The notes under the pieces: model-generated
Seen by the model: only the letters and a program-made list of their open reading frames with translations
Databases searched by the model: none
Told to the model about the DNA's origin: nothing
DNA from: Escherichia coli
GTDB lineage: Bacteria; Pseudomonadota; Gammaproteobacteria; Enterobacterales; Enterobacteriaceae
NCBI RefSeq assembly: GCF_001677475.2
Contig: NZ_CP015229.1
Direction: 5' to 3' (one strand)
Length of the DNA stretch: 64,000 nucleotides
Program-made: the position numbers and the translations under genes
In this document: positions 1 to 64,000 of the stretch, in pieces
How positions within the stretch are numbered: the stretch's first letter is position 1
Layout: every line of letters begins with the position of its first letter

Positions 1-1074
1 TGCGCTCAGGCTTACCGAAATCTTCTTCCCACGGCTGTTCAAAGCCCGGAATACGCAAGTTGGATACGGAGAAACCGACCAGACCGGCTTTCGGCTTTGC
101 GCCACGCCCGGTGGCACCTTCATCGCGGATTTCACCGCCGGAACCGGTCGCCGCGCCCGGCCACGGAGAAATCGCCGTCGGGTGGTTGTGGGTTTCGACT
201 TTCATCAGAATATGCGCCGGTTCCTGATGGAAATCGTAGCGGCCCGTTTCGTGGTCAGCAAAGTAGCGGCCCACTTCAGACCCTTCCATGACGGCGGCGT
301 TATCTTTATAAGCAGAGAGAACGTGATCCGGCGTAGTTTCGAAGGTGTTTTTGATCATCTTGAACAGCGATTTCGGCTGCTGTTCACCGTCGATAATCCA
401 GTCGGCGTTAAAAATTTTGTGGCGGCAGTGCTCAGAGTTCGCCTGAGCGAACATATACAGCTCAATGTCGTTCGGGTTACGACCAAGCTTTGTGAAAGCA
501 TCCTGCAGATAGTCGATTTCATCTTCCGCCAATGCCAGGCCAAGGCGCAGGTTAGCGTCGATTAGCGCCTGACGGCCCTGCCCCAGCAAATCTACGCTGG
601 TGACCGGAGTCGGTTGATGGTGTGCAAACAGCTGCTCTGCATCATCTAAAGCAAAAAAGACCGTTTCCATCATGCGGTCGTGCAGTTCAGCGGTAACCTG
701 CTGCCATTGTTCATTGGTCAGCGTACCGGCTTCTATATAGTAAGCCACGCCGCGCTCAAGGCGGTTAACCTGTTGCAGCCCGCAGTTATGGGCAATATCG
801 GTCGCTTTCGAAGACCAGGGAGAGATGGTGCCAGGACGCGGGGTCACCAGCAGGAGTTTGCCTTGCGGGGCGTGGCTGGCGAGTGCCGGGCCATATTTCA
901 GCAGGCGTTCAAGTTGTGCGTGCTCATCATCGTTTAACGGCGCATTGAGGTCAGCAAAATGGACATACTCGGCGTAAATATTGTGAACCGGGAGCCTGGC
1001 AGCCTGAAAACGTGCCAGCAGTTTGTTGATTCGGAATGCCGACAATGCAGGCGAACCACGCAGAATTTCCATCA
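1..1074 (-). CDS. purL: phosphoribosylformylglycinamidine synthase PurL, N-terminal 358 codons; gene continues past window start
   Basis: Minus-strand frame open from ATG at 1072-1074 to the window edge; translation starts [20 protein letters not shown], recognised as E. coli PurL; absent from ORF track because no stop lies in the window. Confidence 0.9.
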
Positions 1075-1152
1075 TAAGTCTCTCGTCTTCTAAGCTTTCG
1101 GTGTACCCAAGGGGGGGGAAACGGGCGTCATTATAAAGAATCTGATGCGCTG

Positions 1153-1168
1153 ACGAAACCGTTTGCGT
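1153..1168. promoter_or_regulatory. candidate PurR operator (pur box) upstream of purL
   Basis: Near-palindrome ACGAAACCGTTTGCGT about 80 bp upstream of the purL start, resembling the PurR consensus ACGCAAACGTTTGCGT. Confidence 0.5.
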
Positions 1169-1333
1169 GGAAATAAAATCACCATCGAGAATTAGCAACG
1201 CGTGCCGCCAATGGCTGTAATAAGTTGCCATCTGGCGCAGGTTTACGCAAAATGCCGCTCATTTATGAGTAAACCTTTCACTATTATTACGTTTTTTCAA
1301 GCTGGGACGCGCACGACACAGAGAATTAACTAA

Positions 1334-3435
<2,102 letters not shown>

Positions 3436-3447
3436 CTATGCTTTACT

Positions 3448-4083
3448 CTATTCCAGTTGCTGGAGTTCACCGCGCGGGGTTACTCGCCAACGATGCTGAC
3501 AGAAATAAAGCAGCGGGTTGTCCTGATTACTGTCGCTATAGCCACTGTACAACCGCAGTGGCGTGCCGATTTTACGCTCCAGTTGCGCGACCTTCTCATG
3601 CCCGAGGCAACGCATCGTCAATACCCAACCACCATAGCCACGCTGAATCTGACTGGCGATAAGATTAACCCGCGGCAGCCAGGGCGTATCGAAATAAACC
3701 GCTTCAACCAGCGGCTGCGGAGAGCCGGTAATCAACCAGATATCAGCATCGGAACTTAACAGGTAGGTGGTTAATCGCTCCTGAACCAGCGGAAAGGCGG
3801 TAACATTGTCACGAAACCAGCGTACGAAATCGGCCTGCAACGCCTGCAAACGCGCTTCATTGTGACCAAAAGTGCATCCCCACAGAAGCAGGCTCATCGG
3901 CCAGCGTGCCGCACGACCTTTTATCAATAACGCAATGGCTATGATCGGCAACAACGGCAGAACAAGTAACGCATTCAGCGGTTGGCGACGCAGTAAATAA
4001 CGCAAAAAACTGCCGAACATATCCTGCTGATGCAATGTTCCATCTAAGTCAAAAAACACCACACGACGCTCGTGAGTTGCCAA
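3448..4083 (-). CDS. pgpC: phosphatidylglycerophosphatase C (HAD-like, N-terminal membrane anchor)
   Basis: 211-aa ORF; HAD motif VVFFDLDGTL; matches recalled YfhB/PgpC length and position. Confidence 0.88.
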   Translation of the reverse strand: MATHERRVVFFDLDGTLHQQDMFGSFLRYLLRRQPLNALLVLPLLPIIAIALLIKGRAARWPMSLLLWGCTFGHNEARLQALQADFVRWFRDNVTAFPLVQERLTTYLLSSDADIWLITGSPQPLVEAVYFDTPWLPRVNLIASQIQRGYGGWVLTMRCLGHEKVAQLERKIGTPLRLYSGYSDSNQDNPLLYFCQHRWRVTPRGELQQLE

Positions 4084-4291
4084 ACCATACTCCTCTGGAC
4101 TGAAACATCCTGATTAATTTTCGCTACTACATAGCCTAACAGATAGATCATCACTTTTCCGGCAACAATCGACCGCATCATGGCTAACTGGAATTTTTAA
4201 TTCATGGCAATTAGCGGCAATGGAATATAAAATTCACTCGCGTGTGTCTCATATTGCCTGTTGTCGCCACTATTTCATCGCGAGGAAAGAT

Positions 4292-5140
4292 ATGAACGGC
4301 TTACTTCGTATCCGTCAGCGTTACCAGGGGCTTGCCCAAAGTGATAAAAAACTGGCGGATTATCTGCTGCTACAACCTGATACGGCGCGCCATTTAAGCT
4401 CTCAGCAACTGGCCAACGAAGCCGGAGTCAGTCAGTCCAGCGTCGTGAAGTTCGCGCAAAAACTCGGCTATAAAGGTTTCCCGGCGCTTAAGTTAGCGTT
4501 GAGTGAAGCGCTGGCAAGCCAGCCGGAATCTCCCTCCGTGCCCATTCATAACCAAATCCGCGGTGATGATCCGTTACGGCTGGTCGGCGAAAAACTGATT
4601 AAAGAAAATACTGCCGCTATGTACGCAACGCTAAACGTTAATAGTGAAGAGAAACTGCATGAATGCGTAACAATGTTGCGCTCTGCGCGGCGGATAATTC
4701 TGACCGGTATTGGCGCTTCGGGTCTGGTGGCGCAAAACTTTGCCTGGAAGCTGATGAAGATTGGCTTCAATGCTGCCGCAGTGCGCGATATGCATGCGCT
4801 ACTCGCTACAGTACAGGCGTCGTCCCCTGACGATCTGTTATTAGCCATTTCTTACACCGGTGTACGACGCGAGTTAAACCTGGCGGCAGATGAGATGCTG
4901 CGAGTGGGCGGAAAAGTGCTGGCGATTACCGGCTTTACTCCCAATGCCCTGCAACAGCGCGCTTCTCATTGCCTGTATACCATTGCCGAAGAACAAGCGA
5001 CAAACAGTGCTTCAATCTCTGCTTGTCACGCGCAGGGAATGTTAACGGATTTGCTGTTCATTGCGCTGATTCAGCAGGATCTGGAACTGGCACCAGAACG
5101 TATTCGTCATAGTGAAGCGCTGGTGAAAAAACTGGTCTGA
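4292..5140 (+). CDS. yfhH: RpiR/MurR-family transcriptional regulator (HTH + SIS domain)
   Basis: ATG at 4292 preceded by GAGGAAAGA; 282 aa matching K-12 YfhH length; HTH segment followed by SIS-like region. Confidence 0.88.
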   Translation: MNGLLRIRQRYQGLAQSDKKLADYLLLQPDTARHLSSQQLANEAGVSQSSVVKFAQKLGYKGFPALKLALSEALASQPESPSVPIHNQIRGDDPLRLVGEKLIKENTAAMYATLNVNSEEKLHECVTMLRSARRIILTGIGASGLVAQNFAWKLMKIGFNAAAVRDMHALLATVQASSPDDLLLAISYTGVRRELNLAADEMLRVGGKVLAITGFTPNALQQRASHCLYTIAEEQATNSASISACHAQGMLTDLLFIALIQQDLELAPERIRHSEALVKKLV

Positions 5141-5159
5141 GTAAAGAATGCGCGTATAA

Positions 5160-5456
<297 letters not shown>

Positions 5457-5649
5457 TATTCTGCTCTGGAAGTAGAGTATTAATTATTTTACAGGAAAGC
5501 CTTAACGCCATTATATTTATTTAATTGATGACATTAGCATAATTATTCACAAAATGAATTTATATAATATCTGCCCAGACATTTATTTATAATTATTAAA
5601 GGCGCGCCTGGCTGGTTAACCTGACGCGCCTTAAGTACGTTTCCTTATG

Positions 5650-5730
5650 TTATAAGAACAGAAGGATCAGCTGTAAAACAGCAATGATGATTTTGATGAC
5701 CCGTTTAATAAGGTATCGGCAATCAGTCAT
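5650..5730 (-). CDS. shoB: type I toxin ShoB, 26-aa hydrophobic peptide
   Basis: Reverse complement of 5650-5730 translates exactly to MTDCRYLIKRVIKIIIAVLQLILLFL plus stop; too short for the ORF track. Confidence 0.9.
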   Translation of the reverse strand: MTDCRYLIKRVIKIIIAVLQLILLFL

Positions 5731-6051
5731 TCGTTTTTCCTTAAACAAGGAATGCAGCCGTTCAGATTAGCCCTTACATCTCCCCAAAACTGAACGTGCG
5801 AGTTATTGGAATCGAGTGCTGCACTCCACACCAGAGCTTTGACGACACCACTCGTTTCAATGGGGGAATTCAGTGGCATGGTGTAAAGCACAGCAAAATT
5901 GCCAATAACGAAACCGATTTTAATGTACTTATCAAAAAGCGGTCACGTTAATCTTTTCATCAATGTCGATTTCTTCGTAAAGGCTCGCGTTTTTTATGTC
6001 AGAGATTGCAAGTTGCTTGTACAGGTCAACTAAATTGATCCATAATCATTT

Positions 6052-6128
6052 CCGTTGGAATCGTGTGCTGCACAAAATTAAAGTTGTAAAGTGAAAACCC
6101 CCGTTCCTTACCAGTTCGGGGGTTTTAC
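6052..6128 (+). ncRNA. ohsC: candidate antitoxin sRNA OhsC, divergent from shoB
   Basis: Sigma70-like -35 TTGTAC / 18 bp / -10 CATAAT (6041-6046); rho-independent hairpin CCCCCG...CGGGGG + T-tract at 6098-6126; 19-nt segment 6055-6073 matches plus-strand 5806-5824 in the shoB 5'-UTR region at 18/19 positions, the expected pairing site. Confidence 0.45.
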
Positions 6129-6151
6129 TTTATAAAGAGAACGGTATTTTT

Positions 6152-6532
6152 TTAACTTTCAATAATTACCGTGGCACAAGCATAGTGGCGTTCATCTGCC
6201 AGCGTTACATGCATATTTACAACGCCGAGCTTTTCCGCCAGTTTTAATGCCTCACCCCATAGCCGTAGCCGTGGTTTGCCGAGCTCATCATTGAATACTT
6301 CAAATTGATTAAACGCCAGACCATTGCGGATCCCGGTGCCAAACGCTTTTGCCGCCGCTTCTTTCACAGCAAAACGCTTCGCCAGAAAACGCACCGGCTG
6401 GTGGTGCGTTTTCCAGATTGCCCATTCGTTATCGCTTAATACGCGGCGTGCCAGGCGTTCACCGGATCGGGCGATCACCGCTTCTATGCGAGCGATCTCC
6501 ACAATATCCGTACCTAAACCTAATATTGCCAT
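6152..6532 (-). CDS. acpS: holo-[acyl-carrier-protein] synthase
   Basis: 126-aa ORF starting [13 protein letters not shown]; last gene of the rnc-era-recO-pdxJ-acpS cluster. Confidence 0.95.
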
Positions 6533-7263
6533 TAGCCACGCGATTCCAGCATCAGACGCTTCATTTCTGCCACCGCATCTTTCAGTCCGGTCATCACTGC
6601 ACGACCAATAATGGCATGACCGATATTCAGTTCATGCATCTCAGGGATGGCAGCAATAGCTTTCACGTTGTGATAGGTCAGACCGTGACCAGCGTTAACT
6701 TTCAGACCGAGACTAGCGGCAAAGGTCGCGGCTTTGGCGATACGCGCCAGCTCTTGCGCCTGTTCGGCGTCAGTTTTGGCATCAGCATAGCAACCGGTGT
6801 GGATCTCGATAAACGGTGCGCCAACCTCTGCCGCAGCTTTGATCTGCTCTTCATCGGCGTCGATAAACAGAGAAACCTGGATCCCGGCCTCCGCCAGACG
6901 TTTACAGGCATCGCGCATTTTGTCACGCTGCCCTGCGACGTCCAGGCCGCCTTCGGTTGTTACTTCCTGACGCTTTTCCGGTACCAGACAGCAAAAATGT
7001 GGCTTCGTCTCAACGGCGATCGCCAGCATCTCTTCGGTCACCGCCATCTCCAGATTCATGCGGGTATCCAGCGTCTGCCGCAGGATACGCACGTCGCGGT
7101 CGGTAATGTGGCGGCGATCTTCACGTAAATGCACGGTAATGCCGTCCGCTCCCGCCTGCTCAGCAATAAACGCCGCCTGCACCGGATCCGGGTAAGCAGT
7201 ACCGCGTGCGTTACGCAGCGTTGCAATATGGTCAATGTTGACGCCTAACAGTAATTCAGCCAT
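6532..7263 (-). CDS. pdxJ: pyridoxine 5'-phosphate synthase
   Basis: 243 aa from [21 protein letters not shown]; 1-nt overlap with acpS. Confidence 0.95.
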
Positions 7264-7274
7264 GACAATCCTCA

Positions 7275-8003
7275 TCATTCATAATGTGTTTTCACCGTTC
7301 GCTTAGGCATAAACTGCCGGAACAGTTCCCTGCTCTTTAATGGTTTACCGCCAAGATACGGCTTAAGCGCCATGCGGGTAAAGCGTTTCGCGGCGCGTAG
7401 TGTGTCTGCGTCAGGAAATTCCCGCGCGTTTAACGCTTTTAACTGCCTTCCGGTGAACGTTTTATTGTCGATAACGACGCTTGCGATAAACCCTTTTTCT
7501 TCGCGATAACGATACGTCATGGTGTCATCTACCGGCTCGCCGCTACCCGCGCAATGGGTAAAATTGACGCCATAGCCCAGATGCCCGAGCAGTGCCAGTT
7601 CAAAGCGGCGCAGCGCGGGTTCTGGCGTACCAGTGGCACCTGCAAGTGACTGAATGCAGTGCAAGTAATCGAAAAAGAGTTCAGAGAAGCGCGTCTCGTA
7701 TTCCAGTACGCGGGAGAGAAGTTCGTTGATGTACAGACCGCTGTAAAGCGTGATACCGCTTAATGGCAGCGCCAGCGAGACAGCTTCAGCACTGCGCAGC
7801 GTTTTGACTTCGCCACGCCCGCCAAAACGTAGCAAGAGAGGGGTGAAAGGCTGTAATGCACCTTTCAGAGTAGAGCGTTTAGAGCGTGCGCCTTTGGCAA
7901 CCAGACGCACGCGACCCGATTCCTCCGTGAAGACGTCCAGCATCAGGCTGGTTTCGCTCCACGGGCGACTATGCAATACGAATGCGCGCTGCCAGCCTTC
8001 CAT
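7275..8003 (-). CDS. recO: DNA repair protein RecO
   Basis: 242 aa from [20 protein letters not shown]. Confidence 0.95.
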
Positions 8004-8134
8004 CATACTCGTCGCCTTTCAAGTTGCAGGTGCCTTGGCTGCACCCGTTCACCCTGGTCACTTACTTTAGTAAGCTCCCAGGGATTCACGGTCTTGCCGC
8101 CTTCCTGCACCTCGAAAGTCATAGAGTATGCTAA

Positions 8135-9747
<1,613 letters not shown>

Positions 9748-9988
9748 TCAGCACACGAAACAGACCTGATATACATGGCTCTGCTAACTGCTTCGCTGCA
9801 GTTTCAGTTTAGCGGTATATGGGGACCAACGCTGTTTCGTGTGCCGTGGCAACCTGGAGGTGCCAACCTTAAACTTCGGGGGAATATTCTATACACAACG
9901 ACGGGGGATGTCGTTAGCCACGGGAGATTTATCTCATAAATAATTCACGTTGTCGCCATAACGGCGACAACGTGAACGAAGATGGCTA

Positions 9989-10963
9989 TTAATGGATGCC
10001 GCCAATGCGACTTAAGCGCACACCTGTCGGCCATTCGCCTTCTTGCTTATCGAAGCTCATCCAGATAGCCGTTGCCCGACCGACCAGATTCGCTTCCGGC
10101 ACAAAGCCCCAGTAACGGCTGTCCGCGCTGTTGTCGCGGTTGTCGCCCATCATGAAGTATTGCCCCGGCGGTACAATCCAGGTTGCCAGTTGTTGCCCTG
10201 GCTGCTGGTAATACATCCCCACCTGATCCTGCGCAATCGGCACTGTCAGAATACGATGCGTCACATCACCCAGTGTCTCTTTACGCTCGGAAAGACGAAT
10301 TCCATTTTCTTTGGTTTCGTTTTTCGGCACTTCAAAGAATCCGCTGGTCGCTTCCCCACCATTACGGCGTGAGAAGGTCTGAACGAAATCGCTCGGTTCC
10401 ACGTTTGAGTAGGTGACCGGCAGCGCGTTTTCACACGCCTGGCCGGAACTGCATCCCGGTTGAATCGTCAGCTCTTTTGAGACCGGATCATAAGTGACTT
10501 TATCGCCCGGCAAACCCACCGCGCGCTTGATGTAATCAAGCTTTGGATCTTCCGGATATTTAAAGACCACGATATCGCCGCGTTTCGGATGACCGGTTTC
10601 GATCAGCGTTTTCTGGTAGATAGGATCTTTAATGCCATAAGCAAACTTCTCTACCAGAATAAAATCACCGATTAACAGAGTCGGCATCATCGAACCTGAC
10701 GGGATCTGGAACGGTTCATAAATAAACGAACGCACAATCAATACGATAGCCAGCACCGGAAAAACAGAAGCACCGGTTTCCAGCCAGCCAGGCTTCGGCG
10801 CAACTTTCTTCAGCGTTGCTTTATCCAGTGAGTCACCGGCAGCCGCCTGCGCCGCTGCCTGACGTTCCCGCCGTTTAGGTGCGAAAAAGAATTTATCCAC
10901 GCACCATAAAATGCCCGTCACCAGTGTGGCAATCACCAGAATCAGGGCAAACATATTCGCCAT
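9989..10963 (-). CDS. lepB: signal peptidase I
   Basis: 324 aa; catalytic Ser box SGSMMPTL; two N-terminal TM segments. Confidence 0.96.
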   Translation of the reverse strand: MANMFALILVIATLVTGILWCVDKFFFAPKRRERQAAAQAAAGDSLDKATLKKVAPKPGWLETGASVFPVLAIVLIVRSFIYEPFQIPSGSMMPTLLIGDFILVEKFAYGIKDPIYQKTLIETGHPKRGDIVVFKYPEDPKLDYIKRAVGLPGDKVTYDPVSKELTIQPGCSSGQACENALPVTYSNVEPSDFVQTFSRRNGGEATSGFFEVPKNETKENGIRLSERKETLGDVTHRILTVPIAQDQVGMYYQQPGQQLATWIVPPGQYFMMGDNRDNSADSRYWGFVPEANLVGRATAIWMSFDKQEGEWPTGVRLSRIGGIH

Positions 10964-10978
10964 GCCAACTCCTAAGGG

Positions 10979-12778
<1,800 letters not shown>

Positions 12779-12975
12779 AAAGTATGATTATTGTGCCTTA
12801 ATGCCCGGTTAACCAGGCTTTTAGAAGTCGCTGTTCTGAGCTTAACGTCTGTATTAATAGAAACGCCGCATTCTACACTACAACATTGAGGCGAGGAAAT
12901 GTTCATACCGTATGGATTGTGGTATCTGGAAACGTCCTCGCATTTGTTATGCAAAATGCAACAAAGCCAGTGAAA

Positions 12976-13455
12976 TCACTGGCTCGCGTCTTCCGAAGAT
13001 GTTTCAAATCGCACAAGGCCAGGCGGCAATGCCACGCTTAAGATGATCGGTTGCCATTCAGACCGGGCAGCAAACTTTCGAGAGCAGCCACGTGCAATCA
13101 GGAATCCACCAACGCCACCGAGAATCGCACCGCATAATGCTGCAATATCTGAAGCAAAGAGTAGCTGAAATAGTGAAGCGATGAGGAATAGTCCCACCAA
13201 CGGCGACATATAAACCAGTAATGCGGAGCTAAGCAGGCTGCCTTCGGCGATTCCTAATTCTACTTTTTGCCCCGGCACTAACGGCTCATCACAGGGTACG
13301 ACAATGGTATGCGTGGTTTGCGGGCCAAGTTTATTCAACACGCGGCTACCGCAACCGGCGCGTGAAGCGCAGCTGCTGCATGAGGCTTTAACATCACAAC
13401 TGACCAGCGCCTGCCCGTTTTGCCAGGAGACGACGGTAGCCCACTCTTTGATCAT
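12976..13455 (-). CDS. rseC: sigma-E regulatory protein RseC
   Basis: 159 aa; position and sequence in the rpoE-rseABC operon. Confidence 0.93.
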   Translation of the reverse strand: MIKEWATVVSWQNGQALVSCDVKASCSSCASRAGCGSRVLNKLGPQTTHTIVVPCDEPLVPGQKVELGIAEGSLLSSALLVYMSPLVGLFLIASLFQLLFASDIAALCGAILGGVGGFLIARGCSRKFAARSEWQPIILSVALPPGLVRFETSSEDASQ

Positions 13456-14408
13456 TGCGCTGCCCCGAACTTAATATTCTCGGCAATGCGTTTCGCCGTT
13501 TGCGGCGGCAGTTCACCGACAATGGTGATTTCGGCGTTATCACGTACGCTTGTACTGACGGTTCTGCGTCCGGTGCGCAACATCTGATCGGTGCTCGATG
13601 GCGTAGCGCGGTTAACGTTTACCGAGAAGCTGAATAATCCGTCGGAATAGAGACGTGATTCGATAGGCATGTTGTCCATCGTCGGTAGCGGACGTCGACT
13701 ACTGGAAACTTCGCTAAAACCCTGTGGCAACCAGGTTGGCGTCCAGCTGAATTTAGCTTTTTCACCTACAGGAACAGAAAGCAACGGCGGCAAATTTGCC
13801 TTCGCCAGCGTCTGCATACTGCTGCTGATATCCTGATTGACGTTAAAAGCAATCACGCGAAATTGTTCCAGCGTTTCACCATCGCGATCAAGGAGATCAA
13901 CCCTCATCGGTAATTTCGATTCAGTGTCCATCCACACGATGTAGCTGTAGCGTGTACCATCTCGGGCAACCACGCGAATGACTTCGCAAAGACGATCAGC
14001 AATACGCGTGCGCCCGACGGAGATAAAGTCGTAGTAAGGAGAAAGGCGTTTGAAATCGGTATAGATGAGCGATGGCAGAGAATCAACAATGTAATCGCCA
14101 TTAAGCGTGAACGGTTCAAGTCCCGGTTCAAAATAGCTGATTTCATTGCCGCGCTGTACCACTTCCCGGCGCGGGCCATCCATTTGCAACAATTGTGCAA
14201 GAGGACGGTTATCGAGGCGTGCATGTCGATAACGCAGAGACTCAACACCCTGTTTATTGATGCTGATGAATGACAGCTCGTAATTCAGTGACTGACTGGC
14301 CAGGTTCATCTGCTGTAATAACGCCCCGGACGCGGGAGTGGCCGAGGCGTTAGCAGAGAATAACAGGCTACCTGTCACTAATGACATGGCAAACCAAAGT
14401 TGCTTCAT
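13452..14408 (-). CDS. rseB: sigma-E regulatory protein RseB (periplasmic)
   Basis: 318 aa with signal peptide; overlaps rseC and rseA stop/start. Confidence 0.95.
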   Translation of the reverse strand: MKQLWFAMSLVTGSLLFSANASATPASGALLQQMNLASQSLNYELSFISINKQGVESLRYRHARLDNRPLAQLLQMDGPRREVVQRGNEISYFEPGLEPFTLNGDYIVDSLPSLIYTDFKRLSPYYDFISVGRTRIADRLCEVIRVVARDGTRYSYIVWMDTESKLPMRVDLLDRDGETLEQFRVIAFNVNQDISSSMQTLAKANLPPLLSVPVGEKAKFSWTPTWLPQGFSEVSSSRRPLPTMDNMPIESRLYSDGLFSFSVNVNRATPSSTDQMLRTGRRTVSTSVRDNAEITIVGELPPQTAKRIAENIKFGAAQ

Positions 14409-15058
14409 TACTGCGATTGCGTTCCTAAAGTTTGAATTCCTGGCACCTGTACAGCGGCTTGCTGGGTTTGCGCCTGCTCAAACTGAAGCTGTTCAGAGTG
14501 GAGTCGGCGTTGCAGTTCGTAATCCTGCAACATTGCATTAATGCGACGACGCTGCTCCTGTACCTGCTGCTGTTGACCATTGTTTGCGGTCGCTTCAGAA
14601 GGTACTCCCAGGCTTACCGGGCTGGCTTTACCCATCATCGGCAGTGTATTAAATACCGGCGTTTCGGGCTGCTGGGACGTTTCAGATTGTCCATTATAGT
14701 GCTGGACGCCAACGATAACTGCAAGCGATACGCATGCGGCTACGCCCATTTGGGTAAGCTGTGCCGCCCACGGACGTACTTTCTGCCAGAATGGCATTTT
14801 CTGCCATTGATGCGGCGCAGGCTGGGCTTCCGGGATCAATGTCGCCGGTTGACGTACTGGCTCTTCTTCAATGGCGGCCATCACGCGTGAAGAGATATCG
14901 AAATGGAGCACCTCGGGAGTATCACCCCGCATTGAATCACGGATTAAGTGATAGCTTTCCCAGGTTTTCTGCATTTCTGGGTTATGAGCCAGTTCGTTAA
15001 GCAGCTCACTATCCAGCGTTTCGCCATCCATTAAAGCGGAAAGTTGTTCTTTCTGCAT
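14408..15058 (-). CDS. rseA: anti-sigma-E factor RseA
   Basis: 216 aa from MQKEQLSALMDGETLD (ATG 15056-15058); the ORF track's longer form starts upstream in frame. Confidence 0.94.
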   Translation of the reverse strand: MQKEQLSALMDGETLDSELLNELAHNPEMQKTWESYHLIRDSMRGDTPEVLHFDISSRVMAAIEEEPVRQPATLIPEAQPAPHQWQKMPFWQKVRPWAAQLTQMGVAACVSLAVIVGVQHYNGQSETSQQPETPVFNTLPMMGKASPVSLGVPSEATANNGQQQQVQEQRRRINAMLQDYELQRRLHSEQLQFEQAQTQQAAVQVPGIQTLGTQSQ

Positions 15059-15090
15059 GCCTAATACCCTTATCCAGTATCCCGCTATCG

Positions 15091-15666
15091 TCAACGCCTG
15101 ATAAGCGGTTGAACTTTGTTATCAATAGCTTCCCTCGCTCGGAAGATACGTGAACGCACCGTACCTACCGGACAATCCATGATAGCGGCTATCTCTTCAT
15201 AGCTCAGGCCATCCAGCTCCCGCAAGGTTATTGCCATACGTAAATCTTCCGGGAGGGACTCAATAGTTCGGAAAACTATCTGTCTCAGTTCTTCTGACAA
15301 CATTAAGTTCTCAGGGTTCGAAATTTCTTTCAACGCGCCGCCACTTTCGAAGTTTTCAGCTTCAATGGCATCCACATCACTGGAAGGTGGACGACGCCCC
15401 TGAGCAACCAGGTAATTTTTCGCTGTATTTACAGCAATCCGATACAGCCATGTATAAAAAGCGCTATCTCCCCGGAACGAATCCAGCGCACGATAGGCTT
15501 TAATAAAAGCTTCTTGTACCACATCGGGAACATCACCCGACGGCACATAGCGGGAAACCAGACTCGCCACTTTATGCTGATAGCGCACTACCAGTAAGTT
15601 AAAGGCTTTCTGATCTCCCTTCTGGACCCGTTCAACCAGGACCTGGTCCGTTAACTGCTCGCTCAT
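15091..15666 (-). CDS. rpoE: RNA polymerase sigma-E (sigma-24)
   Basis: 191 aa from MSEQLTDQVLVERVQKGD; ECF sigma regions 2 and 4. Confidence 0.96.
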   Translation of the reverse strand: MSEQLTDQVLVERVQKGDQKAFNLLVVRYQHKVASLVSRYVPSGDVPDVVQEAFIKAYRALDSFRGDSAFYTWLYRIAVNTAKNYLVAQGRRPPSSDVDAIEAENFESGGALKEISNPENLMLSEELRQIVFRTIESLPEDLRMAITLRELDGLSYEEIAAIMDCPVGTVRSRIFRAREAIDNKVQPLIRR

Positions 15667-15748
15667 CCGAGGTAAAGTCTCCCCAAACCAAATTTCCACG
15701 CGCTATCGAAACGCCACTCCATTAGCTGCAATTTGAGCAAGCAAAGGG

Positions 15749-15776
15749 TTAGAGTGTCTCGTTTTTGTAAAGTTCC
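15749..15776 (-). promoter_or_regulatory. sigma-E-dependent promoter (rpoE P2-like)
   Basis: On minus strand GGAACTT - 16 nt - TCTAA, matching the sigma-E consensus, about 80 bp upstream of the rpoE start. Confidence 0.65.
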
Positions 15777-16049
15777 GTAACGCATCTGTTTTTGTTTGTC
15801 ATGCTGTAGACGGATCATTATCTATCATTATAAGTCTACAGAATCTGAACATCGCATTATCTGTGTAGAAATGCCCATTTAACTGCCTGAAGAGTAACCC
15901 AACGGCCTTTTTATTTCACCACCTAATCCTCCACCAGCCAGTAACTTCTCTTTTTCTCGCCGCCCTGAGTCAGCGTGTTTAGCCACTGTAACAAATATTA
16001 AAATAGCAGGTGTTTAATCGCACAACATGATGCTATGCTGACCAAACCG

Positions 16050-18418
<2,369 letters not shown>

Positions 18419-18549
18419 GAAAATAAAACCTTGCAGGAAAAACGGCGATAGCACCGGGTGAGAACAATACCCGAGAAGCGATATCCATACAAACAGATGA
18501 AGATTGCAGCCGTAACGTCTATAATCAGCGCCCCACACAGAGGTAGAAC

Positions 18550-19884
18550 ATGACTGTAACGACTTTTTCCGAACTTGAACTCGACGAAAGCCTGCTGGAA
18601 GCCCTCCAGGATAAAGGTTTCACTCGCCCGACCGCCATTCAGGCTGCCGCCATTCCGCCTGCGCTCGATGGCCGTGATGTACTCGGTTCTGCGCCGACAG
18701 GCACCGGTAAAACGGCGGCGTATCTGCTGCCAGCGTTGCAGCACCTGCTCGATTTCCCACGTAAGAAATCCGGTCCGCCGCGTATTTTGATCCTCACCCC
18801 AACTCGCGAGCTGGCGATGCAGGTGGCCGATCATGCCCGCGAACTGGCGAAACATACGCATCTGGATATTGCCACCATCACCGGCGGCGTAGCCTATATG
18901 AACCACGCGGAAGTGTTCAGCGAAAATCAGGACATCGTGGTCGCCACGACCGGACGTCTGCTGCAATACATAAAAGAAGAGAACTTCGATTGCCGCGCGG
19001 TTGAAACGCTGATCCTCGACGAAGCAGACCGTATGCTGGATATGGGCTTCGCTCAGGATATCGAACATATTGCTGGCGAAACGCGCTGGCGTAAACAGAC
19101 CCTGCTCTTTTCCGCAACGCTGGAAGGCGATGCGATTCAGGACTTTGCCGAGCGTCTGCTGGAAGATCCGGTGGAGGTTTCTGCCAATCCGTCCACCCGT
19201 GAGCGCAAAAAAATTCATCAGTGGTATTACCGCGCCGATGACCTGGAACATAAAACCGCATTGCTGGTGCATCTGTTAAAACAGCCGGAAGCGACCCGCT
19301 CAATTGTGTTTGTGCGTAAGCGTGAGCGTGTGCATGAGCTGGCAAACTGGCTGCGCGAAGCGGGTATCAACAACTGCTATCTCGAAGGTGAGATGGTACA
19401 GGGCAAGCGTAACGAAGCGATCAAGCGTTTGACCGAAGGTCGCGTAAACGTACTGGTTGCAACCGATGTTGCCGCGCGCGGTATCGACATTCCTGACGTC
19501 AGCCACGTCTTTAACTTCGATATGCCGCGCAGTGGCGATACTTATTTGCACCGTATCGGACGTACCGCGCGCGCCGGTCGTAAAGGCACCGCAATTTCGC
19601 TGGTAGAAGCCCATGACCATCTGCTGCTGGGCAAAGTTGGTCGCTATATTGAAGAGCCAATTAAAGCTCGTGTAATTGATGAGTTACGCCCGAAAACGCG
19701 TGCGCCAAGCGAAAAGCAGACCGGCAAGCCATCGAAGAAAGTACTGGCTAAACGTGCCGAGAAGAAAAAAGCTAAAGAGAAAGAGAAGCCGCGGGTGAAA
19801 AAACGCCATCGCGACACCAAAAATATTGGTAAGCGCCGTAAACCAAGCGGAACGGGCGTGCCACCGCAAACGACAGAAGAGTAA
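18550..19884 (+). CDS. srmB: ATP-dependent DEAD-box RNA helicase SrmB
   Basis: 444 aa; Q-motif, Walker [13 protein letters not shown] box (LILDEADRM), [11 protein letters not shown] motifs. Confidence 0.96.
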
Positions 19885-19916
19885 TTTCAATGCCGGGTTT
19901 AAGCCCGGCATTGTTT

Positions 19917-20798
19917 TTATCCCGGCAAAAAACACTCTTCAACACACTGAATAAAAGTGTGCATCGCCGGGCTAACCGCTTTTCCAGCATGGTGTGCGCA
20001 CATTGCTGTAATCGTCTGCGACTGTTCGCCAAAAGGCAATTCGATTAACTCGCCGCTCGCCAATTCTTTTGCTACCGCAAAGCGCGGCAGGTAGCTGACC
20101 CCGATATTCGCCGCGACACAACGCTTGATGCTTTCGATACTTATAAGCTCAATGGTGTTTTCCACCGTGATCCGCCGCTGTCGCAGCGTGCTCTCAAATA
20201 TCTGCCGGAAGACACATTGCGGTTCATTGATAATAAAACTACAGGCGTTATGTATTCCCGGCTCAGTAAAATCGACATCTTTAATTTGCGGTGAAGCCAC
20301 CAGCACCAGTGATTGTTCACCCAACTCTCGTCGGTTCAGAGCATCATCATTCCCTACGCGATAAAAGACGCCAACATCGGCCTCATCATTCAGTAGCGCA
20401 TCACGGATCACGTAACAGTTCAGAGACTGCAACGATAAACGCACTTTTGGTGCGCGTTGCCGAAAACGCTGCAACACCTGCGGCATTCGGTAAGAAAGCA
20501 ACGTTTCGCCTGAAACAACGCGTAGTTCCCCGTCCGGATCCGACTCTTTTTTGGCAGCCTCACGAAGGGTATCCATCACTCTGGTGAGTTCATAAATGTG
20601 CGGCAGCAGCTTTTTTCCTTCGCGGGTAAGGCACATTCGTCGACCAATTTTCTCAAATAACTGGACTGAGAACTCCTGCTCAAGCTGCTGAATATGAAAA
20701 GTCACCGTCGATTGTGTGCAGCACAATTTTTGCGAAGCTCGCAAGAAGGAACCCTCTTCCATCACGGTTTTAAGCGTAATAAAACGGCGCAGATCCAT
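19917..20798 (-). CDS. yfiE: LysR-type transcriptional regulator
   Basis: 293 aa from MDLRRFITLKTVMEEGSF; LTTR HTH; divergent from eamB. Confidence 0.9.
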   Translation of the reverse strand: MDLRRFITLKTVMEEGSFLRASQKLCCTQSTVTFHIQQLEQEFSVQLFEKIGRRMCLTREGKKLLPHIYELTRVMDTLREAAKKESDPDGELRVVSGETLLSYRMPQVLQRFRQRAPKVRLSLQSLNCYVIRDALLNDEADVGVFYRVGNDDALNRRELGEQSLVLVASPQIKDVDFTEPGIHNACSFIINEPQCVFRQIFESTLRQRRITVENTIELISIESIKRCVAANIGVSYLPRFAVAKELASGELIELPFGEQSQTITAMCAHHAGKAVSPAMHTFIQCVEECFLPG

Positions 20799-20900
20799 AA
20801 CCCCAAACCTATCGAAAATATCGAATTTAGAATGTAAAAACATTCATTTTTTTTAATGTTACGTGTCGGGTACTGTCTACCAAAACAGAGGAGATAACAA

Positions 20901-21488
20901 GTGACACCGACCCTTTTAAGTGCTTTTTGGACTTACACCCTGATTACCGCCATGACGCCAGGACCGAACAATATTCTCGCCCTTAGCTCAGCCACAACGC
21001 ACGGATTTCGTCAGAGTACTCGCGTGCTGGCAGGGATGAGTCTGGGATTTTTAATCGTCATGTTGCTATGCGCGGGAATTTCGTTTTCACTGGCTGTTAT
21101 CGACCCGGCAGCAGTGCATCTGTTGAGTTGGGCGGGGGCGGCATATATTGTCTGGCTGGCGTGGAAAATCGCTACCAGTCCAACAAAGGAAGATGGGCTT
21201 CAGACAAAACCAATCAGTTTTTGGGCCAGCTTTGCTTTGCAGTTTGTGAACGTCAAAATCATTTTGTATGGCATTACAGCACTGTCGACGTTTGTCCTGC
21301 CGCAAACGCAGGCGCTAAGCTGGATAATTGGCGTCAGCGTTTTGCTGGCGATGATTGGGACGTTTGGCAATGTGTGCTGGGCGCTGGCGGGGCACCTGTT
21401 TCAGCGATTGTTTCGCCAGTATGGTCGCCAGTTAAATATCGTGCTCGCGCTGCTGCTGGTCTATTGCGCGGTACGCATTTTCTATTAA
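20901..21488 (+). CDS. eamB: cysteine/O-acetylserine exporter (LysE/RhtB family)
   Basis: 195 aa with GTG start; multi-TM LysE-type profile; matches recalled EamB (YfiK). Confidence 0.92.
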   Translation: MTPTLLSAFWTYTLITAMTPGPNNILALSSATTHGFRQSTRVLAGMSLGFLIVMLLCAGISFSLAVIDPAAVHLLSWAGAAYIVWLAWKIATSPTKEDGLQTKPISFWASFALQFVNVKIILYGITALSTFVLPQTQALSWIIGVSVLLAMIGTFGNVCWALAGHLFQRLFRQYGRQLNIVLALLLVYCAVRIFY

Positions 21489-21489
21489 T

Positions 21490-21521
21490 GAAAAAAGCGG
21501 AAGAGGTCGCCCTCTTCCGCT
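21490..21521 (-). terminator. rho-independent terminator downstream of grcA (also follows eamB on the other strand)
   Basis: Hairpin AGCGGAAGAGG-tcgc-CCTCTTCCGCT; T-tract on the minus strand (plus-strand A-run 21490-21495). Confidence 0.6.
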
Positions 21522-21542
21522 TAGTAACTTGCTACTTAAGCC

Positions 21543-21926
21543 TTACAGGCTTTCAGTAAAGGTACGAGCGATAACGTCGCGCTGCTGTTCCGGAGTCAGA
21601 GAGTTAAAGCGAACTGCATAACCGGATACACGGATGGTCAGCTGCGGATATTTTTCCGGATGCTTAACTGCATCTTCCAGAGTTTCACGACGCAGAACGT
21701 TTACGTTCAGGTGTTGACCACCTTCAACGCGAACTTCTGGTTTCACTTCTACTGGAACTTCACGGTACTCAATGTCACCCAGTTTGCTTACTGCAACCAC
21801 TTCGTCTTCTGCAAAACCTGCTTTCGCAACGATGCAACGCGCTTCGCCTTTTTCGCTGTCCAGCAGCCAGAAAGAGTTCAGCAGATCGTCGTTAGCGGCT
21901 TTAGTAATCTGGATACCTGTAATCAT
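21543..21926 (-). CDS. grcA: autonomous glycyl radical cofactor GrcA (YfiD)
   Basis: 127 aa from [20 protein letters not shown]; glycyl-radical motif RVSGYAV. Confidence 0.95.
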
Positions 21927-22033
21927 GTGATGCCTCCCCGGCAAAATTATTTGATTTGTTCAGCCTGTCGCGGCCAATTGGTAAAACCATTGTTGCTTGA
22001 GTGTATATATACTCCTCAAACACCCTTGAATCT

Positions 22034-22047
22034 TTGATTTAAATCAA
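22034..22047. promoter_or_regulatory. FNR/CRP-type box in the grcA promoter
   Basis: Perfect TTGAT-N4-ATCAA palindrome about 110 bp upstream of the grcA ATG; grcA is a known FNR-activated gene. Confidence 0.6.
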
Positions 22048-22230
22048 TAAAAACCACACATCAAGTATGGTCGCAAATGGATTTTATTGTTTTACATCAA
22101 CTTATGCAGGTGTGAATTTTTACCAATTTACATTTTTTTGCACTCGTTTAAGTCTAAAAAATGAGCATGATTTTGTTCTGTAGAAAGAAGCAGTTAAGCT
22201 AGGCGGATTGAAGATTCGCGGGAGAGCGAG

Positions 22231-22920
22231 ATGGCAAACGAATTAACCTGGCATGACGTGCTGGCTGAAGAGAAGCAACAACCCTATTTTCTTAATACCC
22301 TACAGACCGTCGCCAGCGAGCGGCAGTCCGGCGTCACTATCTATCCGCCACAAAAGGATGTCTTTAACGCGTTCCGCTTTACAGAGTTGGGTGACGTTAA
22401 AGTGGTGATTCTCGGCCAGGATCCTTATCACGGACCGGGACAGGCGCATGGTCTGGCATTTTCCGTTCGCCCCGGCATTGCGACACCGCCGTCACTGCTG
22501 AATATGTATAAAGAGCTGGAAAATACTATTCCCGGTTTCACCCGCCCTAATCATGGTTATCTTGAAAGCTGGGCGCGTCAGGGCGTTCTGCTACTCAATA
22601 CTGTGTTGACGGTTCGCGCAGGTCAGGCGCATTCCCACGCTAGCCTCGGCTGGGAGACCTTCACCGATACAGTCATCAGCCTGATCAACCAGCATCGCGA
22701 AGGCGTGGTGTTTTTGTTGTGGGGATCACATGCACAGAAGAAAGGGGCGATTATAGATAAGCAACGCCATCATGTACTGAAAGCACCGCATCCGTCACCG
22801 CTTTCGGCGCATCGTGGATTCTTTGGCTGTAACCATTTTGTGCTGGCAAATCAGTGGCTGGAACAACATGGCGAGACGCCGATTGACTGGATGCCAGTAT
22901 TACCGGCAGAGAGTGAGTAA
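22231..22920 (+). CDS. ung: uracil-DNA glycosylase
   Basis: 229 aa; UDG active-site motif GQDPYH. Confidence 0.96.
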
Positions 22921-22967
22921 ATTTGCGGGAAAACGCCGGATGGCAGAGTTACCACCCGGCTGATTTA

Positions 22968-24005
22968 TCAGGCTTTATTCTGACGCCACCATTCACCAAG
23001 TAAAACGCCGGTTGCGACAGAGATATTTAGCCCGGCAACGTTGCCAGTACCGTCAATCTTCACGCGCAAATCGTTCGGATCGCGTGCGGCATCCGGTAAC
23101 CCTTCATATTCCTGACCCAGCACCAGTACCATTTTCGCTGGCAGACTGGTTTTGAACAGCGGTTTCCCCTGCTCGCTGGAAGTGGTCACTACGGTGTAAC
23201 CTGCCTGACGGAAATCATCCAGCACGTTAACAATGTTGTCGCCAGTAATCGGCTGAACGTGCTCTGCGCCGCCTTCTGCGGTACGGATAGCCGCCCCCGA
23301 CTCCAGCAGTGCCGCATCCTGCACCACAACGCCTTTCACGCCGAAGTGCGCGCAGCTGCGCATCATGCCACCCAGGTTATGCGGGTTAGATTCGTTTTCC
23401 AGCGCCAGTACACAATCCTGCGCGCCTGCCTGGCTTACCCACTGCTGTACGGTTGTGCCGTTACGCTTTTTGATCAGGAAGCAAACACCACCGTGATGTT
23501 CCGTGCCTGACGCTTTTGTCAGTTCCGCTTCATCTACCACATGGTACGCTTTGCGGTTTGCCGCCATCCAGCGCAATGCTTCTTTAAAACGTGGCGTTAC
23601 GCTCTGGATAAACCAGGCGCGAACAATCGCTTCCGGACGGCTCTGGAACAGTGCCTGACATGCATTTTCGCCGTAAACGCGGGTTTCTTCCGCACGCTGA
23701 CGACGCAACACTTCCGGATCAATAAAACTTTTACCACTGATGCCACCGTGATCGGCCTTTTCCGGCGTCTCATCACCCGGCGCGCGGGAAACCGTGCGCC
23801 ACGGCGAATCTTCCCACTTGCGGTCACGGGGCTGACTCTGTTTGTCATCGCGGGCGGGGCGACGGCCACCGTCAGCACGAGATTTTCCTGGACGCCCGCC
23901 CCCTTTCCCGGTACGCGGGTTGTGGGTACGTTTATCAGAATCATCATCACTGCGGACATACATCACTTTGACCTTGCCGCTTTTACCTTTCATTTCATCG
24001 TTCAT
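22968..24005 (-). CDS. yfiF: SpoU/TrmH-family RNA 2'-O-methyltransferase YfiF
   Basis: 345 aa from [11 protein letters not shown]; Arg/Gly-rich N-terminal region and C-terminal SPOUT domain. Confidence 0.9.
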
Positions 24006-24211
24006 GCTTTTCTCCACCAGCGCTGCGCGAAGCGCGCAGATTACCCGAAGTCCGCGCGGTTCGCCATGATTTCGTACCAAAGCCTGCGACTATCATACCT
24101 ATTGAATAAAACAGATTGTTGTCTGGAACAATGTCCCCGATAATATGTAACATATTAGAAACATACCGGCGTCGTTGCCGATAAGTCTCCTTACTCATCC
24201 CGAGGTTAGTT

Positions 24212-24631
24212 ATGAATACCGTTTGTACCCATTGTCAGGCCATCAATCGCATTCCCGACGATCGGATCGAAGATGCGGCAAAATGCGGACGCTGCGGTCA
24301 CGACTTGTTTGACGGAGAGGTGATTAATGCGACCGGTGAAACGCTCGACAAATTGCTGAAAGATGATCTACCAGTGGTGATCGACTTCTGGGCACCGTGG
24401 TGCGGCCCCTGCCGTAATTTCGCACCAATTTTTGAAGATGTCGCGCAAGAGCGTAGCGGTAAAGTGCGCTTTGTGAAAGTGAATACCGAAGCTGAACGTG
24501 AATTGAGCAGTCGCTTTGGAATTCGTAGTATACCGACGATCATGATTTTCAAAAACGGTCAGGTTGTCGACATGCTTAATGGCGCAGTACCGAAAGCGCC
24601 GTTCGACAGCTGGCTGAACGAATCTCTTTAA
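24212..24631 (+). CDS. trxC: thioredoxin 2
   Basis: 139 aa; N-terminal zinc-finger Cys pairs (CTHC...CGRC) and WCGPC active site. Confidence 0.96.
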
Positions 24632-24635
24632 TCTT

Positions 24636-24666
24636 ACCGGGGCGCATCTTGTGCCCCGTTTTCTCC
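24636..24666 (+). terminator. rho-independent terminator after trxC
   Basis: Hairpin CGGGGCGCA-tctt-GTGCCCCG followed by TTTTCT. Confidence 0.6.
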
Positions 24667-24699
24667 TCTGCGACAATGGCGTTTTTTCGACGCTCTCTT

Positions 24700-25398
24700 A
24701 TGACCGAAAATGCTGTTCTCCAGTTACGCGCCGAGCGTATTGCGCGCGCAACACGTCCTTTTCTTGCCCGCGGTAATCGCGTTCGTCGCTGCCAACGCTG
24801 CCTTTTACCAGAGAAATTATGTCTCTGTTCGACAATTACCCCAGCACAAGCAAAAAGTCGCTTCTGTTTGCTGATGTTCGACACCGAGCCAATGAAGCCC
24901 AGTAATACCGGGCGTCTGATTGCTGATATTTTGCCTGATACCGTTGCGTTTCAATGGTCGCGTACCGAACCCTCGCTAGATTTGCTGGATCTGGTACAAA
25001 ACCCGGACTATCAGCCAATGGTGGTCTTTCCCGCCTCGTATGCTGATGAGCAACGGGAAGTGATCTTCACACCACCTGCCGGTAAGCCTCCGCTATTTAT
25101 CATGCTCGATGGTACCTGGCCTGAAGCTCGCAAGATGTTTCGTAAAAGTCCGTATCTGGATAATCTTCCCGTCATTTCCATCGATCTTTCCCGGCTTTCT
25201 GCCTATCGCCTGCGTGAAGCCCAGGCTGAAGGCCAATATTGTACTGCCGAGGTAGCCATCGCACTGTTAGATATGGCCGGCGATACTGGGGCGGCGGCAG
25301 GTTTAGGCGAGCACTTCACCCGCTTTAAAACGCGCTATCTGGCAGGAAAAACGCAACATCTGGGTAGCATCACAGCAGAACAGTTAGAAAGCGTTTAA
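24700..25398 (+). CDS. tapT: DTW-domain tRNA aminocarboxypropyltransferase (YfiP/TapT)
   Basis: 232 aa from MTENAVLQLRAERIA; CxxC...CxC cluster and DTW motif (MLDGTWPEA). Confidence 0.88.
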   Translation: MTENAVLQLRAERIARATRPFLARGNRVRRCQRCLLPEKLCLCSTITPAQAKSRFCLLMFDTEPMKPSNTGRLIADILPDTVAFQWSRTEPSLDLLDLVQNPDYQPMVVFPASYADEQREVIFTPPAGKPPLFIMLDGTWPEARKMFRKSPYLDNLPVISIDLSRLSAYRLREAQAEGQYCTAEVAIALLDMAGDTGAAAGLGEHFTRFKTRYLAGKTQHLGSITAEQLESV

Positions 25399-25429
25399 AA
25401 TCATTCGGTCACTTCTGCGGGAGACCGGT

Positions 25430-28090
25430 ATGAGTCAGCGAGGACTGGAAGCATTACTGCGACCAAAATCGATTGCGGTAATTGGCGCATCGATGAAACC
25501 CAATCGCGCAGGTTACCTGATGATGCGTAACCTGCTGGCGGGAGGCTTTAACGGACCGGTACTCCCGGTGACGCCAGCCTGGAAAGCGGTGTTGGGTGTG
25601 TTGGCCTGGCCGGATATTGCCAGCTTGCCCTTTACACCCGACCTTGCGGTTTTATGTACCAATGCCAGCCGTAATCTTGCTCTTCTGGAAGAGCTCGGCG
25701 AGAAAGGCTGTAAAACCTGCATTATTCTTTCCGCCCCGGCATCGCAACACGAAGATCTCCGCGCCTGCGCCCTGCGCCATAACATGCGCCTGCTAGGACC
25801 AAACAGTCTGGGCTTACTGGCTCCCTGGCAGGGTCTGAATGCCAGCTTTTCGCCTGTGCCGATTAAACGCGGCAAACTGGCGTTTATTTCGCAATCGGCT
25901 GCCGTCTCCAACACCATCCTCGACTGGGCGCAACAGCGTGAGATGGGCTTTTCCTACTTTATTGCGCTCGGCGACAGCCTGGATATCGACGTTGATGAAT
26001 TGCTCGACTATCTGGCGCGCGACAGTAAAACCAGCGCCATCCTGCTCTATCTCGAACAGTTAAGCGACGCGCGACGCTTTGTTTCGGCGGCCCGTAGTGC
26101 CTCTCGCAATAAACCGATTCTGGTGATTAAAAGCGGACGTAGCCCGGCGGCTCAACGTCTGTTGAACACCACGGCAGGAATGGATCCGGCGTGGGATGCA
26201 GCTATTCAGCGTGCCGGTTTGTTGCGGGTACAGGATACTCACGAGCTGTTTTCGGCGGTGGAAACCCTCAGCCATATGCGCCCGCTGCGTGGCGACCGGC
26301 TGATGATTATCAGCAACGGTGCTGCGCCTGCCGCGCTGGCGCTGGATGCCTTATGGTCACGCAATGGCAAGCTGGCAACGCTAAGCGAAGAAACCTGCCA
26401 GAAACTGCGCGATGCACTGCCAGAACATGTGGCAATCTCTAACCCGCTCGATCTACGCGATGACGCCAGCAGTGAGCACTATATTAAAACGCTGGATATT
26501 CTGCTCCACAGCCAGGATTTTGACGCGCTGATGGTTATTCATTCGCCCAGCGCCGCAGCGCCCGCAACAGAAAGTGCGCAAGCATTAATTGAAGCGGTAA
26601 AGCATCATCCCCGCAGCAAGTATGTTTCTCTACTGACGAACTGGTGCGGCGAGCACTCCTCGCAAGAGGCACGACGATTATTCAGTGAAGCCGGGCTGCC
26701 GACCTATCGCACGCCGGAAGGAACCATCACTGCTTTTATGCATATGGTGGAGTACCGGCGTAATCAGAAGCAACTACGCGAAACGCCGGCGTTGCCCAGC
26801 AATCTGACCTCTAATACCGCAGAAGCGCATCTTCTGTTGCAACAGGCGATTGCCGAAGGGGCTACGTCGCTCGATACCCATGAAGTTCAGCCCATCCTGC
26901 AAGCGTATGGCATGAACACGCTCCCCACCTGGATTGCCAGCGATAGCACCGAAGCGGTGCATATTGCCGAACAGATTGGTTATCCGGTGGCGCTGAAATT
27001 GCGTTCGCCGGATATTCCACATAAATCGGAAGTTCAGGGCGTCATGCTCTACCTGCGTACAGCCAATGAAGTCCAGCAAGCGGCAAACGCCATTTTCGAT
27101 CGCGTAAAAATGGCCTGGCCGCAGGCGCGGGTCCACGGCCTGTTGGTGCAAAGTATGGCTAACCGTGCTGGCGCTCAGGAGTTGCGGGTTGTGGTTGAGC
27201 ACGATCCGGTTTTCGGGCCGTTGATCATGCTGGGCGAAGGCGGTGTGGAGTGGCGTCCTGAAGATCAAGCCGTCGTCGCGTTACCACCGCTGAACATGAA
27301 CCTGGCCCGCTATCTGGTTATTCAGGGGATCAAAAGTAAAAAGATTCGTGCGCGCAGTGCGCTACGCCCCTTGGATGTTGCAGGCTTGAGCCAGCTTCTG
27401 GTACAGGTTTCCAACTTGATTGTCGATTGTCCGGAAATTCAACGGCTGGATATTCATCCTTTGCTGGCTTCTGGCAGTGAATTTACCGCGCTGGATGTCA
27501 CGCTGGATATCGCGCCGTTTGAAGGTGATAACGAGAGCCGGCTGGCTGTGCGCCCTTATCCGCATCAGCTGGAAGAATGGGTAGAATTGAAAAACGGTGA
27601 ACGCTGCTTGTTCCGCCCGATTTTGCCAGAAGATGAGCCACAGCTTCAGCAATTCATTTCGCGAGTCACCAAAGAAGATCTTTATTACCGCTACTTTAGC
27701 GAGATCAACGAATTTACCCATGAAGATTTAGCCAACATGACGCAGATCGACTACGATCGGGAAATGGCTTTTGTGGCGGTACGACGTATTGATCAAACGG
27801 AAGAGATCCTCGGCGTCACGCGTGCGATTTCCGATCCTGATAACATCGATGCCGAATTTGCTGTACTGGTTCGCTCGGATCTCAAAGGGTTAGGCTTAGG
27901 TCGACGCTTAATGGAAAAGTTGATTACCTATACGCGAGATCACGGACTACAACGTCTGAATGGTATTACGATGCCAAACAATCGTGGCATGGTGGCGCTA
28001 GCCCGCAAGCTCGGGTTTAACGTTGATATCCAGCTCGAAGAGGGGATCGTTGGGCTTACGCTAAATCTTGCCCAGCGCGAGGAATCATGA
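25430..28090 (+). CDS. patZ: protein lysine acetyltransferase PatZ (Pka/YfiQ)
   Basis: 886 aa; CoA-binding and ATP-grasp-like N-terminal part plus C-terminal GNAT domain. Confidence 0.93.
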   Translation: MSQRGLEALLRPKSIAVIGASMKPNRAGYLMMRNLLAGGFNGPVLPVTPAWKAVLGVLAWPDIASLPFTPDLAVLCTNASRNLALLEELGEKGCKTCIILSAPASQHEDLRACALRHNMRLLGPNSLGLLAPWQGLNASFSPVPIKRGKLAFISQSAAVSNTILDWAQQREMGFSYFIALGDSLDIDVDELLDYLARDSKTSAILLYLEQLSDARRFVSAARSASRNKPILVIKSGRSPAAQRLLNTTAGMDPAWDAAIQRAGLLRVQDTHELFSAVETLSHMRPLRGDRLMIISNGAAPAALALDALWSRNGKLATLSEETCQKLRDALPEHVAISNPLDLRDDASSEHYIKTLDILLHSQDFDALMVIHSPSAAAPATESAQALIEAVKHHPRSKYVSLLTNWCGEHSSQEARRLFSEAGLPTYRTPEGTITAFMHMVEYRRNQKQLRETPALPSNLTSNTAEAHLLLQQAIAEGATSLDTHEVQPILQAYGMNTLPTWIASDSTEAVHIAEQIGYPVALKLRSPDIPHKSEVQGVMLYLRTANEVQQAANAIFDRVKMAWPQARVHGLLVQSMANRAGAQELRVVVEHDPVFGPLIMLGEGGVEWRPEDQAVVALPPLNMNLARYLVIQGIKSKKIRARSALRPLDVAGLSQLLVQVSNLIVDCPEIQRLDIHPLLASGSEFTALDVTLDIAPFEGDNESRLAVRPYPHQLEEWVELKNGERCLFRPILPEDEPQLQQFISRVTKEDLYYRYFSEINEFTHEDLANMTQIDYDREMAFVAVRRIDQTEEILGVTRAISDPDNIDAEFAVLVRSDLKGLGLGRRLMEKLITYTRDHGLQRLNGITMPNNRGMVALARKLGFNVDIQLEEGIVGLTLNLAQREES

Positions 28091-28203
28091 GTAAGGTACT
28101 GGAAATGTTGACCACTTAATCGGGACTGGTGTTATTATTGCCCGCTTATGTCGTCTGCATTGCACAGAGGACCCTTCAATGAACAGAGAAGAAATGCACT
28201 GTG

Positions 28204-29559
28204 ATGTTGTCAAAATTTAAGCGTAATAAACATCAACAACACCTTGCCCAACTACCCAAGATTTCTCAATCAGTTGATGATGTCGATTTCTTTTACGCTC
28301 CCGCCGACTTCCGGGAGACGCTGCTGGAAAAAATAGCCAGCGCGAAGCAGCGCATTTGCATTGTCGCCCTGTATCTCGAACAGGATGACGGTGGCAAAGG
28401 CATTCTGAACGCGTTGTATGAGGCTAAAAGGCAGCGTCCGGAACTGGATGTGCGGGTGCTGGTCGACTGGCATCGTGCACAACGTGGACGCATTGGCGCT
28501 GCGGCATCTAACACTAACGCTGACTGGTACTGCCGCATGGCGCAGGAAAATCCGGGCGTAGATGTTCCGGTTTATGGCGTTCCAATCAATACCCGTGAAG
28601 CTCTTGGTGTTCTGCACTTTAAAGGCTTTATCATCGACGATAGCGTACTTTATAGCGGTGCCAGCCTGAACGATGTTTACCTGCATCAGCACGATAAATA
28701 TCGCTACGACCGTTATCATCTGATCCGTAACCGTAAGATGTCAGACATTATGTTTGAATGGGTTACACAGAATATTATGAATGGCCGCGGCGTTAATCGT
28801 CTGGATGATGTTAATCGGCCAAAAAGCCCGGAAATCAAGAACGATATTCGTCTGTTCCGCCAGGAGCTGCGTGATGCCGCTTATCATTTCCAGGGCGATG
28901 CCGACAACGATCAGCTTTCCGTAACGCCGCTAGTGGGGCTGGGGAAATCGAGTCTGTTGAACAAGACCATTTTCCATCTTATGCCTTGTGCCGAGCAGAA
29001 ACTAACCATCTGCACACCATATTTCAACCTGCCTGCAATCCTTGTGCGCAATATCATCCAGTTGCTGCGCGAAGGGAAAAAGGTCGAAATTATTGTTGGT
29101 GATAAAACCGCGAACGACTTCTACATTCCGGAAGATGAACCTTTCAAGATAATTGGCGCATTGCCTTATCTCTATGAGATCAATCTGCGTCGTTTCCTGA
29201 GCCGTTTGCAGTATTACGTCAATACTGACCAGCTAGTGGTTCGGTTATGGAAAGATGACGACAACACCTATCACCTGAAAGGGATGTGGGTTGATGATAA
29301 GTGGATGTTGATCACCGGTAATAACCTGAACCCGCGCGCCTGGCGTCTGGATCTGGAAAACGCCATTTTGATCCACGATCCGCAACTTGAGCTTGCACCA
29401 CAGCGAGAGAAAGAACTGGAGCTGATCCGCGAGCATACCACCATCGTTAAGCACTATCGCGATCTGCAAAGTATTGCCGATTATCCGGTGAAGGTTCGTA
29501 AACTCATCCGCCGTTTGCGCCGTATCCGCATCGACCGATTAATTAGCCGCATCCTGTAA
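28204..29559 (+). CDS. pssA: CDP-diacylglycerol--serine O-phosphatidyltransferase
   Basis: 451 aa from MLSKFKRNKHQQHLAQL; PLD-like HxK motifs. Confidence 0.95.
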   Translation: MLSKFKRNKHQQHLAQLPKISQSVDDVDFFYAPADFRETLLEKIASAKQRICIVALYLEQDDGGKGILNALYEAKRQRPELDVRVLVDWHRAQRGRIGAAASNTNADWYCRMAQENPGVDVPVYGVPINTREALGVLHFKGFIIDDSVLYSGASLNDVYLHQHDKYRYDRYHLIRNRKMSDIMFEWVTQNIMNGRGVNRLDDVNRPKSPEIKNDIRLFRQELRDAAYHFQGDADNDQLSVTPLVGLGKSSLLNKTIFHLMPCAEQKLTICTPYFNLPAILVRNIIQLLREGKKVEIIVGDKTANDFYIPEDEPFKIIGALPYLYEINLRRFLSRLQYYVNTDQLVVRLWKDDDNTYHLKGMWVDDKWMLITGNNLNPRAWRLDLENAILIHDPQLELAPQREKELELIREHTTIVKHYRDLQSIADYPVKVRKLIRRLRRIRIDRLISRIL

Positions 29560-29561
29560 TC

Positions 29562-29592
29562 ACAACCCCGTCCTGTACGGGGTTTGTTTTTT
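29562..29592 (+). terminator. rho-independent terminator after pssA
   Basis: Hairpin AACCCCGT-cctgta-CGGGGTT followed by TGTTTTTT. Confidence 0.6.
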
Positions 29593-29604
29593 GGAGGCCA
29601 CGTT

Positions 29605-29928
29605 TTGCGTATTCTTTTTGTCTGTTCGATATTGTTACTTTCTGGATGCAGCCATATGGCTAACGATAGCTGGAGCGGGCAGGATAAAGCTCAACACTTT
29701 ATCGCTTCGGCGATGCTTTCCGCCGCCGGAAATGAATATTCACAGCATCAGGGGATGAGCCGGGATCGCAGTGCCATGTTTGGAATGATGTTCTCTATCA
29801 GTCTGGGGGCGTCAAAAGAGCTTTGGGATAGCCGCCCGGAAGGGAGCGGCTGGAGCTGGAAGGATTTGGCCTGGGATGTCGCCGGTGCAACTACTGGCTA
29901 TACCGTCTGGCAGTTGGCGCATAATTAA
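29605..29928 (+). CDS. yfiM: lipoprotein YfiM
   Basis: 107 aa from TTG at 29605 ([15 protein letters not shown] lipobox); start codon choice uncertain. Confidence 0.8.
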
Positions 29929-31223
29929 AGGCGCATCCCCTTCCCTTTGCGATGTAGCATCAAAGAAACCAGAAACGCCACCACGGCCATCAAGGTCACA
30001 TACCAGAAGAAGGCTGTTTCCATTCCTATTGATTTCAGCGACAACGCTACATACTCTGCTGAGCCACCAAATATAGCATTGGCGACCGCATATGACAGAC
30101 CAACGCCTAATGCGCGAACCTGTGCCGGGAACATCTCATCCTTCAGTATTCCACTGATTGAAGTATAAAAACTCACTATCAGCAGGGCACACATCACCAG
30201 ACCAAAAGCGGCATAAGGCGAGGAAACGTTTTGCAATGCTGAGAGAATAGGAACGGTAAAAATGGCTGCCAGCGAACCGAAACATAACATTGAGGTACGG
30301 CGACCAATCTTATCCGACAGCGCGCCAATGAGTGGTTGAATAAGCATGAACACAAACAATGCGGCAGTCATAATGCCACTCGCCACGTTGGCATGCATTC
30401 CCGCAGTATTTACCAGATACTTCTGCATATAAGTGGTGAAGGTATAGAAACAAAGGGAGCCCGCAGCGGTAAAACCGAGAACCATGATGAATGCACGGCG
30501 ATTGCGCCATAATCCTTTCAGAGATCCAGCTTCTTTTAAAGCGCGTGTTTCTTGTTGTGAAGTTTCATCTAACTGACGACGTAACCACAATGCCACAACC
30601 GCTAACACAGCTCCTAACGCGAAAGGAATACGCCATCCCCACTCTCTGAGTGCAGCGTCTTCCATGGTGTGTTGTAAAACCACGACAACCAGTAGGGCTA
30701 GCAGTTGTCCGCCGATCAACGTCACATACTGAAATGATGCGTAAAAACCTTTGCGCCCTTCAACGGCAACTTCACTCATATAGGTGGCGCTGGTGCCATA
30801 TTCTCCGCCAACGGATAATCCCTGAAATAAACGCGCGAGAAGCAATAATGCCGGAGCCCACGTACCGATTGTTTCATAACCAGGCAAACAGGCGATTACC
30901 AGTGAGCCGAAACACATCATACACACCGATAGCAGCATCGATTTTTTGCGACCATGTTTATCGGCTATGCGGCCAAATAGCCAACCGCCTATTGGGCGCA
31001 TCAGGAATCCCGCAGCAAAAACACCTGCTGTTTGCAGTAGTTGAGTCGTCGTGTTCCCGGAAGGGAAGAAGATGTGGGCGAAGTAGAGTGAACAGAACGA
31101 GTAGACATAGAAATCGAACCACTCGACCAGATTACCTGAAGAGGCCCCCACAATTGCCCAAATGCGGCGACGAGTATCACTACTTGTCAGTTTGCTGTCT
31201 GCCGTTACAGTACTTTCAGCCAT
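29925..31223 (-). CDS. kgtP: alpha-ketoglutarate:proton symporter (MFS)
   Basis: 432 aa from [20 protein letters not shown]; 12-TM MFS profile. Confidence 0.95.
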
Positions 31224-31454
31224 GCCATTATGTCTCCTGCCGTAATCCGATGCTTTTGTCGGTCGCTGTTGTTTATTTTTTTTGGTAAAGAAAATGTTAT
31301 ACATTTGTTGCGCATCATTATGCAACCTTAACCATGAATTTAGTTAGCAGGAAAATGGTTATTGAGGATCTTAACGATAGATTTCTGGTAAGGAGGAAGT
31401 ATGGAAGTGGGCAATTTGGGGAAGCCGTATTCGCTGTTGAATCTGGCTTATGTG

Positions 31455-31490
31455 GGAGTATAAGACGCGCAGCGTCGCATCAGGCATTTT
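31455..31490. repeat. REP (repetitive extragenic palindromic) element
   Basis: Minus-strand GCCTGATGCGACGCTGCGCGTCTTATACTCCCACA, typical REP sequence between kgtP and the rrn terminators. Confidence 0.6.
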
Positions 31491-31504
31491 TTTCTGCGCC
31501 AATG

Positions 31505-31545
31505 CAAAAAGGCCCAGTCTTTCGACTGAGCCTTTCGTTTTATTT
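31505..31545 (-). terminator. rrnG distal terminator (T2-like copy)
   Basis: Second copy of the rrn terminator hairpin AAAGGCTCAGTCGAAAGACTGGGCCTTT + T-tract on the minus strand. Confidence 0.75.
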
Positions 31546-31671
31546 GATGCCTGGCAGTTTATGGCGGGCGTCCTGCCCGCCACCCTCCGGGCCGTTGCTT
31601 CGCAACGTTCAAATCCGCTCCCGGCGGATTTGTCCTACTCAGGAGAGCGTTCACCGACAAACAACAGATAA

Positions 31672-31712
31672 AACGAAAGGCCCAGTCTTTCGACTGAGCC
31701 TTTCGTTTTATT
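31672..31712 (-). terminator. rrnG proximal terminator (T1)
   Basis: Classic rrn T1 hairpin immediately 3' of the 5S rRNA. Confidence 0.85.
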
Positions 31713-31714
31713 TG

Positions 31715-31834
31715 ATGCCTGGCAGTTCCCTACTCTCGCATGGGGAGACCCCACACTACCATCGGCGCTACGGCGTTTCACTTCTGAGTTCGGCATGGGG
31801 TCAGGTGGGACCACCGCGCTACGGCCGCCAGGCA
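31715..31834 (-). rRNA. rrfG: 5S ribosomal RNA
   Basis: 120-nt exact match to E. coli 5S rRNA (UGCCUGGCGGCCGUAGCGCGG...CUGCCAGGCAU) on the minus strand. Confidence 0.97.
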
Positions 31835-31931
31835 AATTCTGTTTTATCAACACGTCATGTTCTGACCTGTCGATTTAATCTGTATCAGGCTGAAAATCTT
31901 CTCTCATCCGCCAAAACAGCTTCGGCGTTGT

Positions 31932-34834
<2,903 letters not shown>

Positions 34835-35017
34835 TCACAACCCGAAGATGTTTCACTTCTGATTGCGAAAATTTGAGAGACTCACGAACAACTTTCGTTG
34901 TTCAGTGTTTCAATTTTCAGCTTGATCCAGATTTTTAAAGAGCAAATATCTCAAACGTCACCCGAAGATGAGTTTTGAGATATTAAGGCAGGTGACTTTC
35001 ACTCACAAACCAGCAAG

Positions 35018-35093
35018 TGGCGTCCCCTAGGGGATTCGAACCCCTGTTACCGCCGTGAAAGGGCGGTGTCCTGGGCCTCTAGACGAAGGGGAC
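35018..35093 (-). tRNA. gltW: tRNA-Glu (UUC) in the 16S-23S spacer
   Basis: 76-nt match to GUCCCCUUCGUCUAGAGGCCCAGGACACCGCCCUUUCACGGCGGUAACAGGGGUUCGAAUCCCCUAGGGGACGCCA. Confidence 0.96.
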
Positions 35094-35178
35094 GTATCAG
35101 TCTGCTTCGCAAGACGCCTTGCTTTTCACTTTCTATCAGACAATCTGTGTGAGCACTGCAAAGTACGCTTCTTTAAGG

Positions 35179-36720
<1,542 letters not shown>

Positions 36721-36901
36721 AAAAGTTTGATGCTCAAAGAATTAAACTTCGTAATGAATTACGTGTTCACTCTTGAGACTTGGTATTCATTTTTCGTCTT
36801 GCGACGTTAAGAATCCGTATCTTCGAGTGCCCACACAGATTGTCTGATAAATTGTTAAAGAGCAGTGCCGCTTCGCTTTTTCTCAGCGGCGCGGGGTGTT
36901 C

Positions 36902-36929
36902 ATAATACGCTTTCCCGCTACAGAGTCAA
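36902..36929 (-). promoter_or_regulatory. rrnG P2 promoter
   Basis: Minus strand TTGACT - 16 bp - TATTAT upstream of the 16S leader. Confidence 0.8.
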
Positions 36930-37019
36930 GCATTTTTTTGCTTTTCTCTGTTGAGATTCTCAGGAGAACCCCGCTGACCCGGCGGCGTGTTTGCCGTTGT
37001 TCCGTGTCAGTGGTGGCGC

Positions 37020-37047
37020 ATTATAGGGAGTTATTCCGGCCTGACAA
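37020..37047 (-). promoter_or_regulatory. rrnG P1 promoter
   Basis: Minus strand TTGTCA - 16 bp - TATAAT with the GC-rich discriminator GCGCCACC; A/T-rich UP-element region further upstream (37050-37120). Confidence 0.85.
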
Positions 37048-37127
37048 GCGAAAAATATAAAAACTTTATCGTTCGCTCACTTTTCAGGCAAAACATCTTA
37101 AATATAGTCTTTTCCGTCTAACTTATA

Positions 37128-37156
37128 GACAAAAACGAGCCCCGAAGGGCTCGTTT
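37128..37156 (-). terminator. rho-independent terminator after clpB
   Basis: Hairpin ACGAGCCCTTCGGGGCTCGT followed by TTTTTG on the minus strand, 8 nt after the clpB stop. Confidence 0.75.
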
Positions 37157-37162
37157 TATCAT

Positions 37163-39736
37163 TTACTGGACGGCGACAATCCGGTCTTCATTAACTTCCA
37201 GGCGAATCACTTTACCCGGAACCAATTCACCAGACAGTATTTGCTGTGCCAGCGGGTTTTCGATCTGCTGCTGAATTGCACGTTTCAGAGGACGTGCACC
37301 ATAGACCGGATCGTAACCGTTCTCGCTCAGCAGTTTCAGCGCCTCGTCAGAAATGTGGATTTCATAACCACGTTCTTCCAGACGTTTATACAGACGTTTC
37401 AACTGAATCTGCGCAATCGACGCAATGTGCTGTTCACCCAGCGGATGGAAGACCACCACTTCATCGATACGGTTAATGAATTCCGGACGGAAGTTATGGC
37501 TAACCACACCGAGCACCAGCTCTTTCATGTGAGCATAATCCAGTTCACCGAAGCGTTCCTGAATCAGATCGGAACCGAGGTTAGAGGTCATAATGACGAC
37601 CGTATTACGGAAGTCGACCGTTCTCCCCTGCCCGTCAGTCAGACGCCCATCATCCAGTACCTGCAACAGAATGTTGAAGACATCCGGATGCGCTTTTTCC
37701 ACTTCATCCAGCAGGATGACGGAATACGGACGACGACGCACAGCTTCGGTCAGGTAGCCACCTTCTTCATAACCGACATATCCCGGAGGCGCACCAACCA
37801 GACGAGACACCGAGTGTTTCTCCATAAACTCGGACATATCGATACGGACCATCGCCTCGTCGCTATCAAACATAAAGTTCGCCAGCGCCTTACAAAGCTC
37901 TGTTTTCCCCACACCAGTTGGGCCGAGGAACAGGAATGAACCAATCGGGCGATTTGGATCCGCCAGCCCCGCACGGCTACGACGAATAGCGTTAGATACC
38001 GCATCAACCGCTTCGTTCTGACCAATTACGCGATGGTGCAGTTCTTGCTCCATACGCAGCAGTTTTTCGCGCTCGCTTTCCATCATGCGAGAAACCGGAA
38101 TCCCCGTCCAACGCGCCAGCACTTCAGCAATTTCGGCGTCGGTCACTTTATTACGCAACAGACGCATAGTTTTGCCTTCGAGCTGCGTTGCGGCTTCCAG
38201 TTGCTTTTCCAGTTCCGGGATTTTGCCGTATTGCAGTTCAGACATCCGCGCCAGGTCCCCCACACGGCGAGCCTGTTCAATAGCGATTTTCGCCTGTTCC
38301 AGTTCCGCTTTAATGGTCTGCGTACCAGAAAGCGATGCCTTCTCTGCTTTCCACTCTTCTTCTAACTCGGAGTACTGACGTTCTTTGTCGCTCAGCTCTT
38401 CGTTGAGCATATCCAGGCGTTTTTTACTGGCTTCATCAGACTCTTTCATTAACGCCTGTTGTTCCAGTTTGAGCTGGATGATACGACGATCGAGTCGGTC
38501 GAGTTCTTCTGGTTTTGAGTCAATCTGCATACGAATGCTGGATGCTGCTTCATCGATCAGGTCGATGGCTTTATCCGGCAGCTGACGGTCAGCAATGTAG
38601 CGATGAGACAACGTCGCCGCTGCAACAATTGCCGGGTCAGTAATTTGCACATGGTGGTGCAATTCGTAACGTTCTTTCAGGCCACGCAGAATCGCAATGG
38701 TATCTTCAACAGAAGGCTCGGCAACAAACACTTTCTGGAAACGACGTTCCAGCGCAGCATCTTTTTCGATGTACTGGCGATATTCGTCAAGCGTCGTGGC
38801 ACCTACGCAGTGCAATTCACCACGCGCCAGCGCCGGTTTCAGCATGTTTCCGGCGTCCATTGCGCCATCGGCTTTACCCGCGCCGACCATGGTATGTAAT
38901 TCGTCGATAAACAGGATGACGTTGCCTTCCTGTTTGGCAAGATCGTTAAGCACGCCTTTTAAACGTTCTTCAAACTCACCGCGATATTTCGCCCCAGCCA
39001 CCAGCGCGCCCATATCCAGCGCCAGTACCCGGCGGCCTTTCAACCCTTCCGGCACTTCGCCGTTGATAATACGCTGCGCCAGACCTTCAACGATGGCAGT
39101 TTTACCGACGCCTGGTTCACCAATCAGTACCGGGTTATTTTTAGTACGACGTTGTAGCACCTGAATGGTACGGCGAATTTCTTCATCACGACCAATCACC
39201 GGATCGAGTTTGCCCTGTTCGGCTCGTTCGGTAAGGTCGATGGTATATTTTTTCAAAGCCTGACGTTGGTCTTCAGCACCTTGATCGTTCACGCTTTCAC
39301 CTCCACGCATTTGTTCAATCGCTTGAGTAATGTTGGCGGTGGTCGCCCCTGCTGCTTTCAGGATGTCGGCCAGCGTGCCGCGAGACTCAAGTGCCGCCAG
39401 AACGAACAGTTCTGACGAGATAAAGTTATCACCACGTTTTTGCGCCAGCTTGTCGCAAAGATTAAGAACGCGCACCAGATCCTGTGATGGCTGGACATCA
39501 CCACCAGTACCTTCAACCTGCGGTAAACGATTTAATGCCTGATTGATATCTGTGCGCAACTGGCCAGCATTAATGCCAGCGGATGTTAATAAAGGACTAA
39601 CCGAACCCCCTTCCTGATTCAGCAGGGCGCTCATTAAATGAAGTGGTTCGATGAATTGGTTGTCGTGCCCGAGTGCAAGTGATTGGGCATCGGCAAGAGC
39701 AAGCTGGAATTTATTAGTAAGACGATCCAGACGCAT
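37163..39736 (-). CDS. clpB: disaggregase chaperone ClpB
   Basis: 857 aa from [11 protein letters not shown]; two AAA+ modules (Walker A GEPGVGKT and GPTGVGKT), coiled-coil M-domain. Confidence 0.97.
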
Positions 39737-39774
39737 AACTCCTCCCATAACGGATCAAAGTTGCTACTGGAGAT

Positions 39775-39803
39775 TAAATGAGGTCATCCCTCAATTATTC
39801 AAG
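39775..39803 (-). promoter_or_regulatory. sigma-32 heat-shock promoter of clpB
   Basis: Minus strand CTTGAA - 14 nt - CCTCATTTA, matching the sigma-32 -35 / -10 consensus (CTTGAA / CCCCATnT). Confidence 0.65.
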
Positions 39804-39865
39804 GTTATTGACCAGATTAATGTGAAAAGAAAATCACGCGTACCGGATCGTCTTGATTCTTTAGG

Positions 39866-40597
39866 TTATATCAGCCAAATGAAACTTGCCATACGACCAG
39901 TGGTCTTGTCGCGACGATAAGAGAAGAAAGTCTCATTTTCCGTATATGTACAACGGTTGCCGCCGAAAATTTGTTCGACACCGACGTTCGCCAGACGCTG
40001 CCGGGCAAGGAGATAAATATCCGCCAGATACTTATCACCATGCTGAATGAAAGCTGTACTCGCTTTGGCGTCTACTGCCATAAACGCCTCGCGAACCTCC
40101 GCCCCCACTTCAAACGCGCGTGGACCAATTGCCGGCCCTAACCAGGCGAGAATATTTTCCGGATTATCAGCAAAACAGGAAACCGTCTTCTCCAGCACGC
40201 CAGCGCACAGTCCACGCCAGCCAGCATGAGCGGCGGCGACTTCCGTTCCCGCTCGATTGCAAAACAGCACGGGGAGGCAGTCGGCAGTCATCACTGCGCA
40301 AACCGTGCCCGGCGTGTTGCTATAAGAGGCATCTGCTCGTTTTGAGGCATAAGGTTCGCCAGTAAGCTTAAGCACATCTTTGCCGTGTACCTGCTCAAGC
40401 CAGACCGGTTTTGAAGGCAAATGGCCCGCAGCAAAAAGTCGCTTGCGATTCTCCTCAACGTGATCCGGGTTATCGCCACAATGAGCACCGAGGTTGAGCG
40501 AGTCATACGGGGGCAAGCTCACGCCGCCGATACGAGTAGAGCTACAGGCCGCAACACCTTTTGGCAGCGGCCACTGCGGGACAATCAGCTTACTCAT
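39866..40597 (-). CDS. pgeF: purine nucleoside phosphorylase / peptidoglycan editing factor YfiH (PgeF)
   Basis: 243 aa from MSKLIVPQWPLPKGVAACSSTR; DUF152/laccase-like fold; 4-nt overlap with rluD. Confidence 0.92.
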   Translation of the reverse strand: MSKLIVPQWPLPKGVAACSSTRIGGVSLPPYDSLNLGAHCGDNPDHVEENRKRLFAAGHLPSKPVWLEQVHGKDVLKLTGEPYASKRADASYSNTPGTVCAVMTADCLPVLFCNRAGTEVAAAHAGWRGLCAGVLEKTVSCFADNPENILAWLGPAIGPRAFEVGAEVREAFMAVDAKASTAFIQHGDKYLADIYLLARQRLANVGVEQIFGGNRCTYTENETFFSYRRDKTTGRMASFIWLI

Positions 40598-41574
40598 AAC
40601 CAGTCCACTTCATCTTTATGCTCTTCGAAATCGGCGCGCATCACCTCAATCAGCTCCACCATATCTTGTGGAATAGGCGCATGCCATTCCATTTCGATGC
40701 CGGAGATTGGGTGATAAAGACGCAGCATGGTTGCATGAAGCGCCTGGCGGTCAAACTTACGCAGCGTGGAGATAAACGCTTCCGAAGCACCTTTTGGCGG
40801 ACGCGGACGGCCGCCATAAACCGGATCGCCCACCAGCGGATGAGTGATATGGGCCATATGCACGCGGATCTGGTGCGTACGTCCGGTTTCCAGACGCAAC
40901 CGCAGACGCGTGTGCACACGGAAGTGTTCCATGATGCGATAGTGAGTGACCGCCGGTTTACCCATCGGATGCACCGCCATGTGAGTACGTTTGGTCGGGT
41001 GGCGGCTGATTGGTTCATCTACTGTACCGCCAGCGGTCATATGACCAATTGCCACCGCTTCATACTCACGAGTAATTTCACGCCGTTGCAAAGATTCAAC
41101 TAAACGCGTCTGAGCCGGAACGGTTTTTGCCACAACCATCAGGCCGGTGGTGTCTTTATCCAGACGATGGACGATGCCCGCACGCGGTACATCGGCAATG
41201 GGCGGATAGTAATGAAGCAACGCATTCAGTACCGTACCATCCGGGTTACCCGCGCCAGGATGTACCACCAGGTCGCGTGGTTTATTAATGACGATGATAT
41301 CTTCATCTTCATAGACGATATCCAGCGGGATATCCTGCGGTTCAAAACGCGCTTCTTCTTCAATCTCAGCGTTGATGGCCACCTGCTCGCCACCCAATAC
41401 TTTTTCTTTCGGCTTATCACAAACTTTGCCGTTAACCAGCACGCGCTGGTCGAGGATCCATTCTTTTATTCGCGAACGTGAATAATCCGGGAACATTTCG
41501 GCCAAAGCCTGATCTAAGCGTTGACCGAGTTGGTTTTCGGACACCGTTGCAGTGAGCTGTACTCGTTGTGCCAT
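40594..41574 (-). CDS. rluD: 23S rRNA pseudouridine(1911/1915/1917) synthase RluD
   Basis: 326 aa; S4 domain N-terminus and RluA-family catalytic motif HRLDKDTTG. Confidence 0.96.
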   Translation of the reverse strand: MAQRVQLTATVSENQLGQRLDQALAEMFPDYSRSRIKEWILDQRVLVNGKVCDKPKEKVLGGEQVAINAEIEEEARFEPQDIPLDIVYEDEDIIVINKPRDLVVHPGAGNPDGTVLNALLHYYPPIADVPRAGIVHRLDKDTTGLMVVAKTVPAQTRLVESLQRREITREYEAVAIGHMTAGGTVDEPISRHPTKRTHMAVHPMGKPAVTHYRIMEHFRVHTRLRLRLETGRTHQIRVHMAHITHPLVGDPVYGGRPRPPKGASEAFISTLRKFDRQALHATMLRLYHPISGIEMEWHAPIPQDMVELIEVMRADFEEHKDEVDWL

Positions 41575-41708
41575 ATATACTGCTTCTTCGTTTATCGTTG
41601 GGGTTTTACGGCTTTGCCGTTTAATATAGTGTGCTATTGTAGCTGGTCTTAACCGGGAGCAGGAACAGAGAATCTCCCGTATTACATTTTGAGGAAAGTC
41701 AAAACGTC

Positions 41709-42446
41709 ATGACGCGCATGAAATATCTGGTGGCAGCCGCCACACTAAGCCTGTTTTTGGCGGGTTGCTCGGGGTCAAAGGAAGAAGTACCTGATAATCC
41801 GCCAAATGAAATTTACGCGACTGCACAACAAAAGCTGCAGGACGGTAACTGGAGACAGGCAATAACGCAACTGGAAGCGTTAGATAATCGCTATCCGTTT
41901 GGTCCATATTCGCAGCAGGTGCAGCTGGATCTCATCTACGCCTACTATAAAAACGCCGATTTGCCGTTAGCACAGGCTGCCATCGATCGTTTTATTCGCC
42001 TTAACCCGACCCATCCGAATATCGATTATGTCATGTACATGCGTGGCCTGACCAATATGGCGCTCGATGACAGTGCGCTGCAAGGGTTCTTTGGCGTTGA
42101 CCGTAGCGATCGCGATCCTCAACATGCACGAGCTGCGTTTAGTGACTTTTCCAAACTGGTGCGCGGCTATCCAAACAGTCAGTACACCACCGATGCCACC
42201 AAACGTCTGGTATTCCTGAAAGATCGTCTGGCGAAATATGAATACTCCGTGGCCGAGTACTATACAGAACGTGGTGCATGGGTTGCCGTCGTTAACCGCG
42301 TAGAAGGCATGTTGCGCGACTACCCGGATACCCAGGCTACGCGTGATGCGCTGCCGCTGATGGAAAATGCATACCGTCAGATGCAGATGAATGCGCAAGC
42401 TGAAAAAGTAGCGAAAATCATCGCTGCAAACAGCAGCAATACATAA
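41709..42446 (+). CDS. bamD: outer membrane protein assembly factor BamD (YfiO)
   Basis: 245 aa; lipobox LAGCSG; TPR-like repeats. Confidence 0.96.
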
Positions 42447-42463
42447 CAGAAACCTGAAACACA

Positions 42464-42496
42464 AAACGGCAGCCCTTGAGCTGCCGTTTTTTTATT
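42464..42496 (+). terminator. rho-independent terminator after bamD
   Basis: Hairpin AACGGCAGC-ccttgag-CTGCCGTT followed by a T7 run. Confidence 0.7.
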
Positions 42497-42662
42497 CTGT
42501 TAGTTGTGAAACTGAAGCGATTTAGTCACTATCGATCTCATCAAATATGGCTCGCTTTGAGATATTCCTCAAGTAAAAAAACACCTCTTCCTGCGATTTC
42601 TCACAAAAAAGATTCGTTGACAAAAAGTGACAAAATTATGAGATTTCCATCACACATTTTGA

Positions 42663-43058
<396 letters not shown>

Positions 43059-43080
43059 TCCTTTATATTGAGTGTATCGC

Positions 43081-43106
43081 CAACGCGCCTTCGGGCGCGT
43101 TTTTTG
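43081..43106 (+). terminator. rho-independent terminator after raiA
   Basis: Hairpin AACGCGCC-ttcg-GGCGCGTT followed by TTTTTTG; directly abuts the pheL promoter TTGACA. Confidence 0.7.
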
Positions 43107-43161
43107 TTGACAGCGTGAAAACAGTACGGGTACTGTACTGAAGTCACTTAAGGAAACAAAC

Positions 43162-43209
43162 ATGAAACACACACCGTTTTTCTTCGCATTCTTTTTTACC
43201 TTCCCCTGA
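43162..43209 (+). CDS. pheL: pheA leader peptide (Phe-rich attenuation peptide)
   Basis: ATG at 43162; translates MKHTPFFFAFFFTFP plus stop (7 Phe in 15 codons). Confidence 0.9.
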   Translation: MKHTPFFFAFFFTFP

Positions 43210-43254
43210 ATGGGAGGCGTTTCGTCGTGTGAAACAGAATGCGAAGACGAACAA

Positions 43255-43288
43255 TAAGGCCTCCCAAATCGGGGGGCCTTTTTTATTG
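43255..43288 (+). terminator. pheA attenuator (intrinsic terminator of the leader)
   Basis: Hairpin AAGGCCTCCC-aaatc-GGGGGGCCTT followed by a T6 run, between pheL and pheA. Confidence 0.85.
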
Positions 43289-43308
43289 ATAACAAAAAAG
43301 GCAACACT

Positions 43309-44469
43309 ATGACATCGGAAAACCCGTTACTGGCGCTGCGTGAGAAAATCAGCGCGCTGGATGAAAAATTATTAGCATTACTGGCAGAGCGGCGCGAACT
43401 GGCCGTCGAGGTGGGAAAAGCCAAACTGCTCTCGCATCGCCCGGTACGTGATATTGATCGTGAACGCGATTTGCTGGAAAGATTAATTACGCTCGGTAAA
43501 GCGCACCATCTGGACGCCCATTACATTACTCGCCTGTTCCAGCTCATCATTGAAGATTCCGTATTAACTCAGCAGGCTTTGCTCCAGCAACATCTCAATA
43601 AAATTAATCCACACTCTGCCCGCATTGCTTTTCTCGGCCCCAAAGGCTCCTATTCACATCTTGCCGCTCGTCAGTACGCTGCCCGTCACTTTGAGCAATT
43701 CATTGAAAGTGGCTGCGCCAAATTTGCCGATATTTTTAATCAGGTGGAAACCGGCCAGGCCGACTATGCCGTCGTACCGATTGAAAATACCAGCTCCGGT
43801 GCCATAAACGACGTTTACGATCTGCTGCAACATACCAGTTTGTCGATTGTTGGCGAGATGACGTTAACTATCGACCATTGTTTGTTGGTCTCCGGCACTA
43901 CTGATTTATCCACCATTAATACGGTCTACAGCCATCCGCAGCCATTCCAGCAATGCAGCAAATTCCTTAATCGTTATCCGCACTGGAAAATTGAATATAC
44001 CGAAAGTACGTCTGCGGCAATGGAAAAGGTTGCACAGGCAAAATCACCGCATGTTGCTGCGTTGGGAAGCGAAGCTGGCGGCACTTTGTACGGTTTGCAG
44101 GTACTGGAGCGTATTGAAGCGAATCAGCGACAAAACTTCACCCGATTTGTGGTGTTGGCACGTAAAGCCATTAACGTTTCTGACCAGGTTCCGGCGAAAA
44201 CGACGTTGTTAATGGCGACCGGACAACAAGCTGGTGCGCTGGTTGAAGCATTGCTGGTACTGCGCAACCACAATCTGATTATGACCCGTCTGGAATCACG
44301 CCCGATTCACGGAAACCCGTGGGAAGAGATGTTTTATCTGGATATTCAGGCCAATCTGGAATCAGCGGAAATGCAACAGGCGTTGAAAGAGCTAGGTGAA
44401 ATCACTCGCTCGATGAAAGTCCTGGGCTGTTACCCAAGCGAGAATGTGGTACCAGTCGATCCGGCATAA
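43309..44469 (+). CDS. pheA: bifunctional chorismate mutase / prephenate dehydratase
   Basis: 386 aa from [22 protein letters not shown]; CM, PDT and ACT domains. Confidence 0.96.
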
Positions 44470-44476
44470 TGAAATC

Positions 44477-44504
44477 GTGCCGGGTGAAACACGCCACCCG
44501 GCAC
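44477..44504. terminator. convergent terminator hairpin between pheA and tyrA
   Basis: 10-bp stem GTGCCGGGTG / CACCCGGCAC with 8-nt loop between the two convergent stop codons. Confidence 0.55.
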
Positions 44505-44511
44505 TGGATTA

Positions 44512-45633
44512 TTACTGGCGACTGTCATTCGCCTGACGCAATAACACGCGGCTTTCACTCTGAAAACGCTGTGCGTAATCGCCGAACCAGTGCTCCACCT
44601 TGCGGAAACTGTCAATAAACGCCTGCTTATCGCCCTGCTCCAGCAACTCAATCGCCTCGCCGAAACGCTTATAATAACGTTTGATCAACGCCAGATTACG
44701 CTCTGACGACATAATGATGTCGGCATAAAGCTGCGGATCCTGAGCAAACAGTCGCCCGACCATCGCCAGCTCAAGGCGGTAAATCGGCGAAGAAAGTGCC
44801 AGAAGTTGCTCAAGCTGAACATTTTCTTCTGCCAGGTGCAGCCCATAAGCAAAAGTAGCAAAGTGGCGCAGAGCCTGAATAAACGCCATATTCTGATCGT
44901 GCTCGACGGCGCTAATACGATGCAGTCGAGCGCCCCAGACCTGAATTTGCTCCAGAAACCATTGGTATGCTTCCGGCTTACGTCCATCACACCAGACCAC
45001 AACTTGCTTTGCCAGGCTACCGCTGTCCGGGCCGAACATCGGGTGTAGCCCCAGCACCGGACCATCATGCGCCGCCAGCATGGCCTGTAATGGTCCATTT
45101 TTCACCGATGCCAGATCGACCAGAATACAATCTTTCGGTAAAGGCGGTAATTTGCCAATAACTTGTTCAGTAACGTGGATGGGCACACTAACAATCACCA
45201 TTCCGGCATCGGCAACAATATCAGCCGCTCGATCCCAGTCATGTTGCTCCAGAATCCGCACCTGATAACCCGAGAGTGTCAGCATCTTCTCGAACAGACG
45301 TCCCATCTGACCGCCACCACCGACGATAACCACCGGGCGCAGTGACGGACAAAGCGTTTTAAATCCTTTGTCGTTTTCACTGGAGTAAGATTCACGCATC
45401 ACCCGACGCAAAACATCCTCAATCAGATCTGGCGGTACACCCAGAGCTTCCGCCTCTGCACGACGCGAGGCCAGCATAGATGCCTCGCGCTCCGGAACAT
45501 AAATAGGCAGTCCAAAGCGGCTTTTCACCTCGCCCACTTCAGCAACCAGTTCCAGACGCTTCGCTAATAAATTCAGCAGCGCTTTATCGACTTCATCAAT
45601 TTGATCGCGTAATGCGGTCAACTCAGCAACCAT
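44512..45633 (-). CDS. tyrA: bifunctional chorismate mutase / prephenate dehydrogenase
   Basis: 373 aa from [20 protein letters not shown]. Confidence 0.96.
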
Positions 45634-45643
45634 AATAAACCTC

Positions 45644-46714
45644 TTAAGCCACGCGAGCCGTCAGCTGCCCGTTCAGATCCTGATGAATTTCACGCAGCAA
45701 GGCATCGGTCATTTCCCAACTAATGCAGGCATCGGTTACGGATACACCGTATTTCATTTCACTGCGCGGTTGCTCGGAAGACTGATTGCCCTCGTGGATA
45801 TTACTTTCGATCATCAGACCAATAATTGAGCGATTGCCATCTTTGATTTGAGCAACCACGGATTCTGCCACCGCAGGCTGACGGCGATAATCTTTATTGG
45901 AATTACCGTGGCTGCAATCTACCATCAGAGACGGGCGCAGTCCCGCCTGTTCCATCTCTTTTTCACATTGCGCAACATCCGCAGGGCTATAGTTCGGCGC
46001 TTTACCACCGCGCAGGATGACATGCCCGTCCGGATTCCCCTGAGTTTGTAGCAACGCAACCTGCCCTGCCTGGTTAATGCCAACAAAACGGTGCGGCTGG
46101 GCGGCGGCGCGCATAGCGTTAATTGCTGTTGCCAGACTGCCGTCGGTGCCGTTTTTAAAACCAACCGGCATGGAAAGCCCGGAGGCCATTTCACGGTGAG
46201 TTTGCGATTCCGTTGTACGAGCACCAATTGCTGACCAGCTAAACAGATCGCCCAGGTATTGCGGGCTATTCGGATCTAACGCTTCCGTCGCCAGTGGCAG
46301 TCCCATATTCACCAGCTCAAGCAGCAATTTACGCGCGATCTGCAGCCCGGCTTCTACATCAAAAGAGCCATCCATATGGGGATCGTTAATTAACCCTTTC
46401 CAGCCGACAGTGGTACGGGGTTTTTCAAAATAGACGCGCATTACCAGATAGAGGCTATCGCTGACCTCTGCGGCAAGGGCTTTAAATCGACGAGCATATT
46501 CCAGAGCAGTTTCCGGATCATGAATGGAACAAGGACCACATACTACCAGCAGACGAGGATCGCGCCCGGCGATAATATCTGAAATGGTTTTACGCGAGTC
46601 AGCAATCTGGGCTTCTTGTTGCAGGCTTAATGGAAAAGCTGCCTTCAGTTGTTCCGGAGTCATTAAAACCTGTTCGTCGGTAATATGTACGTTATTCAGC
46701 GCGTCTTTTTGCAT
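45644..46714 (-). CDS. aroF: DAHP synthase, Tyr-sensitive
   Basis: 356 aa from [17 protein letters not shown]; the ORF track's 379-aa form starts upstream in frame. Confidence 0.95.
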
Positions 46715-46809
46715 GATGGCGATCCTGTTTATGCTCGTTTGCGATAGTTGATCCTCAGCGAGGATGACGTAACGATAACACATAAAGTAAAGTTTTCAAT
46801 CCATATTTC

Positions 46810-46878
46810 GTACATTTTTATTTACACAGACAATTTAGCCGCGCTTTCAACCCTTACTTCTGTATAGATAAATTTACA
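46810..46878. promoter_or_regulatory. TyrR boxes of the aroF-tyrA promoter
   Basis: TGTATAgataaaTTTACA at 46861-46878 and GTACATttttatTTACAC at 46810-46827, resembling the TyrR consensus TGTAAA-N6-TTTACA. Confidence 0.6.
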
Positions 46879-46923
46879 CCCCCTTTGAAAACAATCCGCT
46901 ATGCTTTGAAAAAGGAGAAAGAA

Positions 46924-47289
46924 ATGATGAAAAAGTTTATCGCCCCCTTGTTGGCTTTACTGGTTAGCGGATGTCAGATTGATCCTTATACTCACGCGCC
47001 AACCTTGACCAGCACCGACTGGTATGATGTTGGTATGGAAGATGCGATATCGGGCAGCGCCATAAAAGATGACGATGCATTTAGCGATTCACAGGCGGAT
47101 CGCGGTCTATACCTTAAAGGATATGCCGAAGGACAAAAGAAAACTTGCCAGACCGATTTTACTTATGCCCGAGGACTTTCCGGTAAAAGCTTTCCTGCCA
47201 GCTGCAACAATGTTGAAAATGCCAGCCAACTGCATGAAGTATGGCAAAAAGGGGCTGATGAAAATGCCAGCACAATACGATTAAATTAA
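46924..47289 (+). CDS. yfiL: lipoprotein YfiL
   Basis: 121 aa from MMKKFIAPLLALLVSGCQ (lipobox), AAGGAG RBS 8 nt upstream. Confidence 0.88.
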   Translation: MMKKFIAPLLALLVSGCQIDPYTHAPTLTSTDWYDVGMEDAISGSAIKDDDAFSDSQADRGLYLKGYAEGQKKTCQTDFTYARGLSGKSFPASCNNVENASQLHEVWQKGADENASTIRLN

Positions 47290-47438
47290 TTAAAACCCCA
47301 CAAATAAATTAAACATAAGATTTTACTCATTGTGTTTTATTTCTCACATTGATGACGGTCGCATGAAAAAATGATATTTTAATGAGCATTCTGAAAAAAT
47401 ATCGATGCATTTCGAGCGAAGATGGTGGGGATCCCTGA

Positions 47439-47957
47439 ATGCGTTTTTCTCACCGACTGTTCTTACTGCTGATTCTCCTGCTGACGGGAGCACCAATACT
47501 CGCTCAGGAGCCTTCTGACGTTGCGAAAAACGTGCGTATGATGGTTTCCGGTATTGTCAGTTACACCCGCTGGCCTGCGCTATCAGGGCCACCAAAGTTA
47601 TGTATCTTTTCATCTTCACGTTTTAGTACCGCCCTACAAGAGAATGCCGCGACATCTTTGCCTTATCTGCCTGTCATCATTCACACTCAACAAGAGGCGA
47701 TGATTTCAGGCTGCAATGGTTTTTATTTTGGCAACGAGTCACCGACATTCCAGATGGAATTAACCGAACAATATCCGTCAAGGGCGTTATTATTAATTGC
47801 CGAACAAAATACCGAGTGCATTATTGGTAGCGCCTTTTGTCTGATCATCCACAATAATGACGTCAGATTTGCCGTAAACCTGGATGCCTTATCGCGTAGC
47901 GGTGTAAAGGTCAACCCGGATGTCTTAATGCTCGCACGGAAGAAAAATGATGGATAA
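47439..47957 (+). CDS. yfiR: periplasmic repressor of DgcN (YfiR)
   Basis: 172 aa with signal peptide; first gene of the yfiR-dgcN-yfiB operon. Confidence 0.92.
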
Positions 47958-49173
47958 CGATAATTCTCTTAATAAGCGCCCCACGTTTAAAAGAGCATTA
48001 CGCAACATCAGTATGACCAGCATATTTATCACTATGATGCTGATCTGGTTGCTGCTTTCCGTGACCTCGGTGCTGACCCTGAAACAGTACGCGCAAAAAA
48101 ACCTGGCACTGACAGCAGCAACAATGACTTACAGTCTGGAAGCCGCTGTCGTTTTTGCCGATGGCCCTGCAGCAACTGAAACACTGGCAGCGCTGGGCCA
48201 GCAAGGGCAATTTTCAACTGCAGAAGTACGTGATAAGCAGCAAAATATTCTGGCATCCTGGCATTACACCCGTAAGGATCCAGGCGATACTTTCAGCAAT
48301 TTCATAAGCCACTGGCTCTTCCCTGCCCCCATCATTCAGCCGATTCGTCACAATGGTGAAACCATTGGCGAAGTACGCTTAACCGCTCGCGACAGCTCGA
48401 TCAGCCATTTTATCTGGTTTTCGCTCGCTGTCCTGACCGGTTGTATTCTGCTGGCATCAGGCATCGCAATTACCCTCACCCGCCATTTGCACAATGGCCT
48501 GGTGGAAGCGCTGAAAAATATCACCGATGTCGTACATGATGTGCGTTCCAACCGCAATTTTTCCCGACGAGTTTCGGAAGAACGTATCGCTGAGTTTCAC
48601 CGCTTCGCACTCGATTTCAACAGTCTGCTGGATGAAATGGAAGAGTGGCAGCTTCGCTTACAGGCTAAAAATGCGCAGCTGCTACGTACCGCACTACATG
48701 ACCCATTAACCGGGCTGGCGAACCGGGCTGCGTTTCGTAGCGGCATCAACACATTGATGAGCAGTTCCGACGCCCGAAAAACGTCGGCGTTACTATTTCT
48801 TGATGGCGATAATTTCAAATATATCAATGATACCTGGGGTCATGCGACGGGCGATAGAGTCTTGATTGAAATCGCAAAACGGTTAGCTGAATTTGGCGGG
48901 CTGCGACATAAAGCATACCGCCTGGGCGGCGATGAATTCGCTATGGTGCTCTATGATGTACAGTCGGAATCTGAAGTGCAGCAGATATGCTCAGCACTGA
49001 CACAAATCTTTAATCTACCGTTTGATCTTCATAATGGCCATCAGACCACCATGACATTAAGCATTGGTTACGCGATGACCATTGAGCACGCCTCTGCGGA
49101 AAAATTACAAGAGCTTGCCGATCACAATATGTATCAGGCCAAACACCAGCGTGCCGAAAAGCTGGTGAGATAA
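47947..49173 (+). CDS. dgcN: diguanylate cyclase DgcN (YfiN): membrane sensor with HAMP and GGDEF domains
   Basis: 408 aa; two TM segments; GGDEF active site (RLGGDEF). Confidence 0.95.
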
Positions 49174-49188
49174 CAAGGATATATCGAT

Positions 49189-49671
49189 ATGATAAAGCAC
49201 CTGGTAGCACCCCTGATTTTCACCTCACTAATACTGACTGGCTGCCAGTCCCCTCAGGGAAAGTTTACTCCTGAGCAAGTCGCCGCTATGCAATCTTATG
49301 GATTTACTGAATCCGCCGGCGACTGGTCGCTGGGCTTATCAGATGCCATTCTGTTCGCAAAAAATGACTACAAATTGCTCCCGGAAAGCCAGCAACAGAT
49401 CCAAACCATGGCAGCCAAATTGGCCTCGACAGGGCTAACACATGCCCGTATGGATGGACACACCGATAACTATGGTGAAGACAGTTACAACGAAGGCTTA
49501 TCATTGAAACGGGCGAATGTCGTGGCCGATGCATGGGCTATGGGTGGACAAATTCCACGCAGCAATCTCACCACACAGGGTTTAGGAAAAAAATATCCCA
49601 TAGCCAGTAACAAGACCGCCCAGGGCCACGCCGAGAACCGCCGCGTCGCAGTGGTGATTACTACCCCTTAA
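49189..49671 (+). CDS. yfiB: OmpA-family outer-membrane lipoprotein YfiB
   Basis: 160 aa; lipobox LTGCQ; OmpA-like peptidoglycan-binding motif (NRRV). Confidence 0.94.
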   Translation: MIKHLVAPLIFTSLILTGCQSPQGKFTPEQVAAMQSYGFTESAGDWSLGLSDAILFAKNDYKLLPESQQQIQTMAAKLASTGLTHARMDGHTDNYGEDSYNEGLSLKRANVVADAWAMGGQIPRSNLTTQGLGKKYPIASNKTAQGHAENRRVAVVITTP

Positions 49672-49687
49672 AACACGAGCAAACAGA

Positions 49688-49722
49688 TAAAAAAAGGGCC
49701 AGCCAATTGGCCAGCCCTTCTT
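49688..49722 (-). terminator. terminator after rplS (also lies 3' of yfiB)
   Basis: GC-rich imperfect hairpin GGGCCAGCCAATTGGCCAGCCC with a T-run on the minus strand (plus-strand A7). Confidence 0.6.
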
Positions 49723-49747
49723 AACAGGATGTCGCTTAAGCGAAATC

Positions 49748-50098
<351 letters not shown>

Positions 50099-50136
50099 TT
50101 AATCTCTTATCCTGGGTAAACTGATATCTCGGGGGC

Positions 50137-50904
50137 TTACGCCATCCCATCATGTTTATGTTGCTGTTGTGCGTGTTCCGTTTTGAACTCCGCCAGCAAC
50201 CTTGCTTGCTCTTCAGTCAGAGCCAGGTTTTCCAGAAGTTCAGGTCTTCTAAGCCAGGTACGGCCCAGCGACTGTTTCAAACGCCAGCGACGTATCTCGG
50301 CATGGTTGCCCGACAGTAACACTGGCGGAACTTCCATCCCTTCTAACACCTCAGGCCGCGTATAGTGCGGGCAATCCAGCAATCCTTCAGCAAAGGAATC
50401 TTCCGTTGCCGAGGCTTCATGTCCCAGTACTCCCGGAATAAACCGGGAAACGGAGTCAATCAGCGTCATTGCGGGTAACTCACCACCACTGAGAACGTAA
50501 TCGCCGATTGACCATTCTTCGTCAATTTCGGTTTGGATCACGCGCTCATCTATACCTTCGTAGCGACCGCACACCAGAATCAATTTTTGATTCGTTGCCA
50601 GTTCGCTGACGCCCGCTTGATCAAGCTTGCGTCCCTGTGGTGACAGATAAATCACCTTTGCGCCTTCACCCGCCGCGGCTTTTGCTGCATGAATGGCGTC
50701 CCGCAAGGGTTGCACCATCATTAACATCCCCGGTCCGCCGCCGTAAGGACGATCGTCCACGGTACGGTGCCGGTCATGCGTGAAGTCGCGAGGACTCCAG
50801 CTCTGGATGCTCAGCAGGCCATTTTTAACTGCCCGGCCAGTTACCCCGTAATCGGTAATTGCGCGGAACATTTCAGGAAACAGGCTAATTATGCCAATCC
50901 ACAT
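50137..50904 (-). CDS. trmD: tRNA (m1G37) methyltransferase
   Basis: 255 aa from [13 protein letters not shown]. Confidence 0.97.
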
Positions 50905-50934
50905 AGCGCCGTCTTTTACCGTTTATCCGGTGGT

Positions 50935-51483
50935 TTAAAAACCAGGATCCCAATCTACTTCGATTGAACGAGTAGTGAGATCGACTTTCTTGATAACCTG
51001 CCCATCGAGGAACGGTACGAGACGTTCCTTGATACCAAACGCATCTTTCAGGTTTGCCTTAATGACGAGAACATCATTAGATCCGGTTTCCATCATATCG
51101 ACGACTTTACCGAGATCGTAGCCTTCAGTGGTTACTACCTGGCAGCCCATCAGGTCTTTCCAGTAGTAGTCACCCTCTTCAAGCTGAGGCAGCTGCGATG
51201 AATCCACGACAATTTCACAATTCGTCAGCAGGTTCGCCGCATCACGATCGTCAACGCCTTTCAGCTTGATGATCATGTCCTGATTGTGGTGCTTCCAGCT
51301 TTCCAGCTGGACTTGCTGCCACTGACCCGCCTTCTGGATAAACCAGGGCTGATAGTCAAAAATGCTTTCGGCGTCTTCGGTGGAAGAAAACACTCTGAGC
51401 CACCCACGAATACCGTAAGACGAACCCATTTTTCCCAAAACGATGGGATCAACAGGTGCTTGCGCGGTGAGTTGTTTGCTCAT
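50935..51483 (-). CDS. rimM: ribosome maturation factor RimM
   Basis: 182 aa from [20 protein letters not shown]. Confidence 0.95.
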
Positions 51484-51501
51484 CATGACCACCGTGACAG
51501 A

Positions 51502-51828
<327 letters not shown>

Positions 51829-51998
51829 TTACTCATTTTTGCGGAAATTGCAATCAACAGTTGCTAACTCTGCTGTAAAAGGCCGTCGGCGGTGCAGCCA
51901 GTTTGGTGCCGGAGTGCGCGCAGTCACCGGAGCGTACACGCAGTACGTGAGGATGACGAGCACACCCCGGTGCCAAAATGGCAAACAAGCCAGGCCGA

Positions 51999-53360
51999 TT
52001 AGCGACCAGGAAATCCCGGCGGCATCATACCCTTCATGCTTCTCATCATCTTCGCCATTCCGCCCTTCTTCATTTTCTTCATCATGCGCTGCATGTCGTC
52101 GAACTGCTTCAGAAGGCGGTTAACGTCCTGTACCTGCATCCCGCAACCGGCGGCGATACGACGCTTACGCGAACCTTTGATGATTTCTGGCTTAGCGCGC
52201 TCTTTCATCGTCATCGAGTTGATGATGGCTTCCATACGCACCAACACTTTATCGTCCATCTGCGACTTGACGTTATCCGGGATCTGCCCCATGCCCGGCA
52301 GCTTGCCCATCAGGCTAGCCATGCCGCCCATATTTTTCATCTGGCGCAGCTGCTCAAGAAAGTCGTTGAGATCGAAGCCGTCGCCTTTTTTCAGCTTGCT
52401 GGCTAATTTCTCTGCCTGCGCGCGGTCAACTTTGCTTTCGATATCTTCGATCAGTGACAGTACGTCGCCCATGCCGAGAATACGCGACGCGATGCGGTCA
52501 GGATGGAACGGCTCCAGCGCCTCAGTTTTCTCGCCAACACCGAGGAACTTGATCGGTTTGCCAGTGATGTGACGAATAGAGAGCGCCGCACCGCCGCGGG
52601 CATCGCCGTCCACTTTGGTCAACACTACACCGGTAAGCGGTAACGCTTCATTGAATGCTTTTGCCGTATTGGCCGCATCCTGACCGGTCATGGCGTCAAC
52701 CACAAACAGGGTTTCAACCGGATTAATCGACGCATGGACTTGTTTGATCTCATCCATCATCGCTTCGTCAACGTGCAGACGACCAGCGGTATCCACCAGC
52801 AGCACGTCGTAGAATTTCAGTTTGGCTTCTTTCAGCGCCGCGTTAACGATATCTACCGGCTTCTGACCAACATCAGAAGGGAAGAAATCAACGCCCACCT
52901 GCTCTGCCAGCGTCTCAAGCTGTTTGATTGCCGCCGGGCGATAAACGTCGGCGGAAACCACCAGCACTTTCTTCTTGTGCTTCTCGCGCAGGAACTTACC
53001 GAGTTTACCAACGCTGGTTGTTTTACCGGCACCTTGCAGGCCCGCCATCAGCACGACCGCAGGCGGTTGCGCAGCCAGGTTCAGGGTCTGGTTCTCTTCG
53101 CCCATCGCCGCAACCAGTTCGTTACGGACGATTTTGACGAACTCCTGCCCCGGCGTCAGGCTCTTATTAACTTCATGACCAACCGCTTTCTCTTTTACGC
53201 GATTGATAAACTCACGCACTACCGGCAGAGCGACGTCCGCCTCCAGCAGCGCCATGCGCACTTCGCGCAGCGTATCTTTTACGTTGTCTTCAGTGAGGCG
53301 TCCACGGCCACTGATATTGCGCAGCGTGCGCGACAAACGATCGGTTAAATTATCAAACAT
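51999..53360 (-). CDS. ffh: signal recognition particle protein Ffh
   Basis: 453 aa; GTPase motif GLQGAGKTT and Met-rich C-terminal M-domain. Confidence 0.97.
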   Translation of the reverse strand: MFDNLTDRLSRTLRNISGRGRLTEDNVKDTLREVRMALLEADVALPVVREFINRVKEKAVGHEVNKSLTPGQEFVKIVRNELVAAMGEENQTLNLAAQPPAVVLMAGLQGAGKTTSVGKLGKFLREKHKKKVLVVSADVYRPAAIKQLETLAEQVGVDFFPSDVGQKPVDIVNAALKEAKLKFYDVLLVDTAGRLHVDEAMMDEIKQVHASINPVETLFVVDAMTGQDAANTAKAFNEALPLTGVVLTKVDGDARGGAALSIRHITGKPIKFLGVGEKTEALEPFHPDRIASRILGMGDVLSLIEDIESKVDRAQAEKLASKLKKGDGFDLNDFLEQLRQMKNMGGMASLMGKLPGMGQIPDNVKSQMDDKVLVRMEAIINSMTMKERAKPEIIKGSRKRRIAAGCGMQVQDVNRLLKQFDDMQRMMKKMKKGGMAKMMRSMKGMMPPGFPGR

Positions 53361-53526
53361 TGTCTCTCGCCTGGGGTGGAAACGGTTGGCCGCAATCGCG
53401 ACACATCATCAGTATTTTGCCGCAGTATAACATGAAGGCGTCTTTGTTGTTATGCAACGGTTGGAGCAGCGTTCACCTGACGCTATACTGCTTCTCTTTC
53501 TTATTGCTCAAACTGTCGACATTACT

Positions 53527-54318
53527 ATGCCCGTTTTTGCTCTGCTCGCGCTTGTCGCCTACTCCGTCAGTCTTGCGCTGATTGTTCCCGGTCTGCTGCA
53601 AAAAAATGGCGGCTGGCGGCGCATGGCTATTATTTCTGCGGTCATTGCGCTGGTCTGCCACGCAATCGCTCTGGAAGCCCGCATCCTGCCCGACGGTGAT
53701 AGCGGACAAAACCTCAGCCTGCTGAACGTTGGTTCATTGGTCAGTTTGATGATCTGTACGGTAATGACCATTGTGGCTTCTCGCAATCGTGGTTGGTTGC
53801 TGCTACCCATTGTCTATGCCTTTGCGCTTATCAACCTGGCGCTGGCAACCTTCATGCCCAATGAATACATCACCCATCTGGAAGCTACGCCTGGGATGCT
53901 GGTGCACATTGGCTTATCGCTCTTTTCCTATGCCACGCTAATTATCGCCGCCCTGTACGCGCTGCAACTGGCGTGGATTGATTACCAACTGAAGAACAAG
54001 AAGCTGGCGTTTAACCAGGAAATGCCGCCATTAATGAGTATCGAGCGTAAAATGTTCCACATCACGCAGATTGGCGTGGTGCTGCTAACGCTCACGCTTT
54101 GCACTGGCCTGTTCTACATGCACAACTTATTTAGCATGGAAAATATCGACAAGGCTGTGCTCTCTATCGTGGCGTGGTTTGTCTATATTGTGCTGCTGTG
54201 GGGACATTATCATGAAGGATGGCGTGGACGCCGCGTCGTCTGGTTTAACGTTGCGGGTGCAGTCATTCTGACACTGGCCTACTTCGGCAGTCGAATTGTC
54301 CAGCAGTTAATCAGCTAA
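53527..54318 (+). CDS. ypjD: inner-membrane protein YpjD (cytochrome c assembly / CcsA-like family)
   Basis: 263 aa from MPVFALLALVAYSVSLAL; multi-TM profile. Confidence 0.9.
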   Translation: MPVFALLALVAYSVSLALIVPGLLQKNGGWRRMAIISAVIALVCHAIALEARILPDGDSGQNLSLLNVGSLVSLMICTVMTIVASRNRGWLLLPIVYAFALINLALATFMPNEYITHLEATPGMLVHIGLSLFSYATLIIAALYALQLAWIDYQLKNKKLAFNQEMPPLMSIERKMFHITQIGVVLLTLTLCTGLFYMHNLFSMENIDKAVLSIVAWFVYIVLLWGHYHEGWRGRRVVWFNVAGAVILTLAYFGSRIVQQLIS

Positions 54319-54362
54319 ACCCAGAAAAGGAGTTTCCCCTGGAACACATTTCTACTACTACG

Positions 54363-55625
54363 TTGATCATTATTCTGATCATCATGGTGGTCATTTCAGC
54401 CTATTTTTCCGGGTCCGAAACCGGAATGATGACCCTCAACCGCTATCGTCTGCGACATATGGCGAAACAGGGTAATCGCTCGGCCAAACGCGTCGAAAAA
54501 TTGCTGCGTAAGCCAGACCGCCTGATAAGCCTGGTGTTAATCGGCAATAACCTGGTCAATATTCTTGCCTCCGCGCTCGGCACTATTGTTGGGATGCGTT
54601 TGTACGGCGATGCGGGCGTGGCAATTGCGACTGGTGTGCTGACTTTTGTCGTACTGGTTTTTGCTGAGGTATTGCCGAAAACCATTGCCGCGCTGTACCC
54701 GGAAAAAGTCGCTTATCCGAGTAGTTTTCTGCTGGCTCCGCTGCAAATTTTGATGATGCCGCTGGTCTGGTTGCTGAATGCTATCACCCGTATGCTGATG
54801 CGCATGATGGGTATCAAAACCGATATCGTGGTTAGCGGCTCTTTGAGCAAAGAAGAGTTGCGCACTATCGTGCACGAATCACGCTCACAAATTTCCCGTC
54901 GCAATCAGGATATGCTGCTGTCGGTGCTCGATCTGGAAAAAATGACCGTTGATGACATCATGGTGCCGCGCAGTGAAATTATCGGTATTGATATCAACGA
55001 TGACTGGAAATCGATTCTGCGCCAGCTCTCCCACTCACCTCACGGGCGCATCGTGCTCTACCGTGATTCGCTGGACGACGCCATCAGTATGCTGCGTGTG
55101 CGTGAAGCCTGGCGGTTGATGTCGGAGAAAAAAGAGTTCACCAAAGAAACCATGCTACGCGCCGCGGACGAGATCTATTTTGTCCCGGAAGGTACGCCGC
55201 TCAGCACGCAGTTGGTGAAGTTTCAGCGCAACAAAAAGAAAGTCGGCCTGGTCGTCAACGAGTATGGAGACATTCAGGGGCTGGTGACGGTTGAAGATAT
55301 TCTGGAAGAGATTGTCGGCGATTTCACTACCTCGATGTCGCCAACACTTGCCGAAGAGGTCACGCCGCAAAACGACGGTTCGGTGATTATCGATGGCACC
55401 GCCAACGTGCGGGAAATTAACAAAGCCTTTAACTGGCATCTACCGGAAGATGATGCCCGCACGGTTAATGGCGTCATTCTTGAGGCACTGGAAGAGATCC
55501 CTGTCGCAGGCACCCGCGTGCGTATTGGCGAGTACGATATTGATATTCTCGACGTACAGGACAATATGATTAAACAGGTAAAAGTCTTTCCTGTGAAACC
55601 GCTGCGCGAGAGTGTGGCGGAGTAA
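54363..55625 (+). CDS. yfjD: CNNM/CorC-family membrane protein YfjD (DUF21 + CBS pair + CorC_HlyC)
   Basis: 420-aa ORF from TTG 54363; the frame is open upstream to a CTG at 54339, which would give the 428-aa form I recall for K-12; start uncertain. Confidence 0.9.
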   Translation: MIIILIIMVVISAYFSGSETGMMTLNRYRLRHMAKQGNRSAKRVEKLLRKPDRLISLVLIGNNLVNILASALGTIVGMRLYGDAGVAIATGVLTFVVLVFAEVLPKTIAALYPEKVAYPSSFLLAPLQILMMPLVWLLNAITRMLMRMMGIKTDIVVSGSLSKEELRTIVHESRSQISRRNQDMLLSVLDLEKMTVDDIMVPRSEIIGIDINDDWKSILRQLSHSPHGRIVLYRDSLDDAISMLRVREAWRLMSEKKEFTKETMLRAADEIYFVPEGTPLSTQLVKFQRNKKKVGLVVNEYGDIQGLVTVEDILEEIVGDFTTSMSPTLAEEVTPQNDGSVIIDGTANVREINKAFNWHLPEDDARTVNGVILEALEEIPVAGTRVRIGEYDIDILDVQDNMIKQVKVFPVKPLRESVAE

Positions 55626-55709
55626 TACAGTGGCGAACTCCGGTTCGCCTTTCTTATCGCCGCCTTTTAGGATTCCATCAATTCCTTCCTTTTACTTCAC
55701 AATGCAATA

Positions 55710-56351
55710 ATGACATTTCAATTATTCGGAAAGGATATCAATGTTATGTCAGAAGATTATGTAATTGAGTGGGATAAGGATTTTGAAGACGATCTCAACG
55801 TTGTCGCCAGCGTGTTTTTCCCCCACAAGCCAACGCTATGGTCTGGTATCGTCTCTCAACTTGCCACCACTCCTGAAATCTTTGAAGACGAAGATGAGGA
55901 CGAATATGGATTGCAAGACGTTCTCGATTGTAGCGGTGGCGATTTAGGAAATGACGCATTGGGGCAAGCATTTTTACAAATCCTACGCATCGAAGGATTA
56001 ATCCATATTGTTGACTGGAAAGGCGAAGAAGAAGATGGTGAGCTGGCTAATTTTGCTGCTGACCGCTTCTACGATCTGTGTAAAGACCTGACAGCCTCAG
56101 AGACATTACGAAGTCTGCTTATCGACATAACTCAGGAAGATGAAATTGCAGATGCCTGCGAAGATGGTGATCGTTACCTTGACGAGATCTTTGGACGCAT
56201 TCAGGACCAGCTTAATGAACGGGGCTACCAAATTTTCAATCTGAATGAAGGAACAGATAGTTATAACGTGGCCGTTCTGCCAATGAACGAATATAAAAAA
56301 ATAGATGATTTCAACACGCCGTGGCTGGAAGTACAGGATTTTTTAAGCTAA
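55710..56351 (+). CDS. hypothetical highly acidic cytoplasmic protein (no recognised family); ORF sits in the yfjD-grpE spacer
   Basis: Clean 213-codon ORF with no competing frame; likely start ATG 55746 (AAGGA 10 nt upstream, 201 aa); hand count 29 Asp + 22 Glu vs 7 Lys + 6 Arg; no TM segment or signal peptide; appears AT-rich by eye relative to flanking genes. Confidence 0.6.
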   Translation: MTFQLFGKDINVMSEDYVIEWDKDFEDDLNVVASVFFPHKPTLWSGIVSQLATTPEIFEDEDEDEYGLQDVLDCSGGDLGNDALGQAFLQILRIEGLIHIVDWKGEEEDGELANFAADRFYDLCKDLTASETLRSLLIDITQEDEIADACEDGDRYLDEIFGRIQDQLNERGYQIFNLNEGTDSYNVAVLPMNEYKKIDDFNTPWLEVQDFLS

Positions 56352-56377
56352 AAAAATGGCCGACTTCGCGTCGGCCA
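56350..56377 (-). terminator. rho-independent terminator after grpE (bidirectional hairpin shared with the acidic ORF)
   Basis: Hairpin TGGCCGAC-gcgaa-GTCGGCCA followed by a T7 run on the minus strand, 8 nt after the grpE stop. Confidence 0.75.
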
Positions 56378-56385
56378 TCAGATAT

Positions 56386-57009
<624 letters not shown>

Positions 57010-57021
57010 CTAACTTCGCTT

Positions 57022-57050
57022 ATTATGGGGATCAGTTTCAGGGTTTCAAG
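57022..57050 (-). promoter_or_regulatory. sigma-32 heat-shock promoter of grpE
   Basis: Minus strand CTTGAAA - 13 nt - CCCCATAAT, near-consensus sigma-32 promoter. Confidence 0.75.
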
Positions 57051-57098
57051 GGAAGCACTCACATTGTCATCAATCTTCGCAACAAGGACCTCGGAAAA

Positions 57099-57977
57099 AT
57101 GAATAATCATTTCAAGTGTATTGGCATTGTGGGACACCCACGGCACCCCACTGCACTGACAACACATGAAATGCTCTACCGCTGGCTGTGCACAAAAGGT
57201 TACGAGGTCATCGTTGAGCAACAAATCGCTCACGAACTGCAACTGAAGAATGTGAAAACTGGCACGCTCGCGGAGATTGGGCAACAGGCTGATCTCGCGG
57301 TTGTCGTTGGCGGCGACGGTAATATGCTGGGCGCAGCGCGCACACTCGCCCGCTACGACATAAAAGTCATCGGCATCAACCGTGGCAACCTGGGTTTCCT
57401 GACCGACCTTGATCCCGATAACGCCCAGCAACAGTTAGCCGATGTGCTGGAAGGCCACTACATCAGCGAAAAACGTTTTTTGCTGGAAGCGCAAGTCTGT
57501 CAGCAAGATTGCCAGAAACGCATCAGCACGGCGATTAACGAAGTGGTACTTCACCCTGGCAAAGTGGCGCATATGATTGAGTTCGAAGTATATATCGACG
57601 AGATCTTTGCGTTTTCTCAGCGTTCCGATGGCCTGATTATTTCGACGCCAACAGGTTCCACCGCTTATTCCCTCTCAGCGGGAGGTCCGATTCTGACACC
57701 GTCTCTGGATGCGATTACCCTGGTGCCCATGTTCCCGCATACGTTGTCAGCACGACCACTGGTCATAAACAGCAGCAGCACGATCCGTCTGCGTTTTTCG
57801 CATCGCCGTAACGACCTGGAAATCAGTTGCGACAGCCAGATAGCACTGCCTATTCAGGAAGGTGAAGATGTCCTGATTCGTCGCTGTGATTACCATCTGA
57901 ATCTAATTCATCCGAAAGATTACAGTTATTTCAATACATTAAGCACCAAGCTCGGCTGGTCAAAAAAATTATTCTAA
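57099..57977 (+). CDS. nadK: NAD kinase
   Basis: 292 aa; GGDG motif ([14 protein letters not shown]). Confidence 0.96.
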
Positions 57978-57994
57978 TTTTACGCTAGCCTCTT

Positions 57995-58054
57995 TACTGT
58001 ATATAAAACCAGTTTATACTGTACACAATAACAGTAATGGTTTTTCATACAGGA
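57995..58054. promoter_or_regulatory. LexA (SOS) boxes of the recN promoter
   Basis: TACTGTATATAAAACCAGTT (57995-58014), TACTGTACACAATAACAGTA (58017-58036) and a weaker third CTGT..ACAG-like site to 58054; CTGT-N8-ACAG consensus. Confidence 0.75.
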
Positions 58055-58062
58055 AAACAACT

Positions 58063-59724
58063 ATGTTGGCACAACTGACCATCAGCAACTTTGCTATCGT
58101 TCGTGAGCTTGAGATTGATTTTCATAGCGGCATGACCGTAATAACTGGCGAGACCGGCGCGGGTAAATCTATTGCAATAGATGCCCTCGGTCTTTGTCTC
58201 GGTGGTCGCGCTGAAGCCGACATGGTGCGTACCGGCGCTGCTCGCGCTGACCTGTGCGCCCGTTTTTCTCTGAAAGATACGCCAGCGGCTCTGCGCTGGC
58301 TGGAAGAAAACCAGCTTGAAGACGGGCATGAATGTTTGCTTCGTCGCGTAATCAGCAACGATGGTCGCTCACGAGGTTTTATCAACGGTACAGCTGTTCC
58401 TCTGTCACAACTGCGCGAACTGGGTCAGTTGCTCATTCAGATCCATGGTCAGCACGCTCATCAGTTACTCACCAAACCCGAGCACCAAAAATTCCTGCTT
58501 GATGGCTATGCCAATGAAACCTCTCTACTTCAGGAAATGACCGCACGTTATCAGTTGTGGCATCAAAGCTGCCGTGACCTCGCGCATCATCAACAGTTAA
58601 GTCAGGAACGCGCCGCCCGTGCGGAACTGCTGCAATACCAATTAAAAGAACTTAACGAATTTAATCCGCAGCCCGGAGAGTTTGAGCAAATCGACGAAGA
58701 GTACAAACGTCTGGCGAACAGCGGTCAATTGCTGACCACCAGCCAGAATGCATTGGCATTAATGGCCGACGGTGAAGACGCAAACCTGCAAAGTCAGCTT
58801 TACACGGCTAAACAACTGGTGAGCGAATTGATTGGCATGGACAGCAAACTGTCCGGCGTACTTGATATGCTGGAAGAAGCTACCATCCAGATTGCTGAAG
58901 CCAGCGACGAACTGCGCCACTACTGCGATCGTCTGGATCTCGATCCCAACCGACTGTTTGAACTTGAACAGCGCATCTCAAAACAGATTTCGCTGGCACG
59001 TAAACATCACGTCAGCCCTGAGGCATTACCACAGTATTACCAGTCGTTACTGGAAGAACAGCAGCAACTGGACGATCAGGCCGACTCACAAGAAACGCTC
59101 GCGCTGGCGGTAACGAAACATCATCAGCAGGCACTGGAAACCGCGCGCGCATTACATAAACAACGCCAGCAATATGCAGAAGAACTTGCACAGCTGATCA
59201 CCGACAGTATGCATGCGCTCTCAATGCCGCATGGGCAGTTTACGATCGATGTTAAATTTGACGAGCATCACCTGGGCGCTGACGGTGCCGATCGTATTGA
59301 GTTTCGGGTAACCACCAACCCAGGTCAGCCAATGCAGCCTATTGCCAAAGTCGCATCCGGTGGTGAATTGTCCCGCATCGCATTGGCAATCCAGGTCATC
59401 ACGGCGCGTAAAATGGAAACCCCGGCACTGATTTTTGATGAAGTGGATGTAGGGATTAGCGGTCCAACAGCGGCAGTTGTCGGCAAACTGCTGCGTCAAC
59501 TCGGCGAATCAACTCAGGTGATGTGTGTTACCCACCTGCCACAAGTCGCGGGATGTGGTCATCAACACTATTTTGTCAGCAAAGAAACCGATGGTGCGAT
59601 GACAGAAACACACATGCAATCCCTGGATAAAAAAGCGCGGTTACAAGAGCTGGCGCGCCTGCTTGGTGGCAGTGAAGTCACACGTAATACACTGGCGAAT
59701 GCGAAAGAACTGCTTGCGGCGTAA
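58063..59724 (+). CDS. recN: DNA repair protein RecN (SMC-like)
   Basis: 553 aa; Walker A GETGAGKS and C-terminal signature region. Confidence 0.96.
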
Positions 59725-59872
59725 ACTTTTTTCCTGCTTCACGGTCAGAGTAAACAGCAAAACGCCGTAAGACCGGAAAGCAAAAGGTTTTAAAGTGATG
59801 AAAGGTCTATTATCATCGGCATATTACAGATGAGCCACGTACTGCTCGGGCCCGAAAAGGAATCAAATCACT

Positions 59873-60214
59873 ATGCGCTGTAAAACGCTGACTGCTGCAG
59901 CAGCAGTACTATTGATGTTGACCGCAGGCTGTTCCACTCTGGAGCGAGTGGTTTACCGTCCTGACATCAACCAGGGGAACTATCTGACCGCTAACGACGT
60001 ATCCAAAATACGTGTTGGCATGACGCAACAACAAGTTGCGTACGCATTGGGTACACCGCTGATGTCCGATCCATTTGGTACGAATACCTGGTTCTATGTC
60101 TTCCGCCAGCAACCAGGTCATGAAGGTGTAACGCAGCAAACGCTGACGCTGACCTTTAACAGTAGCGGTGTGTTGACCAATATTGATAACAAACCTGCGC
60201 TGAGTGGTAACTAA
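59873..60214 (+). CDS. bamE: outer membrane protein assembly factor BamE (SmpA)
   Basis: 113 aa; lipobox LTAGCS. Confidence 0.95.
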
Positions 60215-60242
60215 TAATAATAAAGTTGCTCTCAAAGACGTT

Positions 60243-60272
60243 AAAAAAGGTGCTCAATGAGCACCTTTTTTC
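60243..60272. terminator. bidirectional terminator between bamE and ratB
   Basis: Hairpin AGGTGCTC-aatg-AGCACCT flanked by an A6 run upstream and a T6 run downstream. Confidence 0.7.
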
Positions 60273-60278
60273 TGTCTG

Positions 60279-60569
60279 TTATTTATTCGCTGATTTTTCT
60301 GCTCGTTGCCTGCGAAGCTCTTTCGGATCGGCAATGAGAGGACGATAAATCTCCACCCGATCGCCATCATGTACAATATCGCTGAGTTTTGCCGGACGGC
60401 TGTAAATGCCGACTTTGTTTTTAGTTAAATCGATATCGGTACGCAATTCCAGCAAGCCACTGGCGCGAATAGCTTCTTCAACCGTCGCGCCCTCCTGCAG
60501 CGTCACGCGCTGCAGATACTGCTTCTCAGGTAGCGCATAAGCCACCTCAACGGCAATTTTACCTGGCAC
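60279..60569 (-). CDS. ratB: UPF0125 protein RatB (YfjF)
   Basis: 96 aa from GTG at 60567-60569 ([20 protein letters not shown]); the ORF track gives a 124-aa upstream-extended form. Confidence 0.85.
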
Positions 60570-61035
60570 TGTAAACCTCTTTCGCACGAACCGTAAAAGC
60601 CTGGACCATATTAGCCGCCAGTTCTTTAAACACGCGGCCAAAGGCGAGTTCAATCAACTTATTGGTAAACTCAAAATCGAGATGAAACTCGATACGGCAC
60701 GCCTCCTGACTCAGCGGCGTAAACTTCCAGCCACCGATCAATTTCTTGAACGGCCCATCCACCAGATTCATAAGAATACTTTGGTTACTGGTTAACTGGT
60801 TGCGGGTAGTAAACGTTTTGCTGATCCCAGCCTTAGAGACATCTACCGCCGCAGTCATCTGCCCAGGAGTGGACTCCAGAATCCGACTTCCGGTACAACC
60901 CGGCAAAAACTGAGGATAAGACTGAACGTCATTCACTAACTGATACATTTGCTCCGCGCTGTAGGGTACCAGTGCGGTCCGGCTAATCTGAGGCATAACA
61001 ATTTCCATCAACAAAAATCCAACAAATAATATCAT
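60559..61035 (-). CDS. ratA: ribosome association toxin RatA (YfjG), SRPBCC/polyketide-cyclase fold
   Basis: 158-aa ORF; overlaps ratB by 11 nt; start could instead be the internal MPQIS Met. Confidence 0.88.
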
Positions 61036-61166
61036 TTATCCTGCTGTAAAAAAAACGCTATCCCGGCGCTGGGTAACATCGGGTTCATGCTAAGATAGAG
61101 CCTTGTCCCCCGCAGGATTGATATGGGGTGTTTTCGATTTCAGATTACCGATGATTCACGACGCTT

Positions 61167-61649
61167 ATGACGAAGAAAAAAGCACATAAACCTGGTTCAG
61201 CGACCATCGCGCTTAACAAGCGCGCCCGTCACGAATACTTTATCGAAGAAGAGTTCGAAGCGGGACTTGCCCTGCAAGGCTGGGAGGTTAAATCCCTGCG
61301 CGCAGGAAAAGCCAATATCAGCGACAGCTACGTCCTTCTGCGTGACGGAGAGGCATTTCTGTTTGGCGCTAACATCACGCCAATGGCTGTGGCCTCCACG
61401 CATGTGGTGTGCGATCCTACCCGTACCCGCAAGTTACTTCTCAACCAGCGCGAACTGGACTCATTGTACGGTCGCGTCAATCGAGAAGGCTATACCGTAG
61501 TGGCGCTCTCCCTGTACTGGAAAAATGCCTGGTGCAAAGTGAAAATCGGCGTCGCCAAAGGTAAGAAACAGCATGATAAACGTTCAGATATCAAAGAACG
61601 CGAATGGCAGGTGGATAAAGCGCGTATCATGAAAAACGCCCACCGTTAA
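61167..61649 (+). CDS. smpB: SsrA-binding protein SmpB
   Basis: 160 aa from [29 protein letters not shown]. Confidence 0.97.
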
Positions 61650-61819
61650 ACCTGCACTGCAATTATTGACCCGCTCCTCACCGCGCCTCCCTCTCCGGCG
61701 GCGCGAATGCACATCTTATTGGCTATCACATCCGACACAAATGTTGCCATCCCATTGCTTAATCGAATAAAAATCAGGCTACATGGGTGCTAAATCTTTA
61801 ACGATAACGCCATTGAGGC

Positions 61820-61850
61820 TGGTCATGGCACTCATGAATCTGGTATACTT
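61820..61850 (+). promoter_or_regulatory. candidate ssrA promoter (extended -10)
   Basis: TGgTATACT at 61841-61849, 7 to 14 nt upstream of the mature tmRNA 5' end; no good -35. Confidence 0.5.
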
Positions 61851-61863
61851 ACCGTTACACATT

Positions 61864-62226
61864 GGGGCTGATTCTGGATTCGACGGGATTTGCGAAACCC
61901 AAGGTGCATGCCGAGGGGCGGTTGGCCTCGTAAAAAGCCGCAAAAAATAGTCGCAAACGACGAAAACTACGCTTTAGCAGCTTAATAACCTGCTTAGAGC
62001 CCTCTCTCCCTAGCCTCCGCTCTTAGGACGGGGATCAAGAGAGGTCAAACCCAAAAGAGATCGCGTGGAAGCCCTGCCTGGGGTTGAAGCGTTAAAACTT
62101 AATCAGGCTAGTTTGTTAGTGGCGTGTCCGTCCGCAGCTGGCAAGCGAATGTAAAGACTGACTAAGCATGTAGTACCGAGGATGTAGGAATTTCGGACGC
62201 GGGTTCAACTCCCGCCAGCTCCACCA
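61864..62226 (+). ncRNA. ssrA: tmRNA (SsrA), 363 nt, ending CCA
   Basis: 5' GGGGCUGAUUCUGGAUUCGACGGG, tag-coding region ...GCAAACGACGAAAACUACGCUUUAGCAGCUUAA, 3' GGGUUCAACUCCCGCCAGCUCCACCA. Confidence 0.97.
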
Positions 62227-62344
62227 CTTTTGATAGGACTGCAACCGGACAGCGGCAATAAAAACAGCCACTTACGGACACTGACCAGACAGTAAGCGGA
62301 CTTAAAAAAGACAAAAATATACACGCAAAATGCACGTGCATTTC

Positions 62345-62384
62345 AAAAAAGCCTCTGATTGTGAAGTCAGAGGCTTTTCTATTT
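62345..62384 (-). terminator. rho-independent terminator downstream of the phage tfa gene, in the ssrA-prophage junction
   Basis: Hairpin GCCTCTGA-cttcacaa-TCAGAGGC followed by TTTTTTG on the minus strand. Confidence 0.7.
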
Positions 62385-62424
62385 GTAACTAAGAGTAACA
62401 ATTCAACATGACGCAACCTACCAA

Positions 62425-62997
62425 TTACGTAACGTCAAACGCTCTGATTGAACGCAAATCATCCAGATTATTCAGTTGTTCCTTCATCTCGCGCTGGCGT
62501 TCGTGGATTTTAAAGCCCTCCGCCACCATGGCCACCATCATGGCATCGTTCAGCGCAATAAGTTTCTCCCTGGTCAGTATGACGTTGTTATTATCCGCAT
62601 CAGTCCAGAAAAAACCATCCGGAAGCAGTCCGGCCTGCGCTGTTGCAACCACGGGCGCAAGGCGTGACTGCGAGGTTTTTCCGCCATCAAAACGACGGCC
62701 ATCAAACGTGAAAATAAACTCAACGTTTTCCTGACTGTCGCGCCATGCCTCAATTTCCCGCCTTTTGGCATCCTTTGCCGCTGCAATAAGTTCCGGCGTG
62801 ACGGTGAACGGGGCGATTTCGCCCCATTTCCCGCTTTGCAGCTCCTGCCAGACATGCTGGCCTGTCGGGGCCATATCATCCTGTATGGCGGTATACAGGA
62901 CGAACTCCGTTTCACCTTCAAATAACACCTCGCAGTCAACCGCACCATTTTCAAGATAATGCGCGTTTCTGATGCCTTTCACCGCTCTGATTTTCAT
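62425..62997 (-). CDS. tfa: phage tail fibre assembly protein (Tfa-like chaperone)
   Basis: 190-aa ORF starting MKIRAVKGIRNAHYLENGAVDC, resembling lambdoid/K-12 cryptic-prophage Tfa N-termini; AAGGAA RBS; lies 14 nt downstream of the stf stop. Confidence 0.8.
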   Translation of the reverse strand: MKIRAVKGIRNAHYLENGAVDCEVLFEGETEFVLYTAIQDDMAPTGQHVWQELQSGKWGEIAPFTVTPELIAAAKDAKRREIEAWRDSQENVEFIFTFDGRRFDGGKTSQSRLAPVVATAQAGLLPDGFFWTDADNNNVILTREKLIALNDAMMVAMVAEGFKIHERQREMKEQLNNLDDLRSIRAFDVT

Positions 62998-63011
62998 GTC
63001 TTATTTCCTTA

Positions 63012-64000
63012 TTACTCAATGCGTACAAAAAGACCGATATAGCCACGCGTTGTATCGTGACTAATGCGGGTCCCCGAAAGCGCCGTGTAACGACCGGGGA
63101 AGTTGTATTCACCAGCACCGCCAATCACAACCTGCGGTGAGGATGCGTATGTCCCTGTATCGCTAACCCGTGCACTCATAGCCAGAGGGCCAAGACGGGA
63201 ACCCGGCACAATATCACCGAGCCCCAGAGACGCATCTGCACCAAAACTCTCCCCCTGATATGCCGCCATAATCGGCACACCAACGGCCGGGTATTTATAA
63301 TATGAGCCTGAGCCCGCCATCCTGGACAGCAGGTACGCCAGTGAATCTCCGTCGTATACAACTACCCGCGATGACATGTTCCAGCTGTTATCGCTGTCGT
63401 TGTACCGGTACTGCATATAGTGAATACAGTGTTCACCCTGATAATACTGGTTGTAGCACATCAGGGTTTTAAATTTGCGGACTGTGTCGGATTCACTGTT
63501 GGCGTACGGTGACCACATCACATCAATAATGCCGTTAAATTGCGTGGTACCGGTAAGCAGTTGCGAGGAGTCTGTAATACTGACCGCATACCGCCCCGGC
63601 GTGACTTTCTTCAACCACTCAACGAAATCAGACAGCCCCTCAAACGCCAGAGCGTCAGTGCTGGTGAATGCCTGTCCAAACCCATACATCCCGGACAGGG
63701 CCAGCCTGCCCGGTGTGCGGTCACGGATATCACTCTGGGGTTCCATCGTCGCAGCCGCGTTCAGCTCAAGCTCCGTGCGCATGGCTTCAGCCGTGTCATG
63801 CGCCAGTAATGCGCGGCCCTTCTCTGACAGCAGAGACAGTGAGGCATTCCCGTCTGTATTGAAGTACAGAAGATTATCTGCCCGTTGCGTCAGTGCGCTG
63901 ATTGCCGTTAAGACGTCATTAAGCGGTTGTTTGCCTGCCAGCGCGTTTGTGATTGTCGTCGCAAAGTTCGGGTCATTGCCCAGCGCCGCTGCCAGCTCGT
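63012..64000 (-). CDS. stf: phage side tail fibre protein (Stf-like), C-terminal ~329 codons; 5' end beyond window
   Basis: Minus-strand frame open from the window edge (hand translation 63783-63998 has no stop); contains the motif ALAGKQPLNDVLTAISALTQRADNLLYFNTDGNASLSLLSEKGRALLA, similar to the conserved shaft segment of lambda/Rac/e14 Stf; followed by tfa. Confidence 0.8.
   Translation of the reverse strand, partial: ELAAALGNDPNFATTITNALAGKQPLNDVLTAISALTQRADNLLYFNTDGNASLSLLSEKGRALLAHDTAEAMRTELELNAAATMEPQSDIRDRTPGRLALSGMYGFGQAFTSTDALAFEGLSDFVEWLKKVTPGRYAVSITDSSQLLTGTTQFNGIIDVMWSPYANSESDTVRKFKTLMCYNQYYQGEHCIHYMQYRYNDSDNSWNMSSRVVVYDGDSLAYLLSRMAGSGSYYKYPAVGVPIMAAYQGESFGADASLGLGDIVPGSRLGPLAMSARVSDTGTYASSPQVVIGGAGEYNFPGRYTALSGTRISHDTTRGYIGLFVRIE

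Follow-up and report, generated by a model that had tools for sequence, protein, structure and literature searches.

What is encoded between yfjD and grpE in this Escherichia coli, how did it come to be there, and what might it do? The window, a stretch of 64,000 nucleotides from contig NZ_CP015229.1, contains in order ffh (-), ypjD (+), yfjD (+), an open reading frame (+), grpE (-), nadK (+) and recN (+). A preliminary description of this DNA had singled out the frame as a clean run of 213 codons, coding for an uncharacterised and extremely acidic protein, and had read it as a strain-variable insertion into conserved backbone. The frame is present in the yfjD-grpE gap as claimed (55710 to 56351, plus strand), and a literature search yielded no paper on its protein family or on the accessions of its relatives, in keeping with the word uncharacterised. 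Its product matches the Pfam family DUF6630 (PF20335) with an i-Evalue of 6e-12 over residues 37 to 187. Because of this match, and because dN/dS by the Nei-Gojobori method was 0.14 to 0.15 between E. coli alleles and 0.08 to 0.12 against the orthologues from Salmonella and from a metagenomic enterobacterium (L006), the frame is a genuine coding gene, beyond what chance would produce. RefSeq lists orthologues as "DUF6630 family protein" or "hypothetical protein" (WP_001287920, WP_001287917 and WP_001287919 under the DUF6630 name), and WP_001287928 is a Salmonella "putative cytoplasmic protein." No match was found in the NCBIfam, PADLOC or PHROGs libraries. The gene in the window is a new allele of a catalogued DUF family, with no difference in kind.

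The true start codon is the ATG that had been proposed on the basis of a nearby ribosome binding site, since the 12 in-frame codons upstream hold stops in the orthologues from E. whittamii, Salmonella, Superficieibacter and the L006 metagenome, and since the N-terminus MS(E/D)DYVIEWD is common to all orthologues. The binding-site motif, AAAGGA or GGGAA, is likewise kept across genera in the sequences upstream of nine orthologues. The coordinates of the gene and of the features around it are collected in Table 1.

Table 1. Features of the yfjD-grpE interval, in window coordinates
Feature	Position	Strand	Remarks
Variable cassette, yfjD stop to grpE stop	55626..56388		Junction alignments, sliding identity
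GC-rich hairpin then TTTCTT, probable yfjD terminator	55632..55649	+	Fold -13.1 kcal/mol, z -1.96; terminator scan
Sigma-70-like promoter candidate, weak (TTCACA-18-AATTAT)	55696..55725	+	Putative; 1 found vs 1.9 expected in shuffled sequence
Ribosome binding site AAAGGA	55730..55735	+	10 nt 5' of ATG
CDS, 201-aa DUF6630 family protein	55746..56351	+	pI 4.05, net charge -38
10-bp-stem hairpin, grpE intrinsic terminator	56355..56379	-	T-run on minus strand

The acidity of the product had been counted by hand, as 51 acidic against 13 basic residues, and the computed composition of the 213-codon form is exactly equal (D29, E22, K7, R6). The 201-residue form has 50 acidic and 12 basic residues (D28, E22, K6, R6). 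Two acidic runs that had been pointed out lie at residues 47 to 53 (EDEDEDE) and 94 to 99 (EEEDGE). No signal peptide was found in the 201-residue protein, and the Kyte-Doolittle mean over 19 residues peaks at 1.31, in agreement with the earlier failure to see a transmembrane segment; the protein is predicted to be cytoplasmic and soluble. The gene had also been described, before any computation, as AT-rich relative to its neighbours. Indeed, its GC content is 43.6% and its GC3 is 41.6%, compared with 51% and 62% for yfjD, about 51% GC for the flanks and 50.8% GC for the whole window. GC3 was measured for both the DUF6630 gene and its neighbour in seven hosts, and the DUF6630 gene had the lower value in each, the gap being at least about 20 points in six Enterobacteriaceae and about 3 points in Budvicia.

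The locus sits between the terminator hairpins of yfjD and grpE. The hairpin behind yfjD was found by alignment in the gene-bearing alleles. The second hairpin begins 3 nt past the DUF6630 stop codon, folds with -16 to -19 kcal/mol (z about -3) and had been described as a terminator that the gene shares with grpE. That proposal is half shown: the hairpin is real and scores as an intrinsic terminator on the grpE strand, but on the plus strand it lacks a U-tract and does not score as one, although it may also end transcription in that direction. The hexamers of the promoter candidate are poorly kept in the alignment with the allele of E. coli E24377A. A search of the locus against Rfam returned nothing beyond a sub-threshold match to isrD at 56355 to 56379, which probably reflects the hairpin alone.

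The family to which the protein belongs is thinly populated in sequence searches and widely spread in structural ones. A profile search of 1.84 billion representative sequences recovered only 44 proteins at E <= 0.001, of which many were fragments; a profile scan of genome contigs gave 8 loci, a scan of metagenome contigs with an alignment of a distant subfamily gave 1, and a word-indexed homologue search with a broad alignment added almost no new members. All 21 relatives that were aligned match Pfam DUF6630. E94 and D171 do not vary in this alignment of 21 members, conservation is 90% or more at D90, W91, G93 and F149, and the signature that results, [IVL]DWxGE ... GxDxY, can be followed down to members of about 17% identity. 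The window protein holds D90, W91, G93 and E94, as well as F149, G169, D171 and Y173. Most family members are acidic, the Enterobacteriaceae group being the most extreme, and some are non-acidic. A number of variants were seen on reading the sequences. Two proteins (P0072 and P0077) look like signal-peptide or membrane-anchored forms, two (P0078 and P0080) have Cys-rich C-terminal tails, two (P0074 and P0075) have an additional C-terminal domain of about 80 residues, and one of 801 residues (P0071) has two DUF6630 copies after a proline-rich linker. By eye, the extension of P0074 and P0075 had been taken for a ribosomal L7/L12 C-terminal domain; Pfam detects none, and in the two fusion variants searched it detected DUF6630 alone.

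An AlphaFold2 model built with 15 orthologues (pLDDT 89.5, pTM 0.87) is a compact alpha/beta domain with nine helices of at least 4 residues and a small sheet. In the model strand beta2 ends with DWxGE, and the beta3-beta4 hairpin contains GxDxY. Sequence-profile searches of the PDB with narrow and broad alignments gave no relevant match, and no solved structure was found. Foldseek matches in AFDB50 were nearly all named DUF6630 or "cytoplasmic protein" and came from Proteobacteria, Bacteroidota, Firmicutes, Actinobacteria and one archaeon. In the structure comparison the leading score, 15.5, was to a DUF6630 protein of Pedobacter duraquae, followed by an unnamed Elizabethkingia protein (9.8), a DUF6630 protein of Paenactinomyces guangxiensis (8.8) and a "PoNi C-terminal domain-containing protein" (8.2, in the grey zone, with 122 aligned residues at 11% identity). 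The window protein and other DUF6630 members have a common three-dimensional fold, which is uncharacterised and apparently novel.

How the gene came to lie in this slot can be approached from its distribution. The preliminary description held that in K-12 yfjD is followed directly by grpE; K-12 does lack the gene, and its annotated yfjD-grpE spacer is 54 bp. The suggested polymorphism was also found across the species, the 760-bp interval with the gene being carried by 303 of 5426 complete E. coli genomes, always on the chromosome and in single copy, while about 94% of the genomes are without it. In a sample of 60 genomes taken across the ranking, those lacking the gene all measured 648 to 657 bp between fixed flank endpoints, an empty state of uniform length with a spacer of about 54 bp that is unrelated in sequence to the cassette; the K-12-type spacer sequence was present in at least 4177 genomes. 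The segment that is replaced runs from the first base past the yfjD stop codon to the grpE stop codon. The last codons of grpE differ, GrpE having 196 residues in gene-bearing strains and 197 in K-12. The K-12 spacer was considered as the scar of a deleted cassette, and a recognisable scar is ruled out; the 54-bp spacer has no significant similarity to the cassettes, and the direction of the event thus cannot be read from the sequence itself.

Outside E. coli the same slot is filled in five other taxa. Orthologues lie between yfjD and grpE in E. whittamii (83% amino acid identity to the window protein), Salmonella Senftenberg (about 79%), Superficieibacter electus (67%), the metagenomic enterobacterium L006 (64%) and another Salmonella enterica (L004, 59%). 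In Entomohabitans teleogrylli an orthologue with 41% identity directly follows yfjD at a contig end, and close homologues are encoded in E. fergusonii and Escherichia sp. E4742. The orthologous frames are intact across genera, at 199 to 201 residues. No mobile-element sequences flank the gene, one strain having an IS1 in the upstream spacer. Because orthologues fill the same slot in these taxa, occupancy of the yfjD-grpE slot in the Enterobacteriaceae is old. Of the earlier proposal of a strain-variable insertion, therefore, the variability stands, but insertion is probably wrong. Judged from the phylogenetic distribution, the polymorphism within E. coli fits better with predominantly loss and allelic replacement by homologous recombination than with a recent insertion. 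Since the cassette moves between genera, some E. coli lineages may have re-acquired it.

The evidence for such movement comes from comparing the cassette with its flanks. Sliding identity between the window and E24377A is 97 to 100% in yfjD and 89 to 91% in the upstream spacer, falls to 78 to 80% at 55800 to 56299, and is abruptly 100% from 56300 onward. Between the same two sequences dS is 0.75 for the gene, 0.05 for yfjD and 0.08 for grpE. The gene evolves roughly 5 to 10 times as fast as its neighbours, yet under purifying selection. Of the two main allele classes in E. coli, the window's is the rarer; in amino acid sequence it is about 82% identical to the common E24377A type. Only 10 of the 5426 genomes have DNA more than 90% identical to the window allele (6 at 98.7% and 4 at about 94.6%), the remaining 293 gene-bearing genomes being about 84 to 86% identical to it. 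Mosaic alleles exist as well, so that the states seen in E. coli comprise the empty 54-bp spacer, at least two deeply diverged gene-bearing classes, and mosaics. Frameshifted and truncated copies also occur; in strain ZH177 an IS1 in the upstream spacer lies beside a copy with an annotated coding region shortened to 588 nt. Across genera the mismatch takes both forms. Between E24377A and Salmonella Senftenberg the cassette is 94 to 96% identical and the flanks about 83%, whereas two Salmonella strains have flanks that are 98 to 99% identical and cassettes of about 63% identity. Moreover, the tree of DUF6630 proteins disagrees with the species. These alignments indicate that homologous recombination, acting in the conserved flanks, exchanges the cassette among E. 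coli strains as well as across the divide of Escherichia and Salmonella. Because cassette and flank identities do not match and the tree does not follow species, the alleles are far older than the host backbones and have crossed genus boundaries.

A gene that is absent from about 94% of E. coli, that has frameshifted, IS1-associated and truncated copies, and whose GC3 is persistently low might be a decaying, functionless remnant, an old acquired gene drifting to loss. We find this scarcely credible. The dN/dS ratio stays within 0.08 to 0.15 throughout all comparisons, even where dS exceeds 2, and such purifying selection largely refutes it; intact frames of 199 to 201 residues across genera, a motif that is invariant across phyla and a confidently modelled fold also speak against a remnant. 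We are instead highly confident that this is a genuine single-gene locus with its own ribosome binding site, encoding a compact, soluble, very acidic alpha/beta protein of the DUF6630 family, and that it is an old, dispensable and recombining resident of its slot.

What, then, might the protein do? Its acidity had brought to mind a DNA mimic or anti-restriction protein, whose acidic surface would stand in for the DNA backbone and draw off proteins that bind DNA, among them restriction enzymes or nucleoid proteins. The extreme negative charge, small size and cytoplasmic location are common to T7 Ocr, ArdA and the window protein; a net charge of -38 over 201 residues with a pI of 4.05, the acidic runs, and the acidity of most family members fit as well. 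However, a mimic of the Ocr or ArdA type would be expected on phages, plasmids or other incoming mobile DNA, and the DUF6630 gene is not carried there. No DUF6630 match was found by tblastn against 50,697 phage records, and no relatives were found in 2.9 million viral contigs with enterobacterial and distant-subfamily alignments. The enterobacterial "plasmid" matches were two Salmonella records only, and the one examined holds ffh-ypjD-yfjD-X-grpE-nadK-recN and is a mislabelled chromosome fragment; with two distant members as queries, plasmids gave only the same two records and one partial Streptomyces match. These searches show that the gene is not carried on mobile elements, and its absence from phages, viral contigs and true plasmids disfavours an anti-restriction DNA mimic. 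Some family members are non-acidic, and no similarity in fold or sequence to a known DNA mimic of the Ocr or ArdA type was found. We therefore consider a DNA mimic improbable.

The neighbourhood of the gene suggests a second possibility. In three Budvicia-type loci the DUF6630 gene lies between recR and htpG, so that two independent contexts, yfjD-X-grpE and recR-X-htpG, adjoin genes of the sigma-32 regulon, and the protein could be a proteostasis or heat-shock accessory tied to the adjoining chaperone genes, grpE in Enterobacteriaceae and htpG in Budvicia. A sigma-32 promoter (CTTGAAA-N13-15-CCCCATNT) was not found 5' of any orthologue tested: the best matches in 7 upstream regions were 8 to 10 of 14 positions, the same as in shuffled sequence, while the controls scored 13 of 14 (grpE) and 14 of 14 (Budvicia htpG). 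The gene is convergent with grpE and not co-transcribed with it, about 94% of E. coli do without it, and the association was spotted after the fact. Four other contexts lack a chaperone neighbour. Three of the contexts outside the yfjD slot are housekeeping settings: one adjoins an ABC-transporter operon that includes moeA/moeB-type genes and that we take to be gsi-moeAB; in another the gene lies between what we read as a LysR-type regulator and putative Fe-S protein genes; the third has a LysE-family exporter on one side of the gene and a multicopper oxidase on the other, and then folA (DHFR). Elsewhere, one member with a signal peptide is followed by two uncharacterised genes and then an ankyrin-repeat gene. 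On this evidence a chaperone link is very unlikely.

The same survey bears on whether the gene has a partner. The preliminary description had noted no partner gene beside it, which is so at the window locus, and no partner is conserved across contexts. No toxin gene adjoins it, either in the window or in some 8 further contexts examined, and NCBIfam and Pfam searches of the neighbours in five loci (L010, L014, L015, L026 and L028) placed none of them in a toxin or immunity family. The sole relevant annotation among the neighbours scanned was a weak match to a Tla1/DUF4123-like adaptor. A relative with 34% identity (P0041, in L015) stands at the tail of an island of VgrG, DUF4123 adaptor and fragmented effector, after tandem duplicated small genes and beside an IS3 element, several genes from the effector. 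This type VI secretion (T6SS) context is a single case on a fragmented metagenomic contig.

The functional reading that we favour, and hold tentatively, is that the protein is an immunity-like one that binds and neutralises, close to the orphan immunity protein that the preliminary description had named beside the DNA mimic. It would act stoichiometrically, binding or neutralising a basic partner protein, which it may capture by means of its negative surface together with an invariant acidic-aromatic site formed by DWxGE and GxDxY. The most plausible partner would be an incoming nucleic-acid-targeting toxin from competing bacteria, and an orphan immunity-like gene of this kind might be kept or lost according to the competitors that a lineage meets. 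We lean toward this reading because of the presence/absence polymorphism, the ancient allele classes, the exchange between genera, the low GC and the lone gene, together with the one relative in a T6SS island and the grey-zone fold match to PoNi_C. A solitary gene with variable neighbours, deep alleles and presence/absence fits the pattern known from orphan immunity genes. The orphan immunity genes of T6SS, CDI and Rhs systems in Enterobacteriaceae share with it presence/absence, deep alleles, recombination, inter-genus exchange, low GC and the lack of an adjacent toxin, and one DUF6630 relative ends a VgrG/DUF4123 island. Orphan immunity genes are usually found in arrays beside toxin loci or on islands; unlike them, the DUF6630 gene stands alone in a fixed housekeeping slot. 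Immunity families, too, have members with signal peptides, membrane anchors or tandem duplications.

The fold match deserves separate comment. PoNi proteins (DUF1910/DUF1911; PoNi_N/PoNi_C) confer immunity by binding PoNe DNase toxins; of the genes for these toxins about 90% are immediately followed by one for PoNi, and some PoNi genes, in the authors' suggestion, may lack a toxin gene beside them as orphans (Jana et al. 2019, PMC6688995). The DUF6630 gene, in contrast, has no toxin neighbour, and the structural score is in the grey zone. None of the 21 family members matched the Imm or PoNi Pfam models. The grey-zone resemblance of the modelled fold to PoNi is a lead only. A bolder version, in which DUF6630 would be an unrecognised immunity-like family and distant fold kin of PoNi, with the deeply diverged alleles common to several genera, the mosaics and the empty sites of this core-genome slot under balancing or frequency-dependent selection driven by bacterial warfare, seems doubtful to us.

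A motif that does not vary across phyla, and a long stay in a housekeeping slot, might just as well indicate an enzyme, a ligand binder or a role in host physiology. Specifically, the carboxylates D90, E94 and D171 with W91, F149 and Y173 might form a catalytic or cation-binding pocket, in an enzyme or in a protein binding a small ligand or metal, and the gene would be a niche-specific metabolic or physiological accessory. Polar and aromatic residues that are invariant or nearly so down to about 17% identity fit such a pocket almost as well as they fit a binder, and the compact, confidently modelled alpha/beta fold, the housekeeping neighbourhood retained across genera and the absence from mobile elements are all in its favour. 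Yet the protein resembles no enzyme fold or family, has no conserved metabolic partner genes nearby, and evolves very fast with very deep allele classes, which is unusual for an enzyme; moreover, its extreme net charge would be left unexplained. We regard an enzyme or ligand binder as rather unlikely, and the probability that remains belongs to some other function.

The gene is an already catalogued hypothetical protein, and it matters mainly as a candidate for experiment. If the immunity-like reading were true, it would give a function to a DUF family spread over many bacterial phyla. It would likewise offer, in E. coli and Salmonella, a single gene amenable to study that varies naturally in presence and in allele, and a case of a defence-type polymorphism kept inside a housekeeping cluster and not on an island. 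Even without a function, the cassette is a clean natural marker of recombination, with sharp breakpoints, mosaics and alleles shared between Escherichia and Salmonella. The most useful by-product is this well-resolved pattern of recombination and allele sharing at a slot of the core genome.

The allelic differences at the DUF6630 gene, which encodes an acidic protein between yfjD and grpE, do not stop at the intergenic region. GrpE ends in ...VAKAK (196 amino acids) in the gene-bearing strains and in Salmonella, and in ...VAKAKA (197 amino acids) in the K-12-type strains, and the last four grpE codons also carry synonymous changes between gene-bearing and K-12-type strains. The allelic replacement therefore extends into the coding end of grpE. 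Further along, parts of nadK fall to 89 to 93% identity with SCU-172 and E24377A, and the dS relative to K-12 is ∼0.20 for nadK and 0.04 to 0.06 for yfjD and grpE. The nadK stretch looks like a second recombination tract, separate from the first, in the backbone of the window strain.

The window also holds the tmRNA gene ssrA (tag ANDENYALAA), with minus-strand open reading frames (ORFs) directly after it. Because these tail-fibre-like ORFs directly adjoin the tmRNA gene, they suggest a prophage or island integrated at ssrA. In K-12 this site is occupied by CP4-57, and the content in the window appears to be different.

Coordinates of features in the window and at loci bearing DUF6630 relatives
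Sequence	Coordinates	Strand	Feature	Basis
Window	56386-56400		grpE 3' end	
Window	57300-57700		divergent parts of nadK	
Window	61864-62226 and 62425-63782		ssrA, then minus-strand ORFs resembling genes for phage tail-fibre assembly and for a tail-fibre C-terminus	look of ORFs
L013, L024, L025 (Budvicia)	about 7800-8550		DUF6630 orthologue between recR and htpG	
L015 (metagenomic contig)	1-7500		in order: VgrG end; small Cys-containing ORF; DUF4123/Tla1-like adaptor; fragmented effector; two tandem copies of a ~300-aa uncharacterised gene; 182-aa uncharacterised gene; DUF6630 gene; IS3 element	
L030	377-3376		distant DUF6630 member flanked by a TnpB/OrfB-type-transposase-like ORF (498 aa) and a KfrA-N-like coiled-coil DNA-binding-protein-like ORF	look of ORFs

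NZ_LN868944.1, a 728-kb Salmonella "plasmid 2" record in PLSDB, carries the core chromosomal cluster ffh-ypjD-yfjD-X-grpE-nadK-recN-bamE, where X is the DUF6630 gene, and so is evidently a chromosome fragment under a plasmid label. A match of the same kind, known from the match alone, was obtained with NZ_CP110658.1 (272 kb). In a Streptomyces cahuitamycinicus assembly, the 413-bp contig NZ_POUC01000996.1 (coverage of about 1) codes for part of a protein that shares 77% identity with the one from E. coli; this contig is almost certainly a contaminant of enterobacterial origin.

Among the relatives, the tandem gene pair in L015 is a putative immunity duplication. The short ORFs in this contig are numerous, which suggests sequencing frameshifts. 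L030 gives the sole hint of a mobile-element setting across the whole DUF6630 family. Two family proteins, P0074 and P0075, have an additional C-terminal domain of ∼80 residues whose sequence pattern resembles, by eye, the ribosomal L7/L12 C-terminal domain; this domain is not detected by Pfam.

In Budvicia, a search upstream of the DUF6630 gene yielded no sigma-32 promoter, and the spacer between this gene and htpG contains a perfect one (14/14) for htpG. The position of the orthologue between recR and htpG thus gives DUF6630 a second chaperone-gene neighbour.

Follow-up and report, generated by a model that had tools for sequence, protein, structure and literature searches.

The window analysed in the present study is a stretch of 64,000 nucleotides of Escherichia coli (contig NZ_CP015229.1), and the region of interest lies at positions 57995-58054, between the genes nadK and recN. 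The gene order at this place, grpE-nadK-recN-bamE-yfjF-ratA-smpB-ssrA, is the same as in E. coli K-12, so the recN locus is syntenic between the two. The gap between the end of nadK at 57977 and the start of recN at 58063 measures 85 bp, and its GC content is 31%. The 301 bp across the nadK/recN junction found a match in 5425 of 5426 complete E. coli genomes. They have 99.3% DNA identity to genomes in which the two genes are annotated as nadK and recN, the downstream open reading frame being called 'DNA repair protein RecN' there. The boxes described below thus stand directly upstream of recN, as had been claimed in an earlier note made from the letters of this stretch. The features of the locus are as follows, the coding sequence of recN being taken from the list of open reading frames.

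57099-57977, plus strand: nadK, the upstream neighbour; its stop codon is 15 bp ahead of the -35 hexamer
57993-57998, plus strand: predicted recN -35 hexamer TTTACT, which shares its last four bases with the beginning of box 1
57995-58014: LexA box 1, TACTGTATATAAAACCAGTT, core CTGT-N8-CCAG with one mismatch to CTGT-N8-ACAG; the strongest box, spanning the -35 hexamer and spacer
58015-58020, plus strand: predicted recN -10 hexamer TATACT, made of the 2-bp gap between boxes 1 and 2 and the first four bases of box 2
58017-58036: LexA box 2, TACTGTACACAATAACAGTA, with a perfect CTGT-N8-ACAG core; it spans the -10 hexamer and the predicted start
58027, plus strand: inferred transcription start, predicted at 7 nt past the -10 hexamer
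58035-58054: LexA box 3, TAATGGTTTTTCATACAGGA, core ATGG-N8-ACAG with two mismatches; weak, in the leader
58051-58054, plus strand: recN Shine-Dalgarno sequence AGGA, 8 nt ahead of the ATG, lying within the right-hand end of box 3
58063-59724, plus strand: recN coding sequence, 553 aa, protein ending in ...ELLAA; the gene that the boxes would regulate

By direct reading, the 60 bp are TACTGTATATAAAACCAGTT-TA-TACTGTACACAATAACAGTA, followed by ATGGTTTTTCATACAGGA, and the coordinates 57995-58054 coincide exactly with the outer limits of three 20-mers, boxes 1 to 3. Boxes 2 and 3 have 2 bp in common, and the boxes end 48 bp (box 1), 26 bp (box 2) and 8 bp (box 3) before the recN ATG at 58063. The LexA box (SOS box) of Gammaproteobacteria is a 20-bp imperfect palindrome, TACTG(TA)5CAGTA. 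The boxes had been described in the earlier note as of the CTGT-N8-ACAG type; this holds without change for box 2 and has to be refined for the strongest one, box 1, in which the right half is CCAG and not ACAG. As for the product of the gene, RecN is known to be degraded by ClpXP via C-terminal signals (PMC10714372).

The boxes had also been said to overlap the recN promoter, and the promoter scan is in line with this statement. The sole sigma-70-like match in 57850-58150 is TTTACT, a 16-bp spacer and TATACT (9 of 12 matches), and it lies under boxes 1 and 2: box 1 overlaps the -35 hexamer, box 2 overlaps the -10 hexamer and the predicted start, and box 3 would be placed at about +9 to +28. 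Furthermore, C57992, T57993 and T57994, together with the TA at 58015-58016 between the boxes, are outside the LexA 20-mers and are at least 90% conserved in 59 canonical orthologous upstream regions, which supports the predicted -35 and -10 hexamers. The position of the boxes on the recN promoter is therefore supported, the promoter itself being predicted from its consensus match and its conservation. The start at 58027 corresponds to about 2751759 in K-12; Cappable-seq data showed neither a recN entry nor a coordinate beginning 27517, and no mapped start was found in the literature, so that this start stays predicted. In an Rfam scan of 57600-58400 at E<=1, there was no family match.

For the scoring of the sites, a symmetrised 20-bp weight matrix was made from 16 E. 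coli LexA boxes (PMC3009722, Table 4) with the recN sites excluded, and since these sites were left out of the matrix training, the scoring test is non-circular. Two strong boxes and a weaker third had been proposed in the earlier note, with matrix scoring as the way to check them. Far from scoring low, the three sites reached 25.55, 17.6 and 12.65 bits and took ranks 1, 2 and 3 among the 63,981 positions of the window. In leave-one-out scoring, the 16 known sites had between 4.8 and 28.3 bits (median 19.2), and boxes 1 and 2 score like known sites. With 300 dinucleotide-preserving shuffles of the whole window as the null, the mean maximum was 10.99 bits, and the expected number of sites per shuffled window was 0.24 at 12.65 bits or more, 0.02 at 17.6 bits or more and 0 at 25.55 bits or more; in none of the 300 shuffles were the top three matches within 60 bp. 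The core CTGT-N8-ACAG with at most one mismatch showed no enrichment in the window, with 25 matches where 18.9 +/- 4.7 were expected, and because the core by itself proves nothing, this bare pattern was dropped as a test and the weight matrix was used instead.

Our own heterology indices, calculated with the 16-site set, were 2.1, 5.9 and 8.8 in one orientation and 4.1, 9.2 and 12.2 when symmetrised, for boxes 1, 2 and 3, respectively. Fernandez de Henestrosa et al. in 2000 reportedly gave 5.16, 9.38 and 11.47 for the recN boxes; the two sets of figures are numerically not comparable, and they rank the boxes in the same way. The fourth-best matrix match of the window is TACTGTCTACCAAAACAGAG at 20871-20890, with 12.04 bits and a perfect CTGT-N8-ACAG core, in the 57-bp gap between the divergent open reading frames 19917-20843 (minus strand, 308 aa) and 20901-21488 (plus strand, 195 aa). 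By position and size, these flanking frames are presumably yfiE, a LysR-type regulator, and eamB, and if these identities are right, the palindrome may function as a LysR-type operator and not as a LexA site. Box 1 is given as the recN motif in Tables 4 and 7 of PMC3009722, and it differs at just two positions from the umuD/sbmC box. Single-box SOS promoters such as umuDC, sulA, recA and dinI (PMC3009722, Table 4) carry the same motif, but with one operator each.

To follow the sites across species, one genome per species was scanned for a degenerate pattern of LTISNFAIV, a peptide at the N-terminus of RecN, so that the boxes were not used for selection. Among the 120 matches listed (at least 120 exist), 113 loci were verified recN starts with enough upstream sequence, and they span many genera of Enterobacterales as well as Aeromonas, Zobellella, Oceanisphaera and others. 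With the same matrix, a box-1 site of at least 12.65 bits was found in 109 of the 113 loci and a box-2 site in 90, among the matches listed. In the same set of listed matches, the geometry is also kept: 103 of 113 loci have a distance of 22 bp between the starts of boxes 1 and 2, the end of box 1 is 46-49 bp from the ATG in 94 of 113, and the best box-3 candidate starts 18 bp past the start of box 2 in 95 of 113. The consensus of 59 unique sequences with canonical geometry is ....c.CTTTACTGTATA.AAAACCAGTtTATACTGTAtg.AAa.ACAGttaTG.ttTTt.atACAGGAaa...., in which box 1 hardly varies, box 2 retains TACTGTA...ACAG around a free centre, TG...ACAGGA is preserved in box 3 and the flanks drift. Half-sites are thus better conserved than centre and flanks at the orthologous loci, and the retention of the box 2 half-sites around a variable centre has the signature of a LexA site. 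In E. albertii, the centre of box 2 differs (TACTGTTCATATTAACAGTA) while boxes 1 and 3 are identical to those of the window. In four loci of Enterobacter and relatives (L008, L049, L059 and L095), an extra weak LexA-like site, TTCTGATTTTGCATCCAGTA, of 9-11 bits is present about 71 bp before the recN ATG; it lies upstream of box 1, and there is no counterpart in the window at 57972-57991.

Box 2 scored below 12.65 bits in 23 unique loci, 17 of which belong to Erwiniaceae among the matches listed, the other six being spread over Pectobacterium, Xenorhabdus, Brenneria and one further lineage. Within Erwiniaceae (Pantoea, Erwinia, Mixta), the right half-site of box 2 is typically gone (...AACCATAT; TACTGTATGAAAAACCATAT), which leaves at most 11 bits, and the left half, which is also the -10 hexamer, is retained. 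In this family box 3 typically has the consensus CTGT left half and scores 10-18 bits, as in ATCTGTGTATTTATACAGGA with 18.4 bits. The Erwiniaceae loci in question are L017, L021, L031, L040, L041, L053, L062, L065, L066, L068, L071, L094, L096, L102, L116 and L118. The scores of boxes 2 and 3 gave a Spearman rho of -0.33 with p = 5e-4, which is not a valid probability because 17 of the 23 weak-box-2 loci come from one family and maybe from one or few evolutionary events. This looks like operator turnover within one promoter in Erwiniaceae, and the apparent gain of box 3 supports this box as a functional LexA site.

Overall, the scores, the position on the predicted promoter and the conservation make it very probable that the 60 bp are the SOS operator-promoter of recN, repressed by LexA and inducible by damage. 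Several other explanations were considered. The three sites could be chance AT-rich palindromes without any regulatory role, given that the gap has only 31% GC and that the core with at most one mismatch was not enriched in the window; when the 85-bp gap alone was shuffled, however, 17.6 bits or more were reached in just 2 of 5000 trials and 25.55 bits or more in none of 5000. The ranks of 1 to 3 across the whole window also speak against chance, as do the spacing and half-sites kept over 113 loci and many genera while the flanks drift. This explanation is barely credible and is effectively refuted by the scores, the shuffles and the conservation. The region could also be a DnaA operator, with a DnaA-box-like 9-mer over a LexA box and with co-repression by DnaA that is independent of LexA. 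DnaA has been reported to co-repress recN from a DnaA box overlapping a LexA box (PMC6015884), and TTATATACA, with one mismatch to TTATNCACA, is indeed found on the minus strand at 57998-58006 within box 1, accompanied by two 2-mismatch matches in box 2. Against this, the 1-mismatch 9-mer is the reverse complement of the LexA core TGTATATAA and so arises automatically from a good LexA box, and matches with at most 2 mismatches are expected by chance at 0.87 per 100 bp of the window. In 107 of 111 orthologues, no DnaA match near box 2 comes closer than 2-3 mismatches, and the position of the best one is not fixed. The DnaA box of this region was rejected as a near-automatic by-product of the LexA core that is without positional conservation, and a separate DnaA operator here is improbable; as to control by DnaA in general, the sequence analysis speaks neither for nor against it, and it would in any case be an added layer and no alternative to LexA.

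Box 3 needs a separate consideration, since it could be argued that boxes 1 and 2 are the only operators and that box 3 is a translation signal, composed of the Shine-Dalgarno AGGA and a leader hairpin modulating the access of ribosomes. By score, box 3 is marginal on its own: its 12.65 bits are only 0.6 above the unrelated 12.04-bit site at 20871, and in most Enterobacteriaceae it has only 8.4 bits. Weak known sites have 4.8 (polB), 13.5 (dinB) and 13.5 bits (dinG), and the score of box 3 in the window is within this range. The third recN box of Salmonella was missed by FIMO and added by hand (PMC8072944). In addition, ACAGGA is invariant in canonical orthologues, and the right half of box 3 doubles as the ribosome-binding site because this motif includes the Shine-Dalgarno sequence. 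A predicted 7-bp hairpin of a U-rich and a purine-rich arm (58040-58046 with 58052-58058) would sequester it, with 86% of cells paired over 59 orthologues. The energy of this hairpin, however, is no better than that of shuffles (z = -0.75), slid controls already pair at 58-72% because a run of U can pair with any stretch of purines, and true compensatory changes are few. The hairpin leaves unexplained both the invariant TG at 58038-58039 and the conserved loop ATAC, which are positions that a LexA box requires. With a stability equal to that of shuffles and a weak covariation, the hairpin was rejected as the cause of box 3 conservation and is kept as a low-confidence rival only. A site as good as box 3 appeared in the 26 bp after box 2 in 3 of 5000 shuffles. 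Among 404 background 20-mers ending in ACAGGA, taken from 1.13 Mb of DNA, at most 0.7% reach 8.4 bits (3.6% in the AT-rich subset), against 72.5% of the 91 recN loci that end in ACAGG at the box-3 position, where 16.5% reach 12.6 bits; TG stands at the CTG position in 96.7% of these 91 loci. The conservation of box 3 is on this comparison far beyond what the constraint on a ribosome-binding site explains, and the Erwiniaceae sites with a full consensus CTGT left half, of up to 18.4 bits, also argue against translation as the sole role. A pure translation signal is for these reasons unlikely, if less so than a DnaA operator, and box 3 is most likely a weak LexA site.

A more far-reaching proposal can be made, tentatively and with more doubt than belief, that box 3 is a genuine third operator and that its bases serve at once as LexA half-site, Shine-Dalgarno sequence and hairpin arm, the strength of the box trading off against that of box 2 across Enterobacterales. 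If this were true, recN would offer a natural case in which to ask what purpose additional LexA sites serve, a question reported to be open even for the double operator of lexA (PMC7440846).

The earlier note had called the boxes intact in this strain, and comparison with other genomes agrees: the 60-mer 57995-58054 is identical to that of K-12 MG1655 and of IAI39, and 5357 of 5425 complete E. coli genomes contain it at 100% identity. The recN operator-promoter of K-12 has all 60 bp, the distance to the ATG and the flanking nadK and recN the same as here, with zero differences within the boxes. Two differences from K-12 are present outside them. At 57986, which is 9 bp upstream of box 1, the window has T where K-12 has C, and this T is found in neither K-12 nor IAI39; at 58059, in the leader, the window has A, as does IAI39, and K-12 has G. 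Both positions fall in columns without cross-species conservation. The surrounding core genome is more divergent, as the 5.4 kb at 56400-61800 have at most 98.4% identity to any of 5426 complete E. coli genomes, the best matches including strain ST2747. This level of identity over 5.4 kb implies that the window comes from an Escherichia lineage outside the sampled genomes, and the 60-bp operator is still unchanged.

Some further differences from K-12 were observed in the neighbourhood. At 55626-56385, between yfjD/corB and grpE, there are about 700 bp of extra DNA, the gap being 760 bp here and 54 bp in K-12, and DNA like this insert is present in only 303 of 5426 complete E. coli genomes. It holds an open reading frame at 55710-56351 (plus strand) for a very acidic protein of 213 aa, of which the best matches, at 98.5% identity, are annotated as 'DUF6630 family protein'. 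On the other side, the tmRNA gene ssrA is located at 61864-62226, with the tag ANDENYALAA. After ssrA, where K-12 has the CP4-57 integrase intA, minus-strand open reading frames are found at 62425-62997 (190 aa) and 63012-63782 (256 aa), and the ssrA integration site appears to be occupied by an element other than that of K-12. A LexA-like palindrome of 9.6 bits is present at 63852-63871.

From established knowledge of the SOS response and the cited papers, we infer how the region would work. In undamaged cells, LexA dimers on box 1 (over the -35 hexamer) and box 2 (over the -10 hexamer and the start) would exclude RNA polymerase, and box 3, 18 bp further on in the leader, would add a third dimer that probably tightens or prolongs the repression, this being the least certain step. 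After DNA damage, RecA filaments would promote the self-cleavage of LexA, the boxes would be vacated, and the promoter would become active and lead to rapid synthesis of RecN at high level. Since the operator is identical to that of K-12, K-12-like repression and induction are expected here. The suggestion of tight SOS control is consistent with the literature, in which three SOS boxes and a tight regulation by LexA are described for E. coli recN (PMC10714372, PMC3323433, PMC7440846); the three boxes of K-12 recN go back to Rostas et al. 1987, as cited in PMC10714372 and PMC7440846. In E. coli K-12, recN is strongly induced by UV (PMC3009722), and its dependence on lexA was reported with recN-lacZ in a lexA deletion (PMC6015884). 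In Salmonella Typhimurium, the three LexA boxes of recN stand 48, 26 and 8 bp before the ATG, and nalidixic acid induces the gene 39-fold (PMC8072944), so that the number of boxes and their distances to the ATG are the same as in the window. The heterology indices of the Salmonella boxes (8.82, 7.72 and 12.97) make the middle box the best (PMC8072944), whereas in the window box 1 is clearly the best.

The three-box feature of recN is already known, and recN stands with lexA and the colicin genes as the classic cases of SOS promoters with several operators (PMC7440846). Like recN, lexA with two boxes and the plasmid colicin genes with two overlapping ones have several LexA sites packed on one promoter; recN differs from them in having three sites, with starts 22 and 18 bp apart and an overlap of 2 bp between boxes 2 and 3. 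Cooperative or fine-tuning roles have been proposed for multiple LexA sites, and at the lexA promoter the effect of the double operator against a single one was negligible (PMC7440846), so that a functional gain from multiple boxes cannot be assumed. In the literature, we found no dissection of the recN operators comparable to that of lexA.

In conclusion, the recN gene of a divergent Escherichia lineage keeps the canonical SOS control region, and tight repression and strong induction by damage would be expected for it as for recN of K-12. For the window itself, the value of this result is in annotation only, and the understanding of the SOS system is unchanged. What is added is the survey of 113 loci selected independently of the boxes, which points to selection on the weak third box as a LexA-type site. 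The swap of strength between boxes 2 and 3 in Erwiniaceae is a possible guide to why recN has three operators.

Follow-up and report, generated by a model that had tools for sequence, protein, structure and literature searches.

Positions 62200–64000 of the window (the whole stretch of 64,000 nucleotides of Escherichia coli contig NZ_CP015229.1 that we analysed) are very probably where a temperate lambdoid phage, integrated at the 3′ end of ssrA (the tmRNA gene), has its attachment junction on the tail-fibre side. The layout of such a tail-fibre-side junction is already known and common, and has been described since 2005. Because it is ordinary for lambdoid prophages in ssrA, the absence of an integrase gene beside ssrA is expected. 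The initial annotation, which had read this absence as a sign of the opposite attachment junction, an inverted arrangement, or a deleted or rearranged remnant, is partly supported by the analysis below.

The attachment-site gene and the common core

Upstream of the junction, the window carries smpB (61167–61649, plus strand), a 160-amino-acid ORF whose aligned relatives annotate the same gene as SmpB and which is chromosomal, lying outside the element. The attachment-site gene, a complete ssrA, follows at 61864–62226 on the plus strand. It was recognized by ARAGORN, with the tag peptide ANDENYALAA, and by the Rfam model RF00023, which matched in full (295.8 bits, model positions 1–374) at the same coordinates. 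The backbone upstream of ssrA is collinear with that of all E. coli genomes.

The last 27 nt of the gene (CGGGTTCAACTCCCGCCAGCTCCACCA; 62200–62226, plus strand), which comprise the T-arm, the 3′ strand of the acceptor stem and the CCA, make up the common core of the attachment (att) site. By alignment, this core is identical in the window, in the attP of the free phage LMessi (PP925823.1), and at both junctions of the prophage of strain MFDS1022581. It is present as a single copy in the whole window, where it forms the end of an intact tmRNA gene and is followed directly after the CCA by DNA of the element; no second ssrA-3′ core was found in the window, even with four mismatches allowed.

From the first base past the core and its CCA, the K-12, P4-type and P2-type occupants of ssrA all differ from the window. 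In K-12 MG1655, intA starts about 200 bp past ssrA and on the same strand, in agreement with the arrangement given in the initial annotation, and its remark that no integrase adjoins ssrA in the window also holds, as no integrase-like ORF was found in 62227–64000. Two other classes of occupant were considered and rejected. A CP4-57 or other P4-type island would bring a P4-type integrase ORF of about 413 amino acids, which is absent from 62227–64000, and the flank differs from those of K-12 and of locus L043, both of which carry such an integrase. For a P2-like prophage of the Fels-2 type, the window flank differs from the ogr, gpD, gpU and P2-type arm of locus L045.

The arm between ssrA and the phage genes

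A spacer of 198 bp (62227–62424) separates ssrA from the first phage gene, and its homology to an attP arm points to a phage-derived att arm of the tail-fibre side. It is 100 per cent identical in the MFDS1022581 prophage and in a second relative, and the attP arm of LMessi matches window positions 62227–62401 at 86 per cent identity over 175 nt, the first approximately 63 nt being identical.

Candidate arm-type integrase (Int)-binding sites with the motif A(A/T)ATG(C/T)AC occupy positions 62317–62343 of this arm. One copy (ATATACAC, 62317–62324) has one mismatch to the motif, the next (AAATGCAC, 62328–62335) conforms to it, and the last (GTGCATTT, 62336–62343) is inverted and forms a perfect 16-nt palindrome with the copy at 62328–62335. 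The two att arms of LMessi, MFDS1022581, O26 and PhiR12 likewise carry the motif in pairs with a spacing of 11 nt, and shuffled versions of the window arm contain on average 0.035 copies (P of two or more copies = 0.0004). From this recurrence and from the shuffles, we infer that the pairs are probably arm-type integrase-binding sites. Next to them, at 62347–62378, lies a hairpin with a stem of 12–14 bp, an A-run before it and a T-run after it. Placed downstream of ssrA and also downstream of the converging tail-fibre operon, it looks like a bidirectional intrinsic terminator, predicted to serve both ssrA and the converging late operon.

The two tail-fibre genes

Beyond the arm, two ORFs are encoded on the minus strand, and these, together with the 198-bp spacer, bear out the initial description of a partial phage stf and a second gene that are transcribed toward ssrA from about 200 bp past the CCA. 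The naming of the two as an stf–tfa pair stands for stf, which matches phrog_2636, and fails for a canonical tfa, the second gene encoding a DUF4376 protein that lacks the Caudo_TAP domain.

The gene nearest to ssrA (62425–62997, minus strand) is the last of the phage late operon and encodes a DUF4376 tail-fibre-associated protein of 190 amino acids. It matches phrog_1141, annotated as 'tail fiber protein' (E = 5.6e-83), and in precomputed Pfam tables PF14301 (DUF4376) is the sole family assigned to the exact protein, Caudo_TAP (PF02413) being absent. Neither an NCBIfam match nor, in a PDB sequence search, a solved homologue was found for it, and the label 'tfa' is positional only.

The second ORF (63012–64000, minus strand) comprises the C-terminal 328 codons of the side tail fibre gene stf; it is open through position 63998 and crosses the window end. 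Its match to phrog_2636 'tail fiber protein' (E = 3e-75) covers the C-terminal half of the profile, in keeping with its being the C-terminal ~47 per cent of a side tail fibre of about 696–698 amino acids. Full-length Stf copies of 696–698 amino acids carry PF08400 and PF03406 and share 99.7–99.8 per cent nucleotide identity with the window. NCBIfam and PDB sequence searches with both tail-fibre ORFs returned nothing informative. The side tail fibre gene and its downstream accessory gene end the late operon, with transcription directed toward the att site. Neither ORF is interrupted or shortened in the part that can be seen, and the visible 1.77 kb shows no decay.

The attP of a free phage and the proposed route of integration

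In the genome of LMessi, the attP region runs from the integrase gene (plus strand) through a 132-nt P′ arm, the core, and a second arm to the tail-fibre genes (minus strand). The window reads from the ssrA body through the same 27 nt into an arm homologous to the tail-side arm of LMessi. The integrases tied to this core (those of MFDS1022581, LMessi and PhiR12_1) share 87–90 per cent identity among themselves and have no meaningful similarity with P4-type IntA, with a P2-like integrase, or with the integrase of prophages inserted at the prfC site.

Based on this order, we propose that the phage entered the 3′ end of ssrA by site-specific recombination of the Campbell type. Its attP, situated between the 3′ end of the integrase gene and the tail-fibre module, would include the last 27 nt of ssrA, orientated such that reading along ssrA leads through the core into the tail-fibre arm. 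A crossover within the core would then join the chromosomal ssrA body to the phage core, the arm, and the converging tfa-position and stf genes, restoring an intact tmRNA gene and providing a terminator for it, while the int–xis end would go to the far junction, beside the displaced 3′ fragment of ssrA. It is thus the direction of the core in attP that would bring the tail end, and not the integrase, next to the intact ssrA. Since a crossover at such a core would account for the layout, neither an inversion nor a deletion, both raised in the initial annotation, is needed to explain it, although the prophage may be degraded further in. The option of the opposite attachment junction, which it had also named, agrees with the attP of LMessi and with the distal int–xis genes and core repeat of the MFDS1022581 prophage.

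Relatives and frequency of the junction

The closest complete relative, the Stx2g prophage of MFDS1022581 (NZ_CP169399.1), is approximately 45.8 kb long and extends from about 1,178,619 to 1,224,369. It starts with ssrA, the arm, the DUF4376 gene, stf, lom, J, and the tail, head, terminase, lysis and stx2g genes, and continues with Q, the replication genes, a cI-like repressor region, xis, int and the core repeat. The distal repeat is found as an exact 23-nt copy of the ssrA 3′ end (positions 13597–13619 of L004), 137 bp past the int stop codon, and alignment extends it to 27 nt; this distal core has the same orientation as the proximal one, and its P′ arm is homologous to the first arm of LMessi. 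Read from the sequence, the gene order is the standard one of a lambda prophage. The initial annotation had allowed that the window genes might belong to a known prophage type of standard layout, and this is what the closest complete relative displays. By analogy with it, we infer that the distal integrase and core repeat of the strain studied here are probably still present. Sequence past the distal core of MFDS1022581 weakly resembles another arm.

To gauge frequency, 5,426 complete E. coli genomes were searched with a 325-nt probe consisting of the last 127 nt of ssrA and the arm, at a coverage of at least 80 per cent. An intact ssrA fused to a homologous arm was found in 515 genomes (about one in ten), which include O26, O103 and O121 EHEC; 13 of the 515 are at least 99.4 per cent identical to the probe. 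Five of the 515 were inspected, which provides the comparison with other ssrA-adjacent elements of E. coli proposed earlier, and a lambdoid tail or late end adjoins ssrA in all five. Besides the complete prophage of MFDS1022581, these are the junctions of four further strains: that of PSS-15 has the DUF4376 gene, stf, lom and J next to ssrA, that of E300082 has fragments of tfa and stf followed by lom, J and sodC, that of O26 RM10386 has a dinI pseudogene and then espK, espN and nleL, and that of OkiPb01695 is a remnant scrambled by IS66 and IS21.

In IMG/VR, an exact 52-mer spanning the core and the arm occurs on 19 viral contigs. On most of these it is fused to an ssrA body, from E. coli or from other sequence types; on five of the 19 it lies in a non-ssrA, attP-like or tandem context. 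NCBIfam identified GapS1 among the neighbours on the attP-like viral contigs, and PADLOC gave no matches on these neighbours. In one tandem array (L031), this arm comes after a displaced ssrA fragment, which in turn comes after a P2-like int and GapS1.

Comparison with named prophages and islands

ssrA is an established insertion site for Stx phages and for phages that carry effectors such as EspK (PMC8065619, PMC11597368, PMC10673567). The cryptic Stx1 prophage CP-1639 of E. coli O111 strain 1639/77 (AJ304858; Creuzburg et al. 2005, Microbiology 151:941, as cited in PMC10673567) is, like the element in the window, lambdoid and located in ssrA. Its order is smpB–ssrA–dinI–tail fibre–lom–J, so that the tail-fibre/lom/J end faces ssrA as do the tail-fibre genes of the window, and its arm is 85.5 per cent identical to that of the window over a 212-nt BLAST match that counts the last 37 nt of ssrA. 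In CP-1639, a dinI-like gene separates the arm from the tail-fibre genes, which are another pair than those of the window, whereas in the window the DUF4376 gene directly follows the arm and dinI is absent; its int end is degraded and it carries IS629. The EspK/T3SS-effector prophages of EHEC O26, O103 and O121, such as that of RM10386 (Bonanno et al. 2015, as cited in PMC10673567), likewise combine an intact ssrA with a homologous arm (~90 per cent identity over 302 nt), and here too a lambdoid prophage adjoins ssrA by its late or cargo end, but in them the arm leads to the dinI pseudogene and the effector genes, and in the window directly to tail-fibre genes.

The MFDS1022581 prophage is identical to the window across the 325 nt of the ssrA–arm junction and has the same DUF4376–stf order; its stf and tfa are ~91 per cent identical to those of the window, and frameshifts are annotated in many of its genes. 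LMessi shares the 27-nt core and a homologous arm, and its integrase is 88 per cent identical to that of MFDS1022581, but its genome of 37 kb has other tail-fibre genes and its arm is divergent after ~63 nt. The P4-type island CP4-57 of K-12 occupies the same target gene and departs from the window at the same base after the CCA. It differs in having no tail genes, and its IntA (413 amino acids), encoded directly after ssrA and on the strand of that gene, bears no relation to the family of lambda-type integrases tied to the arm of the window.

A lambda prophage is laid out as attL–int–xis...J–lom–stf–tfa–b region–attR, and its attP is flanked by the 3′ end of int on one side and by the tail-fibre end on the other. 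The placement of int at one end of the prophage and of the tail fibres at the other is mirrored in MFDS1022581, and the junction in the window corresponds in position to the attR of lambda. The insertion site of lambda lies between gal and bio and not in an RNA gene, whereas the core of the window is the ssrA 3′ end and the tail-side junction restores the gene. Taken together, every feature of an ssrA-integrating lambdoid prophage with its att site on the tail side that can be assessed in the window is apparent at this junction.

Neither the frequency of 515 in 5,426 genomes, nor CP-1639, nor a P2-like prophage of the same lineage whose ogr/tail end adjoins ssrA (L045) fits the initial impression that the layout is anomalous. 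That impression arose because the P4-type layout of K-12 was generalised.

Alternative explanations

Two resident lambdoid prophages, such as one in prfC and another in ssrA, might have undergone homologous recombination or inversion with each other, which put the tail end beside ssrA. The stf–tfa segment matches prfC-site prophages at their tail ends with 99.7–99.8 per cent identity, compared to 91–96 per cent for other ssrA-site prophages, and strain AP025741 carries a prfC copy and an ssrA copy in one genome (L009 and L010). The prfC-site prophages are inserted between prfC and yjjG and share with the window, at this same level of identity, an end block of stf, the DUF4376 gene and the arm. 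However, all that they retain of the core is a 23-nt relic, whose join with the 3′ flank native to a dinI-like gene reads '...GTGCC(T)GCGG|T', and they encode their own integrase, which is unrelated to the core-linked family. Because the core is only a relic there, the prfC-site copies are mosaic derivatives of an ssrA-type module and not the source of the window junction, and the closer similarity of the segment to prfC-site prophages shows mosaicism. The contiguity of core and arm is, moreover, exactly that of the attP of LMessi, a complete prophage (MFDS1022581) has the same junction with the integrase at its far end in collinear lambda order, and the chromosomal backbone upstream is undisturbed in its collinearity. 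We therefore consider a rearrangement between resident prophages very unlikely. An improbable, more far-reaching reading is that the unseen prophage of this lineage, a divergent one by its backbone identity of at most 97.8 per cent to complete E. coli genomes, has uncharacterised cargo (such as toxin, effector or defence genes) and that stf, the DUF4376 gene, the arm and half of the core form a portable, att-linked module. The 23-nt core relic at the GCGG|T–dinI join in prfC-integrating prophages that are 99.7–99.8 per cent identical to the window suggests that such a module may pass from one phage to another whose integrase differs, by recombination at microhomologies or by Int acting at secondary sites.

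Other alternatives concern what follows the visible genes. It is highly improbable that the two tail-fibre genes are an isolated fragment between ssrA 3′ repeats, or the leftover of a tandem array, with a next element such as a P4-type island directly after them. Arrays of this kind do occur at ssrA, as in L031, and the arm-like resemblance past the distal core of MFDS1022581 could be read in the same direction, but the window holds a single core at the tolerance given above, and stf is cut by the window end and not by a repeat, continuing in identical contigs. The two-gene fragment bounded by a flanking ssrA 3′ repeat that the initial annotation had envisaged finds no support, given the lone core copy. 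With appreciably more probability, though still only tentatively, the junction could be genuine and the prophage behind it a degraded, IS-disrupted, truncated or hybrid remnant. The same junction fronts the IS-scrambled remnant of OkiPb01695, the fragmentary tfa and stf of E300082, and the heavily frameshifted annotation of MFDS1022581; CP-1639 is itself cryptic and bears an IS element; and in L010 the stf/tfa pair abuts myovirus baseplate genes. Against this, both ORFs of the window are open, its arm, candidate Int sites and predicted terminator are intact, nothing has decayed in the part that is visible, and stf extends at least 496 bp further in identical contigs. The possibility of a remnant touches the unseen part only and leaves the reading as a tail-side attachment junction unchanged.

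The prophage beyond the window

A look-up of the exact DUF4376 protein showed that every contig fully identical to the window stops within stf. Two public draft contigs (GCA_016118665.1 and GCA_033692315.1) are 100 per cent identical to the window over 11.6 kb and end at most 496 bp past it, inside stf; one such identical contig (L013) adds 496 bp that are still in stf. All other contigs of this junction type in the same RecN lineage, identified by exact RecN look-up, also break inside stf. Complete E. coli genomes reach at most 97.8 per cent identity on the 12-kb backbone, and an exact 41-mer scan of species-representative genomes gave no matches. Upstream of stf, relatives carry late genes (lom, J and others), with L010 having myovirus-type tail genes instead. 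By analogy with relatives that carry stx2g, espK/espN/nleL, sodC or GapS1, accessory or defence genes may plausibly follow past the end of the window.

Implications

The rule of thumb that the integrase gene lies beside the tRNA or tmRNA gene fits P4-type islands but not lambda-like or P2-like phages. In the latter, attP lies between int and the tail or late end, and the intact RNA gene is therefore found at the tail-side junction; the Islander paper states no rule on the position of the integrase. The finding is mainly a calibration point, and the junction as such gives no new biology. The edge of the window is the start of a prophage whose relatives carry stx1, stx2g, stx2f, espK/espN/nleL and sodC, and because this cargo is medically relevant, the full element of the strain would be worth typing.

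Occupants of the ssrA site in a single lineage

Contigs L043–L050 encode exactly the RecN protein of the window (58063–59721). Within this single RecN-identical lineage, at least five different occupants follow ssrA, the tmRNA gene. A P4-type integrase is accompanied by H-NS-like and CSD genes in L043 and by helicase, AbiJ_NTD4 and NERD genes in L044, a P2-like prophage has its ogr/D/U end at ssrA in L045, a 1,524-aa ORF occupies the site in L046, and the DUF4376/stf pair of the window is found in L047 and L048. In the aligned sequences of L043, L045 and K-12, the occupants diverge at the first base past the CCA.

Along the chromosomal backbone (50000–62230), identity to the window exceeds 97.8 per cent in none of 5,426 complete E. 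coli genomes, so the DNA appears to come from a divergent Escherichia lineage, one that lacks a closed representative in this set. Between yfjD and grpE, E300082 and the lineage of the window have an inserted DUF6630-family gene (~201–213 aa; 55710–56351 in the window, plus strand), which H1 (the Stx2g prophage genome MFDS1022581), H2, PSS-15 and O26 RM10386 lack.

Attachment arms and neighboring elements

The octamer A(A/T)ATG(C/T)AC is conserved: in related phages, both att arms have paired copies of it with a spacing of 11 nt. Within the window (62317–62343) it builds a perfect 16-nt palindrome, AAATGCACGTGCATTT. The octamers are candidates for arm-type binding sites of the integrase. In the Stx2g prophage contig (L004, NZ_CP169399.1), the minus strand shows a weak likeness to the tail-side arm (GGACA..CAA.AAAAACAG..TTA) just past the distal core repeat (~13470–13596), and AIDA-type autotransporter pseudogenes come next. 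This arm-like sequence may be the leftover arm of an earlier ssrA-integrated element.

A tandem array is present in L031 (IMGVR_UViG_2534681675_000025, 936–4322). There, an ssrA fragment that is both displaced and longer has a P2-like integrase (337 aa) and the antiphage protein GapS1 immediately upstream and, after it, an arm of the window type and a gene for a DUF4376 protein (~96 per cent identical). GapS1 was recognized by NF047931 with a score of 428 bits, over the cutoff, and was missed in L031 by PADLOC v2.

The tail-fiber module in other prophages

In L010 (AP025741.1, GCA_030295155.1; 1–10573), the arm, DUF4376 gene and stf, 96.3 per cent identical to the window, adjoin ssrA. The genes that come before them are tail and baseplate genes of myovirus type (tube, gpU, gpX, gpD, W, J and I). 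Since the myovirus-type set also includes a Phage_tail_fib fiber and a Caudo_TAP gene, this phage has two tail-fiber sets. A second copy of the module in the AP025741.1 genome is located at prfC (L009).

Lambdoid prophages that integrated between prfC and yjjG have, in their interior, a 23-nt relic of the ssrA att core (L002 [NZ_CP169309.1], ~19903–20226; also L005, L006, L008, L009, L011 and L012), alongside which lie the window-type arm, DUF4376 gene and stf at 99.7–99.8 per cent identity. At '...GCGG|T', the core relic runs into the native 3' flank of a dinI-like gene. These prophages have an integrase of their own, which is unrelated. The combination of relic and module looks like a mosaic transfer of an att-linked tail-fiber module, which possibly reached the prfC-site prophages through a secondary-site or microhomology event.

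What the first reader, a model, noticed from the sequence alone, without database searches (positions are those of the whole stretch)
62328..62384. Perfect 16-bp palindrome beside a bidirectional terminator in the ssrA-prophage junction
AAATGCACGTGCATTT (62328-62343) is a perfect inverted repeat lying between the tmRNA 3' end and the tfa terminator hairpin (GCCTCTGA...TCAGAGGC, 62351-62374). Such a dyad is the size of a dimeric DNA-binding-protein site (repressor, recombination directionality factor or integrase arm site). It could equally be chance in a short AT-rich spacer.
Basis: seen in the sequence. Interest (0 to 1): 0.3.

Follow-up and report, generated by a model that had tools for sequence, protein, structure and literature searches.

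The report
Integrase arm site beside the tmRNA gene
The 16-bp palindrome is real. It lies in the recombination arm that a lambda-like prophage left next to the tmRNA gene, and it is most likely an ordinary integrase "arm-type" binding site, not a regulatory operator.

Summary
Within the window alone the palindrome is not significant: 2 such palindromes observed, 1.2 expected, and the other lies inside recN.

Comparison gives it meaning. Bases 62227-62401 are the tail-fibre-side ("P") arm of the attP of ssrA-integrating lambdoid phages. In free phage LMessi the order is int, P' arm, 35-bp ssrA core, this arm, terminator, tail-fibre genes.

The half-site ATGCAC recurs 11 bp upstream in the window (ATACAC). 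It also occurs as an 11-bp-spaced tandem in the int-proximal arm of prophages whose P arm is identical to the window's. That tandem is 98% conserved across 46 distinct arms, against 68% for the adjacent spacer.

A second, diverged P-arm type carries a different palindrome at the same position (GGAGCCG|CGGCTCC). Its half-site is the tandem motif in the int-proximal arms of several phages of the second integrase class.

The integrases carry an N-terminal arm-binding domain (PF12167).

Only the inner 10 bp (TGCACGYGCA) is invariant; the perfect 16 bp is specific to this lineage.

Verdict: integrase arm-type sites, two direct and one inverted copy. This is a new member of a known kind, of low to moderate interest. 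Binding by Int rather than Xis is inferred.

The parts
61864..62226 (+). ssrA (tmRNA) gene, the integration target. Its 3' end was rebuilt by the phage-borne copy.
   Evidence: ARAGORN; Rfam RF00023, 295.8 bits.
62200..62226 (.). att core. This is the 27-bp uninterrupted identity block shared by ssrA and phage attP (T-arm GCGGG-TTCAACT-CCCGC plus acceptor 3' end). Strand exchange must fall within it.
   Evidence: Alignment of the window with the attP of free phage LMessi and with CP-1639 and PhiR12. The same block sits at the int-proximal junction in tcmA_3 and OkiPb01695.
62227..62346 (.). Phage-derived P arm of attP (the arm on the tail-fibre side), now fused to ssrA.
   Evidence: 85-88% identical next to ssrA in about 500 further E. 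coli genomes and in phages LMessi, CP-1639 and PhiR12. In LMessi it is contiguous with int, the P' arm and the core.
62236..62250 (+). Two GGAC motifs 11 bp apart (62236-62239 and 62247-62250). More GGAC/AGAC copies lie at 62276-62312. They are candidate sites for an accessory protein (Xis or other), unassigned.
   Evidence: Read from the sequence. Conserved in both P-arm types.
62257..62274 (+). IHF-like element AATAAAAACAGCCACTTA: an A-tract followed by an approximate WATCAANNNNTTR.
   Evidence: Conserved between the T1 and T2 arms. This is a consensus resemblance only. The assignment rests on my knowledge of the IHF consensus.
62317..62327 (+). Direct copy 1 of the arm-type motif (ATATACACGCA; hexamer ATACAC at 62319-62324).
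   Evidence: Pattern ATRCACN5ATRCAC gives 1 hit in the window against 0.02 expected. Most related arms have ATATGCACGTG here.
62328..62343 (.). The dyad. It holds direct copy 2 (AAATGCACGTG, hexamer ATGCAC at 62330-62335) and an abutting inverted hexamer (GTGCAT at 62336-62341).
   Evidence: ATGCACG[TC]GCA is invariant in 36 distinct T1 arms. The half-site equals the P'-arm tandem motif.
62347..62378 (.). Bidirectional intrinsic terminator. In the lysogen it ends the pre-tmRNA and tail-fibre transcripts. In the free phage it lies where int read-through transcripts would end, the position of tI in lambda.
   Evidence: fold energy -25.6 kcal/mol for the surrounding 91 nt, z -5.1. Related arms show 19 distinct stems that still pair. 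The tI analogy is inference.
62425..62997 (-). Last phage gene: a tail-fibre-associated DUF4376 protein in the tfa position.
   Evidence: Pfam PF14301, E=3e-19; phrog_1141 'tail fiber protein', E=5.6e-83.

Best explanation
The dyad is part of a cluster of arm-type binding sites for the N-terminal arm-binding domain of the prophage's tyrosine integrase. That integrase belongs to the IntBPP-1 subgroup and its arm-binding domain is PF12167. The cluster lies in the distal part of the P arm of attP. Integration fused this arm to the rebuilt 3' end of ssrA. The arm carries two direct copies of an approximately 11-bp motif (consensus A-A/T-A-T-G-C-A-C-G-T-G) spaced one helical turn apart, at 62317-62327 and 62328-62338. 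A third, inverted hexamer (GTGCAT, 62336-41) abuts the second copy, and that is what makes the palindrome. Two further direct copies sit in the integrase-proximal P' arm at the other end of the prophage, outside the window. By analogy with lambda, integrase bound here through its N-terminal domain would reach the core inside ssrA through its catalytic domain. The intervening IHF-like site would bend the DNA, so that the recombinogenic complex for integration and, with Xis, for excision can assemble. Shown here: the location in an attP arm, the repeat structure on both arms, the conservation, the difference in motif between integrase lineages, and the arm-binding domain in the integrase. Inferred: that Int rather than Xis binds the motif, that the inverted hexamer is occupied, and the role of IHF.
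For: (1) Free phage LMessi has the contiguous order int, P' arm, 35-bp ssrA 3' core, a sequence 88% identical to window 62200-62401, terminator, tail-fibre genes. So the window's spacer is an attP arm. (2) Two prophages have a P arm 100% identical to the window's. They carry ATATGCACGTGAAATACACTTA (tcmA_3) and ATATGTACGTAAAATGCACATA (OkiPb01695) about 60-85 bp from the core in the int-proximal arm. (3) The pattern ATRCACN5ATRCAC occurs once in the window, at the finding (0.02 expected). It occurs once in the 42-kb far half of the tcmA_3 prophage, in the P' arm (0.01 expected). (4) Across 46 distinct P' arms from IMG/VR relatives, the 19-nt tandem is 98.4% conserved. The spacer between it and the core is 68% conserved. 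(5) Eight IMG/VR prophage contigs for which both ends were recovered pair the ATGCAC-type P' arm with the T1 P arm. (6) A second, diverged P-arm type (T2, found in phage LLS) has GGATACGCAAAGGAGCCGCGGCTCC at the same position. Several class B integrase loci (about 69% identical to the class A integrase) have P' tandems AAGGAGCCGTAAAGGAGCCGCAG or AAGGATACGCAAAAGCTACGCGG. So the half-sites of both palindromes are P'-arm repeat motifs, although no single class B phage here shows GGAGCCG on both of its own arms. (7) The bases that complete the dyad (GCA in T1, GCTC in T2) are invariant or nearly so, while the sequence just beyond them varies. (8) The integrases carry Arm-DNA-bind_2, PF12167, at E=5e-21. 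This is the arm-binding domain of the IntBPP-1 subgroup (PMC8138268). (9) L006-type P' arms lack the GGAC repeats but keep the tandem, so the tandem is the constant element of that arm. (10) Pseudomonas phage MR13 has an integrase 38.5% identical and also targets ssrA. It has a 10-11-bp-spaced tandem of another motif (CAGCAAC) in the P' arm and in both orientations in the P arm.
Against: There is no binding data. The window lacks int and the P' arm, so the pairing rests on other genomes with an identical P arm. xis and the int N-terminal domain are adjacent and differ together between lineages, so the comparison cannot tell which protein reads the motif. A second repeat family (GGAC) also occurs on both arms in most lineages and could be the true Int arm site. 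The geometry of the two palindromes differs: the ATGCACG half-sites share their central CG, while the GGAGCCG half-sites abut. That argues against a fixed head-to-head pair of bound domains. Class B integrases with identical N-terminal domains accompany quite different motif centres, so the specificity is loose or only partly understood. LLS's own P' tandem (GGGTACGTGAAAGATACAAG) differs from the GGAGCCG half of its T2 palindrome. The motif pattern was derived after seeing the data.
Confidence: 0.6

Rival explanations
1. The motif and dyad are bound by the excisionase (Xis/RDF, the 69-aa phrog_2917 protein) or another accessory recombination protein, not by the integrase arm-binding domain. 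The integrase arm sites would then be the GGAC repeats.
For: The dyad is in the P arm, where lambda-type Xis sites lie. xis differs between lineages together with the motif just as int does. GGAC repeats at 11-bp spacing occur on both arms in most lineages and are shared by the T1 and T2 arms. A palindrome suits a dimeric winged-helix protein.
Against: The motif is a conserved tandem on the int-proximal P' arm as well. In the lambda paradigm that arm needs only Int and IHF (my knowledge). L006- and tcmA_3-type P' arms keep the tandem but have lost the GGAC repeats. The five copies in total (2 in P', 3 in P) equal the five arm-type sites I recall for lambda attP; that figure was not checked here.
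Confidence: 0.2
2. The palindrome acts as an RNA (or DNA) hairpin. It could be a second, backup terminator for the tail-fibre or late transcript on the minus strand. It could also be a structure in the pre-tmRNA 3' trailer or in int read-through RNA, in the manner of lambda sib.
For: On the minus strand the tandem folds into ATGCACGTG...TGCGTGTAT followed by ATTTTTGTCTTTTTT, which the terminator scan flags. T2 shows one double, symmetric change that keeps pairing (GGAGCCGCGGCTCC to GGAGTCGCGACTCC; 3 distinct arms, 5 contigs). Position 3/14 of the T1 dyad is A-T, G-C or A.C. A different palindrome sits at the same place in T2.
Against: The hairpin itself is weak (-4.5 kcal/mol, z -0.7). The sequence is conserved rather than merely paired. 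The true terminator next to it has 19 distinct stems among the same 36 arms, while the dyad core has essentially one. The commonest T1 form has a mismatch that is a G.U pair only on the minus strand. The commonest T2 deviations pair only on the plus strand, so no single strand fits both. The same motif in the P' arm cannot form a hairpin.
Confidence: 0.07
3. The perfect 16-bp symmetry is chance, or a by-product with no function of its own. CACGTG inside the motif is self-complementary, and an AT-rich flank happens to extend it.
For: About 1.2 such palindromes are expected per window, and a second lies in recN. The outer three pairs are not conserved, and only 3 of 36 distinct T1 arms are perfect 16-mers.
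Against: The GCA that extends the symmetry beyond CACGTG is invariant in all 36 T1 arms. T2 has an unrelated 12-14-bp palindrome at the same position. Sequence just downstream varies freely.
Confidence: 0.1
4. The dyad is an operator for a phage or host transcriptional repressor that controls a nearby promoter.
For: Its size and symmetry fit a dimeric helix-turn-helix site. That is all.
Against: There is no further copy in the window. The immunity region of a prophage with the identical arm has none either: in L005 the only tandem copy is at the att arm. No promoter-like site is adjacent. The dyad sits between two convergent transcript ends. T2 arms carry a different palindrome, so a host factor is unlikely.
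Confidence: 0.03

Closest known systems
Arm-type Int sites of phage lambda attP (P1, P2, P'1-P'3) with IHF sites, and the tI/sib terminator beyond the P arm
   Same: The gene order is the same: tail/b-region, terminator, P arm, core, P' arm, int, xis. Short repeats distinct from the core lie on both arms within about 150 bp of the crossover. Tandem copies in P' are one helical turn apart. An IHF-like site lies between the P' repeats and the core. The integrase has a separate N-terminal arm-binding domain. The lambda details are from my knowledge.
   Different: The integrase subgroup differs (IntBPP-1, PF12167, not the lambda-type domain). The motif differs (ATGCACGTG against the lambda consensus). 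The target is the ssrA T-arm and 3' end, not an intergenic attB. One P-arm copy is an abutting inverted hexamer, which gives a palindrome. No biochemistry exists for this system.
IntBPP-1 subgroup of tyrosine recombinases (Bordetella BPP-1, Stx2a phage, Gifsy-2 integrases; Smyshlyaev et al. 2021, PMC8138268)
   Same: The PF12167/DUF3596 arm-binding domain is found in the integrases of prophages that share this junction.
   Different: That paper classifies the proteins. Apart from three term searches in it, I did not check it for arm-site descriptions, and my other literature searches found none for this subgroup. The sites proposed here are predictions.
ssrA-integrating lambdoid phages CP-1639, PhiR12, LMessi, LLS and an Stx2g prophage
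   Same: They share the core and a homologous P arm. LLS is annotated with 'tmRNA pseudogene / attP'.
   Different: Their records annotate at most the core. The arm repeats and the dyad are not annotated. Most carry AAATGCACGTGCACTT (T1) or AGGAGCCGCGGCTCC (T2), not the perfect window form.
Pseudomonas phage MR13 attP
   Same: Its integrase is 38.5% identical and it also targets the 3' end of ssrA. Tandem repeats 10-11 bp apart lie in the P' arm, and in both orientations in the P arm.
   Different: The motif is unrelated (CAGCAAC/GTTGCTG). The inverted copies are 27-35 bp apart, not abutting. The terminator lies between the core and the repeats.

Membership tests
Arm-type sites of a heterobivalent tyrosine integrase (lambda Int paradigm) | The cognate integrase has an N-terminal arm-binding domain in addition to its core-binding and catalytic domains. 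| tested here: met
   PF12167 at E=4.9e-21 plus PF00589 in the Int of the tcmA_3 prophage, whose P arm is 100% identical to the window's. The same holds in LMessi. The window itself does not contain int.
Arm-type sites of a heterobivalent tyrosine integrase (lambda Int paradigm) | The sites lie in an attP-derived arm, outside the core but within about 150 bp of it. | tested here: met
   The dyad ends 117 bp after the CCA end of ssrA. The spacer is colinear with the attP of free phage LMessi.
Arm-type sites of a heterobivalent tyrosine integrase (lambda Int paradigm) | The same motif is repeated on both arms of attP and is unlike the core-type sequence. | tested here: met
   P arm: ATACAC, ATGCAC and GTGCAT. 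P' arm of tcmA_3, OkiPb01695, LMessi and 46 IMG/VR arms: an ATGCAC-type tandem. The core is GCGGGTTCAACTCCCGC.
Arm-type sites of a heterobivalent tyrosine integrase (lambda Int paradigm) | The sites are conserved above their neighbouring sequence, and the motif differs between integrase lineages. | tested here: met
   P' tandem 98.4% against spacer 68%. Class A Int goes with ATGCAC. Class B Int goes with AAAG-N3-4-CGY motifs, including GGAGCCG, the half-site of the T2 palindrome. MR13 goes with CAGCAAC. The link to int cannot be separated from the link to xis.
Arm-type sites of a heterobivalent tyrosine integrase (lambda Int paradigm) | The Int N-terminal domain physically binds the sites, and they are required for recombination. 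| not testable with these tools
   This needs EMSA or footprinting and recombination assays.
Arm-type sites of a heterobivalent tyrosine integrase (lambda Int paradigm) | DNA-bending protein (IHF) sites lie between the arm sites and the core. | tested here: inconclusive
   TTCAAYNNNTTA is conserved in P' arms (88% against 68% for the spacer). AATAAAAACAGCCACTTA is in the P arm (62257-62274). These are consensus resemblances only.
Xis/RDF binding sites | The sites are confined to one arm, the P arm in lambda-like systems. | tested here: not met
   The motif is a conserved tandem on the int-proximal P' arm too. Some elements, such as Tn916, have Xis sites at both ends (my knowledge), so this lowers the reading but does not exclude it.
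Repressor operator | Several copies overlap promoters in the immunity or early region. | tested here: not met
   No other copy in the window with up to 3 mismatches. The only tandem copy in L005 is at the att arm. No promoter-like site is adjacent.
Intrinsic terminator / structured RNA | A stable stem followed by a U-tract, with pairing kept through compensatory changes. | tested here: not met
   Dyad hairpin -4.5 kcal/mol, z -0.7. The sequence is conserved rather than covarying, whereas the adjacent true terminator has 19 distinct stems. Rfam finds only tmRNA. A minus-strand hairpin with a T-run formed by the two direct copies exists and is not excluded as a secondary role.

The most novel reading that the evidence does not exclude
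The palindromic form itself is selected. In this integrase family the outermost P-arm site would be a dedicated two-way or head-to-head arm site, or the site of a separate dimeric protein such as the RDF. It has been kept through complete sequence replacement between lineages (ATGCAC|GTGCAT against GGAGCCG|CGGCTCC), with one symmetric double substitution in T2. Such a site might let one locus serve both the integrative and the excisive complexes, a job I recall lambda dividing between P1 and P2.
Probability: 0.25. Interest if true: 0.45.

Novelty: new member of a known kind. Interest (0 to 1): 0.28.

Why it matters
It gives a concrete, testable map of the att arms for a widespread group of ssrA-integrating lambdoid phages, some of them Shiga-toxin converting. 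Their IntBPP-1-type integrases appear not to have characterised arm sites. The map covers the core, an IHF-like site, GGAC repeats, an 11-bp-spaced arm motif and the dyad. It explains a conspicuous palindrome next to an essential RNA gene as recombination machinery and not gene regulation. It also helps to delimit such prophages and their tandem arrays. It does not change any concept.

Tried and rejected
(1) I searched the window for further copies of the dyad with up to 3 mismatches and found none, so an operator array is rejected.

(2) Palindrome statistics on the window alone are not significant, so the window cannot settle the question.

(3) Rfam at a permissive threshold finds only tmRNA. 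The weak hits are terminator look-alikes.

(4) I tried to separate Int from Xis by comparing the motif with each protein's lineage. This failed because xis and the int N-terminal domain are adjacent and differ together. Class B proteins that are identical accompany varied motif centres.

(5) Some loci appeared to combine a class A P' arm with a T2 P arm (for example L010). I first took these as evidence against Int-specific arm sites. OkiPb01695 shows that at least this form is a tandem junction between a prophage and a chromosomal T2 relic next to ypjA. Contigs with both ends recovered pair class A with T1. L130, which combines a class B P' arm with a T1 arm, is probably the same kind of junction but was not resolved.

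(6) Literature searches for arm sites of ssrA phages, for CP-1639 and for PF12167 found nothing on these sites, only the integrase classification.

(7) No E. coli complete genome covers the prophage part of the window at high identity. The best full-length match is 95%, and the chromosomal part alone matches at about 98.5%. So the prophage's own far end could not be read. I used two prophages with a 100% identical P arm instead.

(8) A sequence search of solved structures found only catalytic and core-binding domain relatives (Tn1549 and lambda Int). Nothing matched the arm-binding domain.

Full report
OBSERVATION. The sequence is as described. AAATGCACGTGCATTT occupies 62328-62343 and cannot be extended. 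The tmRNA gene is 61864-62226 on the + strand, with tag ANDENYALAA. The hairpin AAAAGCCTCTGA/TCAGAGGCTTTT spans 62347-62378, flanked by A6 and T4, so it can terminate in both directions. The ORF at 62425-62997 on the - strand is a DUF4376 / PHROG 'tail fiber protein' in the tfa position, preceded by a tail-fibre gene. Within the window the palindrome is not statistically remarkable. Two perfect 16-bp palindromes are present and 1.19 are expected. The other (58167-58182) lies in the Walker-A region of recN and is a chance example. No second copy with up to 3 mismatches exists in the window.

WHAT THE SPACER IS. Bases 62200-62401 are 85-88% identical to the sequence that follows ssrA in about 500 other E. 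coli genomes (O157, O145, O111 and others) and in phages CP-1639, PhiR12 and LMessi. A further 509 genomes match window 62200-62430 at 99% or more. LMessi is a free phage. Its genome reads int, about 125 bp, a 35-bp copy of the ssrA 3' end, the homologue of the window spacer, a terminator, then tail-fibre genes. The spacer is therefore the tail-fibre-side arm of attP, which I call the P arm. It was joined to ssrA by recombination within the 27-bp identity block 62200-62226, which covers the T-arm and the acceptor end. The gene order matches lambda (tail/b region, tI, P arm, core, P' arm, int, xis), as I recall it. The window ends 1.6 kb into the prophage, so int and the P' arm are not in it.

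THE MOTIF RECURS ON BOTH ARMS. In LMessi the P arm has ATATGCACGTGAAATGCACGTGCAC and the P' arm has ATATGCACTTAAAATGCACTTGAGG. Each holds two copies of ATGCAC 11 bp apart. In the window the upstream copy is ATATACACGCA (62317-62327). Two prophages have a P arm 100% identical to the window's. One is in strain tcmA_3. The other is an Stx2g prophage in strain OkiPb01695. Their int-proximal arms carry ATATGCACGTGAAATACACTTA and ATATGTACGTAAAATGCACATA, about 60-85 bp from the core. The pattern ATRCACN5ATRCAC occurs once in the window (0.02 expected). It occurs once in the 42-kb far part of the tcmA_3 prophage region, in the P' arm (0.01 expected). The pattern was derived after seeing the data, but independent sequences bear it out. 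I fetched 80 IMG/VR loci encoding integrases 87-94% identical. Among them, 46 distinct P' arms keep the 19-nt tandem at 98.4% column identity. The spacer between the tandem and the core is 68% identical. A TTCAAYNNNTTA element inside that spacer, which resembles an IHF site, is 88% identical. Eight IMG/VR prophage contigs for which both ends were recovered pair this P' arm with the T1 P arm.

A SECOND ARM TYPE WITH ANOTHER PALINDROME. A pattern scan for the core plus a conserved P-arm word recovered 98 distinct arms, of two homologous types.

- Type T1 (36 arms, including the window's) has ATGCACG[TC]GCA invariant. The 16-mer is AAATGCACGTGCACTT in 26 arms. It is a perfect palindrome only in the window form (2 arms) and in AAGTGCACGTGCACTT (1 arm).
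- Type T2 (62 arms, including phage LLS, which is annotated with attP and a tmRNA pseudogene) has GGATACGCAAAGGAGCCGCGGCTCC at the same position. That is a direct copy followed by a different palindrome.

In both types the bases that complete the symmetry (GCA in T1, GCTC in T2) are conserved, while the sequence beyond them varies. One T2 lineage has the symmetric double change GGAGTCGCGACTCC. Loci encoding LLS-type integrases (class B, 69% identical to class A) have P' tandems that vary by lineage. Examples are AAGGAGCCGTAAAGGAGCCGCAG, AAGGATACGCAAAAGCTACGCGG and AAGATACGCAAAAGCGCCGCAA. So each palindrome's half-site is a motif that occurs as a P'-arm tandem within the matching integrase class. 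LLS's own P' tandem, however, is GGGTACGTGAAAGATACAAG and not GGAGCCG. All variants fit a loose skeleton, AAA-R-N-R-N-M-C-G-Y. Class A integrases always accompany the ATGCAC form.

Loci that seemed to combine a class A P' arm with a T2 arm are explained by OkiPb01695. There the prophage's int, P' arm and core are followed by a chromosomal T2 relic next to ypjA, so this is a tandem junction and not an attP.

A distant relative, Pseudomonas phage MR13, has an integrase 38.5% identical and also targets ssrA. It has 10-11-bp-spaced tandems of CAGCAAC in the P' arm, and in both orientations in the P arm.

THE PROTEIN. The integrases of tcmA_3 and LMessi carry Arm-DNA-bind_2 (PF12167, E about 1e-20) ahead of the SAM-like and catalytic domains. 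This domain defines the IntBPP-1 subgroup, whose members are described as putative integrases (PMC8138268). A 69-aa excisionase (phrog_2917) overlaps the start of int.

MOST LIKELY MECHANISM (confidence 0.6). The dyad is direct copy 2 of the integrase arm-type motif plus an abutting inverted hexamer, and copy 1 lies one helical turn upstream. Together with the two P' copies, these sites would bind the integrase N-terminal domains. The catalytic domains would act on the core in ssrA across DNA bent at the IHF-like sites, as in lambda. In the lysogen the sites matter for excision. They have no regulatory role for ssrA or the tail-fibre gene. The adjacent bidirectional terminator ends the pre-tmRNA and tail-fibre transcripts. 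In the free phage it sits where int read-through would end. The anatomy, the conservation and the lineage-specific motifs are shown. Who binds the sites is inferred.

RIVALS.

- Xis/RDF binding (0.2). This cannot be separated by lineage comparison, because xis and the int N-terminal domain are linked. GGAC repeats, also on both arms in most lineages, could then be the Int sites. However, the L006- and tcmA_3-type P' arms have lost those repeats and keep the tandem. The lambda-type P' arm also needs no Xis (my knowledge).
- RNA hairpin or backup minus-strand terminator (0.07). The scan flags ATGCACGTG...TGCGTGTAT plus a T-run on the minus strand, and T2 shows one compensatory double change. But the dyad hairpin is weak (-4.5 kcal/mol, z -0.7). 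Its sequence is conserved rather than covarying, whereas the neighbouring terminator has 19 different stems in the same arms. The P' tandem also cannot fold.
- Chance or by-product symmetry (0.1). This fits the unconserved outer three pairs, but not the invariant GCA/GCTC or the second palindrome in T2.
- Repressor operator (0.03). There are no copies outside the att arms.

COMPARISON AND NOVELTY. Functionally this is the lambda attP paradigm. By membership it is a predicted set of arm sites for an IntBPP-1-type integrase that targets ssrA. I found no description of these sites in the searchable literature. The search covers open-access papers only, and the CP-1639 paper itself was not available to read. 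The one unusual point is that the distal P-arm site is palindromic in two lineages with unrelated sequences. The two palindromes differ in geometry (a shared central CG in one, abutting half-sites in the other). That weakens a strict model of two domains bound head to head.

VERDICT. It is a new member of a known kind, with interest about 0.28.

Noticed in passing
window 58167-58182: A second perfect 16-bp palindrome, ATCTATTGCAATAGAT, lies inside the 553-aa recN ORF (58063-59724), in the [14 protein letters not shown] (Walker A) region. It serves as a chance control for the finding.
   Followed up: yes
window 62236-62312: GGAC/AGAC repeats. Two are exactly 11 bp apart (62236 and 62247), and a cluster GGACACTGACCAGACAGTAAGCGGAC...AGAC follows. 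They are conserved in both P-arm types and are present upstream of the P' tandem in most lineages, but not all. They could be Xis or other accessory sites, or an alternative Int arm motif.
   Followed up: partly
window 62319-62341, minus strand: The two direct motif copies can pair on the minus strand (ATGCACGTG/TGCGTGTAT, 9 pairs with G.U). ATTTTTGTCTTTTTT follows, giving a terminator-like element in tandem with the main tail-fibre terminator. In LMessi the equivalent stem is a perfect 8 bp.
   Followed up: partly
L288 23220-23400 (E. coli OkiPb01695, NZ_AP042570.1): After the int-proximal junction of an Stx2g prophage at ssrA comes a truncated core (…CCCGCCAGCC). A complete T2-type P arm follows, with its palindrome and terminator, directly next to ypjA. 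This is a relic att arm of an older element. The same relic sequence is the commonest T2 variant in IMG/VR contigs.
   Followed up: partly
L001 1-20000 (E. coli tcmA_3, NZ_CP059835.1): In this strain a P2-like prophage (P2-family capsid, 'phage repressor protein CI', its own integrase) sits between ssrA and the lambdoid prophage that shares the window's P arm. ssrA is thus a site of tandem polylysogeny.
   Followed up: no
L087 3480-3620 (phage Ayreon, MF807953.1): Ayreon uses a different integrase, and its att region is full of TGTACA repeats. It still carries a T2 P-arm fragment with the palindrome extended to GGGAGCCGCGGCTCCC. This is either a mosaic relic or a sign that the segment has a use independent of this integrase.
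   Followed up: no
L005 17917-18840 and L006-L009: Some prophages of this group carry a cargo gene (DUF4760, 307 aa) inserted between int and the P' arm repeats. Its stop codon lies about 20 bp from the tandem, and the insertion replaces the GGAC repeats.
   Followed up: no
L290 2640-2860 (Pseudomonas phage MR13, MT104473.1): This is the attP of a distant relative that targets Pseudomonas ssrA. The CAGCAAC/GTTGCTG motif forms a tandem in the P' arm. In the P arm it forms two tandems in opposite orientations (2793-2812 and 2839-2857), after a terminator-like hairpin that directly follows the CCA end.
   Followed up: partly
window 60500-64000 compared with E. coli genomes: No complete E. coli genome in the collection matches the prophage part at high identity. 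The best full-length match is 95%, and the tail-fibre gene is the divergent part. The chromosomal part matches at about 98.5%.
   Followed up: no

What the first reader, a model, noticed from the sequence alone, without database searches (positions are those of the whole stretch)
63012..64000. Stf-Tfa receptor-binding cassette: conserved shaft motif with a C-terminal domain I cannot place
The Stf fragment carries the conserved shaft motif (ALAGKQPLNDVLTAISALTQRADNLLYFNTDGNASLSLLSEKGRALLA) shared by lambdoid side tail fibres, but the ~250 C-terminal residues (Tyr/Gly/Ser-rich, ending ...TRGYIGLFVRIE) and the cognate Tfa (MKIRAVKGIRNAHYLEN...) do not match the lambda or K-12 Rac/e14/Qin versions that I can recall. 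Tail-fibre tips and their chaperones are the classic host-range determinants and are frequently exchanged as cassettes.
Basis: partly seen in the sequence, partly recalled or inferred. Interest (0 to 1): 0.35.

Follow-up and report, generated by a model that had tools for sequence, protein, structure and literature searches.

The report
Prophage tail-fibre tip with DUF4376 chaperone
The right end of an E. coli-type prophage inserted in the tmRNA gene encodes a side tail fibre with an uncharacterised receptor-binding tip, followed by a helper protein of the DUF4376 class rather than a lambda-type Tfa; this module is common, already annotated and freely exchanged, and its receptor is unknown.

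Summary
The minus strand of 63012-64000 encodes the last 328 residues of a side tail fibre. All three quoted peptides are exact. The "shaft motif" is homologous to the start of lambda orf-314 (46% identity, E 3e-11).

The last ~250 residues match no Pfam, NCBIfam or PDB sequence. The best deposited phage relatives are 30-34% identical. The tip is not an orphan: it belongs to PHROG 2636, a family of 111 clusters restricted to Enterobacterales prophage fibres. It has two modules: a "knob" (A) and a distal "head" (B).

One correction. The downstream gene (62425-62997) is not a Tfa. It is a DUF4376 protein (PF14301, PHROG 1141), whereas lambda Tfa and Mu U are PF02413. It shows no profile similarity to those, but it is homologous (hhalign 95%, E 3e-8) to Alteromonas phage V22 gp27, an experimentally proven tail-fibre chaperone.

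Both window proteins are 100% identical to RefSeq proteins of E. coli MFDS1019527. The same cassette sits at six or more chromosomal sites in other strains. There is no invertase and no second chaperone copy: only 198 bp and a terminator separate the cassette from ssrA.

Verdict: an ordinary, correctly spotted host-range cassette, a new member of known kinds, of low interest.

The parts
63012..64000 (-). 3' part of the side tail fibre gene (stf). It encodes the last 328 residues, and the ORF continues beyond the window end.
   Evidence: Translation. The fragment is 100% identical to the C-terminal 328 aa of the 696-aa 'prophage tail fiber N-terminal domain-containing protein' WP_332832577.1 of E. 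coli MFDS1019527. That full-length protein has phage_tail_N at 1-134 and a Phage_fiber_2 repeat at 280-319.
63771..63998 (-). Conserved shaft/junction segment (fragment residues 1-76), containing the ALAGKQP...GRALLA motif.
   Evidence: Lambda orf-314 N-terminus: 46% identity, E 3e-11. Several PHROG tail-fibre families match residues 1-86. This segment is 100% conserved in four of the eight E. coli loci compared, although their tips differ in three of these.
63354..63770 (-). Tip module A, the 'knob' (fragment residues 77-215). It starts with the LELNAAATMEPQSDIRDRTPGRLALSGMYGFG neck motif.
   Evidence: AF2 model residues 36-138 have pLDDT 70-89 and form one helix plus six strands. The module occurs alone (profile positions 1-150) in other fibres, including P2-type fibres that carry a Peptidase_S74 domain further downstream. 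It is tandemly duplicated in P0015-P0017.
63015..63353 (-). Tip module B, the distal 'head' (fragment residues 216-328), ending in IGLFVRIE. This is the presumed receptor-binding and chaperone-docking end.
   Evidence: AF2 model residues 160-252 have pLDDT 65-82 and are all-beta. The module occurs alone (profile positions 140-253) at the C-terminus of other fibres. Its variants track the chaperone allele. The C-terminal LF[VQM]R[IA]x motif is shared by all 13 fibres paired with DUF4376 proteins.
62998..63011 (-). 14-nt intergenic spacer with a Shine-Dalgarno-like AAGGA ahead of the chaperone ATG.
   Evidence: Read directly from the sequence...ATT GAG TAA TAA GGAAATAAGAC ATG AAA... The function is inferred.
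62425..62997 (-). DUF4376-type tail-fibre chaperone gene (190 aa). The N-domain is ~1-66 and the DUF4376 domain is 73-178.
   Evidence: PF14301, E 3e-19. phrog_1141, E 5.6e-83. 100% identical to WP_000701866.1. hhalign against V22 gp27: probability 95%, E 3.3e-8. AF2 pLDDT 93.8.
62347..62378 (.). GC-rich hairpin flanked by A and T runs. It is a likely bidirectional intrinsic terminator that closes the stf-chaperone operon.
   Evidence: Found on the + strand. On the - strand the same stem (GCCTCTGA...TCAGAGGC) is followed by TTTTTTGAAA (read).
62204..62226 (+). Last 23 nt of ssrA (TTCAACTCCCGCCAGCTCCACCA). They are carried on the prophage arm and form the att-core / prophage right boundary.
   Evidence: tmRNA at 61864-62226. 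Identity with the MFDS1019527 prophage arm begins exactly here.

Best explanation
This is the host-range module at the right (attR-proximal) end of a prophage integrated into the 3' end of ssrA.

The stf gene encodes a side tail fibre that is presumably trimeric. In the identical full-length copy its layout is: a phage_tail_N anchor, a repeat shaft, the widely shared ALAGKQP...GRALLA junction, and then a two-module tip. Module A is a 'knob' and module B is a ~110-residue distal 'head' ending in IGLFVRIE.

The gene 14 nt downstream encodes a DUF4376-class intermolecular chaperone. It is not a lambda-type Tfa.

Inferred mechanism, by homology to Alteromonas phage V22 gp27/A5 gp9 and the Campylobacter CJIE1 protein: the chaperone binds the C-terminal head of the nascent fibre and helps it to fold, starting from the C-terminus. 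It may stay on the tip as a transient cap. The mature head then binds an unknown cell-surface receptor and adds to the host range set by the central J fibre.

The conserved junction motifs let recombination swap knob, head and chaperone between phages.

Shown here: gene identity, domain families, homology to a proven chaperone, modularity, and spread among prophages. Inferred: trimer formation, chaperone dependence, which module binds the receptor, and the receptor itself.
For: - ORFs and quoted peptides are exact.
- The fibre is identified by PHROG 2636 (E 3e-75) and shaft families, by lambda orf-314 junction homology, and by full-length architecture in the identical RefSeq copy.
- The downstream protein is PF14301 DUF4376 and PHROG 1141. 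It aligns to V22 gp27 with hhalign probability 95%, E 3.3e-8, over 153 columns.
- V22 gp27 is essential for producing functional gp26 fibre (PMC7289586; PMC10579305). A DUF4376 protein is also required for the Campylobacter H-fibre to work (PMC7882524).
- In all 13 loci examined the DUF4376 gene directly follows a tail-fibre gene.
- The modularity of A and B is shown by the exhaustive profile search, by Pfam architectures and by the mosaic identity table.
- The chaperone's DUF4376-domain allele tracks head module B, not knob A.
- The position at the prophage edge next to ssrA is shown.
- A terminator follows the pair.
Against: - No experiment exists for this fibre, this chaperone or any close relative. 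The best deposited phage tip is 34% identical.
- The covariation of allele and head rests on 8 E. coli loci and could reflect physical linkage alone.
- The stf gene is truncated by the window end, so its intactness here is assumed from the identical copy elsewhere.
- The prophage may be defective.
Confidence: 0.8

Rival explanations
1. The downstream protein is a genuine, merely divergent member of the lambda/Mu Tfa (Caudo_TAP) family, and works exactly as TfaMu does.
For: - Same position and similar size (190 aa against 194 aa for lambda Tfa).
- Same two-part logic as Tfa: a less conserved N-domain and a conserved C-domain (North et al. 2019 as summarised in PMC7882524).
- That paper states that TfaMu carries DUF4376.
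- The N-domain (residues 6-90) is 31% identical to Aeromonas phage PX29 p317, whose C-end weakly resembles Caudo_TAP.
Against: - Pfam places lambda Tfa, Mu U and phiP27 L55 in PF02413 with no PF14301 hit. It places the window protein and its relatives in PF14301 with no PF02413 hit.
- hhalign of the two groups gives a probability of 7%, and the only aligned stretch is the N-domain contributed by PX29 p317.
- phiP27 carries both kinds, each behind its own fibre.
Confidence: 0.07
2. The 190-aa protein is not only a folding helper. It is a structural or adhesin component that stays on the fibre tip and makes or modulates receptor contact, like T2/T6 gp38, or acts as a transient 'cap' that masks the tip.
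For: - Several databases label relatives 'tail fiber protein'.
- A5 gp9 stays bound to its fibre and is dispensable for folding, which led to the cap proposal (PMC10579305).
- TfaMu also stays bound (same paper).
- The DUF4376-domain allele changes together with the head module.
Against: - The database labels are automatic.
- V22 gp27 binds only weakly after maturation and is required for folding.
- No virion proteomics or binding data exist for any enterobacterial member.
- The predicted fold is a helical body with short hairpins, with no obvious exposed variable loops such as the gp38 glycine-rich motifs.
Confidence: 0.1
3. The cassette is an inert remnant of a decayed prophage and does nothing today.
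For: - Only the last 1.8 kb of the element is visible in the window.
- In the related ssrA locus L002 an IS66 element sits directly upstream of stf.
- Many prophages of E. coli are defective (general knowledge).
Against: - Both reading frames are open to their ends. They are 100% identical in protein sequence to copies in a prophage with a full J-lom-stf tail module.
- The chaperone's 90%-identity cluster has 616 member sequences, at 95% identity to the window protein.
- Amino-acid conservation across divergent alleles indicates purifying selection.
Confidence: 0.1

Closest known systems
Alteromonas phage V22 gp26/gp27 and A5 gp8/gp9 (tail fibre plus DUF4376 chaperone; PMC7289586, PMC10579305)
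   Same: The chaperone is homologous: hhalign probability 95%, E 3.3e-8 over 153 columns, with the same PF14301 domain. The gene order is the same, fibre then chaperone. The fibre logic is the same: neck motif (GL..AAT.D....G....GAFG.G), then knob(s), then distal head. Knob duplication occurs in some members (paper).
   Different: The fibre tips are not detectably homologous (hhalign probability 0.6%). V22 gp26 lacks the LFVRIE end. The hosts are marine Alteromonas, and the phages are a lytic myovirus and a schitovirus rather than an enterobacterial prophage. The chaperone N-domains differ.
Phage phiP27 L56/L57, Rac-SA53 tail3/tail4 and SerU-LTIIb stf/stf2 (E. coli temperate phages)
   Same: These are the closest deposited phage versions of the whole pair. 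The tip is 29-34% identical over its full length and the chaperone 52-54%. They sit in the same position at the attR end and share the LFVRI(A/E) terminus.
   Different: They are only distant alleles. None has a known receptor or a tested chaperone. phiP27 is a myovirus-type phage with a second fibre and a Caudo_TAP Tfa upstream.
Lambda Stf (orf-401/orf-314) plus Tfa (orf-194)
   Same: Position after J and lom, the phage_tail_N anchor class of fibre, the ALAGKQP... junction motif (46% identity), and a small helper gene directly downstream.
   Different: The lambda tip after the junction is unrelated. Lambda Tfa is PF02413, not PF14301, and no profile similarity was found.
ORF-191 of the P-Eib prophages of E. 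coli ECOR-9 (AF151091 and others)
   Same: It is a DUF4376 protein 41-42% identical to the window protein. It lies directly after an ORF-401-like Stf and lom. That fibre also ends in ..LTLFQRIV.
   Different: Its fibre has a collagen-repeat shaft. Its tip is barely alignable with this one (hhalign probability 0.7%). ORF-191 was never assigned a function in that record.
Intramolecular chaperone domains (Peptidase_S74) of T5 pb1 and the K1F endosialidase
   Same: These are proposed structural analogues of DUF4376 chaperones (PMC10579305). Knob module A of this family also occurs in fibres that carry a Peptidase_S74 domain further downstream in place of module B. This fits the two being alternative solutions for the same job.

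Membership tests
Lambdoid side tail fibre (Stf; phage_tail_N-anchored prophage fibre) | N-terminal phage_tail_N (PF08400) anchor domain | not testable with these tools
   The N-terminal part lies beyond the window end. The copy in MFDS1019527 is 100% identical over the visible 328 aa and has PF08400 at 1-134, E 1.2e-40.
Lambdoid side tail fibre (Stf; phage_tail_N-anchored prophage fibre) | Conserved ALAGKQP...LPYF...GR.LLA junction shared with lambda orf-314 and other fibres | tested here: met
   46% identity over 54 aa to lambda orf-314 residues 1-54, E 3e-11. PHROG shaft families match at E down to 4e-21.
Lambdoid side tail fibre (Stf; phage_tail_N-anchored prophage fibre) | Location at the attR-proximal end of the prophage, after J and lom, followed by a small helper gene | tested here: met
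   In the window the pair abuts the ssrA att site. In the identical copy the order is J, lom, stf, DUF4376.
Tip family PHROG 2636 | Full-length match of the C-terminal ~250 residues to the family profile | tested here: met
   Residues 75-328 match profile positions 317-568 of 568, E 3e-75. 111 representative clusters were found with the family profile.
Tfa / Caudo_TAP (PF02413) tail fibre assembly proteins of lambda, Mu, P2 | Match to the PF02413 C-terminal domain | tested here: not met
   No PF02413 hit at E <= 0.1. Lambda Tfa (2.8e-43), Mu U (6.7e-37) and phiP27 L55 (6.5e-22) all hit it. hhalign between the two groups gives probability 7%.
Tfa / Caudo_TAP (PF02413) tail fibre assembly proteins of lambda, Mu, P2 | Fold similarity to TfaMu (PDB 5YVQ) | tested here: not met
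   [not shown]
DUF4376 (PF14301) tail-fibre chaperones (V22 gp27 type) | PF14301 domain above the gathering score | tested here: met
   69.9 bits against a cut-off of 25, E 3e-19, residues 73-178.
DUF4376 (PF14301) tail-fibre chaperones (V22 gp27 type) | Homology to an experimentally validated member | tested here: met
   hhalign of alignment A4 against V22 gp27: probability 95.1%, E 3.3e-8, 153 aligned columns.
DUF4376 (PF14301) tail-fibre chaperones (V22 gp27 type) | Gene immediately downstream of, and co-oriented with, a tail-fibre gene | tested here: met
   There is a 14-nt gap in the window. The same arrangement holds in 12 other loci and in V22.
DUF4376 (PF14301) tail-fibre chaperones (V22 gp27 type) | Helical body with a protruding beta-hairpin, resembling T5/K1F intramolecular chaperones | tested here: inconclusive
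   [not shown]
DUF4376 (PF14301) tail-fibre chaperones (V22 gp27 type) | Required for production of functional fibre | not testable with these tools
   This needs co-expression experiments. It has been shown only for V22 gp27 and the Campylobacter CJIE1 protein.
Invertible tail-fibre segments (Mu G, P1 C, e14 P) | Inverted second tip/helper copy plus an adjacent Gin/Cin/Pin invertase and crossover sites | tested here: not met
   Only 198 bp lie between the helper gene and ssrA. The only inverted repeats are 15-16 nt chance-size pairs. No invertase is annotated beside the cassette in 8 related loci. Compare Mu.

The most novel reading that the evidence does not exclude
The tip's distal ~110-residue head (module B, ending LFVRIE) could be a receptor-binding fold with no solved structural relative, recognising an as yet unidentified Enterobacterales surface receptor. 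In this chaperone class the conserved DUF4376 domain itself, and not only the N-terminal domain as in the Tfa paradigm, could determine which head it folds. This is suggested by the two DUF4376-domain alleles that track head variants, and by the LF[VQM]R[IA] C-terminal strand shared by all partnered fibres.
Probability: 0.2. Interest if true: 0.45.

Novelty: new member of a known kind. Interest (0 to 1): 0.2.

Why it matters
Side-tail-fibre tips and their chaperones set or widen phage host range, and they are the parts that are swapped when engineering phages, pyocins and similar particles. This work clarifies two points. A large share of E. coli and Salmonella prophage side fibres use a DUF4376 chaperone rather than Tfa. 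Their tip also splits into an exchangeable knob and head with conserved joints. Both points are useful for annotation and for choosing chimera breakpoints. The observation does not open a new question. The pair is already catalogued (PHROGs, Pfam, RefSeq), the chaperone class has been shown experimentally elsewhere, and the receptor remains unknown.

Tried and rejected
1. Near-identity to a characterised phage: tblastn of the tip and the helper against 50,697 phage records gave at most 34% and 54% identity.
2. Sequence and profile searches of the PDB for both proteins found nothing meaningful.
4. The DUF4376 = Tfa equivalence stated in PMC7882524 was tested by Pfam and hhalign and not supported.
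5. The Aeromonas phage PX29 distal fibre tip was tested as a remote relative of head module B, because PX29 p317 shares the chaperone N-domain. The result was not significant: BLASTP E 0.45, hhalign probability 1%.
6. V22 gp26 was tested as a homologue of the tip. Only the short neck motif looks alike, and the match is not significant.
7. Remote homology of module B to the PhiR5_2 and P-EibA fibre ends was suggestive for PhiR5_2 (probability 50%, E 1.6e-4) and not significant for P-EibA.
8. The search for an invertase, crossover sites or an alternative tfa copy found none.
9. A literature search for receptor data on related phages (the PhiR5/PhiR12 names, lambdoid Stf chaperones) found nothing relevant.

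Full report
**What is in the sequence**

The window ends in the chromosomal block recN-bamE-yfjF-ratA-smpB. This is followed by an intact tmRNA gene (ssrA, 61864-62226, tag ANDENYALAA). To the right of ssrA the minus strand carries two genes.
- A 190-codon ORF at 62425-62997 begins MKIRAVKGIRNAHYLEN.
- Fourteen nucleotides upstream, an ORF ends at 63012 and stays open to the window edge: 328 codons, ending TRGYIGLFVRIE.

The spacer reads TAA TAA GGAAATAAGAC ATG, which gives a Shine-Dalgarno-like AAGGA ahead of the second gene.

A GC-rich hairpin at 62347-62378 is flanked by A and T runs. It lies 47 nt after the stop of the second gene and can act as a terminator on either strand (the minus-strand reading comes).

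**Context**

This DNA is the right arm of a prophage. The same arm is 99.7% identical in E. coli MFDS1019527, and the identity starts exactly at the last 23 nt of ssrA (TTCAACTCCCGCCAGCTCCACCA). The phage therefore supplies the 3' end of the tmRNA gene, as expected for an ssrA-integrating element.

In that strain the two proteins are 100% identical to the window's. They follow tape-measure, L, J and lom genes. Three other E. coli strains carry alleles of the pair at ssrA, at 66-100% coverage.

The chromosomal backbone is 95-99% identical to all 5,426 complete E. coli genomes, 99.0% at best.

**The fibre**

Fragment residues 1-86 match several tail-fibre PHROGs (E down to 4e-21). Residues 16-69 align with the first 54 residues of lambda orf-314 at 46% identity (E 3e-11).

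Beyond it nothing resembles lambda. The last ~250 residues hit no Pfam or NCBIfam model and no PDB sequence, either singly or as a profile.

The tip is nevertheless not an orphan.
- It matches the C-terminal half of PHROG 2636 (E 3e-75).
- It has 84 homologous clusters in a word-indexed search, nearly all from E. coli and Salmonella. Many of these are mis-named "shikimate transporter".
- A profile search of 1.84 billion representative proteins found 111 clusters.
- The members I looked up come only from Enterobacterales: Escherichia, Salmonella, Citrobacter, Cronobacter, Yersinia and Plesiomonas.
- Among deposited phages the nearest tips are 29-34% identical: Rac-SA53, phiP27 L56, SerU-LTIIb and the Vequintavirinae phage Av-05. 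None has a known receptor.

**Two modules in the tip**

The AlphaFold2 model has moderate confidence (pLDDT 67.8). It shows a helix-plus-sheet domain at tip residues 36-138, a disordered linker at 139-159, and an all-beta domain at 160-252.

Three independent observations agree with this split.
- The profile search finds positions 1-150 alone in some proteins and 140-253 alone at the C-terminus of others.
- Module A occurs internally in P2-type tail-collar fibres that carry other C-terminal parts, including a Peptidase_S74 intramolecular chaperone domain (P0268, P0273).
- Module A is tandemly duplicated in P0015-P0017.

**The helper is not Tfa**

The 190-aa protein is a DUF4376 protein (PF14301, 69.9 bits, residues 73-178) and belongs to PHROG 1141. 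Lambda Tfa, Mu U and phiP27 L55 are all PF02413 and show no PF14301 signal. The window protein's relatives (phiP27 L57, P-Eib ORF-191, Av-05 gp77, PhiR5_2) are all PF14301. Profile-profile comparison of the two groups gives a probability of 7%.

phiP27 carries both kinds, each behind its own fibre. The statement in PMC7882524 that TfaMu contains DUF4376 is not borne out here.

By contrast, the DUF4376 alignment matches Alteromonas phage V22 gp27 with 95% probability (E 3.3e-8, 153 columns).
- gp27 is essential for making functional gp26 fibre (PMC7289586).
- Its relative A5 gp9 stays on the fibre and was proposed to act as a transient cap resembling the T5/K1F intramolecular chaperones (PMC10579305).
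- A DUF4376 protein is also needed for the Campylobacter CJIE1 H-fibre.

**Cassette behaviour**

Across eight E. coli loci the pair sits in six different chromosomal contexts:
- ssrA;
- prfC;
- a tRNA-Ser gene near hyaA;
- potB;
- ompW;
- next to a manganese catalase gene (L011).

It lies either behind lom (lambda-like tails) or behind a Caudo_TAP or late-control gene (phiP27/P2-like tails), on shafts of 663 to 1,044 residues.

A segment-wise identity table shows mosaicism.
- The junction segment is 100% conserved in four of these loci, and in three of them the tip differs.
- Knob A and head B vary independently. In L013, A is 96% and B 65% identical to the window.
- The chaperone's DUF4376 domain comes in two alleles. 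One is 92-100% identical to the window and is paired with B at 83% or more. The other is 52-54% identical and is paired with B at 65-74%.

This fits co-adaptation of head and chaperone, but with eight loci and tight physical linkage it is only suggestive.

All 13 fibres paired with DUF4376 proteins in my set end in LF[VQM]R[IA]x. These include PhiR5_2, whose fibre end aligns weakly to module B (probability 50%, E 1.6e-4), and P-EibA (not significant).

No invertible segment exists. Only 198 bp and a terminator separate the helper from ssrA. The only inverted repeats are chance-size 15-16-mers. No invertase is annotated next to the cassette in any related locus.

Neither protein is nearly identical to a well-characterised fibre with a known receptor.

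**Verdict**

The specific label "Tfa" is wrong, because the helper belongs to the DUF4376 chaperone class.

The module is common and already annotated: the chaperone's closest 90% cluster has 616 members, and 640 of 5,426 complete E. coli genomes match part of the query. It fits a mechanism shown in other phages.

What remains open is the receptor and the structure of the head domain. I rate it a new member of known kinds, with low interest.

Noticed in passing
window 62204-62424; L001 11990-12225: The prophage arm, including a copy of the last 23 nt of ssrA, is 99.7% identical in E. coli MFDS1019527. There it lies next to a dinI-like gene and prfC, not next to ssrA. It is not clear how an ssrA-type att arm came to sit at the prfC locus (secondary site, tandem or remnant prophage, or rearrangement).
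   Followed up: partly
window 62347-62378: A 14-bp-stem hairpin flanked by A and T runs could terminate transcription from both directions: the stf-chaperone operon on the minus strand, and read-through from ssrA on the plus strand.
   Followed up: no
proteins P0007, P0009, P0014 and others: Dozens of NCBI entries homologous to this tail-fibre tip are named 'shikimate transporter, partial'. This looks like a propagated annotation error.
   Followed up: no
proteins P0015, P0016, P0017 (alignment columns 338-460): These family members carry a second, divergent copy of knob module A inserted after the AATMEPQSDIRDRTPGRLA motif. This parallels the knob duplication described for Alteromonas phage A5.
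   Followed up: partly
window 62800-62982 (chaperone residues 6-66); L007 2989-3414: The chaperone's N-terminal part (residues 6-90, mostly the N-domain) is 31% identical (pairwise E 5e-14) to p317 of the T4-like Aeromonas phage PX29. p317 is a 141-aa protein directly after the distal tail-fibre gene, and its C-end weakly resembles Caudo_TAP. This hints that fibre-docking N-domains are shuffled between the two chaperone classes. The PX29 fibre tip itself was not significantly similar to module B.
   Followed up: partly
[not shown]
   Followed up: no
window 59800-62230: The smpB-ssrA backbone is at most 99.0% identical to any of 5,426 complete E. coli genomes, and 95-99% to almost all of them. 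The source may be a somewhat divergent Escherichia lineage.
   Followed up: no
L002 5921-7801: In the related ssrA prophage of E. coli OkiPb01695 an IS66-family element (ISEc49) sits directly upstream of stf, where lom and J would be expected. That copy of the prophage is therefore disrupted.
   Followed up: no
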